A DNA stretch of 64,000 nt, taken from contig NC_047025.1 of NCBI RefSeq assembly GCF_902652985.1, positions 6,386,001 to 6,450,000 on the forward strand, written 5' to 3'. The DNA comes from Pecten maximus. Taxonomy: Eukaryota. This document shows, piece by piece, positions 1 to 64,000 of the stretch. Under the pieces are notes generated by a model. It did no database searches. It worked only from the letters and a program-made list of their open reading frames with translations, and had not been told where the DNA came from. The first letter of the stretch is position 1. Every line of letters begins with the position of its first letter. The translations under genes and the position numbers were made by a program.

Positions 1-920
1 AACAGTTAAATATTACCTTAAACGGTGTTGATTCTGCCTCGTGTGGTTTTTCCCCAACAGGAAGTCGACTAAGAATTGTGGGTAAAATTAAATGTTATTT
101 TTAGAGTCAGCAGCAGGCAAAACGTAATGGGGTTTTAAAAGCATAATTAAGCGACTAGACAATTAAACTTTTACGTCTGGGATGTAAAATCTTCGAAGCA
201 AAAACCAAAACAATAGGTTTTTACCTGGGTCTGATATTGCTACAGATCGATTGATATCACCGCTTACTGTATGTGGCGAATCCAAAGTGAGGGGTTCGCC
301 ACGGGGAAATGTGACGACACCGATACACAGGTGAGTTAAAAATCAGTAGCGAGCAGTAAAATGACAGACGCCCGACGTTAGCTCATAATTCCTATTCAGG
401 TTAGGATTAGAACTGGTTAATAAAAACATTACATTGGATTTCGTGTTGTTTTATCAGTGACTGCCAGTGTCAAGTTCGTATAAATTTATACCACAGGAAA
501 CGACCTAAATAAACTCGGTTTCTCCGATCTCTGTGCTTTGGTAATTGGAAATAATATGGAATATTTTAAACTTCAAAGCGAACATAAGAATGTCTCTATG
601 ATAAACATAAATGATTTTAGATGTAATTGTCGGCGAGTCCTTAGATCGTATGTCAAATTAGGAACACACGGATGAAACAGGGATGTATGACCCCCCGATT
701 TGAGGTGCTACGATTGTACTGTGCCGCGAATAAGAAAATCATTAAGGTTTTGTTATTTTAATACACACATTTTTATACAATTAGTAATAGTAATCTGACA
801 ATTTGACATCAGTAAAAGCACAAACAAAAACACCGTTTATTAACAATAATAACGCAAATATTTTCATCCAAAATCGACCCAAGTCTGACTACCATTACGG
901 ACCAAATCCAAGATGACGAC

Positions 921-1005
921 GTGCATTTCGGCTTATCGGGTAAGTCGGTTAATCGGGTAAAAAGTCCCCGCAAATAGGCAACCCGATTAAGCGGAATGCA
1001 CTGTA
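921..1005. mobile_element. Right end of a Tc1/mariner-pogo-like non-autonomous DNA element
   Basis: Ends ...ccgattaagcggaatgcactg|ta (CAGT-type TIR plus TA) with subterminal repeats of ttaatcgggt. The left end was not identified. Confidence 0.45.
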
Positions 1006-1585
1006 CTTGTACAGTTAATTATCACACAATATTTCTATGAATACTCCACTTTTTAATCGTGATATCAGCTGTCATAGAACTTGGAGCAAAAATAGAGAGC
1101 ACAACTTCAGAGTAATTCAAAGAACTCTCCATTGATTATTTTATTTTCTTAATTTACACTCCGAAAATAAATGATAACATATATATACCAATTTTTTTGT
1201 TCATGCCCATAATTAAGCTTTATTTGAAACTGTGCTGCTTCTCCAAATCTCTAACAAAAATCTAACAGAAATTCATTATTACTGTAACACCTTTACTACA
1301 TCGATCTTAAATGTTCATTATCCATATCAACAAATTGAAGCTATAACTTATAAATGTAATGCCAGTGTTCCCAAAACTCTCAAAGCAAATCTTATTTATT
1401 TCATAAACAAATCCTGTTTATTTCATTAATAAATTAAAAAGATACTTACAATCCCTAATTAAGTTATGACCTAAAGAAGATTATTCCTGATATTAACATA
1501 GATGTTCTGACTTTAATAGCAGCCATACTTCAAAATCCCACAGTAATAACTCGACAATAATAAAGTACTGGTAAAGTACAATGTG

Positions 1586-2028
1586 TAAGAGGCCCAGAGG
1601 GCTAGTATTCACCTGGACCTTTATCAGTTATCATGGCAAAATACTCTCATTTCAGTTACATTATAAATATTCCTGTACTTTTTCAGCCGCTGATTGCAAC
1701 AAAGGTTCAAACTAAACGTGGACCAAAAATTGTCATTCTTAAAGAAAAAGAAGGATTTCCAAATTTTATGCTAGCGCACTATAATATATAGTTCCCATAT
1801 CGGGCTTGGACCTCTCTTTGGCTTCAGGGGTCAGCAACACTCCTCATTTCTATAACATTTAGTCTTCTTTGCCCAATAATGCTCCAGATCAAATTTCATC
1901 GAAATACCTTCAGTTGTTCGGGACGTCGACTAGTTAGTAGCTGTTTCACAGAAATATTGAAGAAAAACAAAAAATGGATGGACTGACAAAAATGATGGAT
2001 GCTGCACCTGAAGGCCAGGAGAGCTTAA
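1586..2028. mobile_element. Helentron/HINE-like non-autonomous repeat
   Basis: Begins aagaggcccagagggc and ends cacctgaaggccaggagagcttaaa, with a short hairpin at each end and a GGAT/GGAC microsatellite near one end. The same layout recurs elsewhere in the window. Confidence 0.5.
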
Positions 2029-5000
2029 ATACATTAATTATAAATGGACATTTAATTCCTATTTGATCCAATTTTGAAAAATGCACAATTGAGCTAAAAG
2101 TTACAGACTGTTATTCTTTGTTAGCTATAGTAATCAATGCTTTTAATTTACCATTTGCAGTAATTGGGCCAAATATTCTAATTATTTTTTTACGGAATTG
2201 CATTATACACAAACAGGACATAACTCAAAGATGTTTGGGCTCAATCATCATTACCTAAAATTTTCTGTATTTGATGACTCATCAAGCTTGAGAATGATAT
2301 AGATTTCCTTTCTCATGCCATGAGTAAAATCCTATATATATATATATATATGGACAGTGTTTCTATATATATAACTGACTACAAGTATATATACACTAAA
2401 TTTACCTATGAGTCATGATATATTGCTATGTAGGGTTGAATGTATCTCACAATCATGTATTCATACATGTGATTCTAAATGTTTAGTGTTTTAAATTTTC
2501 AGACTTCTTTTAAATTTATATTTACTGGACTTGCTATAACTCAGTAACGGTATATATATATATATAAGTGTCTTCATTTACTGAAGTATTATAAGGAAAC
2601 TTCAGACACTGAAATCATGAATTTTAATTCAATTTTAAAACTTTTACATTTATATATACATATAAATCTCAATATCTTTGGAATCATCGATTTATCTGAA
2701 ACAACGTTCACTAGAATCATATACCATAATAAGAAAACCGTTACCACAACATTCACAGAGTCTAAAAGCTGCATCAATATAAGTCACACTGCCGTCTATT
2801 ACCTGAACAAGACGGGATTCGACTGTTGAAGGTAACTATACCTAAGCAGTCCTTTTGGTTCTAAAGCATGTGTGTTTTGTGAATCTTTAACTGACAGATA
2901 ATGTCTAGTTTACCCGGCAGGATTGCTGAAAAACACTGACAGCGACCCTATAATTTGAATACAATTGGGCAATTTCATTTCCAACCATATACGAAACATG
3001 TATATCTCAAAAACTTAAAGGAGACAGAATTTTTTCATTAATCGGTGTGTGTTGACCTCGAAAAATATCATTGAAAAGTGGTTTCCATGTAGGGAACCAG
3101 GGAGGAGGGAGAATCATATTGGGAGACTTTACACACAAATACACGTAGTTTATGAGGTTAGCTAAAGCCCTTAGGACATCTATCAGAAAATAATTCAAAC
3201 ACTTTGGCCAGTGAGCTCATCTTCTATAGACAAAATGATATTTACAGCACTGATATACAGGCTGCCATACAAATTTCTGGCATGTCCATCAAACTAGATG
3301 CTGCTTTAAAAGTCGGTCACCCTCCCATTACTCGAGACTTAATGATGAGTAAAGAAATCTCCATCAGCATCTAGATGTATGACTATACTGAGGGCAGTAA
3401 CAGCTTGTCCAAGGATAACTGGGGATGATTTTGTAGAGACAATTAGACCCTGTTTCACTCTTTAAGATGTCAGCATGCAGCGAGGGTTATTTAAGTAGAA
3501 GTCATCGATAGCAATAAATTGAATAATGTTGTGATGACCGTCAGATCAATGGACCTGAATTTAGAGTGATTTTAAGCCATTGGTTCTACAATATATTGCA
3601 TGTGATAAATAATTTGGGAAAAAAGTACTTTTTTAGGAAAAAAGCTTGAACAAATAAATTTAAAAATACATTACATTAATTTTTCTGTTTCTACGTATAC
3701 TGTCATAATCATAGTTCAGGAAATATTGACTATTTTTTCTACCAGCTCGTTCTAAGCATTTCTTCTATAATATTTTAAGTGTTTTTGCGAGGAACTAATG
3801 CATGTCCTATGTATTGAACTATTTCCGTACTCATTCAAATTTCGCATTGCTACAGGAAGTCAGACTGCAGGTAGGTTTTTTGAGCAGGCCGCTTCTTCGA
3901 GCACATGACTGTCACTGCCGCATTGATAAAATGTGTGGCACTAATATTATAATGGTATCTCACCATATATATGCTGCAATATATCCTACGGAATGAGTAG
4001 AGACTTGTTTACTGGATATCTTGGTGGAGATTAGATGAAATCGTTCAACAGACAGGAAGCACAACTTTTAATCTGCTCACCGTGTCACTCGTGTGTAAGT
4101 TATCACTCATTTGTAACATCAATTTTTTGTTGTGTGCACAATTCCTGTTTTATTTTGACAATAAACATTACTGATTTGTTGATATTTAATTGTTTATAAA
4201 AGTTTTATCATGTTTATCACGTCAACAATGCCCCAGAAAACGAAAGTAAAATCCCGGTCCGCCATTTTGTTGTCAGTGTAAACAGCCCGACATAAACCAG
4301 CCGATTTCCGAGAATTCAATTATTTTCAACAAATAAATACACTTAAAATGCATAAAATGTCCTGTCCTCATATTTCTAATGCTTACTCTCTAATTTGTTA
4401 AATACATATTTTGTTCGTCAATTCCTACATATGACAGCGAGTTACAGGAACATGCCTGTTTCATAACGTCTTATAAGTTAAGGTGGTACAAAGGAATGGT
4501 ATGCTTAACCGACGAGTAACACGAACATGTTTCTCAACATCTAGAGATGGCATAAAATAATGAAGGCATGTTTACTGCGACTTCTCAAGATATATCATGA
4601 AAGATATATATGGAAACACTTTTCTGTGACGTCTCACGAAAAATCATAAGTACATAAATATAAGGTTGTGGGGTGAAAACACAATACGCTGAAGACATCG
4701 GATGAGCAAGAATTTAAGGAGTTTGTGATTCTTTTCTCTACTTTACATTGCAAAATCATTTCAAATGTCAGACTATGAAATCCTCAATGAAAACTGTCAA
4801 GCTATATATTAGCTGGCATCGTTTATGACATAGCTAGCATGAATATTATAGCATTGCACTAGATTGAACCTTTTCGTGGAAAGCTTTTAATTAGGCCAGA
4901 ACATTAAAGAGAACATTGTACCTATAAACCACAGCTTTTCCTCCCGACACATCATGACAGGTTTCTTAGGGTTTAAAATTGAAAATAAAAATTTTCATAT

Positions 5001-5464
5001 TAAAAGCCAGGAGCTCCGGTCCCTGAATGTAGAAGTTTGTTTTTAATTGCAGATTTGTGCAAATTTTAACGTAATTCATGCATCACACTCGTTTCTTTTT
5101 AAAACATTCAGTATTAATAATGATTATATTTTCACAGCTATAGGGATTAGTGAGATAAGTCTCCAATCCATCTATGTAAAAGCTACAGGATTAACAAACT
5201 ATGGCAACGGAAATGCGACAACAACAGGACCTTATAGCTACCGGGTATGGTTGATATGATTCTCGGAAACTTGCCACAAATATATAAACAGGAAGCGCTT
5301 TCATCCAAAAATGACATTCAGCTACAAGTGTGTACTGTGGGGTTTTCTTGGAACAGAATAACTGAACATTTTCAGTGCACTAGTTGAGGGATTGAATAAA
5401 ACTTGAATTGGGTACCAATAGGACTGCCGTCATTAAGTTGACATAGACAATAAAACAAGCACTA

Positions 5465-5750
5465 TTTTTTGTTTGTGTTTGGTTGCAATTGGTGTATTGC
5501 CCTGTGCAGCCAGGGTCATTTTGAGGCGGGGTCTTCTTGTAGTAGTTGGTGACTACCTCAATGATCGACATACAAGAGACCCATCGCATCCTGAACAATT
5601 TGGGTAATGACTTGCTCCAGAACACAACCACAACAGCACAGACCAGCTCATTCCAGTTTTCGGGGAAACACGAATAACCAGAGGTTTGTGAATCTTCACC
5701 TGAGATTAGGTGGCCAGTGTACTCCATCTGACTGAGCTATCACGGCCCCC
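5465..5750 (-). mobile_element. tRNA-derived SINE with CORE-like central domain, full length
   Basis: Minus strand starts GGGGGCCGTGATAGCTCAGTCAG (A box), has an A-rich tail, and is flanked by target-site duplication taaaacaag(c/t)act (5451-5463 / 5752-5764). Related copies at 9845-10080 and 38560-38800. Confidence 0.75.
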
Positions 5751-6375
5751 TTAAAACAAGTACTTATGTTTAACATTTATAGACGGAAGTATATATACTT
5801 CCGTCCTGTAACTGGGTCTGTATGTCACACCACTCAGAAAACAATGGGACTAGTTCCTGCTGACACTGTAGTATAATTACAAGGCGTAAGGTACTCACAA
5901 TAAAGCATATTATAACCAGACAAGTATTTGTATTGTAAATCATATCTAAAGATATAATTGGAGATAGTGTTTCAGCTTTAAGGCTGTATTGGTTTTAAAA
6001 GGGTAATTTGATTACAAATAAACAGGCAGGAAAAGTGAAAATAGATTTGGCCATGACGTGAGAATTTGTTTGTGATGTGTATGACATTTCTCACGGTTCT
6101 ACGAAATGGTCTAACGCTACAGAATGGATATCAGTACGAACTCGGATATTATCTTCAATTTATATATTTCATACATGCTGATCAGGCACATAATCTGAAG
6201 ATGTATGTAGCAAGAAATTAAAGGTTCACAGTAAGTTAATTAATACTAAATTAAATTTAACCCTGGTACTGACCTATAATTCACAGCCCCTAAATTTGTA
6301 CCCCGGTATACGTATACGTACTGACCTGGTATACGGTATAATTCACAGGGAAGAAATTCACATTAAAGATTTGTT

Positions 6376-7110
6376 ACAAGATGACCAATTTGGCCTGTAT
6401 TGCTCATCTGTTTCTAATGCAATTTTGAAGTTGATCTAGGTCATTTCTTAAAGTTGTTTGTTGTTTTAATTTCATTCTATATTTGGTGTGTTAAATTTTT
6501 GTCACTAAACTAAATCCTCAAAGGATGGCAGAATTTCATGAATTTGTCTTTGTTATTTTTTGTTTACATGATTAGATTTTGATCAAGTGCTTATTTAAAT
6601 GGTCAAATCCATTAAAAACATGTTAAAAATCTGAACTGTCACACACTCAGTGTGTTACAGGATGCATTTGTATTGAAGTGCATAGGTGATCATACAGGTA
6701 AGAAAAGGAGATATTTTCAATTAATTCTATCTTTAATGCAAAATGATCCTTCTCAGGTATAAATGTCAGGCAAGTTATGAATGTGAATGAAGGTCAAGGT
6801 AATTCATTTGAACACACTTGGTAACCACTCACTCCAGCATGCCACATGCCCACAGTCTCTTTGACTGCGAAGTTGTTAAAAGATCCCCTGTGACCTTGAA
6901 TGTAGGTTAAGGTCATTCATTTGAACAAACTTGATAGCCCTTCACCCATGCAATCACTATGGGTGCAAATTATCAGGTCTCTCATGATCAATGGATCATG
7001 GTTAATGAAAAGAAGTTGAAAAGAAAAGTAATTAACTCTGGATGGACACCTGACAATTGGCATAAGCTTATATAATTACTTGCACTTTTAGGCAGATGAT
7101 GAGCTAAATA
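6376..7110. mobile_element. Helentron/HINE-like non-autonomous repeat (degenerate)
   Basis: Starts acaagatgacc...ggcctgtattgctcatctg, contains internal aaggtcaaggt/tgaccttga repeats, and ends gatgagctaaa. Confidence 0.45.
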
Positions 7111-7944
7111 TAAAAGAGTAAATTTTGCATTAAATCCTATTTAGATCTCTAAAATTATCATAAATAATTCATTAATCAATAATGATTAATTAGTGTTAAT
7201 TAGTGTTTTCAGTGATGAGGTAAAGATACAAAATTGTACCCATTAGTCAGTGATTTGGTGAATATATGCACTACTATAGCTCTTGGAGTCTAAATATACA
7301 ATAGTCCCTCTTTTAGCAGCACCAAATGGATTATTTTAAGCAGCACATCTCCTTCCTAGCTGGTGAGTTATATTTAGTCACCCAGTCTAGGCCGTTCACA
7401 CCTATCAATGCAAGTCCAGCGATTCAGTGAAGTAGATGTGGTTCTTCCTCTTCTCATAATTTAAAGTGAGCCCATCATCTGCTCATAAAACACATTTTTC
7501 TTGTTTAAAGTTGATCAACAACCTTGGTGCATGGCTACATGAAGCAAAGTGGAGAATATGTACACGTATTTTGGAGAGGTAGCGCGTCTTAAAAATAAGA
7601 GCAAGGCGTGTAGTTTAGAGAGGGCAGAGATGTACATATTTTGAGGAAGTAAAGCAGTTAGATGTTTACATTTATTTTGTGGTAGAATATCTACATAGAA
7701 CATGTATTTTGTGGAGATGCTGTAACATGCAGGGATTACGTCCTATCTTTAAGGATGTTTTAGGTAAAACGTGGATATAGGCAAAGCTGAGGGATAAAGT
7801 ACCAATATTTAGGTCAAAAATTCATACATTGTTTTCATAACTCATTTAATTCTGAATTTTGTGATAAATAAAAGCAAAATGGTTATAATATGTAAAGCAG
7901 GGAGATATATTACGGCAATAGTATGTTTTGTAGATGTTGAAGGT

Positions 7945-8125
7945 TCATATCATACATTTTGGAGATGGGGAAGTTGATAATACATTTTTTTTTTAATAGG
8001 GGAAAATGATCATACATTTTGGAGATGGGGAAAATGATCATACATTTTGGAGACGAGGAAGTTTCATATAATACATTTTAGGAGATGGGGAATTTTCATA
8101 TAATAAATTTCTGAGATGGGAACGT
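7945..8125. repeat. Degenerate ~30-bp tandem repeat (tacattttggagatgggg core)
   Basis: About 6 visible diverged copies. Confidence 0.7.
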
Positions 8126-9844
8126 TTCATGTAGTATAGGAAAGAATCGAAATGTAATGAAGTTGTGAAAAGACGCCAGTGGAACGTTCACAATAACTAA
8201 TACATTCAGCAGGAAATTACAGGCTTGGTATGTCACTATATATAACCGAACCAAAACTTTCCCGAAGCATTTTACATGTATCTGAATTGAGGTTTATGTT
8301 ATAACTTAAAAAATCAATACAGGAAAATGTAAGGGTGTTATTTCCAGAAAATAAATGATATTAAGTGAATCATGCCACATAAAAATGGAATCTGTCAGCT
8401 GATTAGTCAATGATAGACCATTGTGGGTGCTGGTCTGTACACCAATCCTATGGTGTAGAGTAATTTATCTCAATTTTCACAAATTTAATTTAAGCTTTTT
8501 AACAAGAAAAGGAAATCTATGTGGACAAGCATAATGTCAATGACTACACAAACTTTAGGGAAACGATGATTGTAATTTTAACAAGAAACCAAGTAAAAAC
8601 TGTATCAGGTTTTCAAGAAATCAAGGTCAATACATTAGAACTGCCTCAAATCATGAAATAAAATCTAATAAACAGCATGGAAGTCCTTCCCTGTTATACA
8701 GAAAAATCATAATATAAGATAAGAAATACTTTAATTGTTTAATAAACAAACTTCCCCACATAGCTACAGTATAGCTGTAACCATGCATTTCTATTTTTTG
8801 TTACAGTGACCTGGCGCCATTTGATTTGATGGTTTTTGAATGAAAGCTTTAAAATGGCTATAGACACACAAGCTATTTCCTTAATATAATGTACCACAGT
8901 TTGTACCAGTTACCCTCAAAGTTCAGTAAAATTCAGATAAGTCGAAGTCAATGGTACCATGTAAAATATCTGACTTATCAGACTTATATATAACCATGTT
9001 TCTATGTACTGATATATATATATATCACCAATGACATAAAACTGACCCGGAATTTACTGGTTGTCTACCATACATTTCCAATAACAAGGTGTGTGACAAA
9101 ACAATAAATGTGTAAAAACATTTTTTATTTCATACCATGACAATGGCAATGTACATAATTTATTATAAACCCAGGCCTTCCATTTTTATCTATAACTTAT
9201 TTGTCCTAATAAGCACTTTGTGCGTTTGCAAACACACAATTGAGGATTTTGCCTAATTAAACCATGTATGGGTTTCCATGTGAACTCTGGGTGGAAAAAT
9301 TTATATTTTTCATTTACATATATCTATGTAGTGAAAACAATCCATCAGTCTTTGGTTAAAAGACTGAAGCTGATATTAGCAGATCAGTGAGTTAAGAAAC
9401 TTTATATTATATGTTTCAATAGGGACACCCATCCTCTCTTCCCGATCGAGTAAATATGGTGTGCATGCACCTATAGAGCAGGTGTGCTTATTACCATAGG
9501 TTGAATATAATATATTAGTCATTGTGTTTCAATCTGTCACTAATCTACACTATCAACCTGTGTTGACCTAGTTTTAACGCTATATATAGATATATTCGTA
9601 TCATTTGACATTTGCGTTAACTTATATACCACATTTGTCCTCAAATTAAGCCCCCTCTCCTTGAGAGTGCTAAAGAGTAGCATATGATTGAAGTTGAGGA
9701 GGGTTTATTACTCAACCAGATTTAGCTTAATCAAATCTAGTATTTTACGTTTGAATATTCTGCCTAAATCAAGAAGGGCTTATTTATAGACACAGGCTTA
9801 TATTTATTTACAGATTATTATTATTTGTTTTGACAAGTTAATCG

Positions 9845-10080
9845 GCCAGTGAAAAGCCAGAGTCATTTTGAGGCAGGGTCTCCTTGTAGTAGTTGGTGAC
9901 TACCTCACTGAACAACATACGGAAGGTCTATTGCATGCAATCCGGTTAAATAAGGGTAAAGAGTCTTTTCCAAGGACACAAACATGACAGCACACAGACC
10001 ATGCAGCCTGTTTCTCAGCTTCCCGAGAAACACAAACCGACACTGGTAGGGAGAGCCAAACCACGCACCTCAGATTTTCA
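9845..10080 (-). mobile_element. CORE-like SINE copy (5'-degenerate)
   Basis: Shares gtcattttgaggc(a/g)gggtc..cttgtagtagttggtgactacctca with the 5465-5750 element. Confidence 0.7.
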
Positions 10081-10202
10081 CCTATTACTATAGTTACGGA
10101 TAAGTACAGTACCCATGCAGTTACAAAATTCATATACAATAAAGGCCCCAAAAATGTCTACTCATGCTATAATATACATATATCCCATAGACACAAATAG
10201 AG

Positions 10203-10346
10203 GATCTGTCATGAGTTTCCCTTCATATTAGATTTATGATACGAGTTTTGAATTTTTTTTATTTTTGCGAGCCTCTGGCGAGCAAAAATAAAAAATTCTA
10301 AACGAGTATCATAAATCTAACATGAAGGGAAACGAATGACAGATTC
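10203..10346. repeat. Long imperfect palindrome at the end of a probable non-autonomous DNA element
   Basis: Arms atctgtcat..tttcccttcat.ttagatttatgatac / gtatcataaatctaa.catgaagggaaa...atgacagat around the centre gcgagcctctggcgagc. Confidence 0.75.
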
Positions 10347-13300
10347 TTTTTATCATATGACGTTTTCTTTCATCGTTCCCCATCAAAAACTGATTTTCTC
10401 TTTTGCCTTGAATCGTCACATATCAACCAAATCACCCGAACCTTCGAAGTAGGTCAATTATACCGACGAGAGAAGAAATAGTTCTAACACAACTGACTCT
10501 TGAAAAGGATTCATTTTATTAAATACACGTCTCAAAACAAAATTTCAGCATTTTTTCATTTAATCTATAATAGATAAATTGTCCTTGGTGTTTGAAACAA
10601 TGAGGAAAATATTTTAGTTTGAAAGTTCATGAGCGACTGTTTTTGATGTGACGAAGCCGTGACGTCACTTGGCGCGATAATGGAGGCTTCGTTGTACAAA
10701 TGTCTATTCGCTGTCGCTGTCGTACAGAACCATTGTACGGCGCCTTTTCACTGCTTTGTGTTTATCCTCGTCCTCGCGGGAGTTTATGGAGATGTGAAAT
10801 GTTCCCACTGAACATCGTGTTCAGACTGCCGTGAAAAGCGACTTTGGATGCCGATTTGTTGGCAGTGTTGTTTGTTTTGACATTACACGTGTTTGTCGAC
10901 GACAGTGTCAGCATGTTATTCTGAGTAACCGTTGAAGGCAAGTTGTAACAAACTACATTGCCGTTTTTCATGAGGATTTTATTAAATAATGTTATTATTT
11001 GTTTATTTGAAAAGAATCTAGACTAGATATGTCTCATCGGACAACGCAACCGCAATTTTCTATTGGGAGTTGAAATATGTTACTAGGGGTCATAAAATAG
11101 ATGTTTGCCAGGCCTAATTTAACATCTTATAGTATAAATATAATTAAAAAACTTAGGATGTTTACATCTTGGATTTTATCTTTGATTGTACAATATGTTA
11201 TGTTAATAGACCAATTTGTCGTTCAGTTGATTTTTTTTCAAAGTTTACAAGCACTAGTCGCCATTTTTACGAGTTGTAGTAAAAAGAAGTAGGTCGTTCC
11301 CACGCGTATGAATACAGTTCTCACGGAACACAATTAAACCATAAGTGTAATTTTCATACATTATATTAATTAATTAATTAAACCATAATTGTAATTTGAA
11401 TACATTATATTAATTAATTAACGTAATGCATAACACAAATCAGTTCAGAGCAACTTTTCAAAACCAGTGATCACCTGTTGATACCGATCGAAATGGCGAT
11501 GTATGGAATTAATTCTTTATATCAATTAAAAATCTTTCCAATATCAATCCCTCTGAATTCTAAATATTGAATTGATTTTGCGTCCAGTTTATGGTTAAAA
11601 CCTAACATTACATCCATAAACTGACCTTATATTACCCGAGGGCGAAAATTGACAGGTGCCAATTAATGCAAGCCAACTGACCTTTTCACAAATCAACACC
11701 AGTACATGTGTTGTCGTAAGCTTTGTCTTTGGACATACGCGTGTAGTAATTACAATTGGTACATAACATATATATAGTACACCTATGACTAGAAGAACAT
11801 TACGATTTAATTGTGTACTAATCAAAACCGTCAAGCTGAAGTCAAATCATCATGCATCAGTATATATGAATGGCCTTAAGCTTTTCACCATATGAAAACA
11901 AGCAGAGCTAGAAAACCGGAGTTTTGCATCTAATTTACCTGATATATGTACATGTGAAGCAGAAAAAATTCACACATGGTAAGGAAGCTATATTAAATGA
12001 TAGCTAGATCAGGCTTCATTCTCATTTTTACAGCATATACTGCTAACAGTTTAAGGTTCTATAGCTACTCCAAGTCACTCCACTATATAGATTACTTTTA
12101 CAATAACATTGTCAGTTTATTCATCTTGCTTTCTACAGAACACTGTGAGCTTTTTTGATGTTATTAAAGATGATCTTGTATATCTTAATATGTACCCAAA
12201 GATACATTATACAATTTTTCACTGAGAGAGAAATCAATGGAGACATGCAATGTTGAATGTCACACACGCGAAACTTCACGAAGACAGATCATGGACTGTC
12301 TTTACCCAAATGCCAGCAGGGAAACAGATTTAAACAAATGGATTCCTGTTTCACCATAAAAGACAAATAAAAAAGGCTTTTCTGGTAAAAGTTCATCTTA
12401 ATACACATTGTTAAATTACATATAATTCTATACAATTTCAGACACTATACATTATTCAATCAACTGGTTTAAACCATTGCATGCATTTTTACGCTAGCTG
12501 ATGACCTGTAATTCCCTGCATACAAGTTTACACATCAACAGAAGGGAATTAAAGTACTTTAACTTTCAGTGGGTTCGAAAAAAATCAATTACAAAAAAAT
12601 GAAATACTGGTGATGCTTATTCTCTGTACAGAGAAGTCAAATGATTATGGCTTTTTCTGACCGACAATTTTACAACAGGAATCAAAGGCATATTTATTAC
12701 GACTATAAGGATTTTGATGATGCATTCTTGGTCAGCTGATGTGCCAAATTCATGAAGTTTTTGACATATTTGACCCCTGTTACCTCGAAAAAAAGGTCAA
12801 GGTCATTCATATAAAAATTTTAATGTAACTTCTCCATGTACCACCTGGTCAAATATCAGTTTTCAGTTGCTTATAGTTCTCCAGAAGATTAATTAATAGA
12901 TGACAGACAAAATAGGACGCATGGACGCCCACTAATGCACCTTCGATTTAGTCGAATGTGATGCATGCATGCGTGTATTTAGACAAATACTGATTAAGGG
13001 CCAGGTCAGAACGTATACGTATAACACCATATATTAACCTCACCAAAGGTTCAAAATTGATAACGATATATTTTTTAACAAAAAAACAAACCGCTCATTC
13101 ACAATTGCTTGATATTGATCAGAAGGTTATTATCAGCATTTGAAAATATTATCACTCTTCAATTATCTCCACAAAGAAATAGTTTCCGAGATAAGTGCCG
13201 ATCCATCAGTGTAATCTAAGTCGTATATTGATCACGATATTAATTCAATCACTCATCGAAACAATAGGATCACCCTGCCCACCCAGAGATACGAGGAAGT

Positions 13301-16300
13301 CGTTAACCTTGTACTGGACCAGGACGTCCACCAATCAATGGATCGGACAAGGCGATCCACTAATCAATGGATCAGTCCATTCAGGGTAATAGGGGAGTCA
13401 GTATTAATTGAGCTACATACATATACATGTATCGTAATGAACTCAATTATCTTGTTCGTCAGTTGTCTTGCCTATTTATCAAGTCCTAACGACAATGCAC
13501 AGAAAATGATCTAAGAAATCGGATTTGTACTATATGCATAAGCAATATACTTGGTAGCTATGATGAATTGTTTCTTATAATCATCAACTCTCTCCCAAGT
13601 TTATAAATGTCCAGGCCAAATGATCCTCCATTATTATTATTATTATTATTATAAATATAGATTTATGTCATATACTAAATACATGACATTTATCTTTCCC
13701 TATCTGTCTGTACATTTGGCTCCAGCTTTGGTTTTTTATTTTTCCAAATCTTTTTTTAAGGAAAGTACATGAGTGTATTAATCTGGCATTATCTGTACGT
13801 ATGTTCTCTACTTTTTCCGTAATTTTACCCATTTTGTTTTTTGCACAGATGAAAATTCATGGCAGGTAGCAAATTTCCCAAAATGGTCAGAAAACATTGT
13901 ATCAACCCCTTACTATGGGCTATATATTGTTCAGTGAAAAGGAACATTGAAAGTTAGAGCAAATTATTTTCAACCCAGTAATCTTCATTTGGAAAATAAT
14001 TTATGTTCTTGTAACATAAACAAAATTATGGCAAAATTACAAAAATATAATGAGTGACAGAAAATATACCCTATAATGATGATATAATGAGAGAATCAAT
14101 ACCGCAGTTCTTCATAATTCCAATCAAAATCGAGAAACAACCCACTGATTAAGGGGAATCTCTAATGCGTTGCTCCACTCTCTAAATGTAAATGAGTTGC
14201 AGGAAATATATCATACACACATGCAAACTAATTTGTTTTGAAGAATGGCAGAGTGGGGATAAAAGCCACACAACTAAAGCACAAAGTCGATCAGACGTAC
14301 AGGTTGCTTCGGTGAAGGTCAAGAAAAGGACACAATAACATCAATGCTACGACTTACTGAAAACTGCGAGTCTTTTAGACAAATATTAAGATAGGTTAAA
14401 ATGTGAAAAACACAATGAAATTGAAATTTAAACTCCATTGCATTTGATAAACAAACTGCAATGCTTTTCTATTTAACTTCGGGGCATTTAAATCGACATT
14501 CGCAGGGTACACGGTTGCTTCACTGTTTATTACTGAGCATATTATATTTGACCGAAATTTTATATATGAAGACAAACCCATAGGGGATTATGAAGTTTAA
14601 CTTGATAAGGTTTTATATCTGTAAACAAAAAACATAGAGGCTTTAAAAACTTGACATTCATGTGAACTCAAACTGACCCAATAGCTGCGCGCATTTGTGC
14701 ACCTGATAAGCTTGCAATTGAGGCAATGCAAAATGTCAGCAACATGAGGATGTGGTCATACCAGGCGATAGAGGACCAAACCATATTTGACATTTTCGTT
14801 GTTAACAAAGCTGGACCTCTGTGTCGTTACGCTTATCAGATTTTCCATCTAAATATATTTGACACTAACACTAAAACCACGCAGAAAAAGACAACCTATA
14901 TATATAGAGGATATAATGTATACTTTTGTAGCATTCTCGTGTACTCGTGTACATGTGACTCACGAGTATAGGAGAAAACATGATTTCTAGAATACAGAAT
15001 GCTCTGCATCTTTCATTCACAGTAAGCATATGCAAACATTTCTATCTTTTACTGTTGCATTGTTAGTTAATTGATGATTTTAGCAGCTATAATTAACTGT
15101 TTCTGAACAATCCTATTTATAAATCAAGTGAAATGTCAATCCATTGGTTTACGATAAGCACTGATCAATATTATTTGTAAAGCATATTATAGTATAAATC
15201 ACACTCATGGTCACCTCTAAATTTAAATGCATGTTTATATACATTATAGGTCAGTGCTTTGGCTTCTCGAGTTTTTGTCCTGAAAACTGGGCAGCATATA
15301 AATATATCAAAGACCCTATGACTTAATGTTATGCAAGCCAATTATTGACTATACTGTGTCAATCATGCATAAAAAGTAGGTCAGATCTAGTGTTTGGTGT
15401 GTAATGTTTACACATGTTCAATCAAGCATGAAATGTAGGTCAGATCCAAGTTGTCTGGAGCATAAGGTTAAAATGCATTCACAAACGGTCAATCATTCAA
15501 GCCTAAAAGTTAGATCAAATCCACTAGCATTCAGAATGTAACATTAACATGTGATCAATCAAGCATAAAAAATAGGTCAGACCCAGCCTCAATTAATCCA
15601 ACTGGTTCAATCAAGCATAGAAATTAATAGTCTTTCTATGCATTATCCATGCATTTTCAGTTGAATTAATTAACAATTAATACTCCACTGAGGTCATTCA
15701 AAGCTCGCCTCAGATCCCCCTTTAACTTTATATGAGGAATAACTGTATGTCATGATGAAAGTATTGTTCAGTAGACCATTTTGTCCTGGTCTGTTAACGT
15801 TGAAGCTAATTAATATTACATGACATATTCACTTGCCAACAGTATTGACTAAACCTATGTTTTCTTATAGGAATTATACAGATCTGACGATCTCAAACTC
15901 ATGAAAACTTAATTTTTCAAGTACTGCGGATCTAGTTTCATAATATAGTTGTCTACTGGTTACAATTGCCTATATATATTAATTACGCTTCAAATCCTCA
16001 AAAGAAAAAAAAGAAAAAAAAGACCCTTCAAGCAATCAAAACTAATGACAGCAGCAGAACCATTGTAACATTTAAGATTAATTGAACTTCTGATTTTCCT
16101 GTGATAATCAAGCCATCTAATCTTGTGTCATCCTTAATTATCAGGATTATGTCCCTTTTCATCCTGACAGTATTACCGGTAAAACACACCTCGACTTTAA
16201 ACATATTTATTAACCAAAATCGGTGAAAAGGATCAGTCACAAGTTATAGCAACTTATGAAGCCATCTCCTTACTACAATTATACAGACCAACACACACCT

Positions 16301-16516
16301 CAAGCAGGGACCCTTGATAAAATGTCCCTTCTCACCCAACTGAGTCTTAGAAAGTTAATGGGTTTTAGTAAATTAGAAAACTAAGAAATGCTTTAAATGC
16401 TAATGTTATTCTGAACTAATTTGCAGACAGAATCTTCCCCTTTTTAGAAAATAGCCATGCAGATCAATATGTTTAAAACATTTCACTGATCATGACCAGT
16501 CACCATAAACATGAAT

Positions 16517-16564
16517 CTGTTACATCAAATTGTGGAGTAATTACTCCACAATTTGATGTAACAG
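16517..16564. repeat. Perfect 48-bp spacerless palindrome
   Basis: ctgttacatcaaattgtggagtaa|ttactccacaatttgatgtaacag. Confidence 0.95.
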
Positions 16565-17614
16565 TTTGTTTTTAGCTTTTCTGTTGCTTCATTGTTTTAA
16601 CACAATTGCAAAAAAAAGGTTACAATATAACTTTGTCACTCTTGCATGCCATAGGGGGTTTTACTTTTGGAGAAAACAGGAGTACCCAGAGAAAATTAAA
16701 CCCATCATGATGTTGGACCATCTGTCCCAAGGTATCCAGTTGACATTGACTTTTAGCAATTTCAGAAGTCAAATCACCTTTTCTCAGAAATATGAAGAGT
16801 CAAAACATTAAGTCAAATAGACATGCTCCTTCATACCCAGGAGTCAGATATGATTCTGGAGAGTCAAAAACATACTCTCAGGGGTCTACTGGATGTCCTG
16901 ATGACCAATACCTTTTTACCTTTTCAGGAATTGAATCCCTACCAGCTGCCTAGTTTAAGGTAAGTGTGCTGTATTACCACTGTGCCACACTTATAGAATA
17001 ATGATGTATTGTTCTACCTCTATATAGTTATCATATAGTAAGTTGTTATGTTGTATCTAGGCCTAGGTGAATGTATTAAAACCACAAGTTTTCATTGTTT
17101 TTTTTTTAAGTTTGTGTATCTATAGATAAGTAGTTAAGTACCGTTAGATTAGCTTTCACATGAAAAGTTAGCAGAAAAAATAATGTTTGCCTTAGTAGAG
17201 TATGTTACTTTCTGTATATCAAATGAAAAAGCAGCACTTCAATACCGAATACACATTGAAACTAGGGGCCGGTTGCATGTTAAATATTTATCCTGTACCC
17301 GTAGATTGCTAGCTGAACCTGTGAAACACACATTGTAGAAAAACAGACACATTGAACATCCCAAGACTGGAGTATTAAATATGTATACTATATAGCGTTC
17401 CATCATGCCCAGATGATCACGGATCAGGTGAAAAAGTATACCAGTGTAAGGCCAAGTATATGTACACAAACATAGCACGTGACAGGAAACACCTGTGTGT
17501 TGTATCGGTACGTCTGTATGGAAACAAGCGATTGTGTAATAACACCACACCAAATCATTCTATACCGTGATCATGTGGATGTTTACATTGTTTGTATTTT
17601 CATTAACGACTTAC

Positions 17615-17918
17615 CGTGAAGTGCAAATAAATGAAGGGGTAATGAATGGGGGACAGTTCGTCCCGCAAACGTAGGACCTTCCTCTGGTGAGCTAGAATCG
17701 GAGTCGGGAGAGCCAGCTCCCCGCGTGTTTCCGTTAGAATTGGGTATTGTCATTGTCCCTGGACCCGGCCCGAAACTCCCCAGACTCCGGGCCCTCAAAC
17801 GTGCACTTGCAGAAGAGGTTGCACCTAATGTCATTTCTGCACCTGTACCACTTGTGCCTGGTGCACTTCCCGAGAATGTCCGCACGCGGGGCGCACTCGT
17901 GCTCTGTTTTCCGCCCAT
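17615..17918 (-). CDS. ZNRF2: E3 ubiquitin ligase ZNRF1/ZNRF2-like, first coding exon (101 codons + 1 nt)
   Basis: MGGKQST N-myristoylation start, RVRTFS and RARSL basophilic kinase motifs, and C-terminal HSLPLHLFALH-G followed by a phase-1 donor G|GTAAGT. This matches the ZNRF exon-1 boundary just before the zinc finger. Downstream exons were not found. Confidence 0.85.
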
Positions 17919-18029
17919 TGTCACTACTAAGGATACTTTATGAGTTTATCCTTAGGTCTCCATAATGATCGTATACGGTTCTCCATGTATTTATCAAGAA
18001 ACCACCTTTGAATGAAGGTTTAGCCATTG

Positions 18030-18900
18030 TGAACATTGCCCTCCGCCATGTTAGTCTTCCTTGTTTTGCGTCATGGCACCAACACAAATCGTGACGTATT
18101 CATCATGTGATTAACACAATAACATTAACAGGCCAAACTAAGCAATAAACAATGAAAACCTTTTCGTTGCTGAAAAAAATGGCAAAAATACGACACTGTC
18201 TTGTCTAATCTTTCCTACGAATTTATTTTAAGAATGATATCAAAATGCTTTTAAATAGCTTTGGAAGGTTTGAATAACTAATTTTTGCCAAAAACTTTAC
18301 ATAAATAACATAACAGCGCATATAATTTATATATTATTCCAGTAGAGACTCTCACCAAAGACGTCTCTGACTGTAACTGCTACAGTACAGTACTCACTGG
18401 GATCTTTGATCTTTTTTTTGATAGAATGACATATTTTTTTATGTCAATTTTACATCAATTTTACAAGGAATACGACTTATGGATATAGAGACCGATGGCC
18501 TGTACCACATATTGTTGGTTGTGATAAAAGTTTTAATTCGATATGTCTAGAAACTAATAAGTTAGATCTAACTCTGAAATTTCGTGGATATTGAATATTC
18601 TATTCGCGAGATGAGTATACCAAGTTCGTTTTCTTGTGTATTACACCAGAGACTTGTATATCTTACTAACACAGTTTATGACACTTTGGGCCTATCTGGT
18701 CAGAGTTATCGTTCCTATGCGCAACATAACTAACTGAGATTGAGCATCCAATTTTATCGACTGGTTGGGATGTCTGTATGTCACGTGATCTAAAAATGTC
18801 GGGTTCTGTTGACAACTTGACGCACAGCTGACTGCAAAGAAATAGTTGCCTTGCATATTTTCATCATAAAAAGTGATCATCCACTTGGTCACGTGATTAA
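18030..18900. promoter_or_regulatory. Putative bidirectional promoter between ZNRF and SLC38A7
   Basis: Start codons are ~1 kb apart and divergent. GTCACGTGAT at 18780-18789 and 18888-18897 (CLEAR/E-box), TCATGTGA at 18103-18110 (M-box-like), CCGCCATGTT at 18043-18052 (YY1-like). Confidence 0.65.
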
Positions 18901-18911
18901 CATATACCAAA

Positions 18912-19020
18912 ATGATGAAATCAGTTCAGAATCCGGATTATGTAAGAAGCGGTGAATATGAAGGGGAGGATGTCGGGCTGCTATCTGGAGAACAGACAGG
19001 CACAACGAGGGCACCTGGGG
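18912..19020 (+). CDS. SLC38A7: SLC38A7-like transporter, coding exon 1
   Basis: MMKSVQNPDY...EGEDVGLL...RAPG, with a phase-1 donor G|GTATGT compatible with exon 2. Contains the acidic dileucine motif EDVGLL. Confidence 0.8.
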
Positions 19021-19790
19021 GTATGTGTGGGTTCTGTGCTACAAAGACAAATTGTGGGGGAGCAATTGCGGTACCTAGATATACATGTTTATGTATCCGC
19101 CATCAATTTGAATATTGGGTGACAGCATACTGATACATCTTAGCACCGTTACATCAGAGACATATAGATATTTCTGACTTATTTTTATGATAAAAGACTT
19201 TATACCTGCTAGTAGATATGTCCTTGTGGCTATTAAAGTGGTTGAAGTATATATATTTGATAATAATTTTCATTGATTGCACATTGTACAAAGGCTGATA
19301 TAATGATAGTTCAAAATTACAACTAAAAGTTGTGAACAGGCAATATGGTTCCATAAAGCCACCAACATGTTTACGATATCATTGATTGTTTAATTTACAC
19401 AACATTATTCCAGAGACTTGTATACTAAATATAGGTCTCTGATTATTCTAAGACTTTTTTAACCAATTTTTCTCTTGTCCAAACAGTGCTAGGTATTTTG
19501 ACAATTACAATTACTTTATAATGTCAGACAATATTACCTGGATACACAAGAATATAATTATGGAAATTAAGAACAACAGCAGTATGGAAGAATTTGCCTG
19601 AAAACACAGTAACTGCAAACACCTTAACAGCTTCAAAAAACGGACTGGATGACTACTAGCTGGAATGAACAGGAAGTAAATATAAAGGAAGAACAACTAC
19701 AAAGAAACTGTGACCACATCCTCAAGTGGAATATACAACTATAATAATAACACTTAAGGAACCTGAGCTGGAAAAATAAATATCATGCTA

Positions 19791-19881
19791 TTAACTCATT
19801 TACCCCTGAACTCTCCTAATGAACTGTACCTACCTAAGAATTGGAAGAAGTTAAATGTGTCTTTAGGGGTGAATGAGCTAA
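19791..19881. mobile_element. Tiny TTAA-flanked (piggyBac-like) MITE
   Basis: ttaa|ctcatttacccctgaa ... tttaggggtgaatgag|ctaa inverted termini. Confidence 0.55.
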
Positions 19882-21022
19882 GTATGTCTGGTCCACCTCA
19901 GACTGTCAGTTCATGGATGGGTGACCATGCTCCTTAAGCTTTGTACCCCTGCAGGTGAACGTTACATTTGGTGTTAGAGGCCAGGCCTGGCATCCTGTAG
20001 GGCACCACCAGACAGGGGAAGCACAACATTCCTTGAGACATGATGGTGACCAAATGGGTCTAATCATGAGGTAATATAGCTATACACTGTTGTAGCGGAA
20101 ATCATTTGACAAAATTTTGATTACTTTAAACTCAAAAAGTGTTAAATGCTTTTCTGCTACAACAGCTAGCAGCTACGTAGTCATGAGGCAGCACTAGCTG
20201 TCATGACAACAAGATGAACAGATATCAGCGTGTATATATGGTGAGGATGTGCGAACCTCATCAGTAAAGGGTTGACCGTTCGTGGATGTGAAGTGCGATA
20301 TGACTGCTCTGTTGTACCCAGTGGTTCATATTTCATGTTTTCCTGTCGAAATCTTATAAGGGTTTTGGAGTGAGAGAAATTTTAACTATTGCATTGGAAT
20401 TAGGGTATTGGTAAATTTAATTCAAATAATTTTTTCCGACTCTCAATCGTCTATTTACGGAAAATTTTATAACTGATCTGAGTGGAAGGGTTGAGATTGT
20501 CAGAACCTTTTGGCCTACAGTTTGGGTTGCTGAACAGCTTTCTTATAAAGTCTGATTATGAGTTCCCTCAGGCTCAAACACTAGAAATTTAACATTTAGA
20601 CGTACAGATGCAAAATAAAAGACGTCTATTTGTCAGACAAAATGCATGCCTTTGTCTGATGTTATCTTTTAAGGCCAGATGCAGCTCTAGATCTGGCTAC
20701 AAATTTAAAGAATATATACAGGTGTTCTGCTGGAACTGTAGTTTTGCATCTATTCATGATCATGTTCTAAGTTCCCTGGTAAGTATATATATGTACTCTT
20801 CGGAATACTTTCACGTGCGGGGGAATTCAAAATATCTCTGCCGTTGGTCGCATAGCGTTCTAGTGTTTGAACATGATGCAGTCACGCTAGTATCCGCCTT
20901 CGGCCCACGTTTGCCGAAGGGTTCATTGTGGTTTCCTCAGTTACTAAAACATTATTCTTATTGTATTTTATTGTATTTCCAGTACTTCTTATATATATTA
21001 TGTGATTGTATTTGTGATTTTT

Positions 21023-21065
21023 TGTGTTTTGATAAAGGGGCGGATTGCCTCGAAAATTTAACAAA
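21023..21065 (+). ncRNA. Minimal type I hammerhead ribozyme-like motif (U3-A8 variant), probably Penelope-derived
   Basis: tgtgtt-TTGATAA(A)-ggggc ggatt gcctc-GAA-AATT-T-aacaaa: 5-bp stem II, palindromic 4-nt stem III, 5/6-paired stem I. Confidence 0.5.
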
Positions 21066-21125
21066 CCTTATTGTTTACACTGTTTGAATTACTTCTTTGC
21101 CCCATATATGTATATATATATATAT

Positions 21126-21250
21126 ACATGGTTGATTTTTATATCTCCAAACAACAGTCAATATTTTATTGAAACTTGGATATGATATATATATATCCAA
21201 GTTTCAATAAAATATTGACTGTTGATTGGAGATTCAAAAATCAACCATGT
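21126..21250. repeat. Long near-perfect palindrome (foldback) with (TA)n centre
   Basis: acatggttgattttt..tctccaa.caacagtcaatattttattgaaacttggatat / atatccaagtttcaataaaatattgactgttg.ttggaga..aaaaatcaaccatgt. Confidence 0.85.
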
Positions 21251-22213
21251 TCCATGTGTAAGTATAGAGCTTTATTTATCCAAAAATAACAATACATCAT
21301 ATTCTTTATCTACCAAATTCTTTAATCTTTATTTAATTTAGACCAATCATCATCATGATGCCTTCATTACTACTTCTTTTGTAACGTTATGACGTCATCA
21401 AGTTGTCCATTGTTTATAGTCACATGACCTCTGTTGTTATTCAGCTTCAAAATGTAACAGTCACACTGATAAATTGTGCCCTGATGATCATGATGGCCTG
21501 CCTAGAAACCACAGCAATATTTTCCCAATGAAAAAGGCAGTGACAGGCCCTTGTATGATAAAGTTAAGAAAATCACTAATTTTTGCTAAATGCTGCAGCT
21601 GCCAGTCGACACATTCAAATCCTCCCTGTTCAGAACTACCTTTGTGTAGTATTTATATTAACAGGTTTAATTTAATGTCCGCTATTTAACAACCTTTCAG
21701 CTTTCTAATGGATGAGATAACTGTATAACATGCTGACAATCTGATAGTCCAACTTGGACCATACTATGCCCTTTGACCTAGATAATGATGCATTGTATAC
21801 ATGATTTATATAATTTAACCTTATGGTAATCATATATATAATGGGTTATAGGATGGGATTTGTGATTAAGTAGACGTGTTTATAGATAGATATAAGTACA
21901 CAATATATCAGAACCCTTAGTTTGATTTAAACAAGTTTGGTTGATGTTAATTGATTATGAGCCATACTATATCATATCACACTTAAATACAGCAACTTCA
22001 ATTGCTCAAGTGAGAACATACGTGTACGGAACACATGTGGCTTGACAAAGATAAATCCCTGTGATTCCTAATAAATAGATATACAATTTCAAGTATATAT
22101 ATATAATTTTGAACATGTCAATGCAAGAAAGATGATACACATTACTTTAAAATGGGTCTCATTATATGACATTATATGCTTCAAGAAGCTTCAAGTACAC
22201 CAGCTATATATAT

Positions 22214-22468
22214 ATACTCAAACCTGTTATAAGGGACACCTCTATATAAAGGACACTTGTCTATAAAAGACAGACTCGTCAGACCCACTCCTTCCAATTT
22301 ACTATATAATTAACCTCTGTATAAAGGACACCTGTCTATAAAGGACAGACTCGTCAGACCCACTCCTTCCAATTTACTATATAATTAACCTCTGTATAAA
22401 GGACACCCGCCTATAAAGGACACCTTTTATCTGTCCCTCGGGTGTCCTTTATAGACAGGTTTGACTGT
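22214..22468. mobile_element. Tc1/mariner-type MITE with internal ~69-bp duplication
   Basis: Termini tcaaacctg... / ...gtgtcctttatagacaggtttgactg|ta with repeated tataaaggacac subterminal motifs. Confidence 0.7.
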
Positions 22469-23071
22469 ATAGGCTGTGAATCAAACCCTCCGATCTTTCC
22501 TGACATGCTGTACGTACCTGTTAGTAAATATATATATATATAGTCAGATCAATTTTTGTATAAGAAACATTTTTTTTAATGATATATTTGTCTCAGTGTT
22601 TTGATAAAAAATTAGTGAACTATCTGTTATAATGCAAGTACTTTATGATCTCTAGGTCATGTTGACCTGAGACAAAGTCTTAACTGACCTATATATTCTA
22701 ATCGTCTTTTGCCGGTCTTTGTGTGTCATCTGTAAACAATTTACATTTTCAACTTCTTCTCAGAAGCCCCTGAACTAATTTCAATGAAATTTTATAGTTC
22801 TATTGAACCTTCCATGGCCAAAATTCAACCAAAATTGGGAATTATACTGTATTTATATTATATCATAGTTAAAGAGATACATATGTTTAATCTTTCCAAC
22901 CAGTGTTGACACGAAGAAATTGACCTAGTAATAATTGAGGAAGTTGTATGACATATAACAACTTAAAAAAGTAGGTAGATAAGGCTAGGTAAAGATATTT
23001 GCCAGTCTGTTGAAATGTGAATTCAGTCTCTAGTGATGGGCCTAGTCTCATTTTGTTCATTTCTTTTGTAG

Positions 23072-23193
23072 GATCAACATGGTATGCCTCGGTGTTTCTG
23101 GTGGTAAATGCAGCCCTGGGCGCTGGTTTGCTCAATTTCCCCGATGCCTATCACAAAGCAGGAGGCGTAATGGTGGCGGTGATCATACAGGCG
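23072..23193 (+). CDS. SLC38A7: SLC38A7-like exon 2
   Basis: ag|GATCA...; STWYASVFLVVNAALGAGLLNFPDAYHKAGG (SLC38 TM1 signature); donor GCG|GTGAGT. Confidence 0.95.
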
Positions 23194-23234
23194 GTGAGTC
23201 TGATCCCATGCAGTACCCAGACAAAACAATGACT

Positions 23235-23600
23235 ATGGTTGACCATGATCCCTATGGTATTTGATGGTCAACCATGAACTATTATGGTTGACCATCAAAT
23301 ACTGTGGATGGGACCATGGTTGACCACCATCAACCATGGTTTTGACCATGGTCATATATGAAGCATCATTTTAACCATGGTCAAAACCTGACAAGACCAT
23401 GGTTTTGACCATGGTCATACATGAAGCATCATTTTAACCATGGTCAAAACCTGACAAGACCATGGTCAGCCATGGTCATACATGAAGCATCCTTTTAATC
23501 ATGGTCAAAAACCTGGCAAGACCATGGTTGTGATCATGGTTCAGCCATGTTACTGTGAAAAATTGAAACAGGTCCATATTTAACCATGGCCAAAACCAGG
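23235..23600. repeat. CCATGG-rich inverted and ~61-bp tandem repeats (probable MITE remnant)
   Basis: About 3 copies of ccatggttttgaccatggtcata(t/c)atgaagcatcattttaaccatggtcaaaacctgacaaga plus a local hairpin. Confidence 0.75.
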
Positions 23601-24289
23601 CGGGGCCACATTGTCGACAATGCCGAAATTGGTCAATACAATTATTCTTGTGAATTAAGTCTGAGATTGAAATTTAAAAATCATAGTGTATTTTTAAACA
23701 CATTCATACATTAATTTATTTTGTATCGCATCAATAAAGCAGATAGAATATATCAGATTTAATTAGATAATTGTTCTGCAACTTTTCTGATTTCCAATTC
23801 AAATTAATTTCCAAATAGTCTCACTCTGATCATGACCTGCTGTAAAAATATCTACTTTAATTACCCATCAACCAGAAAATATGGATTCAAATACAAATGG
23901 TGATATGATTTTACAAAATTAAAAAAATATATATGATTTTTGAAATATATGTATTTATACCTTGTGTGTATATTGCAACTAAATACTTGAAAAATAGATA
24001 CACAGTAACAATGTTGTAATGTTCGGAACTTTAATTGACAGTACTTATGTAAAAAGTAGAGAGTATCTTATGTGTCTAATACATGTACATGTAGCTCAGG
24101 CTAGCAGAAATTTCCCTTTAGCCTGATATTATTAGTGGAAGGATGTCCATTTATAGCGAGAGGTCATTGATTTGAGCCAAAACACGAACAGTGTATCTTT
24201 AATTACTCCTTCCTATTACACAGGTTTTCACGGAACAAATATTCACTCATTTTTGCATTTCCATAACTTTGACACTTTGAATGTTACAG

Positions 24290-24488
24290 GTATTTTTGGT
24301 GTTTGTGGTAGTAGCTCTGATGATCTTGGCCTACTGTTCCGACATCAACATGACGTGTAACTATCAGGACGTTGTACTGTCGGTGTGTGGTAAAAACGCC
24401 CAGCGTTTCTGCGCCTTCACCATAATGACGTATTGTTTTGGAACCTGTATTACATTCCTCATCATTATAGGCGACCAATGGGAAGAAG
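24290..24488 (+). CDS. SLC38A7: SLC38A7-like exon 3
   Basis: VFLVFVVVALMILAYCSD...YQDVV...YCFGTCITFLIIIGDQWEE; AG/GT boundaries, phase 0 to 1. Confidence 0.95.
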
Positions 24489-25432
24489 GTAAAGTTGAAT
24501 TGTCGCCATGGTTACGTTAAAGAGATTTTAATTCAAGAGGGATTTCTCTTGATTTGTCTGTCCTTTCATATATTCATTTAAAGACTTCCTCTCTGGAACT
24601 ATTGCAGTAAAGCTCATCAATCTCCAAATACCTGGCGTTACCTCTTAAGGATAATTGTGTGCATGTAACTTTTGTCATAGACTGGTGTATAAATAATTTA
24701 GATATCTTCTCCTCTAATGCCAACCGGCTTATAGCAACCAAACTTTCTTTGATGCCACGCAATGATCAAGTTCCCCGTTGAATTATCTTGGGGCGGAAAA
24801 AGAAATATACAATAATAACAGTATTTATAGCTCTTACATAATGACAAAGGTGTGTACAGAAAAAGTTTAGGTATCATATATATATTCCATTTATACAGTC
24901 CAATCACTTATTCACACCAAGTTTATAATACTTTGACACAAAATACTTAATTTGCTACATCATTAATTCTACCGCTTCAAACAATCTAAGTTAAACATGG
25001 AGGCCTTGGTTGTTAAATATACAGAACGTGTGAACAAAACGGAACAATTATGAAGCAAGAAATAAATAGCATTTTGTTTGTTTTGCTTTACATTAAATTT
25101 TTGTATTGATATAATCACTGGACCATCATTTTCAATCCAAGCTTTTACAGGATTTAAGCCTTGAAATGTAAATAATTGTGATTTTGTGTTTTTTTATTAT
25201 TACTTAATATGTCAATTTAATGATAAGATTCATGAAAAAGAGGTAATAACATGGCACCGTTGAATGTTAAAATGTAATTTTGATGTTTAATTTGACAAAA
25301 TTCGCAAAAAAAAATTAACATGGGAAGTTACAAGGTGCAGATCATTAGATTCTCACAATATAATCCTCAGGCATTGCTTGTAAAAATATCTAAATATCAT
25401 AATTATGTTAATAAATATTGGTGTTTCTGTAG

Positions 25433-25574
25433 TGTTCCTGGTTACGGTGAGGCACATTTACTGCGATGAACACCCCTGGTATATGGACAGGATTTCTACC
25501 ATCTGTATATCCTCGGCGATTCTCATCCTTCCTCTCTGCTTTCCTCGAAGGATTGACTTCCTAAAATATCCTAG
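25433..25574 (+). CDS. SLC38A7: SLC38A7-like exon 4
   Basis: Hand-translated FLVTVRHIYCDEHPWYMDRISTICISSAILILPLCFPRRIDFLKYPS; phase 1 to 2. Confidence 0.92.
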
Positions 25575-26214
25575 GTATGTATAGGGGATATTCAACGTCA
25601 CGAAAGTTGGTCGATACTCGTGGATCCTATCAGCAGGTGCTGTAAACATATGAGCCATAAGTATATATTGATCGGTAGAAACCCTGAAAATGCGAAAACC
25701 ACCCGGCTGAAAAAATAAGCCTATTCTGAAAATAAGCCTGTAGTTCCTAACAAGCAAAAGTGACATGAAAATTATAAAGCATTTCTAGAATATATATAAA
25801 GTACAGATTTTTATAGTATCTAGTAGTATTCAGAAAGTCTGATTTGAGAAAAACAATATGTGCTGTTAATTAACATTCCTTCACATTTATTTCTATTCCA
25901 TTGCTCAAAATTATGTGGATGACATCTCATTGGCAATTGAATCCTCATGGGCCGTAGAATTTAGAGCAAATGTTGGCATCATTTGAAAATAAGCCTTCCT
26001 AAAAATAAGCTTGTATTTAATTTGCTTATACTGTTAAAGAAATTAAGCCACATCTGATTTTCAAGTTTTTAGGGTATTGTAAGTAAGATATTAGTTAGTA
26101 TTCTATGATTTCAAACATTTATAATATAATGCAGTCAGTAAAATTATGTACATTTAATGCAAATATCATTGATTTAGGAAAAGGCTACATTAGCAAACTA
26201 CTTATAAGTTAATA

Positions 26215-26725
26215 TTAGCCTACCGTCATCAGATGGTGGGCTATTCAAATCGTCCTGCGCCTGTGGTCTGTGGTCAATCCGTCCCTCCCTCCGTATACAA
26301 TTCTTGTTATCGCTATATCTCAGAAAGTACCGAAGGGATCTTACTAAAGGGATCTTTCTCAAATTTCATATGGAAATTTCCCTTGGTCCCTAGTTATGCA
26401 TATTTATTTTGGGACTGATCAGTAAACAAGATGGCCGACAGGCAGCCATCTTTGATTTTGATAATTGAAGTTTGTTATCACTATTTCTGAGAAAGTACTG
26501 AAGGGATCTTTATCAAATTTCATAGGTAAGCTTCCCTTGGTACCTAGTTGTGCATATTGCATTTGGGGACCAATCAGAAAACAACATGACCATCAGTATA
26601 AAATTATTAAATGTTTTGAAAAAAGAGTGAAAGAAGATAAAAGAAGAGAAAAGATCAGTCTTTCATTTGACTAATATGGATCATTCAATGGTGGGCGCCA
26701 ATATACATCTGGGATCTCTTGTTTT
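26215..26725. mobile_element. Helentron/HINE-like non-autonomous element with internal ~160-bp tandem units
   Basis: Starts ttagcctaccgtcatcagatggtgggcta (hairpin), followed by a gtcc microsatellite and two internal repeat units, and ends gatctcttgtttt. Confidence 0.6.
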
Positions 26726-27012
26726 TTTCTTTAAACAATTCAAGGACTAAAAAGAAGTTTACATGCGTCTGCATCAAACTGTGCCATTTTAGGTCATCTG
26801 GCCTGAAGGGTCAGGATGACCTGTAGTCTTCGTGTTTGGTCCATCATCATGTGCAATACGTAAACTTTTCGCATTTCAAACTTTTCTTGCTTCTCAAGTT
26901 CCACTAGTGGGACTGAGCTCTAACATGCGCAAAATGATCCTGAGATGGTCCTGACCTAGTGTTGTAGCTAGCTGTATCAAGTATACATGACATTGTATCA
27001 ACCTCAAACAAA

Positions 27013-27243
27013 GAGGCTGCGGTGGCTGGGTGGTTAAGGTCTCCCAACACTTTATCACTCAGCCCTCCACCACTGGGTTGCGAGTTCGAAACCTACGTGG
27101 GGCAGTTACCTGGTACTGACAGTAGGTCGGTGGTGTTTCTCTGGGTACTCCGGCTTTCCTTCACCTCCAAAACCTGGCACGTCCTTAAATGACCATGGCT
27201 GTTAATAGGACGTTAAACAAAAAAAATTAAGCCAAATAAACCA
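27013..27243 (+). mobile_element. tRNA-derived V-type SINE
   Basis: A box (tggctgggtgg), B box (gagttcgaaac), V-like core tttctctgggtactccggctttcc, A-rich tail, TSD aacct(c/t)aaac. Confidence 0.8.
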
Positions 27244-27399
27244 AACCTTAAACTATGACTTCTTCTCTTTAAGTATGTTTTTTTAGATAATCTTAACTAA
27301 TTTTCCATTAACCCAAGTTTTGAATTTGAGCAGACCTTGAAGTCTAGGTAATGTAATTGGAAGGCTTTTAAAAAGTTCACCCTACTTTTGAATTTCCAG

Positions 27400-27492
27400 T
27401 GCCCTTGGTGTTGTGGGAATTCTGTATGTTGTTGTGTTGGTAACTGTCAAATACGCCATGCTTACAAAAGCTCCTGAACATATCACCACAGA
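27400..27492 (+). CDS. SLC38A7: SLC38A7-like exon 5
   Basis: ALGVVGILYVVVLVTVKYAMLTKAPEHITTE; cag|T ... GA|GTAAGT, phase 2 to 2. Confidence 0.9.
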
Positions 27493-28041
27493 GTAAGTAT
27501 AAATGATACAAACAATTTCTCTTAATGTAACATCTGGTTAATATCATGTTTTTTCTAAAATGTTATATTTACACATCATATAATGTATAATTCATAGTCA
27601 ATGATTATCATAAATCTAGGTTTTGTTATTACATTGCCAGTTTTTTGATTTTCAAAGTTAAAGTTTACTGTATACCTTTTTCATCCACTGACAGAATGCA
27701 GTTCTCTGTCATTGAATCATTGCAACCTTGACCTCAAGTGCAAAGGTCAAATAAGTGTGGATTTCATTGTTGTTATATTTTCTTAACTGTTGAAGATATC
27801 TTGATGAAATTTTCAGTTTACTTGTATTTCCTTCAGCCATAATTAAATCTTGTTTTAAAGACATGAGGAAGTTTGGTGTATAATTTAATTTGATAAAAGT
27901 GGAATTAGTGTCTGCTACTACAGCTTTTAGGCCTTTCAGTGGATGAGGGTGTATGATATACTGGCAATTATATAAATCCAAGGAAACATATCAATGAATT
28001 TTAAAGTATTGAAATTTTGCAGCATATATTGACAGTTATAG

Positions 28042-28313
28042 CACAGGCGTATGCTTCTGGTTAGTATTTATAGAAAAAAACCATTAGCCCCTTATCATAC
28101 TATATCAACAAGGTGTTACACTTGAAGATCTACGATGCATCGACCATAGGACAGAAGCAGACCTGATTGGTCGACAGCTCTATAAACAATACTAACTATA
28201 TTTGTCGACCAATCAGGTCTACTTCCGTTCCACAGTCAATGCACTGCAGATCTTGCAGGAGTAGGGTCTAATATTTTTTTTCTATAAATAATAACAAGAA
28301 GCATACGCCTGTG
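28042..28313. mobile_element. Foldback MITE with CACAGGCGTATGCTTC termini
   Basis: ~40-bp TIR plus a nested inner inverted repeat (gacctgattggtcgaca). Flanks gttatag/gtaatag are a possible 7-bp TSD with 1 mismatch. Confidence 0.75.
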
Positions 28314-28434
28314 GTAATAGCGATGATAAAAATAATTGACATTTTATCAGGGTTAGCACTGATCAGTTATTTTACAGGTAATTTGAATAGATACACATGT
28401 ACATGTATGATTTTTTTATTGTCTCTGTTGACAG

Positions 28435-28492
28435 ACCAAAACAGTGGATGGACTTGTTCTTAGTTGTACCAACAATTTGTTTTGCGTACCAG
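28435..28492 (+). CDS. SLC38A7: SLC38A7-like exon 6
   Basis: PKQWMDLFLVVPTICFAYQ; phase 2 to 0; joins CH of the next exon to give the conserved FxYQCH motif. Confidence 0.93.
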
Positions 28493-29457
28493 GTAATCCA
28501 CAATTTGATTTTCTTGTGTGTGAAAATATCCCATCATAACATGGAATAGATTAATCAGCAAATGCTATTCCATTTTTTGTTCACATGGCACGAGGTGCCA
28601 GTGAGCTTATGTTATGGTGCATGAGTGTGCATCTGTCGTCCTTTATCCTTCCGTCTACTTTTAACTTTAGAAAACTATAAGCAGCTGAGAACTGATATTT
28701 GACCAGGAAGTGCATGGGAAATTAATGAGTACTTTGAAGTTTCCTCATAAAAAAGACCTTGACCTATTTTTAGGCTCACAGGGGTCAAAGATGTCAAATA
28801 ATCTTCTTCTCAAGATCCAAAAGGCCCAGAGAGCACATATATGGCCAGCAGGTACAGGGAAGAGTGGTATAAAGTTTCCTCATATATATGACCTTGACCT
28901 TTTAAATAGTTGTGTAAAATTTAACTACAACAGTTACTGTATTTATCCTCAAATTAGCCCCCCCCCCCCCCCCCAGTGTAAAAGTTAATTACTGTACATG
29001 TATTGATCCCAATATAAGCCCCCTCCCCTAGTGTAAAATATTAGTACTGTTAAGTACTTATCATCAAATAAGCCCCCCCCCCCCAAAAAAAACAAAACAA
29101 ACCAAACCATTGTTGGGAGAGACAACTGAAAAAGTAGGAAGATGATTTAACCTACCGGTATTTGAGTATTTTGCCATGATTACTGGAATATCCAGGTAAA
29201 TGATGCAGGCCCTCAGGGCCTCTCAATTCATCTGAAATTATTAAGCAACTTTTCTAGCCAATCAAAAGCAATGTTACAAGCAGCAACTTCTTTTTTATAT
29301 TATGTGATGAATTTTTTTTTTTTTTAAATTCGCCGCTAGAAATGCTTGTTTCAAACAGAAATTAAATACGATATTGAAGTGTTGAAGTGTTGAAGTGTTG
29401 AATGAAGTACAAGATGTAGTTCCTGAATTGATGCTCAGTACTTTGTTTACATTCCAG

Positions 29458-29717
29458 TGTCATGTAAGCGTGATACCTATATATTCCTGTATGAAGCAGA
29501 GAGGTATGAAGGAGTTTGGTAAGACAATCAGTTGTGCTATAGCTTTGTGTGTCCTCACCTACACTGTCGTGGCGGCCTTCGGATACCTGACCTTTGGGGA
29601 CGGCATCACCACAGATATATTACTATCCTACGATCCAGATCCGTCGGTGCTTGTTGCTGTAATCCTTATCGCTGTGAAAACATACACCACCTATCCTATA
29701 CTGCTTTTTTGTGGCAG
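29458..29717 (+). CDS. SLC38A7: SLC38A7-like exon 7
   Basis: CHVSVIPIYSCMK...FGYLTFG...DILLSY...KTYTTYPILLFCGR; AG|GTGAG donor. Confidence 0.95.
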
Positions 29718-29723
29718 GTGAGC

Positions 29724-31825
29724 TTGGTATCTCCTTAAGTCTTTGTGGTATCTCCTTAAGTCTTTTTGGTATCACCTTAAGTCTTTTTGGTATCACCTTA
29801 AGTCTTTGTGGTATCACCTTAAGTCTTTTTGGTATCTCCTTAAGTCTTTTTGGTATCACCTAAAGTCTTTTTGGTATCACCTAAAGTCTTTTTGGTATCA
29901 CCTTAAATCTTTTTGGTATCTCCTTAAGTCTTTTGGTATCACCTTAAATCTTTGTGGTATCACCTTAAGTCTTTTTGGTATCACCTAAAGTCTTTTTGGT
30001 ATCACCTAAAGTCTTTTTGGTATCACCTTAAATCTTTTTGGTATCTCCTTAAGTCTTTTTGGTATCACCTTAAGTCTTTTTGGTATCACCTTAAATCTTT
30101 TTGGTATCTCCTTAAGTCTTTTTGGTATCTCCTTAAGTCTTTTTGGTATCTCCTTCAGTCTTTTTGGTATATCCTTAAGTCTTTTTGGTATCTCCTTAAG
30201 TCTTTTTGGTATCTCCTTCAGTCTTTTTGGTATCACCTTAAGTCTTTTTGGTATCTCCTTAAGTCTTTTTGGTATCACCTTAAGTCTTTTGGTATCACCT
30301 TAAGTCTTTTTGGTATCACCTAAAGTCTTTTTGGTATCTCCTTCAGTCTTTTTGGTATCACCTAAAGTCTTTTTGGTATCTCCTTAAGTCTTTTTGGTAT
30401 CACCTTAAGTCTTTTGGTATCACCTTAAGTCTTTTTGGTATCACCTAAAGTCTTTTTGGTATCACCTAAAGTCTTTTTGGTATCACCTTAAGTCTTTTTG
30501 GTATCTCCTTAAGTCTTTTGGTATCACCTAAAGTCTTTGTGGTATCACCTTAAGTCTTTTTGGTATCTCCTAAGGTTTTTTGGTATCTCCTAAGGTTTTT
30601 TGGTATCACCTAAAGTCTTTGTGGTATCTCCTTAAGTCTTTTGGTATCACCTAAAGTCTTTGTGGTATCTCCTAAAGTCTTTTTGGTATCACCTTAAGTC
30701 TTTGTGGTATCTCCTAAAGTCTTTTTGGTATCACCTTAAGTCTTTTTGGTATCACCTTAAGTCTTTTTGGTATCACCTTAAGTCTTTGTGGTATCTCCTT
30801 AAGTCTTTTTGGTATATCCTTCAGTCTTTTTGGTATCACCTTAAGTCTTTTTGGTATCTCCTAAAGTCTTTTTGGTATCACCTTAAGTCTTTTGGTATCA
30901 CCTTAAGTCTTTTTGGTATCACCTTAAGTCTTTTTGGTATCACCTAAAGTCTTTTTGGTATCACCTAAAGTCTTTTTGGTATCACCTTAAGTCTTTTTGG
31001 TATCACCTTAAGTCTTTTTGGTATCTCCTTAAGTCTTTTGGTATCACCTAAAGTCTTTGTGGTATCACCTTAAGTCTTTTTGGTATCTCCTAAGGTTTTT
31101 TGGTATCTCCTAAGGTTTTTTGGTATCACCTAAAGTCTTTGTGGTATCTCCTTAAGTCTTTTGGTATCACCTAAAGTCTTTGTGGTATCTCCTAAAGTCT
31201 TTTTGGTATCACCTTAAGTCTTTTTGGTATCTCCTAAGGTTTTTTGGTATCACCTTAAGTCTTTTTGGTATCTCCTAAGGTTTTTTGGTATCACCTAAAG
31301 TCTTTGTGGTATCTCCTAAAGTCTTTTTGGTATCACCTTAAGTCTTTGTGGTATCTCCTAAAGTCTTTTTGGTATCACCTTAAGTCTTTTTGGTATCTCC
31401 TAAGGTTTTTTGGTATCACCTTAAATCTTTTTGGTATCTCCTTAAGTCTTTTTGGTATCTCCTTAAGTCTTTTTGGTATCTCCTTAAGTCTTTTTGGTAT
31501 CTCCTTAAGTCTTTTGGTATCACCTTAAGTCTTTTTGGTATCACCTTAAGTCTTTTTGGTATCTCCTAAAGTCTTTTTGGTATCACCTTAAGTCTTTGTG
31601 GTATCTCCTTAAGTCTTTTGGTATCTCCTTAAGTCTTTGTGGTATCACCTTAAGTCTTTGTGGTATCTCCTTAAGTCTTTGTGTTATCACCTTAAGTCTT
31701 TTTGGTATCTCCTTAAGTCTTTTTGGTATCACCTTAAGTCTTCGTGGTATCTCCTTAAGTATTTTTGGTATCACCTAAAGTCTTTTGGTATCTCCTTAAG
31801 TCTTTTGGTATCACCTTAATTCTTT
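29724..31825. repeat. 21-bp minisatellite (ggtatc(a/t)cct(t/a)aagtcttt(t/g)t), ~100 copies, in SLC38A7 intron 7
   Basis: Directly visible; explains the KSFWYHL/IPKRLKE pseudo-ORFs. Confidence 0.97.
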
Positions 31826-32376
31826 GTTGTTATGATATGGAGTAATCTGGCTAATGTAATTGTTGGTACATAATTATAGGGAAGGAGGTGGGCGTATTAG
31901 TTAGCCTTTTGCTTTCAGTTCTGTTAAACCAATTTAAAAACATCCTAAATAAATATTACTGTATGTATAAAATGGAACGTTCGTTTTGTATATGTTCGTT
32001 TTGTATATATATATGTTTTCATTGGTTTCGTGGTTGCCGTGGACCCACAAATATAAATATAATTAATATTGTTGCATGTGTTAATTATGATGTTAATTTT
32101 ACACACAAAATAATTTGAAAGCTCCAAACCATGAAAATGTATGCACAAACATTTAATGTTATATAATATTTAAAAAAGGTAAAAAAGTAATGATATGTTA
32201 TTGAATAATTAATTGATTGAATAATATTGATATAAATAGATTTGAAATAAATTATTCTTTGAAGCAAGTTAACCCACCAAGACACTATGTGTAATTTTTA
32301 ACAAAATTACTGCATTAAAGTTTTAAATTAAAGTTTTAAATTTGATATTGTTTATTTTCCTATCTACGCCATTCAG

Positions 32377-32576
32377 GGCAGCGTTAGACTGTTTATGGGT
32401 GGATATTCGCCGCATGTCTTCTGAGAGAGTGGAGGAGACGGAGCGACCAAGGCGGATCATTGTCACACTGATATGGTTCTTGGCCACACTAGCGATGGCT
32501 ATTTTCATTCCTAACATTGGAGTAGTCATTCAGATTCTTGGTGCTTTTGCGGCAATATTCATCTTTGTTTTTCCAG
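32377..32576 (+). CDS. SLC38A7: SLC38A7-like exon 8
   Basis: AALDCLW...IIVTLIWFLATLAMAIFIPNIGVVIQILGAFAAIFIFVFPG; phase 2 to 1. Confidence 0.95.
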
Positions 32577-32717
32577 GTAAGAACTCACGAAATACAGTAA
32601 TGCATTATTTTTTGCAGCTCAGAGGAAATTGAAGTTTTATTGAAGAAACTATGCCATACCATGCTTTAAAATAACAGTTCACTAAATTGCAACTGTTCAC
32701 TAGATTAGGTAATATAG

Positions 32718-32941
32718 AGGAGCCGCAGTGGCCAAGTGGTTAAGGTGTCTCAACATTTTATCACTAGCCCTTCACCTCTGGGTTGCGAGTTCAAAACCTA
32801 CGTGGCGCAGTTGCCAGGTACTGACTGTATGCCGGTGGTTTTTCTCCGGGTACTCCGGCTTTCCTCCACCTCAAAAACCTGGCTATTCATTAAATGACCC
32901 TGGCTGTTAATAGGACGTTAAACAAAAACAAATAAACAAAC
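32718..32941 (+). mobile_element. tRNA-derived V-type SINE
   Basis: Same family as 27013; perfect 10-bp TSD ggtaatatag (32708-32717 / 32942-32951). Confidence 0.85.
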
Positions 32942-33503
32942 GGTAATATAGCATATGACTATTGAAAGTTTAGAACTCTTCAGATAGATAACACTTTAAA
33001 GACAGCATCATTTCCGAGATATCAGAAGGAATCAAGCACAAAAATACTGCAAGTTCCAAAGAAACACACCACTCAGCATGCAGCTTACACACAGGAGAAG
33101 CCATAATGAGCAAAGTTGTTTATAGAATACTAAACAAAATAAGTCCAAACCAAACCTATACAACTTGTCAGTGGAACTTACTTCATATTCTGGGCGTGGG
33201 TTCTGTTGGTTCACCTTAGTGAAGTGCTGTGTCCAAAAGTAGGTCACTCTGTTTTACTTATTCAACTCAGGTGACCACTGAGGCCCATGGGCCTCATGTT
33301 TGGATTACTGAAAGGCCAAACCCCTCGCTTACTTTCTGAGGTTGTAGAACAGCCATAACAGGCTCAAATTTTATTGTGCTACACTGTATTATGATATACA
33401 CTTTTATTTATTTAAATGTATCAATGTAAAGCCTATTCTCCCAGTGTCTTGAGACATAAGGTTGATAAAGAATCTGAAATCTTGTGTATGGGTTGACCTA
33501 GAT

Positions 33504-33735
33504 GACGGGGTTGCTGTGGCTATGTGGTTTAAGTGTCCTGGCACTTTATCACTAGCCCTCCACCTCTGGGGTGTGGGTGAAAAGAGTTCAAAACCTATGT
33601 GGGGCAGTTGCCAGGTACTGACCGGAGGCCAGTGGTTTTTCTCCGGGTACTCCGGCTTTCCTCCACCTCCAAAACCTGGAACGTCCTTAACTGACTCTGG
33701 CTGTTAATAGGACATTAAACAAAAAAGAAACAAAA
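33504..33735 (+). mobile_element. tRNA-derived V-type SINE
   Basis: Same family; perfect 10-bp TSD tgacctagat (33494-33503 / 33736-33745). Confidence 0.85.
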
Positions 33736-33959
33736 TGACCTAGATAAGGCTGTATGTTATGTCCCTTATGACCTAAAATTTGACCTCTAACTTTTATCAA
33801 AGAAAAGAAAAATGTTTGTCAGGGCTCTGCTGTGAAGCCTGTGATATGATATTTTATTTTCATGGGGAACTACATTGTAATAAGCCAAACATGTTTTTGG
33901 ATAAATTTATTAATTTATAAAAACACAATTAATTAAAGAAATATGATTGTATTTTACAG

Positions 33960-34162
33960 GTATGTGTATGGTAAAAGCGGTAGAGATGAAGGCAGACGGT
34001 GTGTGGGATAGGAAACTAAAAGCCATGATGTTGTTTGCCATAATCTTCATAGTCATTGGAGCGTTTATATTTGGTTTGACTTTAACACAGTCTATACTTA
34101 GTGACTCGGGCGGTGTGAAAGCCGACAAGTCTAAATATACATGCAATACAACAGCTGTATAA
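33960..34162 (+). CDS. SLC38A7: SLC38A7-like exon 9 (terminal)
   Basis: GMCMVKA...MLFAIIFIVIGAFIFGLTLTQSI...stop. The nine exons total 1386 nt, i.e. 461 aa plus stop, in frame. Confidence 0.93.
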
Positions 34163-34742
34163 GGTTTATTGTTGTATGATATTATTATGTAGTTATTGTA
34201 AGAAATTTGATGTTTAAAGACTTTTATTTTGGACATCTTGGGTGCTTCAGGATTTTTGTTCACTTTCACTCTGCAAGCAAAAGTGAATATAAAAATGGCG
34301 TATTAAACTAGATCACATGAAAATTTCTCATTATTTTTTTTTCAAAAAATCATCCTAGAAACTCTATGAATAACTCATGAATTACGCTCATGTTTGCTTG
34401 CAGTCCATTTTGTGACATTTTGAGTTTTGGCTCAAAATGATCTTGATGTAGTCACCTACTGGAATCCAAATTTTAGCTGTTGACAAATTGAATATTTGTC
34501 TTTGAAATCATTGTTATCGCCGACGTATGTTCATGTACATGTATGTACAGCTTTGTTTTGATATATATACATAATGATATAGAGCAATCAAGACATAGGC
34601 AATACTCAGTTCAGATGGAAGTATACATTATTCCATGATTTTAAACCCAGAATACAAATTTACTTTGTGGGTCAATTTGTTTTGAGGTAACATCTTATTG
34701 TATAAATGAAATAAATTAAATGTATAAAGGACAGTGCATACA

Positions 34743-36733
34743 CAGGCACTCGCCTCTTCTGTCAATATACCTTATATACCAGAGCATATTAGATGTATTG
34801 ACAGTGAAGGCAAAAGTATATTAGGTGTATTGACAGACGAGATGAGAGTATATTAGATGTATTGACAGTGAAGGCAAAAGTTTATTAGGTGTATTGACAG
34901 ACGAGATGAGAGTATATTATGTGTATTGACAGACGCGGCGAGAGCTTATTAGGTGTATTGACAGACAAGGTGAGGGTATCTTAGGTGTATTGACAGACGA
35001 GGTGACAGTATATTAGGTGTATTGACAGACGAGGAGAGAGTATATTAGGTGTATGACAGACGAGGAGAGAGTATATTAGGTGTATTGACAGACGAGGTGA
35101 CAGTATATTAGGTGTATTGACAGACGAGGAGAGAGTATATTAGGTGTATTGACAGACGAGGTGAGAGTATATTATGTGTATTGACAGACGAGGTGAGAGT
35201 ATGTTAGGTGTATTGACAGACCAGGTGAGAGTATATAAGGTGTATTGACAGACGAGGTGAGAGTATATTAGGTGTATTGACAGACAAGGTGACAGTATAT
35301 TAGGTGTATGACAGACAAGGTGAGAGTATATTAGGTGTATTGACAGACAAGGCCAGAGTATATAAGGTGTATTGACAGACAAGGGGAGAGTATATTAGGT
35401 GTATTGACAGACGAGGTGAGGGTATATTAGGTGTATTGACAGACGAGGTGAGAGTATATTAGGTGTATTGACAGACGAGGTGACAGTATATAAGGTGTAT
35501 TGGCAGACAAGGCCAGAGTATATTAGGTGTATTGACAGACGAGGTGAGAGTATATTAGGTGTATTGACAGACCAGGTGAGGGTATATAAGGTGTATTGAC
35601 AGACAAGGTGAGGGTATATTAGGGTATTGACAGACGAGGTGAGAGTATATTAGGTGTATTGGCAGACAAGGTGACAGTATATTAGGTGTATTGACAGACG
35701 AGGTGAGGGTATATTATGTGTATTGACAGACGAGGAGAGAGTATATTAGGTGTATTGGCAGACAAGGTGAGGGTATCTTAGGTGTATTGACAGACAAGGG
35801 GAGAGTATATTAGGTGTATGACAGACGAGGTGAGGGTATCTTAGGTGTATTGACAGACGAGGAGAGAGTATATTAGGGTATTGACAGACGAGGTGACAGT
35901 ATATTAGGTGTATTGACAGACGAGGAGAGAGTATATTAGGTGTATTGACAGACGAGGTGAGAGTATATTAGGTGTATTGACAGACTTGGTGAGGTTATCT
36001 TAGGTGTATTGACAGACGAGGAGAGAGTATATTAGGTGTATTGACAGACGAGGTGAGAGTATATTAGGTGTATTGACAGACAAGGTGAGAGTATATTAGG
36101 TGTATTGACAGACGAGGTGAGAGTATATTAGGTGTATTGACAGACGAGGTGAGAGTATATTATGTGTATTGACAGACGAGGAGAGGGTATATTAGGTGTA
36201 TTGACAGACGAGGAGAGAGTATATTAGGTGTATTGACAGACAAGGTGAGGGTATATTAGGTGTATTGACAGACGAGGTGAGAGTATATTAGGTGTATTGA
36301 CAGACGAGGTGAGAGTATATTAGGTGTATTGACAGACGAGGAGAGAGTATATTAGGTGTATTGGCAGACAAGGTGAGGGTATCTTAGGTGTATTGACAGA
36401 CAAGGGGAGAGTATATTAGGTGTATGACAGACGAGGTGAGGGTATCTTAGGTGTATTGACAGACGAGGAGAGAGTATATTAGGTGTATTGGCAGACAAGG
36501 TGAGAGTATATTAGGTGTATTGACAGACGAAATGAGAGTATATTAGGTGTATTGACAGACAAGGGGAGAGTATATTAGGTGTATGACAGACAAGGTGAGA
36601 GTATATTAGGTGTATTGACAGACAAGGCCAGAGTATATAAGGTGTATTGACAGACAAGGCCAGAGTATATAAGGTGTATTGACAGATGAGGTGAGGGTAT
36701 ATTAGGTTCATTGACAGACGAGGTGAGTGCCTG
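34743..36733. mobile_element. hAT-like non-autonomous element filled with a 32-bp minisatellite (~60 copies)
   Basis: TIR caggcactc(g/a)cctc(t/g)tctgtcaat; 8-bp TSD tgcataca/tgaataca; unit gagagtatattaggtgtattgacagacgaggt. Confidence 0.85.
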
Positions 36734-37525
36734 TGAATACATAGTGAATGTATGCCAAAATTTATACTGCAGCCTGCACAAAATTGTAGTTGTATGAAAT
36801 TCTTTCTTTGATAGCAAAATGGTGTTGAGATCAACAGTACCATTTACAAGTACAGCCCATCAATTTCTCCTTTTTTTATCAAAAACATTTCAGACAAGAC
36901 TGTGATATAATTGTTTTTGTATTTCCTGTTTTTAATGTTTCAGAAAAGTGATGTATTATTATTATTATTATTGTGTTCATAATTTCTGAAGTAATCTTCA
37001 GATATGTTTTAAAATGTCTCTGACAGTGTGTATGTAAATGGCATGTAATATTGTATGTTTTATGTTAAGAAATTTTAACGAATATTTGTGTTAGAATATT
37101 TTGTCTCCATTTAAAAAATGATAATTTGGTAGGCCAGTTATTGCAAAGTTGCGGTTTTATTTCAGTTAATTTTTTTTTTAAATGTTCACCATTTTGATTT
37201 TACTATAAATTGGCTGTTATCATCTTTCTTTTAATAATTTTATTATTAAAGCTATTGAATTGTGTTTTTTAGAGACAAATGATTTAAAGTTTAACCTTAA
37301 TTCAAAAAATGTTTGATTGGTATTTGTTATTTTAATGTTTAATTTTGAAATTTTGCACAATGCTAAAATGTGTTTTAACTAAATTTCAATTTTAAAATCA
37401 TTTACATTCCATTTTTTATTAGAACCAATCGACAAAAATATGTCAGCACTTACATGATTTTTCTTTGTTCATGTTTCATACATATATGAAAATTCCTTGA
37501 ATTTTAATAACTTTTAGCCAAATGA

Positions 37526-37718
37526 CTCCTCTTTCAGCTCAATGCTTTCGGTTTTTCACTTTCTTAGAAATCAGTGTGTTTTTGGCAAGCTAAACGTATT
37601 AAACACCATTTTGGCAGGGACAAAGAAGCAATGATGTCACATTGAGATCATGAACATTATGGTATTTTGAAAATGAAACAATAAAAAATGATGCCAATAT
37701 TATGAGCTGAAAGAGGAG
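37526..37718. mobile_element. Short MITE-like element
   Basis: Perfect 16-bp inverted termini ctcctctttcagctca / tgagctgaaagaggag. Confidence 0.55.
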
Positions 37719-38134
37719 ACAATTTTCTACTAGCATGTAGCATTGAAAAGTAAAGATCAGCAAAATTTGTAGCCTCATTATATATTTTCTATATATTTGA
37801 AGATATGAACATAATTTATTGCTGAATTGATTTTAAAATTTACCTAATATAATCTTATTGAAAAAAGTATAAATGACAGATTTTAAGCACGTTGTTATGT
37901 TAAGAAAAATATGGACATTGAGAAGGCATTCATTATGGTGTTTTGATACACATATACACAGCAGTTGTGAGATGTTTTTATTTGAAATACAAGATGAGAT
38001 TATTTAATATTCCTAAGCATTATGTTAAGTCTAACCATACAGGAAGTGATTATTATACATAAATCTCTTGTTGGTATACACTGTGTTTGTGTATATCTAG
38101 CCATTTTCATGGACTGCATTAATTTTCCTATGAC

Positions 38135-38450
38135 TAGTCGCCTGTTGTCAGTATAATGTGACCGGGTGGGGTGTCCTGCTGGGTGTCTTCGGCAGTATGC
38201 TTCAGTGAGATAGCACTATAATCGGCATTAGTTCCACGCTATCACAAGAAGACACGAACATACTCTCACCTCCCAAGACACACACATACACTACACACAA
38301 CATACTCTCACCTCTCAAAATACACACATTCACTACACACAACATACTCTCACCTCTCAAAACACACACAACATACTCTCACCTCTCAAAATACACACAT
38401 ACACTACACACATACATTTTGCACACAGGGGAGGCTGTCTTTGTATGACC
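38135..38450 (+). mobile_element. Meta-type SINE fragment with internal CA-rich tandem repeats
   Basis: gtcagtataatgtgaccgggtggg...cttcagtgagatagcactata resembles the MetaSINE central domain; followed by 4 copies of acatactctcacct. Confidence 0.55.
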
Positions 38451-38559
38451 ATCGGTATTGATTGGTTTTCCTGATGTCCTCCATGAACATGATGTATGAC
38501 AACATAACACTAACACATGGATTTCCATGTGACAGGTTGTGTTTCAGATAATTTTAATT

Positions 38560-38800
38560 GTACTGTATGACAATAGCTACTGGTGTTGGGTTGTGTTTCT
38601 CAGGAAGCTGAGAAACGGGTCGGTTGTACTATCATGGTTGTGTCCATGGGCAAGACACTTAGCTCTAATTGCTCTGGATGGCATGCAGTGGGCATCCCGT
38701 ATGTTATTCAGTGAGGTAGTCACCAACTACTACAAGGAGACTTCACCTCAAGATGACTCTAGCTGTTCACGGGGCAATAAACCCAAAAAACAAACATAAT
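38560..38800 (+). mobile_element. CORE-like SINE copy
   Basis: gtgtccatgggcaagacacttagc (CORE-like); 3' part shared with 5465-5750. Confidence 0.7.
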
Positions 38801-39044
38801 ATGCCAATTGACATCAAATTGTATTTATACATGTTATATTTCCAAAACATATTACAAAGCACCATACATAAATGTTATGTTATTAAATATCCTTTGAATT
38901 GCTGTTTATGTTTATTTTATCTGCAATCATTAAGAAACATTGCAGTAAAATATTGTTAAATTTCAAAATGTTAGTGCAATATTATTAAGTATGACATTTT
39001 CACAGAACATGCATGTACCAATTAGATGTTTAAAGGAAAAAATG

Positions 39045-39300
39045 AATTGTTGACAAATGCGTGTTTGACCATAACAGACATTAGATAAACAAACTTTTGT
39101 CTTCATTCTTTACAACAACCAAAAAGCATTGTTTGTATTGATATTGTTGATTTGTGTGTTATTTAGATATATTTCCATAAAATGTCGTCTATGCAAAAGA
39201 TAACCCAATCCACAAATACCAGGTTTGAAAATAAAAACTTATATTTTTATTACAACAATTGTGTAACATGTTATTACAACTTCTTGTTGACCTGGATTGA
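39045..39300 (+). repeat. Dispersed ~250-bp repeat, copy 1 (copy 2 at ~41135-41405)
   Basis: Colinear similarity ttgttgacaaa(t/c)gc...cattgtttgtattgatattgttga...cacaaataccaggtt. Confidence 0.8.
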
Positions 39301-39554
39301 GGCACATAAGGGGTTCTACTCTGGAGGGTGGGATGTTGGGCACTTGTTTATCATTTTATAATATAATTTTGTATGAAACACGCATTTTCATTGGCTGAAA
39401 TAATTTTGTTATACCTCCATAACAAAATTTTTGACGTTGCGAAATGTAACGTCATTTTTGATTGGCTGATGACGTTGCGTAATGATTTATCACAGAAAAG
39501 AGTTCGCCAAAGAAAGTGATATATCTTGGTGTGTATAAGACGAAATTAAATTAT

Positions 39555-39698
39555 AAGAATTAACAATAATTATTTTTTCTGTTATACAGTCATAACGTAA
39601 AAAACTGGAGTGTACTCTCTTCATAAACCTTTAGACTACACTCCAGTTTTTTCTGTTATGACTGTATAACAGAAAAAATAATTGATGTTAATCCTTAA
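39555..39698. repeat. Long imperfect palindrome at the end of a probable non-autonomous DNA element
   Basis: aattattttttctgttatacagtcataac..aaaaaactggagtgta / tacactccagttttt..gttatgactgtataacagaaaaaataatt. Confidence 0.8.
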
Positions 39699-40552
39699 AT
39701 AATGTTATTATGCAATTCATGTTTACCATACTTCAAATTTACATTTGTTTATTTATTTCACCCTTTGAAATTCCTCATGATATAACCTTCCTTTCGATTC
39801 AAAATTTGAGCTGCATTTTTAAAAACTCAGATGAATTTCCTTCCAATTGAAAAAGGCACTATATTTTATTAAGAAGTTGTTGGATTATATCGAACTTTGA
39901 CTTTATTTATCCTGTAAAAAATCTAGGAATTCAGAGCATGAACTCGTCATAATGGGCCAACTTACTTCCTGGCACTGACATACTTATTTGTTAACATTTT
40001 CACATAAATGCAATAGACATGGATGGCCTTATCACCAAACTTATTGGTCGGTAACCACAGTTTGTCACAAGACCTCACTACTGGTGTTTAAGATTGTTTT
40101 TGTGAGATGGATTCTGTGAATTCAGTTAAAATGGTGCCAAATATTATGTAAATCCTTCCTCAATGATTTGTATGTTTGTGACCATTGTTATATGTGACAA
40201 ATATCTTGACAAAGGGTCTTGTACCATATCAGCCTGTTTTAATGATTTTCGTACTTTTGCAGAAAATGCAATTTACAATAGTTCAAAATTATATATACAA
40301 AATGTATAATTATTTGTGAATTGAATTTGTTTGAGATCTTGTTTTTGGTGTTCAGACTGGGTTTTACTCGGTCTAGCTGAGAAGTATTTGTTAAAATCGC
40401 AGGGACTCGGCTAAAAAGTCTCAACCATTAATGCTCCATTGATATATGGACAACATAGGATAGATAATTATAATATGTAATATTATTATGATATGTATGT
40501 ATGGACCATTGCTTGGGAGTTTGTGCCAAGTATCTGTTGTTGATAGTTCATT

Positions 40553-40690
40553 GTTTGTTACAGTGCATTGTTTCAAAAAATTTGTTAAAATTGACAGATT
40601 TTATTAGGGGGAAATCATTATTTGTTACAGTGCATTGTTTCCAAAAAATTTGTTAAAATTGACAGATTTTATTAGGGGAAATCATTATAA
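40553..40690. repeat. ~67-bp direct tandem duplication
   Basis: Two near-identical copies of tttgttacagtgcattgtttc...gggaaatcatta. Confidence 0.9.
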
Positions 40691-43056
40691 GGAATACACA
40701 GATATAACAATTGCTTATGTCATATGTACATATCACAGGGACTTGACACAAATTCACACTCGAAGTCCATAGATATGTATTATCTTATATTATTACTTGT
40801 ATAAGACTGGTTGGTGTGCCAATTCCCTGTGTATATGATTCAAGAAAATGTGGTTAATGGTCCTCCCCTGGTGCTATCAGACTGACAGGCCTGTTATGTT
40901 CCATCTTTGTGTTAAATTGATGTTGTCAGTCTGTGTCACATTTTTGCCAGATTTTGCATGGAATTTACCTTTTGTTACAACAGAGATTCCCATATAAAAT
41001 CTTGGGTCCCATACTCCACTATATAGAGAGTTATGGCCCTTTGTTAATTGTAAATTTTTGGATCAAGGGAGGGAACTAGGGTTTCCCATGCTGATCAACT
41101 TTTCATTCATTTTTTTCTCTCAGGAAAACTCGATTTGTTGACAAACGCTTGTTTGACAAAATCAGACATAAGATAAACAATCATTCGTCTTCATTTAAAA
41201 AAAAATCCATTGTTTGTATTGATATTGTTGATGTTTGTGTTATTTTGATATATTTCCGTAAACTGTTGGAAGATATTTTACTACAACTATGCAAAAGATG
41301 ACCCAAGTCACAAATACCAGGTTGGAAATTTTAACTTTGTTTATTTTACAACAATTGTGAAACAAGTTATATCAACGTATATTAATCACTCCAGTTCACC
41401 TAGATTGAAGTGTGTGAGGGGTCCGACGTGGGAGGAAACTTGAGTACCCGGGGAAAACTCACATGGTTGGGGAAGTGACCCCCATACCTTTTCATATCAA
41501 ACCTTTGTCGCCTAGGTGAAAGGCAAGTGTGTTTGTTACCACTGTGCCACCTGACCACCCGTATAATAACATTGTGTTCACAACCATTGAATTATTTAAC
41601 TGTCAATGATCTCTTGTTGAAATTCCACGTGTAATGTATCCTTACCTCAATCTAATTAAAATTAGACTTGTTATTTCCATTCCTCTACGATACTCTACGA
41701 TACACTGCAAAGGAACGAAAAGGTATTTTAATCTAAAAATCTTAATTTTATGATATTCAAAATATTATATGTAAAGCCAGACATTTTGTTTTCTTTTAAT
41801 GAATTCATTTTACATACATGTTACAATGTTACATCTATATTTATTTTCTTCAATATTTCAAAGAAATAACAAGTTGTTCCTGTATTAAAGTATTTGCACG
41901 ATAGACGCTAAACTCCTGAGACCAAACTTATCCTTGGAATGTATGGAATGCCTGATATTAATGGTCTGTAATATCTGTGCTGTGTGTTTCATATTCATTA
42001 ATATATACATGTATCATTGTTCCAAGTCATTGTTAACATGTTATACATGAGATTAAAGAAATTACATATGACAGAAATAAAGCTATTTTTCATTATCTTG
42101 TGTATTTTCACGCTATGTTTATAGAAACATTTCAGAATTAGAAAATTTAAAAGCTTAAATAGGAAAGGAATTTCTGTGTTATTGAGGTTTAAATGATTTA
42201 TCTCAATTTAACCTTTTGGGCCCCACCTCTCCGGACTGATCGGAGCCACACAATCCGTTCATACATTATTAGATCTCCTTTGTCAAGTAGAAATGCTCAA
42301 GACAAAATTTCACCAAATCCCACCCAGTTGGAAAGGACTAGTAGCTAGCGATTTAAAGAATTATTTTACAGAAAAGGACGACGCCATCCTTGGCATAAGA
42401 TCTCCAGCCCTGTGGACCAGGTGAGCTAAAAATCGAATTAAGTGTTTATGGAGGCGTTTATATGCAATCACCTACGAGTTGTGACGTCACATCGTCTCAC
42501 TTTCAGTTTGTGCTATAAAAACATATTCAAAAACAGAAAACCGTCATTACTTCATAAAACCTGGCACACACATTGCTCTAGTGGTGCCTTTAATAAGGAA
42601 CGAGTGCCGTGTATTTGTCTTACGTAATTTTCTTGTCACCATGGAAACAAATCGTAAAAAACCTTTAAATCGCACTTCATCCAAACAACCAAATTCAAAC
42701 AAGTATGAGTAGTTCTGTATCTTTTGGGTCCGGAGGATATTCACGACTACGTCTCCTTGTTTCTTATAATGTATATTGGAATGAATAAATCACTTTTATT
42801 GGTGAACTCTTTACTACTGTATCAGCCAATCAAAAGTGCCGTTACAAGAGACGACGTTATTTCTTTCGTTATGGACTGATAACATAAAAATTAAGTCAAA
42901 GAAACTGCTTGCTACAGGCAAGATATTATTTCAATTTGAAGTTAACTGTAATCGCCGGTAAAATAACTATTCACATTAAAGTAAGCTCAAGTCATGTACC
43001 CGTATCACAAAACGCCATCGTCCTTGATTTGCAAAAAGCCCAAAAAAAATTGACAG

Positions 43057-43267
43057 ACTTGTTGGGTATTGGCATAGGTAAGGTTCCGGTTACTTCTATG
43101 ACTTGGGTATTGTCATAGGTAAGTTCCGGTTACTTCTCATGACTTGGGTATTGGCATAGGTAAGTTTCGGTTACTTCTCATGACTTGGGTATTGGCATAG
43201 GTAAGTTTCGGTTACTTCTCATGACTTGGGTATTGGCATAGGTAAGTTCCGGTTACTTCGCATGACT
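43057..43267. repeat. 41-bp tandem repeat, ~5 copies
   Basis: gacttgggtattggcataggtaagtt(t/c)cggttacttctcat. Confidence 0.92.
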
Positions 43268-43869
43268 ACCTTGAATCAGCAGAAGACATTGAATATTATC
43301 TAGAAATAGATCAACAAGCTTCATCATCAATAACTTTCTAATAACGGTCTAAAAAGTGAGTTCTTTGCTCTTAGTGCAATTGTTGAAAGGTCAGATATAA
43401 GTATACATAGTATATCAAAGATGAGTTCCTGCGTATTTTCGTTTTATATTTACGTTATATTATCAACTTCTTTCAATCAACAGGCCGTTCCTCCATGCAT
43501 TCCGACATAAGCATTGCCATGTATAAAGCGGAAGAAAAAAGCCAAAGGGAAAATCGAAGTGACATACACTTCTCATCAAGTTACATGTATGTCCAGAATT
43601 TCGTTAATTGATAGGACGGAAAGAATAACAAGGAATAAAACGGAAAAACCACCAGACATGGCTGTTTGAATCATATATATAAGAACAAGACTTAATCGCG
43701 AGGTGAATCGATTTACGGTTGACAACATATCTGAGTTTGGCGACAAAAATCTTCCTACAGATAGCAGGTATACATATGGGAACAAGTCTGGTTTTAATGC
43801 GAAATTTATTCTATCGAACAATTAATTAAAAACCTTGCAAAGTCTTAATATACCACGAACTGAAGCCGC

Positions 43870-45030
43870 CATCAATTCTTCCATTAGATATACCATGAAC
43901 TAAACCATGAGCTGATGAAGTGTTGCCTTTCTTCAATTCTCCCTTTGGATACTTAGTATACCATGTACTGTTGAAATGTAGCTGTCCTGTAATTCTCCCT
44001 TTGGATATACCATGTGCTGTTGAAGTGTAGCCGTCCTTCAATTCTCCCTTTGGATATACCATGTACTGTTGAAGTGTAGCTGTCCTTCATCTTTCCCTTT
44101 GGATATACCATGTACTGTTGAAGTGTAGCCGTCCTTCAATTCTCCCTTTGGATATACCATGTACTGTTGAAGTGTAGCCGTCCTTCAATTCTCCCTTTGG
44201 ATATACCATGTACTGTTGAAGTGTAGCTGTCCTTTATCTTTCCCTTTGGATATACCATGTACTGTTGAAGTGTAGCTGTCCTTCAATTCTCCCTTTGGAT
44301 ATACCATGTACTGTTGAAGTGTAGCCGTCCTTCAATTCTCCCTTTGGATATACCATGTACTGTTGAAGTGTAGCCGTCCTTCAATTCTCCCTTTGGATAT
44401 ACCATGTACTGTTGAAGTGTAGCCGTCCTTCAATTCACCCTTTGGATATACCATGTACTGTTGAAGTGTAGCCGTCCTTCAATTCTCCCTTTGGATATAC
44501 CATGTACTGTTGAAGTGTTGCCGTCCTTCAATTCTCCCTTTGGATATACCATGTACTGTTGAAGTGTAGCCGTCCTTCAATTCTCCCTTTGGATATACCA
44601 AGTACTGTTGAAGTGTTGCCGTCCTTCATCTTTCCCTTTGGATATACCATGTAATGATGAAGTGTTGCCGTCCTTCAATTCTCCCTTTGGATATACCATG
44701 TAATGATGAAGTGTTGCCGTCCTTCAATTCTCCCTTTGGATATACCATGCAATGATGAAGTGTAGCCGTCCTTCAATTCTCCCTTTGGATATGCCATGTA
44801 CTAGATGAAGTGTTGCCGTCCTTCAATTCTCCCTTTGGATATGCCATGTACTAGATGAAGTGTTGCCGTCCTTCAATTCTCCCTTTGGATATACCATGTA
44901 CTAGATGAAGTGCTGCCCTTCTTCATCTTTCACTTTGACTATACCAGGAACTGATGAAGTGATTCTGTCCTTTAATTTTCCCTTCGGATATAGCATGTAT
45001 TGATGTCTTTCAATTTTCCTTTTTGGATAA
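43870..45030. repeat. 49-bp minisatellite, ~22 copies
   Basis: ggatataccatgtactgttgaagtgtagccgtccttcaattctcccttt; period 49 measured between 44101 and 44150. Confidence 0.95.
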
Positions 45031-46573
45031 ACATATAAGCTGGACGACTTCATTGTTTCTTGTACATTTTCCATTTCTATGAAGCAAACTTCTTGCTTTC
45101 TCAACAAATTTGATATTCATTGGCCGGTTTCCAATATCAATGTTTACGTTATAAATGTCGAATGCTGATAAAAACATAAAAGGACAAAGCTTCAAAAGTT
45201 GCGAGTGTCAAATACGGACTCCCAAAAGATAACATAATTTGTCAAGAGTTGCAGATTGATAATGGCCATATGAAACGTCTACGTATGTCTAGATTGTCGA
45301 TATCCTGAGCTTATTCAGACACTTATATATATATATAGCTTAGAAACACAAATGACGAAGGAAGACAACTTTTTGACTCGTGCCCTGACCGGGTCTCGAA
45401 CTCACGATCTACGGCACCCAATCGCCTAGCCAGAAATATCCGCAGCCTATACCGCTATATATATATATATTCTATAATATTTTCTATTCTCTTTCCGTGT
45501 ACGAAACCCGGGCATAACGTTAGATGTGTTAGACGGCCTGGTTTCATCGGGATTTCACGATTTTGTTTGATCGTCGGCGTTCATATTTTGTTTTTTGTTT
45601 ATTTTGTTTTGTTTGTTTGTTTGTTGTTTTTTTTTTGTTTTTTTTTTACAAATATAATTTTTTTTTTAATTTTTAAAATGAATATCATACAACCAGTAAT
45701 TGGTTGGGTGTTTACAAAAAAATATTGCCATATCACAATTCTATTACAGTGTTTTAATAACTAAAACAACACAACTATTCGTTTCCACTCGCTCTTTATT
45801 ATCTGATTCTAGATCTGACAATATTTCAAAACTATCAAAATGAAGTTTTATTTTTACTGATTGTCAAACAAGCTTGCGTAAGAAAAAAAAACCCGTCCGA
45901 TAATTGGAGAAAGACATTCAAAAGCTTTTTCAAGTTCAACCTCAACAACAGCAGCTTATCAAAATTAAAAAGCGTTTGCCAGTCACACATTTATGCTACG
46001 TATTGAAAATAAAATTCAACCACAACATTTCAGTCAATTCCGGAAAAGACAGATCTAGTTATTGACTGAGATTTTGCGATTGAAAAAAGTGGCAATCGTT
46101 TGTATCAAAAGCACCCGTTTGGACAATTAACATAAACAAATCATATCTTTATATTTACATTTGTCTGGCATAGTCACTATATAGTCTGTTTGAGAGCTCT
46201 GGCATTGATGGACGTTTAAATTCGATCCACCATGCGCTACACTTAGCATATTAATACAACACAAACCGGAACTACAATATCCAATAAGTATTGCTTATAA
46301 TTAAGTTTAACGACTAACTATTTTGTATACATTATTTGTTATAAAAAATATGTCATTTGCGCATTACGTTGATAATAAAATGATTAACAAAATTGAGGAT
46401 TTTTTTAAATTTTCTATGTACTATTTTGTTTGCCAAAAAGCATGCGACCATGTTCCGGCTGTTCCAACGACTGACAAAAATCTGCTGACTGTCGGTAAGG
46501 CGGGAATTATGAATTTTAAATATGAATTATAGCATTCAAAAAATGAAAAATAAAGTAAAAGGAATGTAAAATT

Positions 46574-46714
46574 AAGCGTTGAACTGTTTTGTATAGTATT
46601 TATAATCTATTTGAATGCCAGAGCATTGCAAGCAAACAAAATAAGATTTGCTTCCTCGCAAAGCTCTGACATTCAAATAGATCATAAATACCATACAAAA
46701 CAGTTCAAAGCTTT
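46574..46714. repeat. Long imperfect palindrome
   Basis: ttgaactgttttgtat.gtatttat.atctatttgaatg.cagagc / gctctg.cattcaaatagat.ataaatac.atacaaaacagttcaa. Confidence 0.8.
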
Positions 46715-49057
46715 AATAATACACACATCTGTCGCGCCTTGTAAATTAAGTTTGACGTGATGTTATTGCAATTCGGCTGACTCCGTAATTACATCAAACT
46801 AACTTGTCTCATCTCGGCATATTCCAAACTGATGGATTGATACAGGGTACCGGGATTAGCCGTGGCTAGCCGATCGCCTTATATTGGTCAGACCGCCATA
46901 TTGGGGTAAAAGATGTCATCGAATGAGCTATATTAACATTTCTGATATCTTGAAATATTAATTTGTTGAAATACAAAGAAATATATATTTCTACAAAAGT
47001 GTATGATGTAAAGCATATATCACATTGAGCTTTACATAATTATAGCTATATGAAAATTGCGTACGATTATATTTGACAAATAAAAAATAAATAAATAAAT
47101 AAATTATTATTAGAGAGATCGAAACACGGTACCTTCACCTTGCTAATCCAACACCAATGTTGCAATGAGAATCATAATGTAAAGAATCAAAATAAAAGAT
47201 TAAATCATTGACAAGGAAACGAACTCCAAGAAAGAAAAAGATTTATGGTTCTTTGGATGAAATATATTTTTGAAAATACTCCAATCGTAATTATCTTTAT
47301 AGGTGGAACTGCCAATTTGTAACTTATGAAGTGGAACTCGTGGTCATCAATGGGATGTATACCTTTCAACTAAACTTAATCGTCAAGAAGACGGCCATGC
47401 AGAAAATATATAACGTGTACACGTACTTAACAACCGTACTTTAACATATGAATTTGTACAGCTGTTTTAATACTCACAGGTTTTCATCAAATGATGAATG
47501 ATGGAAAGAATGGAAAGGTGTATAGATTAATGTATATTTTGGCGATTTGTAAAACATTCTTGGTACCCTAGGGTCCGGGTTCATGGATCGCTCTCTGCAC
47601 CACAGGACTATGTATATCAAAGTCGAAAGCCACTATCTATTTCATTTGTGTTAGAATCACAAACATGACCGATCACTACGCGGATGTATTCCTTTAACAC
47701 ATACAGAGGACAGAAAATCACTCTCAAGGCCAAATACATTTAAATTTCATACCTTATTCAATTACGTTACTCAAAATGAACTTATTTCATTGACTAAATT
47801 GATTATTGATACAAATGAGATAATAAATTCACAATACTAATGTCCGTCCTATTTTACCATGTGTCATTGTTATCCATTACTTAGTGATCATATTCTCTGC
47901 ACTATCCTGTTTATGAGAATAAACAATTATCATTTTCATTGTCAGTCAATACCACAGTACAGCAATTGTATATTATTTGATTCACACATAAACGTATCAA
48001 ACTGTTTTTTTTTAATTAATCCACAAGTTGGCGGTGTCTGAACCTTCGAATTTACCATAACCTACCCAAGAGGTGCAGAGAGCGAAGGTGCACGAAGTAA
48101 CGAAGACGTTGAAACAGTTCGCTCAGAAAATGTCTGGGAAGAGACCTCTGATTAAAGATTGGGATATAGAAACAGATACACACCAGGAGGAAATATATAT
48201 ACAGTTATTGCTTGATTTGTAATATTGAAGGCGGTTTCGCGTAAGCTATATATTGCAGTTCAGTTCATTTCTGGCTCTAACGTATTGAACACTTAATTTG
48301 TGTTGAAAGGTGCTTGTTTCTTGTGTCTTTTGTGCAATGAGTTAATGACATGCATTTTGTTAGGAGATACAACGTCCTTTTTTAGATGAATAATGAATCC
48401 ACAAGGAATTTTGCACATGTGGAGGAAGAGTTATGAATAGAAATAATATGGCATTTGTTTCTGCATGTTCATTTTAGATAAGCACATGCTTAAATTAAAT
48501 ATGCAACCACTCAAGCGATAAGACATAAAAATATTAAAGACAAAAGTTTTAAAATAAAATAAAAAAAATAATATGGAATTCTTCTTAACTTAGCAAGCAT
48601 ACTATATATTAAATTTCAAAACATATGGAATCATGCCATCAATTCACATATACAACAAACATTCAATACACTAGGGTTCACATTTTTTTTCAAGATCATA
48701 AACACTTTCTTCTGTCTTATGACTCACTCTCCAAGATTCAGCACATTTTTCAGACTGATACATCTTATGTTTATAATGTTAGCAAAATAAATTCCATCAT
48801 GACAACTGCAAATCAATGAAAAACATGAAGTGGTGTGTTCGGGTCATTGAGGGAACGGATGATATGTGACGTCACTACCGAATACAGATGATCTGGAGAA
48901 AATCGATATCATTTGAGAATGTATTCCTGCAGATATTCGTGGTAAATGTTGACGTCAATGGTTTGTGACGTCACCACCGGGTATATATTGTCTGGAACAA
49001 CTGACACCATTTGAGAATGTTATCCTTCCAGAGATTCAAGGCAAAAGTTGACGTTTG

Positions 49058-49210
49058 TTAACTCTTTTTAGTCGACAGATATATAATTCCAAGCAGTCCA
49101 CCGAACCAAAGAAGACCGCCAATTATCACAGTGATTTGTATGAGCAGGCGCGTTCTGTCGGACGCCGCCATTGCTCCAACATGGTCGCCTATCGCCACGG
49201 ACCTCGTCAC
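49058..49210 (-). CDS. CD225/dispanin (IFITM/PRRT-like) protein, exon 3
   Basis: cag|VTRSVAIGDHVGAMAASDRTRLLIQITVIIGGLLWFGGLLGIIYLSTKKS*; GDxxGA loop motif plus C-terminal TM helix. Not in the supplied ORF frame. Confidence 0.88.
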   Translation of the reverse strand: MTRSVAIGDHVGAMAASDRTRLLIQITVIIGGLLWFGGLLGIIYLSTKKS

Positions 49211-49722
49211 CTGGGGGCACAATGTTGATAACGGTTACCAAATGAACACTGCATTTTAAATTCAATAGTCATGCTATCATTAATATTTATACCATTACTA
49301 ACAATTCGAATTTATTTTACTTGCGGCTAAAATGAATTCTAATTGTGTTTACAAATAGTAGTATGCGATAGTAACATATCATTATAGTGGATTGTTAAAC
49401 TGTAATAAACTTGCAATTTTTCAGTTTACAACCCTAAAAAATGTCACCCATTTGTGGAATATTTTTGCAACAACTTTAATGAGATAATTTCTGTGTGACA
49501 GATATTTCATATTTGTATAATAATATACTCTTCTGATGTAATCAGTGTAAACATGTTGACATTTCTGGAGAATTATTGGACACAATAGATATTAATTTTC
49601 AATTAGCAGCAGGAAGATAAACAAACCATTTCACAACCAGAAATGATATTTCTACTGGCATGGTTATTGCTGTTTAGAAATATCATTTTAAATGATAATG
49701 ATAATGAGGATAAAAAATGTAC

Positions 49723-49851
49723 CCTTCGAGAAGATATTATGCCCAATATACCAGTCGGAAAGAAGCACAAGATGGTGGCTAGTATTGCGCCGATCCGGTA
49801 GTGTCTTGGCGGTTGTCGAAGGTAGGCCACATTAGGTGCTAAGGCGGGGGT
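49723..49851 (-). CDS. CD225/dispanin protein, exon 2
   Basis: TPALAPNVAYLRQPPRHYRIGAILATILCFFPTGILGIISSRR|GT; PPxxY...C(F)xPxG CD225 signature; phase 0 to 0. Confidence 0.9.
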
Positions 49852-49998
49852 CTGTGAAAAAAAAAACGTAGTATAAGATAAACAAAAATTAAGAACGTAA
49901 TCTTATGACCTTCACGTAATAACAGAAATATTTGGTTAATTTAAACAATATTTTATCAAAATACACTTACACATATATACTCGGAAATATGTCCCTAC

Positions 49999-50031
49999 CT
50001 TAGCATCTATCGCTATATATCTGTCTAACAT
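49999..50031 (-). CDS. CD225/dispanin protein, coding exon 1
   Basis: ATG MLDRYIAIDAK|GTAGG, phase 0, with an in-frame TGA four codons upstream. Confidence 0.6.
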
Positions 50032-50644
50032 GTTCTCAAATCACGTCCGGATGTGACAACTCCGAGAATTATCGCTTTACCATGAGAAGTATTTCTCCAG
50101 ACAAATCCAGATATGGTAAACTCCGAGAATGAGAGCTTTACCATGAGAAGTAATTCTCCGGACAACAAGCGGCAGAAAAAAACAAATATGGTAAACACAG
50201 AGAATTTCTCCAGACAACAAGCGGGCAAAAATCATCCAGATATGGTAAACTCCGAGAATGATAGCTTTAGTATATATCCGGCAACAAGCATTAACCGTCA
50301 GTTGTACTGAACACATTTAAAGAACTGATATTTCAAATACGATATCGCACTTATGACGTAGTAAAAGGAACGAGAGATAAAATCTAGATAGTTAATTGGA
50401 TTTATAATACAGTATTGTATAGATAAAGCTTGGAGCAAATTAGCGTGTCTTTATTTCTAGAGTAAAACCAGGTCATGCGTGGAGCCATGCGATGCGTTAC
50501 TTAGTGTACTGTTGCCGGTTTTTTTTTGTAGTTTTAGCGATGTAACGACATGATATATATTAATCAATTTTCTAAACATTTTCTTGAGGTTGGAAAGTAT
50601 GATTGTATGTGAGGATTTTCGTAACACAACCAATTGCTGTTTAT

Positions 50645-50700
50645 ACGTGACGTTTCGATGACTACTACGGTATGTACATTGCCACATTCATCAGACAAAA
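50645..50700 (-). ncRNA. Minimal type I hammerhead ribozyme-like motif (Penelope-type), probably degenerate
   Basis: Minus strand ttttgt-CTGATGA-atg...cat-C-GAA-ACGT-C-acgt: canonical core with palindromic ACGT stem III and GUC triplet; stems I and II are weak. Confidence 0.5.
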
Positions 50701-51474
50701 CGGGGAAGAAATACCTTGAAATATCACCGAATTGTTTCCTGTTAATGACATTGTAAATAACCTTAGTTTAAACAGATTTTATTACCATAAATAGCAAAAG
50801 GATTGGGCACAAGTTTCACAAACATTATCAATGCCCTCTCTATGTAAATAACCTGACTGGCATCATATCTTTATTTATTCTTTCCTCTCCTCGCCAACAG
50901 ATTTCTTTCTTAGACGTTTCCATAAGTATTATGACTATTCTCTTTATTTTCTCCAAATAATGCAGATTTCATAAACAAGATATTCAAAGTACAAACATTC
51001 AGACGAGGGTCATATAAATGTAAATATATATGGAATTGGATTATTATTGATAATTAAGTGGTTCATAAATTTTAAACATTTCATACAAAAATCTTAAATT
51101 TATGAGTCTGAAATATTCAATATCTTCGTTTGACAATTCATAATTAAAGGTACTTAGTTTAAACAAACATTATTTATTCATTACTCAAAATAGTCAATAC
51201 ATGTACAAATATTTTCATGAGATGGGAAAACAGGCTTAGGGCTCATATTAATTCCTTTCTTCCCAACAAAGTATTAGCTAACCAAAGTCTAGTGAATCCC
51301 GTAGATACATAAAGAAATGTATACTCATATTTCTGATTAAATGGCACCACAGTCGTCTCAACATCTGCAGTTTGAATGCTGGTTGAGAAGCAAAGCATCC
51401 TATATTAATGTTGTGATTCTAGGTTAAACAATATACTGGTAACCCTAGGCCTACTCAGACATGTATATCGCCTA

Positions 51475-52067
51475 TTCTACCATGTTTGCTATGTAACGCC
51501 AGTTTTGATTGGTTAAAAACCATGTATTATTTTCCAATAACCCACGCTCGTGCCAATAATACACGCTCGTGAGTCACGGCTGTTACAATTTTAAATATCT
51601 AATATTCACCCGTTTCATAAAAGGCTACTATAGCCGAGTGGGCTAATGGGTTAGTCTTTCAATATATTTTTATCACGACGCGAGTTCGAATTTTTTTATC
51701 CTTTTATTTAATTTTCAAAATCAATGCCATATGATAGATGCTCTTGATCGTAGTACTGTATTGCCTATATATTTCATCAACAAATAATGCAATACTCAAG
51801 AAATAAATTACAAGGTTTTCCCGGGTTTCTTTGCTGTTTTTCTATTAGAAAGAGGTCGATCTCAGAACTAAACAGTACATGGTTGAATAGAAATATTCAA
51901 CTTTGACTCGTGTATTGTTGCAGGATATACAACTCGGACTCGGATATTTTGCAATTTTAATTAATAACTCAGGCCTGCGGCCTTCGTTATTAATTTAATT
52001 GCAAAATATCCTCGTCCTCGTTGTATATCCTGCAATAATACACGAATCATCGTTAATTATTTCTTAA
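51475..52067. mobile_element. Non-autonomous element ending in a long palindrome (51900-52050) with an internal tRNA-like A/B-box segment
   Basis: Arms tcgtgtattgttgcaggatatacaac...ggatattttgcaatt / aattgcaaaatatcc...gttgtatatcctgcaataatacacga around aggcctgcggcct; tagccgagtgg...gagttcgaat at ~51630-51690. Confidence 0.6.
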
Positions 52068-52570
52068 CTCACATCCGGAAGAATTATGTGTTACAGTATC
52101 ACTGTATAATTATAATTTAACACAATGGTGACATAATTTCGTGTTGTTCAACAATTGAGTACGTACACATACTATAAGAACACAATGAATATATCTATAT
52201 TAATGGCATTGCTATTATGTAACAATCTGGCGTTTAAGGTAATATGAATATATAGAGCCAGGCCACTTTGTAGTATATGAATTCCTGATTTCATCAGCGT
52301 TGTAATGTTAGACCTGGAATTAAAACGTTTCCACAAACATAAATAGATAGGCAGAAGTGTATTAAAACATTTCAGGAGATGTCTAAAATCAACATTTTTC
52401 AGGATAGGTATTGAACCGAACCAAAATTAACTACATTCATTGTGACATTTGGCCAAGACCATCTAGGATTATTCCCGGAATTTCTAACTAATTCACATCG
52501 TTGAAACTCGGAAAGAAGATTAAAGTGTGAAAATGTTAGCGACGGACAAAGTATTTGATATGCTTATACC

Positions 52571-52680
52571 ACAGGGACATGTCTAGTCTTAAATTAAAAA
52601 ATAGCCAGAAATACCTATATATGTCAATATATATAGGTATTTCTGGCTATTTTTTATTATAAGACTAGACATACCCCTGT
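52571..52680. repeat. ~110-bp near-perfect palindrome
   Basis: acaggg..atgtctagtctta..taaaaaatagccagaaatacctatatat / atatataggtatttctggctattttttatt.taagactagacat..ccctgt. Confidence 0.85.
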
Positions 52681-55600
52681 AGTTATACCCTGGAGTATGA
52701 CCAAACACAAAGCAAAGCTGATGAAATCTGACAACGTTACGTACATGTATATATAATACTCATACATACAGATGTTTATGATTGTCTGATTATGGTTCGA
52801 CTTCGTACAGCTGTAGATTTCATTTTTATTATTTAAACAGACCTAGGTTCAACACAAAAATACTTACAGAGTACCTGATTGGCCGCCTCTCATCGTCAGA
52901 ATCAGAGTTCGCCATTACCAAGCTATCATCTCAAATCATCATCTACAAATAGATACGGAGACAAACTTATTTTTAGAGATCGTATGATGAATGTGTCAAT
53001 AGTTGGACACAATGGAGGTTATTTTAAGTGTTACATCACCGAACTGTCACAGCTAGAGCGTATCATCATAGCCGCGTGCAGATCACTAAAATGAACATCA
53101 TGGGCTGATATTTTGAAATAGATGAAACTTTATGACAAAATATTGACGGAGGCCGAATGTCTTCATAGCCATGTTACGCTATGCTGTTGATAGTGTGGTT
53201 TATATATGAAACTATTTCCGCCTGGCACAAAGATAATATAGCACTATGCGTTGTAATCGTAAGCAATAATAATGAAATTAAGATATGAAGGTAAATATGG
53301 AAGACACTTTTGTAATTATGATTTAAGAAAAAATAAACGGAATATGGCGAATAGGGAAAACTTTGTTGATGACTATTATTATTATTACATTCTTAACGGC
53401 CTATTGACACTGAACATTATAACATAAGAGGCCGCTGGTCGGCTCTTTTTCTATCGGATATATGATTTTGCCTGTCAAAAGTACCTCGCCGTGTAAAACC
53501 TCTAACATTGTTGGAGTACTTACTCTGAAGACCCATATTCTACTATTGCATTATATATACTTAATAGCAAAGATAGTGGTACCGTTGGCTATAGTGACCA
53601 TCTTGGATTTCTGACCAACACGAAAATTAACAATACTTGGCCAGGACCATCTCAGGATCATAACAGACATTATAAGCACGTTTGAGATGAATCACACTAA
53701 AGTGGAACGTCAGAAGAAGTTTGAAATAGGCGTTGCTCAGGAAAACAATGATTGCGCAATCATGTAACAAAATGGCTGTCATGGCTGTCATATCAATGTT
53801 TTAAGAGGCCGATATTTGTTGTTGTTTTTTCTTTGTTTTTTGTTGATATGGCCGCCATGGATTTCGGACTGACATGGAAAATAACATCACTTATTGAGGA
53901 CCTTCATGATCATTTCTGGAAAGTTAGAGCTGAAAACAACTGGTAGAACTTGAAAAGAAGTGTGAAAAGTTTACGAACGGCGCACGTGAGACGACCCACG
54001 GCGTAAGACGACGGACGAAGCACGTGCATGACGCGTACAATGAATATAGATCAGCCTGACCATTCGGGTCAGTAACCATAATGTATAAGTACTGTACTAC
54101 AGTATATTAAGATAATATGTTGTCATAGAAATTATCTCTTTGATACCATAGCGTTTGCTGTCGACTTTAACACCTATACCGTACACGGAAGATGATAACA
54201 CAAAGCCGGTGTTATAGATTATTAGGCGTGATAGGTTAAAAATAGAATCACTGTCGGGTTCTCCCTCTCCGGTAAAGCTCTTTACTTACCATATATGCCG
54301 TATAAAGTATGCTGTATGTACAGTAATCCTGCCCTGATTTTAGTACACAGGCCGTCACACAATCGGTAGGGTATTATACACACATAAAATATACAATATC
54401 ATATTAGCCTTGGCCTAGTTTGCCATTATCTTACCTGACGATGGTATCAGAAGTTGACCCAATATCTGTAGGTCTGTATAGGTGAACCGTCCGTATGATA
54501 CTGAGATATTTAATATGTCACATGGCCGGTGTTTTTCCTTGTCACAAGACCACTATCAAGAATCTCGATCGATTTGTTAGTTGAAAAATAAATCTATAGT
54601 CTGTTTCACAATACTACATAACCGAAATCGATTGTTGAATTATAGGATTTACCGCACAGCTAAAGGTGACTTCAATCTAATACATTATATATTTCATTTC
54701 ACATATCCTATACATATACCTAGCTAGCATACACCCTCTCTTCTTTCAAAATCAGACTAGTAAAACAATTTCGCCAGCCTCCATTATTAACAAACTCTTC
54801 TTTTAAATTGTAAATGTTATCAGGGACATATGTTGATTCACAAATTAACTAGTTCGAGTTAGATAAACATTATTAACATTTAACAACCGTCAATCGTTGG
54901 GGAACATGTTTATTCCATAACGTCTTCACCTTAGTACCGAGATCAAATTCTCCCATTATATCAGCTCTCCTGTGAGCCGAATCACTTCGCGACAAAATAT
55001 ACATTTGTAGTTCGTTAAGAAGGAAAGTTTTTCATCTATTTTAGAGGAACGACTAATGTTTATGATAGTATATTCGTAAGATATGTAATTTTACAATGTG
55101 AAATATTAGTATGACTATCACTGCGTTTGCATCTTTATTAATAGGACACTTGTTGAATGACTCCGAGAAAATATTTAAAGACGACACTGCGAAGACGAGC
55201 TAAATATTAGACTAATCACTGTCAATTCAATTATCGGTAACTTCCTGGACTTGGTAGGTATGCTATCATTGTTTATAGTGTTTACACACAAGTGTCAGTT
55301 TTGGTTCGCCGTGATCAATGCGATATGACACATCGTGTATTCTGTTTTACATTAAATTATATTTATTACTACTCAAACCCCAGATTAACCGACCTTTCCA
55401 TAAGGATACCCCTCTCACCCAGTTATTCCAAAGTTAACCCCTGGTAAATCCACGAAACGCGTCCAGGTTGATGTTTCGAATGACACAGAGTAGTAAATGT
55501 AGTCCTTGGTCAAAGACCAGAGGTTAAACAATTTTTTGGGGTCAGAAATGACCAATCGGAGGCTTTGAAAGTTGCTAAACACCGTAGTGTGTCAACAAAA

Positions 55601-56915
55601 ACAATAACACATTGTTACGAATTTTATCATGTGTCATATCACTTGTGAAACAAGCATAGTTATCGGATAGATGGAAATTTCACACAAGTAAATGTTTGGA
55701 TAATAAAATAAAGATATAAATGTGCCCAGGGTAAGTGTAAAATGTATCTCAACCAAAGGGGAATTCCTAATTAGAATGTGGACAATTTCAAAAATTTACC
55801 AAAAAAAACTTAAAATGTTGACAATCTTATGCGTTTTATTGCCGTTACATTAAAACACAACATTCCTGTCGTCGCGTGACATAATAGAATATTCGACTGA
55901 CGTGACGTAATCATAATGTTCAGTGAATAGTTGTGAATGGAAAATCCCCACACTTAAATCCTAGAGGTGTTTACACAATCTTTAACTAATTTGGGGATAA
56001 GACATGCAGTGGAATATAGTAAGCTAACCAATAAGAGGAGTGTTTTGAACGGATAAATAGAGGATATCTAACAGTGTCTTCAGTAATACCAAATATATTT
56101 CACGAGTGGGGCTAATATTTTGATATTTTTCACGAGTGCGAAGCACTTGTTATTCTGTTTATTACATTTTTTTATCAACGAAAAACCTACCCCGTATGCT
56201 AACTAGGCCTACAGCGAAAGTTTGCATACAAGAAAAGTAGTTCCCCCTGTCCAGGTGCTGACATATATGTCAGGCTTTCTGATTGGTCAATTATTTTCGT
56301 ATTTTCTAATCATTAATTTGATTGGTCAAATCAGCAAAAGTGATATTTTTCACTAGTGAAAAATATCACTTTTATAGAATGAATAATTTTTTATATTTCA
56401 CTGGTAAAAATGTAATAAATGATATAATCTCTGAATCTGTTTGTCTACTTATGTTACATTGACGTTAAATCAATGCAAGGTATTGCTGAAGAGACGTATT
56501 GATCGTCTACATGATTTGAATGAGTCATTTTATTGTTTACAAAACCCCATAGACTATTATCTTAACACGGAAGAATAACACAAGTCGCATATATACGATT
56601 TATATGTTGTTTTTTTATTAATCTTTTGTATAAAAATTGTACAGAATTATGAACTATTGTGATTTTCAAAATGATTAATCAGTCACATGGATATGCCGTC
56701 ATTTTGATTATAACTTGACTTCACAACAAGGCAAAGGTAAAACTCTCAGACAGATAGGACGGGGTAGAAAAACCTTACACTGTATATCTCATGAAATCTT
56801 TCTGTCACATTTTACAATGAAAACAATAAAAATAATTTACTATCTATTGTACCATACTGCGAAAGGACAAAACAAAAGAAATGATCCTCCTTTTTAGATA
56901 TTTGCAAATCAATGG

Positions 56916-56976
56916 ATGAAGAAGTACTTTATCATCATACATCTGTACATATTTATACAAGGTTCAGGCATTCTTG
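56916..56976 (+). CDS. Pseudo-OTU x4 / ApoL fusion gene, coding exon 1 (signal-peptide-like)
   Basis: ATG MKKYFIIIHLYIFIQGSGIL G|GTAATA; the phase-1 donor fits the acceptor at 57066/57067. An acceptor ttttag at 56897 is in frame, so further upstream coding is possible. Confidence 0.6.
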
Positions 56977-57066
56977 GTAATAGCTGATAAATATGTAGGA
57001 CAACTGTTAAGCCTTTTGTCGGTCAGGCTATGTTATTTAAACCGAGTAAATAACTGATAACCGCAG

Positions 57067-58281
57067 AAGGCTTTAACAACATTGGTGTGAATGCACCAGA
57101 TACAGTATACGTCATGCCGGACCAAATTACCACGGAACTGGACTTACCATTAAATTCCTTAGTGGAACGAGGCTACAAAGTTAAATATAAGCCAGAAGCT
57201 TGGGATGATGATAGCTTCTATCGTATTGTTAGTTCTGAAAAATGGCAGAGTTTCGGACATCCGAAGGCTGCAAGAAGTGAAATAGAGAAGGTACAAACGG
57301 ACAAAGACCATCTGTTATTCTTCCTGGCATTTGAACCAAAATGTGATACAAGTATCACTGAAGCCATCGATCTTAAAGAAAATTTGAAAAATGACTTGAA
57401 CACGAGCAAAGCTGCGAGGGCCATCCCCACGCGTCGTGACATATATGCAGCAGCCGAATTTCTTCAAAAAACCATACATATGATCTATTGGCACCCCAAC
57501 GATGTTCAAAAAGAAGTCTTCAATCCACCCTTTTCATCACACGGTGCAGACGATATCATATATATTCTATCAGTCAGTCAAGAAAACAAAACTGCGTTCA
57601 TACAGTTAACAAAAATGGAAGATGCTGCTGTTATAGATATTGCTAAACACAGTCAGTGTCACGGAATGACGTTCCGCAGATCATTTAGTCATCGACCTCA
57701 CGCTACTAGAGAAACAAACACAGAACTTAGCGAGGGGAGTTGGGAAGTTGACAAAAGCGTGGAAAAGAGTAAGAGGAATTTCCTCTTCTGTTCGTTGAGT
57801 AAAGCATTTTATGGAACACAGGGTTACCATTGGTACGTACGCGAACTCATAGTAAAATTTTTGCGAGAGGAGACTTTGGCTGAGGTTTTCTTTGAAAGCA
57901 AGGACGAAGAGGCTGATAAGGAAAAACAAACCTTAACAGAAAAGCAAAAAGTCACCAAAAAGAAAACGGAACGCGAAGAATATATATCGAGTTTACAAAA
58001 AGAATCCGTAGATGCTGGGAGGACAGAACTCTATGCAGCCGCGTTCATTTTCAGAACACGGGTTTTCGTGCAAAGACCTAGTCAAGATTACTGGGACGCT
58101 TACTTCCCTCTTTGCGTGCCAGAAAACACACGTCAACGATCTTATATTACCTTGGAAAAATTCCACAAACTACTTGTTTCAAGAGAAAGAGAATGCAACT
58201 GTTTACTGAGAGAACCGCCAGTTGAATACCTCGATAGTATCAGCAGAGAAAGACTGATGTCGTTGGCTACAAAGTTTGTTG
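57067..58281 (+). CDS. Pseudo-OTU x4 / ApoL fusion gene, exon 2 (OTU-like repeats 1 and 2)
   Basis: 1215-nt open exon, cag|AA ... G|GTAAG. RNFLFCSLSKAFYGTQGYHWYVRELIVKFL...EEYISSLQKESVDAGRTELYAAAFIFRTRVFV parallels OTU DGNCLFRA...YG...H..R...EEY...WGG.ELxA. Confidence 0.85.
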
Positions 58282-59429
58282 GTAAGCGTTTTCGCTCCAT
58301 CAGTAATGCTTAAGGGGCTTCGTTTTAAACAAAATGTTCTGGTTTTGCCTTGTTGTAATGCAGCATTTTTTGTTGATATCGGCTGTGGTGATATCCGGAA
58401 TGTTATCCATGTTTATATCTTTTATATCTGGACATACTTCGGATCAAAGTTTGATAAAATCTCTTTGATCATTTGAAGGATAAGATTTTTATGTTCATTT
58501 TCGTACTCATCTCTTCTATTGGCCCCGTTGGAGTGTCACGCGTATGAAGGTTTATGTTGCACGCGTTGTTGAAAAAAACCTAAACAGATTTATAATTGAA
58601 TAGGTGTATGATACTACATTTTGTTAGTTCTACTCCTTTTATAGATAGATGCGCTTTTATGGTGCCCTAAGGGCACTATAAGAATCTTTCCACTAGTTCC
58701 AGCTTACCCAAGTAGTCATGTGACCAGCACGAGACTTTAGTGTGGAAAAAACACCTCCTCTTTTCAATATAGTTAGAAATTAGAAAGAGATGTCATACAT
58801 TCGTCCAAAAATAAAAAAAATATATAGATATGATGGAGAACGTATTCGATTATTCATAAACTGTATGCTTACAACTTCGTTTTCTGATTGTGAAGACACC
58901 ATGCACTTGTAAGCTATGCGACGTCATCGTAATGAACATATTGCAACAATGAACAACAATGTACAATAATATATTTTTAACATAATTACACTAAAGAACA
59001 ATGGAGCGCACAATCGCATCTTCACCTTTTTGATAACTTTTGGAAAAATCTGCTTTCACGCAAGGCTGATTATATTGAAAAGTGTGTCAGATGAGTTAAC
59101 TGAGATCTTGCAAAGTCCTTCAAATTCACCCATGGGCGCAAATGTATACAAAACGTATATTAACCATGTCGATCAGGTACATCATGTAGATATGAAATTA
59201 AGGACACTTAAACTGTTTGACATCAGCTGCTTAACCTCGACTGTTCCTGCAGGTAACACACGTGACTGCTCACAACTAAGTTTTATAATAATCGTGATTA
59301 TAACATTTCCAAGATTGTTAGTTTTCTGTTTCTGCATAGGGATATTAACACTACATTTTGTCCCTCATGGAAAGCTATCAGACCTCAAAATTGCGAACAT
59401 AACATCTTTTGCATTATTTGATTATATAT

Positions 59430-60017
59430 GGTAGCACACTACAGTAGGACAGCCTGGCCATGGGCAATTTTTTTGTTAAGCAAATATATTATGATATGCA
59501 TAAAAATGAAAAAATAAATGTACACTATAATTGGTATATTCTGTATGAAGTAGTACATACAGGCTTCACATTTGTTAAAACAAAAATTAATAAATTGGTT
59601 CCGGCTTTTAAATTTCCGGATTTTCCGAAAGTGTGTTTAGATAGCGGAAAAACTCAATTTACAACATATGTCAAAACAAGATTAATTCTATCTTTGGAAT
59701 AGAGATATTTAATTTTAGATAGGTTTTAGAAAAAAAAATTGTGTAGAGAATGGTGTTATTTTGGGTCAAATATCATAATATTTTGCAATTTTTGAGCATT
59801 TTTTAAGCTGTTACCATGGTATTCACAGCTCTAAAAATCACAGAAAATATCGGTTTACTTATCCTTCAGAGCTGTATTAAAGTTGCAAATGTTGTACAGA
59901 TTACAAATATATATACTTTATTAGAGGTTATATGTAGGGTTACCTGGCAATGTTTACATATCTAAAACATGTGCCATATTTTTCAGAATTGGGCATTTCT
60001 ACTGTACACTGCTACCT
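59430..60017. mobile_element. Intronic MITE-like element (possibly Kolobok-type)
   Basis: Imperfect inverted termini ggtagcacactacagtag / ctactgtacactgctacc around an AT-rich interior. Confidence 0.45.
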
Positions 60018-60064
60018 ATATTTGTAATATGTATAGTGATTACATCGTTATCGTGGATTTTCAG

Positions 60065-60216
60065 TGAACAAAAGTGGCTCGATATGTTGTCCAACAACGA
60101 CGAGACACGCCGGACATCACAATCATTTGGACGAATTCTGCAAAAAGGAGAAGACCACATACAAAGCTAGAACAAAGATAATTATCTTTTTTTGCCAATC
60201 ATCAGATACTATTTAG
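60065..60216 (+). other. Orphan/alternative exon duplicating the Cys/His-rich start of exon 3
   Basis: ttttcag| then phase-1 frame VNKSGSICCPTTTRHAGHHNHLDEFCKK, similar to exon 3 VKTREQVCCPGEGRHGRHRHLDAFCQT. No GT donor after the motif before the TAG at 60214-60216. Confidence 0.65.
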
Positions 60217-60258
60217 GCGTAATTAAGTAAGAATACAAATATTCGCTTTTATTTGTAG

Positions 60259-60777
60259 TGAAGACAAGGGAGCAGGTATGTTGTCCTGGAGAAGGGAGAC
60301 ATGGTAGACACAGACACCTGGACGCCTTCTGCCAAACGACGACGAAGATACAACGCCCACAAGACAGGCATATGCCTTCACCAGACGTCCCGGGTATAGA
60401 TGGAAGGACATTGGACAAAGTATCCGGAGAAAGTGCTACCTTCCAACATTGTCTCCACAAACTGATATACGGAACCGATGAAGTTTCTGAAGACTTTGAG
60501 GTACGGGAAGAAGCTCCCGATAAAAACTACCTAGAGTGTATAGCACAATGGCTCCAGAAAAGCATTTTCGTTTATTCTTCATTGTCTAGTTCATGGGAGG
60601 TCTACAATCCCGACGAAGGTTCAGACATCGAGAAATATTTGACTGGAGAAAGGAAGAAATGCCGGTATTACATTACCCTTTTCTACGACCACTGTGCTGA
60701 CAGATACGACATCATCACTCCCTTAGAGGGCTGCAATTGTGCATTGAGGCCACCAACGTTTGATAAAAGCAATTCAG
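60259..60777 (+). CDS. Pseudo-OTU x4 / ApoL fusion gene, exon 3 (OTU-like repeat 3, internally shortened)
   Basis: ttgtag|TG ... G|GTAAG, 519 nt; KVSGESATFQHCLHKLIYGT...LECIAQWLQKSIFVYS...YITLFYDHCADRYDII...CNC. Confidence 0.85.
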
Positions 60778-61253
60778 GTAAGATCTGTACTTATGCAATT
60801 TAATTAGATGCTATTGTTAATGTCATTTTTACATTCTTAACGACCCAGCAACATCAATACCGCTAAAATTATGCATACATAAATCGTTGTAATTATAGAG
60901 TGATGCGACCTGAAACGGAATTGAAATATTATTGTTTTGCGATTATTTAGGTTCATGGATCTACAAAACAGGAATGCAGACACTTTTGATTTTCGTAACT
61001 AAGAGAAAGTTTTAGTTTTGTGATATTTTAAATGATAGAATGCCTCATAATGTTTTCCAACAGTGATGATTACAGTCATAGTCGCTTTAATTTACCTCCT
61101 CACTTGATCCATATACACGATAACGTAAGCGGCGTATATACATGTACTATAAAAATGCCGGTTAATGAATGTGAAGACAAATGTACCTTCAAAATGTAAA
61201 AATCATATTGGTAGGAAATAGATAAACAGTAATAATTTAATTTTTATTAATAG

Positions 61254-62021
61254 ATGAAAAACGGTTCATTCGGAAAGAAGACAGACATAATCCTCTCGTG
61301 GAATTCTTTTTGGACGATGGTGTCAATAACTGCTTCAGCGATGAAAAACAAAAAATCTTGCCGACGGAGGGAGGTTGGCAAATATGTGAAGCATATCGTC
61401 GACCAGATATGAAATTTCGTGAAGTAGATGAAGGGCATGGTACACATACCTTGTTCACATGTATCAGCATGGAGATATTTGGGAATGAAGAACAAGCTGC
61501 AAAAATTGAAGAGCTAGTTACCAAAGAAATGCTAGAGAATGCTGGGATATACGTCAGCTTACTCGATGTGAAATCCCGTTTGAAACACAGTACAACGACT
61601 TTGCAGCAGGAAGTTGACAAAACCCTGGTGCCTTTCCTCCTTCTCTTTGGTCATTTACCATTGCTTGCCGCAGCGACAGTATTTCAAACGCCTATCTACG
61701 TGTTGAAAGTTGAACCTACTGAGGAGAAAGGCTGGAAGAGTAGTTGGTGCTCATTTACACAGGTCAGAAGAAAGAACGCACCAAGAAATATGCCTTCTAT
61801 ACAAAGCAAATGCCGACAAGACGGGAATTCTGACAGTTATTACGTAACGCTTCTCCAGGATCCATACGGGAATTTCTTCCGAATCATACCAAATGGAGGA
61901 AAGGTATGCAACTGTCAGTTAAAAGAGCCCAATGTACCAGAAGAATATGTTTCATTTCCTCTATTGCCAGAGAAAATTCTTTCAAAATCGATTGCTTCAC
62001 AACGCCAACTTGATTGGGAAG
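61254..62021 (+). CDS. Pseudo-OTU x4 / ApoL fusion gene, exon 4 (OTU-like repeat 4)
   Basis: taatag|AT ... G|GTAAG, 768 nt; EVDEGHGTHTLFTCISMEIFGNEE...LLAAATVFQTPIYVL...YVTLLQ...CNC. Confidence 0.85.
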
Positions 62022-62412
62022 GTAAGTTTATTGCGCAGAAATTTAAATCACTAAATATTTTTTACCAAATGCTTATGTTTCAATTGCAATAAACACATAT
62101 TCAGCGTATCCATAAATTCTATAAAAAGATCATCAATAAAAAATTATTATTATCATTAAACATCATCTGCTTAGAATGTATCGTGACCCTTTCATCTAGA
62201 CGATTCTCGATCGAACGGGAAAAAGTACGCATATCACGTGTTCGACCACATGAGCTTTCTCTCTTACTAAGGTATCCTTCATCATTAAGGCCCGTCGCGT
62301 GCTTCCATCTGGACACTCAAGAGTAATTAAAATAAGTTCCAAAAATTGATTCACAATTTTTATACAATTGTCTCAAGATAAGCGTAGAGCATAATCGACT
62401 TTTGTTTGGTAG

Positions 62413-63188
62413 TTGCAGATGCTGAAATCACACAAAAATTCCGGGAGCTGGATAACGCACTGGGCAAAAACCTACAGAACCTAAGACAGATGAAGAAACT
62501 GGTATCTACACAACTGCTGATGTATGACGTTATCGTCGCATTGTTTGAAGGTCGACGACGCAATATCAATATAGCCTCTATAGCAGGTAGCTCCACATCA
62601 ACCGTTGGTACTGTGCTGCTCATATTAGGTATCGCCTTGGCACCTGTAACTATGGGATCAACATTGGGCCTGACTGTGGCCGGCGGGGTTATTTCTGTCG
62701 TTGGTAGTGCTGGTGTGATAGGTTCTAGGGTAGTCGAGGGCGCACTCACCAAATATCAACTCCGTGCTTTAATAGTTATCCATGAACTTTTGGATACTTT
62801 ATCGAAGGACGCCGCTCAATCAAACGATACATTTTTAAAGCTTGTATCCGAAATGGCGTCCTTTGTAGAAGGGGATGTGGGCGACCTTGGAGAAAATACC
62901 TCTGGTATCGGGCTGGGTATGTCGCCGGCTGTCGGGAGATTAATGGGCAGTTTTCATATTGTTCCTATCATTATTGCTAGGGCCACAGCCCAAGTATCCT
63001 CCATAATTGTCGGAAGCGTTGTAGGGGGTCTTTCTCTTTTCATAGACGCTGCAATCATTGCATATGCCGCTTACAACCTGAACAAGGGGAACAAAACGTC
63101 GACGTCAGAAATTATTCGAAAAAATGCACATTTGCTCAAAGCAATCAATGAGAAGCTAGAATCGTACGTACATGGCAATGTGAAGTAA
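62413..63188 (+). CDS. Pseudo-OTU x4 / ApoL fusion gene, terminal exon: apolipoprotein L domain
   Basis: NIASIAGSSTSTVGTVLLILGIALAPVTMGSTLGLTVAGGVISVVGSAGVIGSRVVE (ApoL LAPxTxG hydrophobic hairpin) and C-terminal GGLSLFIDAAIIAYAAYNLNKGNKTSTSEIIRK. Phase-1 acceptor at 62412 (alternative 62418); AATAAA at 63256-63261. Confidence 0.88.

Positions 63189-64000: not shown

Follow-up and report, generated by a model that had tools for sequence, protein, structure and literature searches.

The locus at 56916-63188 of the window, a stretch of 64,000 nucleotides from Pecten maximus, raises the question of whether four diverged OTU-like repeats and an apolipoprotein L (ApoL) domain are truly encoded as one protein and, if so, what such a protein could do. 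A reading of the sequence alone had proposed five phase-compatible exons, whose lengths (exon 1 included) add up to 3339 nt, and a product of ~1112 aa. Exons 2 to 5 of this model stand: canonical AG/GTAAG splice sites flank 57067-58281, 60259-60777, 61254-62021 and 62413-63188, with acceptors ending in cag (exon 2) or tag (exons 3 to 5) and donors gtaagc, gtaaga and gtaagt after exons 2, 3 and 4. Each of these exons is open in the needed frame, all introns among them are in phase 1, and the codons split by the three joins, GTG, GAT and GTT, include no stop; the stop codon is TAA at 63186-63188. In three runs of a single study, at low depth, RNA contigs cover the exons with an intron depth of 0. 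The 60777/61254 join is carried by contigs in X1 and X2, and the 62021/62413 join, which the sequence-only reading had singled out for confirmation, by one 806-nt contig (X1) whose shorter side measures 151 nt and which splices the ApoL exon in frame to the fourth repeat. In the same three runs the 58281/60259 join and positions 58019-58281 have no cover, and support there comes only from colinear orthologs and the transcript-derived homolog P0026. Intron 2 also holds a high-copy repeat (59430-60018, no strand assigned) that lies outside the gene product; in each of the four runs, contig depths there reach the hundreds and numerous loose ends mark 59430 and 60018.

The 5′ end of the proposed model fared less well. 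Exon 1 (56916-56976, plus strand) lacks support as coding sequence: RNA contig cover is absent, and its AT-rich, hydrophobic putative peptide has no homolog. Within the RNA of this species, from the one study, the 5′ end of the gene has no cover, the longest contig beginning at 57089. The tandem paralog and the orthologs align exactly from the Met encoded at 57114, and the 15 codons before this ATG are unconserved in them, so that 57067-57113 (plus strand) is probably 5′UTR, with an unverified acceptor at 57066/57067. Given that exon 1 has no RNA cover and that the alignment begins at this Met, the coding sequence most likely runs from 57114 to 63188, that is, 3231 nt and 1076 aa rather than ~1112. 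No signal peptide was found at this supported N terminus. Exon 2 carries both repeats R1 and R2, while R3, R4 and the ApoL domain occupy one exon each; such a mapping of domains onto phase-1 exons is what duplication and shuffling of exons could have produced.

We considered whether the model could be an artefact or a decaying pseudogene, in which the ApoL exon is part of another gene or the repeats are transposon debris that happens to be read through. The shallow RNA from a single study would allow this, as would the tandem paralog next door, whose reading frame is broken twice in the ApoL exon and whose R3 and R4 exons lie 29 kb apart, and the chimeric NCBI models for one paralog, of which P0002 carries a methyltransferase name. 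Such a reading is, however, already largely refuted and we give it hardly any credence, since R4 and ApoL are spliced together in frame in an RNA contig, models from Mizuhopecten and Argopecten conserve the codon at this junction along with its flanks, and all exons are free of stops. Moreover, comparison with the tandem paralog gives dN/dS values of 0.35 for exon 2, 0.41 for exon 3, 0.21 for exon 4 and 0.22 for exon 5, and the order of four repeats followed by ApoL is found again at three other loci of the same genome, which makes four in all, and in no fewer than six further species. The gene is real, transcribed and conserved in pteriomorph bivalves.

Full-length proteins with a colinear layout are present in Mizuhopecten (P0005, P0006, P0031), Ylistrum (P0023), Ostrea (P0042), Saccostrea (P0014, P0021) and Pinctada (P0013), and a 1105-aa homolog, P0035, lies on a 4098-nt assembled contig that we take for a spliced transcript from a different species. 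Database entries with four OTU-like repeats and ApoL include those of Mizuhopecten yessoensis (XP_021350079.1, XP_021353104.1, KP79_PYT14392), Ylistrum balloti (XP_060080896.1), Ostrea edulis (XP_048769415.2), Saccostrea (XP_061176773.1, XP_062585211.1) and Pinctada imbricata (KAK3095854.1). Like the window gene, these relatives follow a colinear plan of about 1030-1125 aa, have lost the catalytic residues and share Cys-Asn-Cys and Cys-Cys...His-x-His motifs; they are 20-58% identical to it and known solely as automatic predictions. Predicted proteins of this plan in NCBI and UniProt bear automatic OTU and ApoL Pfam tags and the label “uncharacterized protein” or “Apolipoprotein L3,” and our literature searches found no published description of an OTU array joined to ApoL, in agreement with the initial impression that the architecture was unknown from any characterised protein. 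The gene is a real, conserved and undescribed variant of ApoL proteins.

The four repeats were then compared with one another and with known folds. Profile-profile comparison gave probabilities of 99.3% for R3-R4 (hhalign E 4.5e-20), 98.6% for R2-R4, 96.6% for R2-R3 and 90.8% for R1-R2, and all four are homologous, beyond what chance would give. The assignment to OTU, which the sequence-only reading had made from residue patterns, held up on structure models for R1, R2 and R4, which match OTU structures at Z 11-14 (10.4 for R2 against OTUD2), and on profile comparison for R3. An AF2 model of 57114-58280 (pLDDT 82, pTM 0.84) spans R1 (57114-57653, plus strand, from the start ATG) and R2 (57654-58281, plus strand), which are predicted to pack as a rigid unit. 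In R1, model residues 3-167 align to OTUD1 with Z 13.7 and rmsd 3.3 over 143 of 149 residues, and the R1 fold matches (Z 13.7, 13.6 and 13.2) cover nearly the whole domain; R2 matches Cezanne over model residues 207-389 (Z 11.5) and OTUD2 over residues 208-369. R3 (60259-60777, plus strand), joined by RNA to exon 4, is a short form that opens with a Cys-Cys...His-x-His motif at 60279-60317. For R4 (61254-62021, plus strand; pLDDT 73.5, pTM 0.76), every top Foldseek match is an OTU domain with probability 1.0, VIA aligns it to OTUD1 with Z 11.1 over 136 of 150 residues, and a protein-language-model search returns OTU clusters at 0.93. The Pfam check gave a split result, in that the ApoL exon exceeds its cut-off and none of the window gene's own repeats reaches that of OTU, R2 coming to E=0.0018 and 19.3 bits against 23.3; among the homologs, P0013 (38.7), P0031 (27.3), P0004 (26.7) and P0021 (25.3 bits) do score above it.

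The fold of the repeats is that of OTUD1, OTUD3, OTUD5/DUBA and the nairovirus vOTUs (PF02338, MEROPS C85), and the repeats conserve the Cys-loop helix motif and the central Ala-Ala-Ala helix of OTU deubiquitinases. Unlike those enzymes, all four have replaced the catalytic Cys, by Ser in R1 (57213-57215), Phe in R2 (57780-57782) and Thr in R3 (60438-60440) and R4 (61448-61450), and alignment to intact OTUs shows no His at the catalytic position in any of them: it is Ala in R1 (57594-57596), Arg or Asp in R3 (around 60702-60704) and Asn in R4 (61871-61873), and the His of R2 (58164-58166) is one residue off. R1 relatives keep Asp-Gly-Asn and replace the Cys by Asp, Glu or Ser. The loss of catalytic residues originally proposed is thereby supported, and the four tandem OTU-fold domains form a pseudo-deubiquitinase array. 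Could the repeats nevertheless be enzymes, with Ser or Thr as nucleophile or another bond as target? R4 carries Ser in most homologs, aligned by HMMER to the Cys of the OTUD1 Asn-Cys-Leu-Tyr-Arg motif, and R4 of the C6 paralog and of Ylistrum P0023 combines this Ser with a canonical Gly-His-Tyr-Asp His loop. In the window gene, however, none of the four repeats combines a candidate nucleophile with a His at the catalytic position, R2 having Phe, and we know of no active Ser-for-Cys deubiquitinase of the papain fold; residual catalysis therefore seems highly improbable. Pseudo-deubiquitinases such as FAM105A/OTULINL and the MPN- partners of BRCC36 keep a deubiquitinase fold without catalytic residues and are presumed to act in binding or scaffolding. 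Those known to us are single domains, none of them a four-fold array or fused to a membrane-active domain, and a tandem array of four OTUs is, to our knowledge, undescribed.

As to the origin of the repeats, they fall within an OTU clade whose hallmark is a Cys-Asn-Cys...Pro-Pro tail, which starts at 58194 in R2, 60732 in R3 and 61907 in R4. All four repeat profiles find their best sequence matches in this clade of the same genome, in a comparison whose cellular side is one OTU fragment (L013); against the intact OTU L016 they score 67.8 (R2), 52.4 (R3), 49.9 and 28.8 bits, and in L015 and L016, as in the repeats, the tail directly follows the His-loop strand. Intact members comprise a single-copy 551-aa ORF (G000:C13:17724551-17726203, minus strand) and OTUs borne by Helitrons (e.g., L026, L027), which sit beside Helitron_like_N and PIF1 helicase domains. 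In contrast to the repeats, these have one OTU per protein and no link to ApoL, and they look active, as they keep Gly-Asp-Gly-Asn-Cys and His-Tyr. This kinship with the OTUs of the genome's abundant Helitrons, the shared tail, and the nairovirus OTUs among the structural neighbours would suit a decoy or guard, in which the dead OTUs mimic Helitron, viral or bacterial OTU proteases; they would capture factors or inhibitors directed against such enzymes, or be captured by pathogen effectors, and thereby release ApoL. Yet cellular OTUD1, OTUD3 and OTUD5 are structurally at least as similar to the repeats as viral OTUs are, and the proposal is purely inferential; we regard it as improbable.

The last exon (62413-63188, plus strand, stop codon included) had been taken for an ApoL domain, and the match to Pfam PF05461 bears this out (E 6e-11, 42.8 bits, cut-off 25.9), its strong part covering model positions 83-146 of 298. 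Hydropathy reveals two long hydrophobic segments, at 62571-62726 and 62958-63074, and Argopecten “apolipoprotein L3-like” P0001, a protein that likewise runs from the R4 tail into ApoL, shares 61% identity with the exon. As in mammalian APOL1, APOL3, APOL6 and APOLD1 (PF05461), the long hydrophobic segments are of the helix-loop-helix type of the membrane-insertion region, but mammalian APOLs are essentially single-domain, whereas here ~820 residues of pseudo-OTU array precede ApoL. APOL3 is cytosolic and, like the product of the window gene, has no signal peptide (PMC12248542).

Based on these features, we lean, with restraint, towards a model in which the dead OTU array is a recognition or regulatory module and ApoL a membrane-inserting output. 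The protein would act in the cytosol as two modules. The most economical ligand for the non-catalytic array would be a ubiquitin or ubiquitin-like C-terminal tail or chain, which it could hold without cleavage, much as Cys-to-Ser/Ala “substrate-trap” deubiquitinase mutants do, and the site or timing of ApoL insertion, as a channel or pore, would be under the control of the array. Such a protein may couple ubiquitin-type recognition to membrane attack, and the analogy to mammalian APOL proteins makes a part in innate immunity plausible. Gasdermins, NLR-type fusions and MLKL resemble it in the proposed logic alone, a regulatory or recognition part controlling a membrane-permeabilising part of one and the same polypeptide, and share no homology.

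A rather unlikely but weightier competitor is a membrane-anchored scaffold, with ApoL as an organelle tether or small ion channel in housekeeping and the array as a platform unrelated to ubiquitin or immunity. ApoL-domain proteins are not all lytic, as APOLD1 in endothelium and intracellular APOL3, which regulates PI4KB and membrane dynamics, have regulatory roles (PMC12248542). The modelled rigid packing of R1 and R2 is scaffold-like, and the catalytic cleft loops are remodelled, with an insertion before the Cys position in R4 and no helical insert in R3, so that tail binding by the repeats may be lost. Against this, the retention of four copies of a ligand-binding fold ever since the pteriomorph family arose suggests that the ligand, too, is repeated. 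The family also evolves fairly fast (25-67% identity among paralogs, omega 0.2-0.4), is restricted to its lineage and includes tandem duplicates as well as a copy in decay, a picture that defence genes present more typically than housekeeping scaffolds do. Returning to the two modules of the sensor-like model, the Ostrea RefSeq isoform P0043 is without ApoL, indicating that the repeat array and ApoL can be expressed apart.

The gene lies on the + strand at the 3′ end of the window, and its four large exons (exon 2, 57067-58281; exon 3, 60259-60777; exon 4, 61254-62021; exon 5, 62413-63188) are open in the required frames between strong, canonical splice signals. The acceptor of exon 2 ends in cag, the other three combine a polypyrimidine stretch with tag, and the donors begin with gtaag. 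All introns are in phase 1, and the codons split at the three exon joins are GTG, GAT and GTT; the analysis was run exon by exon, with these three codons read across the joins. The phase compatibility that the sequence-only reading had proposed for exons 2 to 5 is thus borne out. Three RNA runs of one study contain 21-40% of the sampled words of a region of which exons make up about 53%. Mapped to 56900-62899, their contigs span the exons and give depth 0 across the introns. A fourth run (X6) crosses the introns uninterrupted at depth 2, indicating that it is genomic DNA. The 62021->62413 join (GT..AG) lies in one 806-nt RNA contig whose shorter side measures 151 nt, and the 60777->61254 join is present in contigs of two RNA runs. 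Since contigs join the exons of the fourth repeat and of the apolipoprotein L (ApoL) domain while the introns are empty, these exons are spliced in frame in RNA, which speaks against the ApoL exon being a separate gene.

The 5′ end of the gene required revision. The longest 5′ RNA contig extends upstream to 57089, the start methionine of the orthologs aligns with the ATG at 57114, and similarity to a tandem paralog likewise begins exactly at 57114. The coding sequence is therefore likely 57114-63188, i.e., 3231 nt encoding 1076 aa, instead of the 3339-nt ORF of about 1112 aa that had been put forward with a further exon at 56916-56976. This first exon was rejected as coding sequence on the same grounds, and also as a signal peptide that would make the protein secreted, as it has neither RNA nor conservation; hydropathy detects no hydrophobic leader at the N terminus from 57114. 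In the three RNA runs, we saw nothing of exon 1, of 58019-58281 or of the exon 2-3 join. Intron 2 contains a high-copy repeat at 59430-60018, on which RNA and DNA contigs are stacked to depth 100-900; this pile-up, with many differing loose ends at both borders, points to a probable transposon fragment that is expressed. All three RNA runs also contain a contig, at depth 15-19, that links 62728 in the ApoL exon back to 59461 in this repeat with 15 foreign letters between; it might come from a different transcript that matches briefly by chance or through a repeat.

Exon 2 encodes the first two OTU-like repeats (R1 and R2), exon 3 encodes R3 and exon 4 encodes R4. Pairwise BLAST connects R2, R3 and R4, and profiles built from the window and six homologs connect all four, with hhalign probabilities of 99.3% for R3-R4, 98.6% for R2-R4, 96.6% for R2-R3 and 90.8% for R1-R2. 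Using the Pfam OTU profile (PF02338, gathering score 23.3 bits), we found a score of 19.3 bits for exon 2, below the cut-off, and no match in exons 3 and 4 of the window; orthologous proteins exceed the cut-off (38.7 bits for P0013 of Pinctada, 27.3 for P0031 of Mizuhopecten, 26.7 for the protein P0004 and 25.3 for P0021 of Saccostrea). Structural models were obtained for exon 2 from the Met (pLDDT 82, pTM 0.84), in which R1 and R2 are confidently predicted to pack against each other, and for exon 4 (pLDDT 73.5, pTM 0.76). The top rows returned by Foldseek and VIA-align for the modelled repeats are OTU domains and nothing else. R1 matches OTUD1 with Z 13.7 (143/149 residues), OTUD3 with 13.6 and DUBA with 13.2; R2 matches Cezanne with Z 11.5 and OTUD2 with 10.4; and R4 matches OTUD1 with Z 11.1 (136/150 residues aligned). 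In these three models, the alpha/beta papain-like fold of OTU proteases extends across the whole domain. In addition, a protein-language-model search with exon 4 returned OTU clusters, and a PDB search with the family profile gave a weak match to OTUD1 (E 0.037), while a PDB search with a four-sequence R4 profile returned nothing relevant. R3 is a shortened copy that has no helical insert. Accordingly, the OTU fold proposed for the repeats holds for R1, R2 and R4 by comparison of models with OTU structures, and for R3 solely through its profile link to R4.

To place the catalytic positions, we aligned all repeats with intact OTU domains encoded elsewhere in this genome. In R1, the Cys of the Gly-Asp-Gly-Asn-Cys motif is replaced by Ser and the His of Asn-His-Tyr-Asp by Ala or Thr. 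The Cys position is Phe in R2, where the His position is a gap with one His a residue off; R3 has Thr, with Arg or Asp in place of the His; and R4 has Thr, with Asn in place of the His. No homolog carries a Cys at the catalytic position of any repeat. HMMER independently aligned the catalytic Cys of OTUD1 with a Ser in the R4 of the family, and distant family members keep the Asp-Gly-Asn of R1 with Asp or Glu in place of the Cys. A Tyr-Tyr-Ile-Thr-Leu strand was ruled out as the His loop, as the alignment to intact relatives puts the His one strand later. With neither Cys nor His at the aligned positions of R1-R4, the view that the repeats of this gene are catalytically dead is, as far as sequence can tell, well supported. 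A His at the catalytic position is retained only in R4 of two family members, a paralog on contig C6 (L010, G000:C6:9086890-9093079) and P0023 of Ylistrum, where a canonical Gly-His-Tyr-Asp-Arg stands beside the nucleophile Ser. A Ser beside an intact His loop is the configuration of the laboratory “substrate trap.” The R4 of these two proteins, which form an older paralog group, is a natural Cys-to-Ser configuration.

The ApoL identity proposed for the last exon was confirmed: exon 5 matches Pfam PF05461 with 42.8 bits (E 6e-11; gathering score 25.9), within the 28-54 bits of its homologs, and the match was also recovered by a genome-wide six-frame scan. Exon 5 encodes two long hydrophobic segments, residues 53-104 and 182-220 (about 50 and 40 residues; Kyte-Doolittle > 1.6 over 19 residues), as would suit ApoL helix-loop-helix membrane insertion. 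At the first segment (62571-62726), the family profile weakly matches the hydrophobic heads of Vibrio MakA and Bacillus Nhe (E 0.027-0.03), a likeness to alpha-pore-forming toxins that may serve only as a lead on insertion of the ApoL hairpin.

The Pecten genome contains at least 73 OTU matches, many within open frames of 2500-3200 aa. Dozens of these frames are Helitron copies, many of them without stops, that combine OTU with Herpes_teg_N-like, DUF6570, Helitron_like_N and PIF1 helicase domains. One such locus (L027, C6:31996500-32006400) holds OTU, Herpes_teg_N, DUF6570, Helitron_like_N and PIF1, which identifies it as a Helitron; another (L026) lies at C13:27523200-29700 and contains a run of N. 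The best match of all four repeat profiles (67.8, 52.4, 49.9 and 28.8 bits) is the OTU of a 551-aa ORF that is single-copy, has one exon and lies on the minus strand (G000:C13:17724551-17726203; L025:2952-4604). The ORF has a long disordered N terminus rich in Ser, Arg and Asp, and a C-terminal OTU flanked by Cys-x-Cys...Pro-Pro motifs. Judging from its residues, this OTU is apparently active; of the intact OTUs, it is the one most closely related to the dead repeats. The second-best match of the R2 and R4 profiles is a Helitron-type OTU+DUF6570 ORF, and the repeat profiles had no match to the one cellular OTU fragment compared. These two intact relatives (L016 and L015) outscore other OTUs against the repeat profiles, and the Cys-Asn-Cys...Pro-Pro tail that follows right after the His-loop strand in R2, R3 and R4 recurs in both. 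Together, this tail and the best profile similarity place the repeats in the OTU clade carried here by Helitrons. R3 begins with an invariant Cys-Cys...His-x-His motif, which together with the Cys-Asn-Cys tails resembles zinc sites and may form metal sites at the domain joints. The gene itself does not look like a transposon: its exons have no Pfam match to Helitron_like_N, DUF6570 or PIF1, it is not linked to Helitron Rep/helicase domains, and it has introns and syntenic orthologs. The OTU repeats were possibly domesticated from this Helitron-associated clade.

The named proteins nearest to this gene are scallop proteins. Searching the genome (918,306,378 bases, 3983 contigs; the window is C11:6386001-6450000), we found three further loci with exon 2-, 3-, 4- and 5-like pieces in unchanged order: the tandem paralog at C11:6456769-6490158 (L011, L012; 57-72% identity to the window exons), one at C10:9204407-9199114 (30-39%) and the C6 paralog (24-33%). 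The tandem paralog lies 7 kb past the window end; its R3-like and R4-like exons are separated by 29 kb, and the frame of its ApoL exon (L012:7390-8159) is broken twice. Part of this ApoL exon seems to be included in P0002, an NCBI model named “histidine N-alpha-methyltransferase-like” that looks chimeric. Comparison with the tandem paralog gave dN/dS values of 0.35, 0.41, 0.21 and 0.22 for exons 2 to 5, which are rough since dS is near 1; the dead domains appear to be under constraint like that on the ApoL domain. A search with exon 2 among 1.84 billion representative proteins returned only 22 relatives. Mizuhopecten, Ylistrum, Saccostrea and Pinctada supply the long proteins among them (1030-1125 aa), and those of about 390 aa are single-exon fragments of such genes. 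Cluster look-ups added Ostrea edulis and a 1105-aa protein from a 4098-nt assembled contig, which we read as a spliced transcript. Most long relatives have both OTU and ApoL Pfam matches, and an Argopecten “apolipoprotein L3-like” protein (335 aa) spans the R4-ApoL junction, as it starts in the R4 tail and continues into ApoL. In Ostrea edulis (P0042/P0043), a RefSeq-predicted isoform X2 of 885 aa ends after R4 with an alternative tail and without ApoL, suggesting that the array may also be made alone.

The gene therefore encodes a conserved and expressed cytosolic protein, in which four OTU folds, all inactive and arranged as a rigid array, precede an ApoL membrane-insertion domain. The protein belongs to the ApoL family, and its pseudo-enzyme array is the novel feature. 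A literature search, in which hits for “OTU” were dominated by “operational taxonomic unit,” brought up no publication on fusions of OTU with ApoL or on what ApoL does in bivalves, in line with the claim that the architecture has no characterised precedent. Such proteins can already be found in public databases, where they were predicted automatically and tagged with both Pfam families, so the sequences are not new, though the architecture is still undescribed and unstudied.

We propose that the pseudo-OTU array would act as a binding or regulatory module and would control the output of the ApoL domain, which would insert into membranes. Its ligand may be ubiquitin or a ubiquitin-like tail, the most economical candidate because the OTU fold holds such tails. 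A complex prediction that paired R4 (residues 1-230 of exon 4) with one unit of the polyubiquitin encoded in this genome (L006:1495-1722, minus strand) scored 0.00 without controls and counts neither way. As this docking gave no answer and as ApoL domains are not invariably lytic (PMC12248542), a serious rival is that the array and the ApoL domain act as a scaffold or anchor rather than in ubiquitin-controlled membrane insertion; a decoy role of the array is also possible. A more specific version of ubiquitin control, which we consider unlikely, is that the Helitron-clade, possibly domesticated OTUs would work as natural substrate traps reading ubiquitin(-like) chains attached to pathogens in the cytosol or to damaged membranes, with four sites setting chain length or density, and would deliver or unlock the ApoL pore. 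Such a reader and killer in one polypeptide would give invertebrates, within a single protein, a counterpart of the mammalian defence that combines a ubiquitin coat with APOL3.

In vertebrates, ApoL proteins are known as membrane-active effectors of a single domain. In scallops, oysters and pearl oysters, lineages whose separation is generally dated hundreds of millions of years back, ApoL has stayed fused to an array of four dead ubiquitin-protease folds. If this array binds ubiquitin-type signals, it would offer a natural, directly testable link of ubiquitin marking to membrane attack, and a rare pseudo-DUB array in which transposon-related protease domains were possibly recruited to host defence. 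If it is only a scaffold, the gene is still a clean case of a lineage-specific protein built up domain-per-exon. Aquaculture bivalves suffer Vibrio and herpesvirus disease, and the family is a candidate, so far unstudied, immune gene family for these species.

The 57 kb upstream of the gene (window 1-56900) are nearly without long ORFs, the sole one of at least 130 aa being 20608-21087 on the + strand (159 aa). This region contains two large minisatellites, at 29724-31833 (21 bp x 101 copies) and 34781-36727 (32 bp x 61 copies), with 89% matches, which account for the AT- and GC-skew spikes of the composition profile.

What the first reader, a model, noticed from the sequence alone, without database searches (positions are those of the whole stretch)
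57168..61900. Every OTU-like repeat has lost the catalytic residues in a different way
At the position equivalent to DGNCLFR the repeats read DDDSFYR (Ser), KRNFLFC (Phe), ESATFQH (Thr) and GTHTLFT (Thr). At the His-loop position they read TAFIQL, EKFHKL, DRYDII and GNFFRI. The structural motifs (YG/FG turn, xAAA helix, I-x-V strand, YITL strand) are retained. Long open exons with a conserved scaffold but no nucleophile suggest selection for binding rather than catalysis (pseudo-DUB, cf. OTULINL/FAM105A). Repeats 2-4 carry a Cys 3-4 residues downstream in the helix, so shifted catalysis cannot be excluded by eye.
Basis: partly seen in the sequence, partly recalled or inferred. Interest (0 to 1): 0.7.

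Follow-up and report, generated by a model that had tools for sequence, protein, structure and literature searches.

The report
Four dead deubiquitinase domains on ApoL
An intact, spliced scallop gene, shared with oysters and pearl oysters, joins four deubiquitinase-shaped domains that lack the catalytic cysteine and histidine to an apolipoprotein-L domain, so these likely inactive domains probably serve as a binding module that aims or restrains a predicted membrane-attacking immune protein.

Summary
The motifs are real. They lie in one intact four-exon gene (57114-63188, 1076 aa) that runs past the finding: four OTU-like repeats, then an apolipoprotein-L (ApoL) domain. The same architecture occurs at four loci of this scallop genome and in other scallops, Pinctada and Saccostrea. 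No window repeat has the catalytic Cys or His. The nearest active relatives are mollusc single-OTU proteins with the same Cys-x-Cys tail; one lies in this genome. 'Lost in a different way' is overstated: over 90 family repeats the site is Ser/Thr in 63 and Cys in 1, and it is nearly fixed in repeat 3 (Thr) and repeat 4 (Ser). The window's Phe is an outlier. The downstream (+4) Cys is unlikely to be a shifted nucleophile: 10 of 65 motif-intact relatives carry it beside a normal Cys-His pair, and it likely binds zinc. Best reading: a conserved pseudo-DUB module that aims or restrains a membrane-active ApoL domain. Ubiquitin as ligand is unproven. One paralogue clade keeps Asp-Ser-His-Asp in repeat 4, like fly Otu.

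The parts
57114..58281 (+). Coding exon 1 (ATG; repeats 1 and 2), phase-1 GT donor
   Evidence: RNA contigs cover 57089-58281 in pieces, one ending at 58281 with 10 further letters; start matches P0001-P0003
57141..57671 (+). Repeat 1, OTU fold; Ser34 at Cys site, Ala161 at His site; no Cys-x-Cys tail, one conserved Cys182 (24 of 25 rows)
   Evidence: predicted model matches OTUD1 at Z 14.7, rmsd 3.2, 146 aligned
57735..58229 (+). Repeat 2, OTU fold; Phe223 at Cys site, Phe350 at His site, His loop four residues short; Cys226 (+3), His351; tail Cys361/Cys363
   Evidence: Pfam OTU E 0.0019, below cut-off; Z 10.1 to a viral OTU, 11.2 to Cezanne
60259..60777 (+). Coding exon 2: Cys-Cys/His-x-His motif (397-409), then repeat 3 (Thr450, Arg538; helical lobe deleted; Cys454, 524, 548, 550)
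   Evidence: RNA joint 60777/61254, GT..AG, in 2 of 4 runs; secondary structure of the homologue model
61254..62021 (+). Coding exon 3: repeat 4 (Thr628, Asn769; Cys632, 749, 781, 783)
   Evidence: RNA joint 62021/62413, GT..AG, in 2 of 4 runs
62413..63188 (+). Coding exon 4: apolipoprotein-L domain with hydrophobic hairpin (about aa 872-925) and C-terminal hydrophobic helix; stop codon
   Evidence: Pfam ApoL 42.8 bits, cut-off 25.9, E 6e-11; hydropathy; RNA cover

Best explanation
The gene encodes four OTU-like repeats without the catalytic Cys and His, fused to an ApoL domain, and the repeats likely form a non-catalytic binding module that aims or holds back that domain's predicted membrane activity inside the cell. 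Shown: gene structure, two of three splice joints, loss of both catalytic residues, spread across three bivalve groups, purifying selection between paralogues. Predicted: OTU fold (structure-searched for repeats 1 and 2; sequence profile and secondary structure only for 3 and 4), and repeats 1 and 2 packing as one unit. Inferred: the repeats came from a mollusc single-OTU deubiquitinase with a Cys-x-Cys tail; Ser/Thr/Asp/Asn stay at the old Cys site because they cap the helix; the +4 Cys, a loop Cys and the tail form a structural zinc site in repeats 3 and 4; the ligand is more likely a protein other than ubiquitin in its normal site; the role is cell-internal defence or membrane remodelling, as for vertebrate APOLs.
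For: Intact 3231-nt frame and exon-limited RNA cover with two bridged joints. Cys at the nucleophile column in 1 of 90 family repeats; Ser/Thr in 63, Ser/Thr/Asp/Asn in 83. Motif-intact relatives keep Asp at -3 in 62 of 65, Gly at -2 in 65 of 65 and the groove Trp in 62 of 65. The family has no Trp at that column in repeat 1 (Pro, 24 of 24) or repeat 2 (0 of 26), and none among the six commonest residues in repeat 4. Each repeat position is its own supported clade across bivalve groups. All four repeat profiles score best on host single-OTU proteins, such as G000:C13 / Mizuhopecten LOC110453458. The exon-1 model has pLDDT 82.2 and pTM 0.84. The +4 Cys is in 30 of 30 repeat-4 and 12 of 13 repeat-3 rows. 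It never occurs with the strand Cys: 0 of 47, against 41 of 67 without it. No hydrophobic stretch in the first 40 residues. FAM105A lacks both activity and ubiquitin binding (PMC7862380, passages). APOL3 attacks membranes of intracellular bacteria (PMC13177371, section 9).
Against: No ligand, activity, location or induction was measured. The immune role rests on vertebrate APOLs. Model coordinates were not returned, so active-site and zinc geometry were not measured. The +4/strand Cys exclusion is not significant once relatedness is counted (3 independent pairs, p 0.5). The full-length homologue model has pTM 0.51 and a low-confidence hairpin, so contact between repeats and ApoL domain is not shown. 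dN/dS comes from one paralogue pair, one member of which has three frame breaks in the assembly. RNA support is one study at depth 2-8, and the first joint is not bridged.
Confidence: 0.55

Rival explanations
1. The repeats are an avid ubiquitin-chain reader that would bring the ApoL domain to ubiquitin-coated bacteria or damaged membranes.
For: They descend from a ubiquitin-processing fold, and four copies allow avidity. The acidic residue after the variable loop is kept in repeat 1 (Glu/Asp 24 of 24) and repeat 2 (24 of 26), and Arg at +3 in 20 of 30 repeat-4 rows. APOL3 acts on cytosolic bacteria.
Against: The groove Trp is gone. Repeat 3 has lost the helical lobe that, from general knowledge of OTUD enzymes, holds the distal ubiquitin. 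By eye the lobe is the most variable part of repeats 2 and 4, although ubiquitin is near-invariant. The window's repeat 4 has Pro at the acidic site. FAM105A does not bind ubiquitin.
Confidence: 0.25
2. Some activity remains, through a Ser/Thr nucleophile or, in the window's repeat 2, a shifted Cys226-His351 pair.
For: Fly Otu has Ser at this site, and its D37, S40 and H143 were reported necessary in vitro, though this is debated (PMC12012553, passages). The C6 paralogue and 3 of 30 repeat-4 rows keep Asp(-3), Ser, His and Asp/Asn. Cys at +3 and His at +1 occur together in 3 of 5 rows of the window's clade and are both absent in the other 2.
Against: In the window gene no repeat has His at the His site. 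Across the family His is there in 0 of 15 repeat-3 rows by gap-free count (two oyster rows have one two residues upstream) and in 5 of 29 repeat-4 rows. The +3 Cys is in 4 of 26 repeat-2 rows. The +4 Cys coexists with a normal pair in 10 of 65 motif-intact domains.
Confidence: 0.08
3. The repeats are a decoy for microbial factors that attack or bind the host's active OTU-CxC deubiquitinase, and binding would release the ApoL domain.
For: The active counterpart lies in the same genome. The family has four paralogous loci. Repeat 2 diverges fastest (43% identity to the tandem copy, against 66-73% elsewhere).
Against: Repeat 2 still has dN/dS 0.31, and no positive selection was shown. A decoy should stay close to its model, but identity to the active domain is about 23% (repeat 4).
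Confidence: 0.08
4. The repeats are a decaying passenger or spacer with no binding role.
For: The tandem paralogue has three frame breaks and the C6 paralogue one frame change between repeats 1 and 2 in this assembly. Stand-alone ApoL genes without repeats exist in the genome.
Against: dN/dS 0.21-0.42, invariant Cys/His sets, and the same four-repeat order in three bivalve groups.
Confidence: 0.04

Closest known systems
OTUD-type deubiquitinases (OTUD1, OTUD3, OTUD5)
   Same: Small OTU fold: Z 14.7 and 14.1 for repeat 1; profile match to OTUD5 E 4.8e-6.
   Different: No catalytic Cys or His, no Asp-Gly-x-Cys loop, no groove Trp; four copies; Cys-x-Cys tail; ApoL fusion.
Mollusc single-OTU proteins with a Cys-x-Cys tail (G000:C13; Mizuhopecten LOC110453458; chiton LOC135481922; Biomphalaria), uncharacterised
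   Same: Same helix, strand and tail motifs; best-scoring active relatives of all four repeats.
   Different: Single domain with intact Cys, His and Asp at the end of a long low-complexity protein; no ApoL match.
OTULINL/FAM105A
   Same: OTU fold with a broken triad, tied to membranes (PMC7862380, passages).
   Different: OTULIN subfamily, 220-270 aa domain (PMC3705208, passages), single copy, keeps His; Z only 7.2 here.
Insect multi-copy inactive VTD proteins (e.g. Drosophila CG32436, five copies)
   Same: Several dead DUB domains in one host protein, related to active transposon-borne DUBs (PMC9741609, passages).
   Different: Different DUB class; no ApoL domain reported in the passages read; here the nearest active relatives are host genes.
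Drosophila Otu
   Same: Ser in place of Cys; the D-S-H set matches repeat 4 of the C6 clade.
   Different: The window gene has lost the His as well.
Vertebrate APOL1-6
   Same: Pfam ApoL above cut-off; hydrophobic hairpin flanked by long helices.
   Different: About 820 extra N-terminal residues of OTU-like repeats; the best Pfam stretch starts at profile position 83 of 298.

Membership tests
Active OTU deubiquitinase | OTU fold | tested here: met
   Repeats 1 and 2 by predicted structure; repeats 2-4 by profile. Repeats 3 and 4 were not fold-searched alone.
Active OTU deubiquitinase | Catalytic Cys at the start of helix 1 | tested here: not met
   Ser, Phe, Thr, Thr; Cys in 1 of 90 family repeats.
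Active OTU deubiquitinase | Catalytic His on the last strand | tested here: not met
   Ala, Phe, Arg, Asn.
Active OTU deubiquitinase | Asp-Gly-x-Cys loop and groove Trp | tested here: not met
   62-65 of 65 in motif-intact relatives; Trp absent and loop variable in the repeats.
Active OTU deubiquitinase | Ubiquitin cleavage or probe reactivity | not testable with these tools
   Needs bench work.
OTU pseudo-DUB (functional class) | OTU fold with broken triad in an intact, transcribed, constrained gene | tested here: met
OTU pseudo-DUB (functional class) | Measured lack of activity | not testable with these tools
   Needs bench work.
OTULIN/FAM105A subfamily | Large OTULIN-type domain (220-270 aa) as closest fold | tested here: not met
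   Repeats are 125-180 aa; OTUD1 Z 14.7 against FAM105A Z 7.2 for repeat 1.
Apolipoprotein L | Pfam ApoL above the curated cut-off | tested here: met
   42.8 bits against 25.9.
Apolipoprotein L | Gly-rich hydrophobic hairpin between long helices | tested here: met
   Hydropathy windows at 872-923; helices in the homologue model, hairpin at low confidence.
Apolipoprotein L | Membrane insertion, channel or detergent activity | not testable with these tools
   Needs bench work.
Serine-nucleophile OTU (fly Otu type) | Asp(-3), Ser and His retained | tested here: not met
   Not in the window gene; present in repeat 4 of the C6 paralogue and 3 of 30 repeat-4 rows.

The most novel reading that the evidence does not exclude
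A bivalve-wide intracellular sensor-effector: four dead deubiquitinase domains read a ubiquitin coat or trap a microbial factor and then release an ApoL domain onto the target membrane, and one paralogue clade has kept a working serine-based OTU in repeat 4.
Probability: 0.2. Interest if true: 0.85.

Novelty: new variant of a known kind. Interest (0 to 1): 0.6.

Why it matters
Pseudo-DUBs and ApoL proteins are each known, but ten literature searches found no description of them in one chain. If the repeats control the ApoL domain, bivalves have a sensor-effector protein built from a recycled enzyme, of interest for invertebrate immunity and shellfish disease. The family also gives a natural series in one genome: an intact single OTU, a Ser-His-Asp repeat and repeats lacking both residues. 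That makes the debated question of serine-based OTU activity directly testable. Automatic annotation can mislabel such proteins as active proteases.

Tried and rejected
Complex prediction of repeat 4 with the genome's own ubiquitin gave no answer (score 0.00); it is evidence neither way. The full-length homologue model gave no Foldseek match at E<=0.001, and its VIA list barely tested repeats 3 and 4; its helical-bundle matches for the ApoL part are generic. The Atlas could not read the window's sequence; a homologue part returned OTU clusters at 0.90-0.91, a lead only. Single versus several losses of the Cys: unresolved. A transposon origin was considered, since the tailed OTU also occurs in PIF1/Helitron, hAT and LTR proteins; repeat profiles prefer host genes, so it was not adopted. 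Co-variation of the +4 and strand Cys failed a relatedness-aware test. An extra exon at 59091-59252 was considered; it has no RNA cover, and homologues join exons 1 and 2 directly. The first gene model had wrong boundaries and was replaced. HMM alignment dropped the repeat-3 Cys loop, so MAFFT columns were used. Segment-wise conservation and a sliding identity scan of the tandem pair were not obtained: lobe variability rests on reading alignments, and gene conversion on uneven dS alone. Three look-ups of earlier scan findings returned nothing. Literature searches for the fusion or for multi-OTU repeats (0 papers; 28: 8; 60: 4; 101; 113; 115: 5) showed nothing on it by listing. The FAM105A primary paper was not held. 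Whether orthogroup OG1538 of PMC8382680 is this family could not be told from its one held supplement.
Full report
Gene. The finding covers three exons of a four-exon gene on the + strand: 57114-58281, 60259-60777, 61254-62021 and 62413-63188. All introns are phase 1 and GT-AG, giving 3231 nt and 1076 aa with one stop. RNA contigs from four runs of one study cover the exons at depth 2-8 and leave unique intron stretches empty. They bridge joints 2 and 3, each in 2 of 4 runs; joint 1 is not bridged, though one contig stops at 58281 with 10 further letters. Of 11 RNA variants in the coding sequence, 6 change a residue and none touches a catalytic site; one contig shows a 1-nt deletion at 63114. 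Exon 4 matches Pfam ApoL above its cut-off. The genome is a scallop's: the paralogue on G000:C10 is 98-100% identical over its exons to P0004, which its source names from Pecten maximus.

Observation. The eight motifs are as stated. The Cys site holds Ser34, Phe223, Thr450 and Thr628; the His site holds Ala161, Phe350, Arg538 and Asn769. A profile of repeats 2-4 from four loci matches OTUD5 at E 4.8e-6, with its catalytic Cys on the Ser/Thr column. A profile of 65 motif-intact relatives scores all four repeats well above 250 shuffles each (partly circular, as noted). The predicted model of exon 1 (pLDDT 82.2, pTM 0.84) matches OTUD1 at Z 14.7 and OTUD3 at 14.1 over repeat 1, and a viral OTU at 10.1 and Cezanne at 11.2 over repeat 2; FAM105A scores 7.2. 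Repeats 3 and 4 were modelled only in the Mizuhopecten homologue (pLDDT 71.2, pTM 0.51). Their strand-helix order fits, repeat 3 lacks the helical lobe, and they were not fold-searched alone.

Family. The genome holds four such loci: this gene, a tandem copy 7.6 kb downstream with three frame breaks, and copies on C10 and C6. The profile search found 950 proteins at E<=0.001, of which the best 150 were examined. Full-length repeats-plus-ApoL proteins come from Mizuhopecten, Argopecten (three repeats in the record), Ylistrum, Pinctada and Saccostrea. Each repeat position forms its own supported clade across these groups (100/100, 98/91, 100/97, 99/93; catalytic columns left out), so the four-repeat layout predates their split. 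Against the tandem copy dN/dS is 0.31, 0.31, 0.42 and 0.21 for repeats 1-4 and 0.22 for the ApoL stretch; dS ranges from 0.40 to 1.52, a hint of gene conversion. Seven other ApoL hits in the genome were inspected; none has an OTU-like frame within about 10 kb upstream, and four of the five scanned match Pfam ApoL.

Was the Cys lost differently each time? Counting rows that have a residue in the column: repeat 4 Ser 28, Thr 1, Asn 1 of 30; repeat 3 Thr 11, Ser 2 of 13 (of 30 rows); repeat 2 Ser 9, Asp 7, Asn 4, Thr 3, Phe, Tyr, Cys 1 each of 26; repeat 1 Ser 8, Asp 8, Glu 2, Thr, Phe, Ala 1 each of 21 (of 26 rows). So Ser/Thr fill 63 of 90 and Ser/Thr/Asp/Asn 83 of 90. From general knowledge these are helix-capping residues. 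Near-duplicates are counted separately, and some rows are fragments placed by alignment. The window's Phe is a local outlier. The only Cys is in repeat 2 of the broken tandem copy, which also has His at the His site, on a shortened loop and without the Asp; it is likely a chance regain. Holding all 53 family repeats together is not rejected (p 0.325), but the free tree does not group them, so one or several losses stay open.

Active relatives. G000:C13 encodes a 556-aa frame ending in a single OTU with intact Cys, His and Asp and the same Cys-x-Cys tail, 75% identical to Mizuhopecten LOC110453458. Such domains occur in chiton and snail proteins and in PIF1/Helitron, hAT and LTR proteins. Of 226 domains aligned, 99 have Cys and His and 65 of these the tail. 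The top eight hits of each repeat profile among the 65 are host-type single-OTU proteins.

The downstream Cys. It is at +4 in 30 of 30 repeat-4, 12 of 13 repeat-3 and 11 of 26 repeat-2 rows, together with invariant or near-invariant loop and tail cysteines in repeats 3 and 4. Ten of the 65 motif-intact domains also have it, beside a normal pair. None of those ten has the Cys that 41 of the other 55 carry at the start of the next-to-last strand. This fits one ligand replacing another at a zinc site, but only three independent pairs exist and the test is not significant. A Cys-Cys/His-x-His motif before repeat 3 (13-14 of 14 rows) may be a further site. In the window's repeat 2, Cys226 (+3) and His351 co-occur in 3 of 5 rows of its clade; geometry could not be measured, so a small doubt remains.

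Mechanism. Shown are the architecture, the lost residues and the constraint. The rest is inferred. The repeats most likely bind a partner or the ApoL domain itself, and so aim or restrain it. Ubiquitin in the normal site is doubtful: the groove Trp is gone, repeat 3 lacks the lobe, and FAM105A does not bind ubiquitin (PMC7862380, passages). APOL3 damages membranes of intracellular bacteria through a hairpin flanked by long helices (PMC13177371, passages and section 9), which the scallop domain resembles. I put catalytic inactivity of the window's repeats at about 0.9 and the whole mechanism at 0.55.

A second lead. Repeat 4 of the C6 paralogue and of P0006, P0024 and P0037 keeps Asp(-3), Ser, His and Asp/Asn. 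Fly Otu has Ser at this site, and its activity is reported but debated (PMC12012553, passages).

Known work. Insects have multi-copy inactive VTD proteins related to Helitron DUBs (PMC9741609, passages). OTU subfamily sizes come from PMC3705208 (passages). PMC8382680 lists a bivalve-only orthogroup, OG1538 (82 genes, 5.5 per species), annotated as an OTU-like protease (passages); it may be this family, but its held supplement gave no members. PMC3342036 (passages) was not relevant. Databases already list both Pfam domains on P0002 without comment. Searches showed no paper on the fusion by listing; subscription journals are mostly not covered.

Verdict. A real, conserved pseudo-DUB-repeat/ApoL fusion family of bivalves; a new variant of known kinds; interest 0.6.

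Noticed in passing
G000:C11:6456772-6490161 (L004, L013, L014): Tandem paralogue with one frame break in exon 2 and two in exon 4, and a 29-kb intron holding long ORFs that look like LINE and DIRS elements (label recalled, not scanned). Its repeat 2 is the only family repeat with both Cys and His.
   Followed up: partly
G000:C6:9086842-9093097 (L016, L017): Paralogue whose repeat 4 keeps Asp-Ser-His-Asp; repeats 1 and 2 lie in different frames (break or short intron).
   Followed up: partly
G000:C13:17724548-17726218 (L023): Single-frame gene with an intact OTU and Cys-x-Cys tail, conserved in scallop, chiton and snail; an uncharacterised mollusc DUB candidate.
   Followed up: partly
L040-L068: Many OTU domains sit in open frames of up to 3200 aa, likely Helitron-type elements (inferred); 26 of 29 loci show both Cys and His motifs, without the tail.
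   Followed up: partly
window 60058-60162: Diverged duplicate of the start of exon 2 inside intron 1 (48% identity over 29 aa), with no GT donor at its end.
   Followed up: partly
window 59430-60018: High-copy repeat in intron 1, with very high contig depth in all runs.
   Followed up: no
window 48000-54500, - strand: Spliced neighbour, head to head with the gene; one exon matches CD225 (interferon-induced transmembrane) at E 6e-5, below cut-off.
   Followed up: partly
window 29386-29718 and 32327-32629: Exons of an amino-acid transporter (Pfam Aa_trans).
   Followed up: partly
window 17583-17945, - strand: ORF that recalls the N-terminus of ZNRF-type E3 ligases (from memory; no Pfam hit).
   Followed up: no
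L074-L080: Seven stand-alone single-frame ApoL-like genes, three clustered on C1.
   Followed up: partly
P0002 and P0003: Two Mizuhopecten proteins have different repeats but identical ApoL domains: a shared last exon, gene conversion or an annotation artefact.
   Followed up: no
P0026, P0118, P0140: Other unnamed proteins with two or three OTU-like domains lacking the Cys, outside this family's clades.
   Followed up: no
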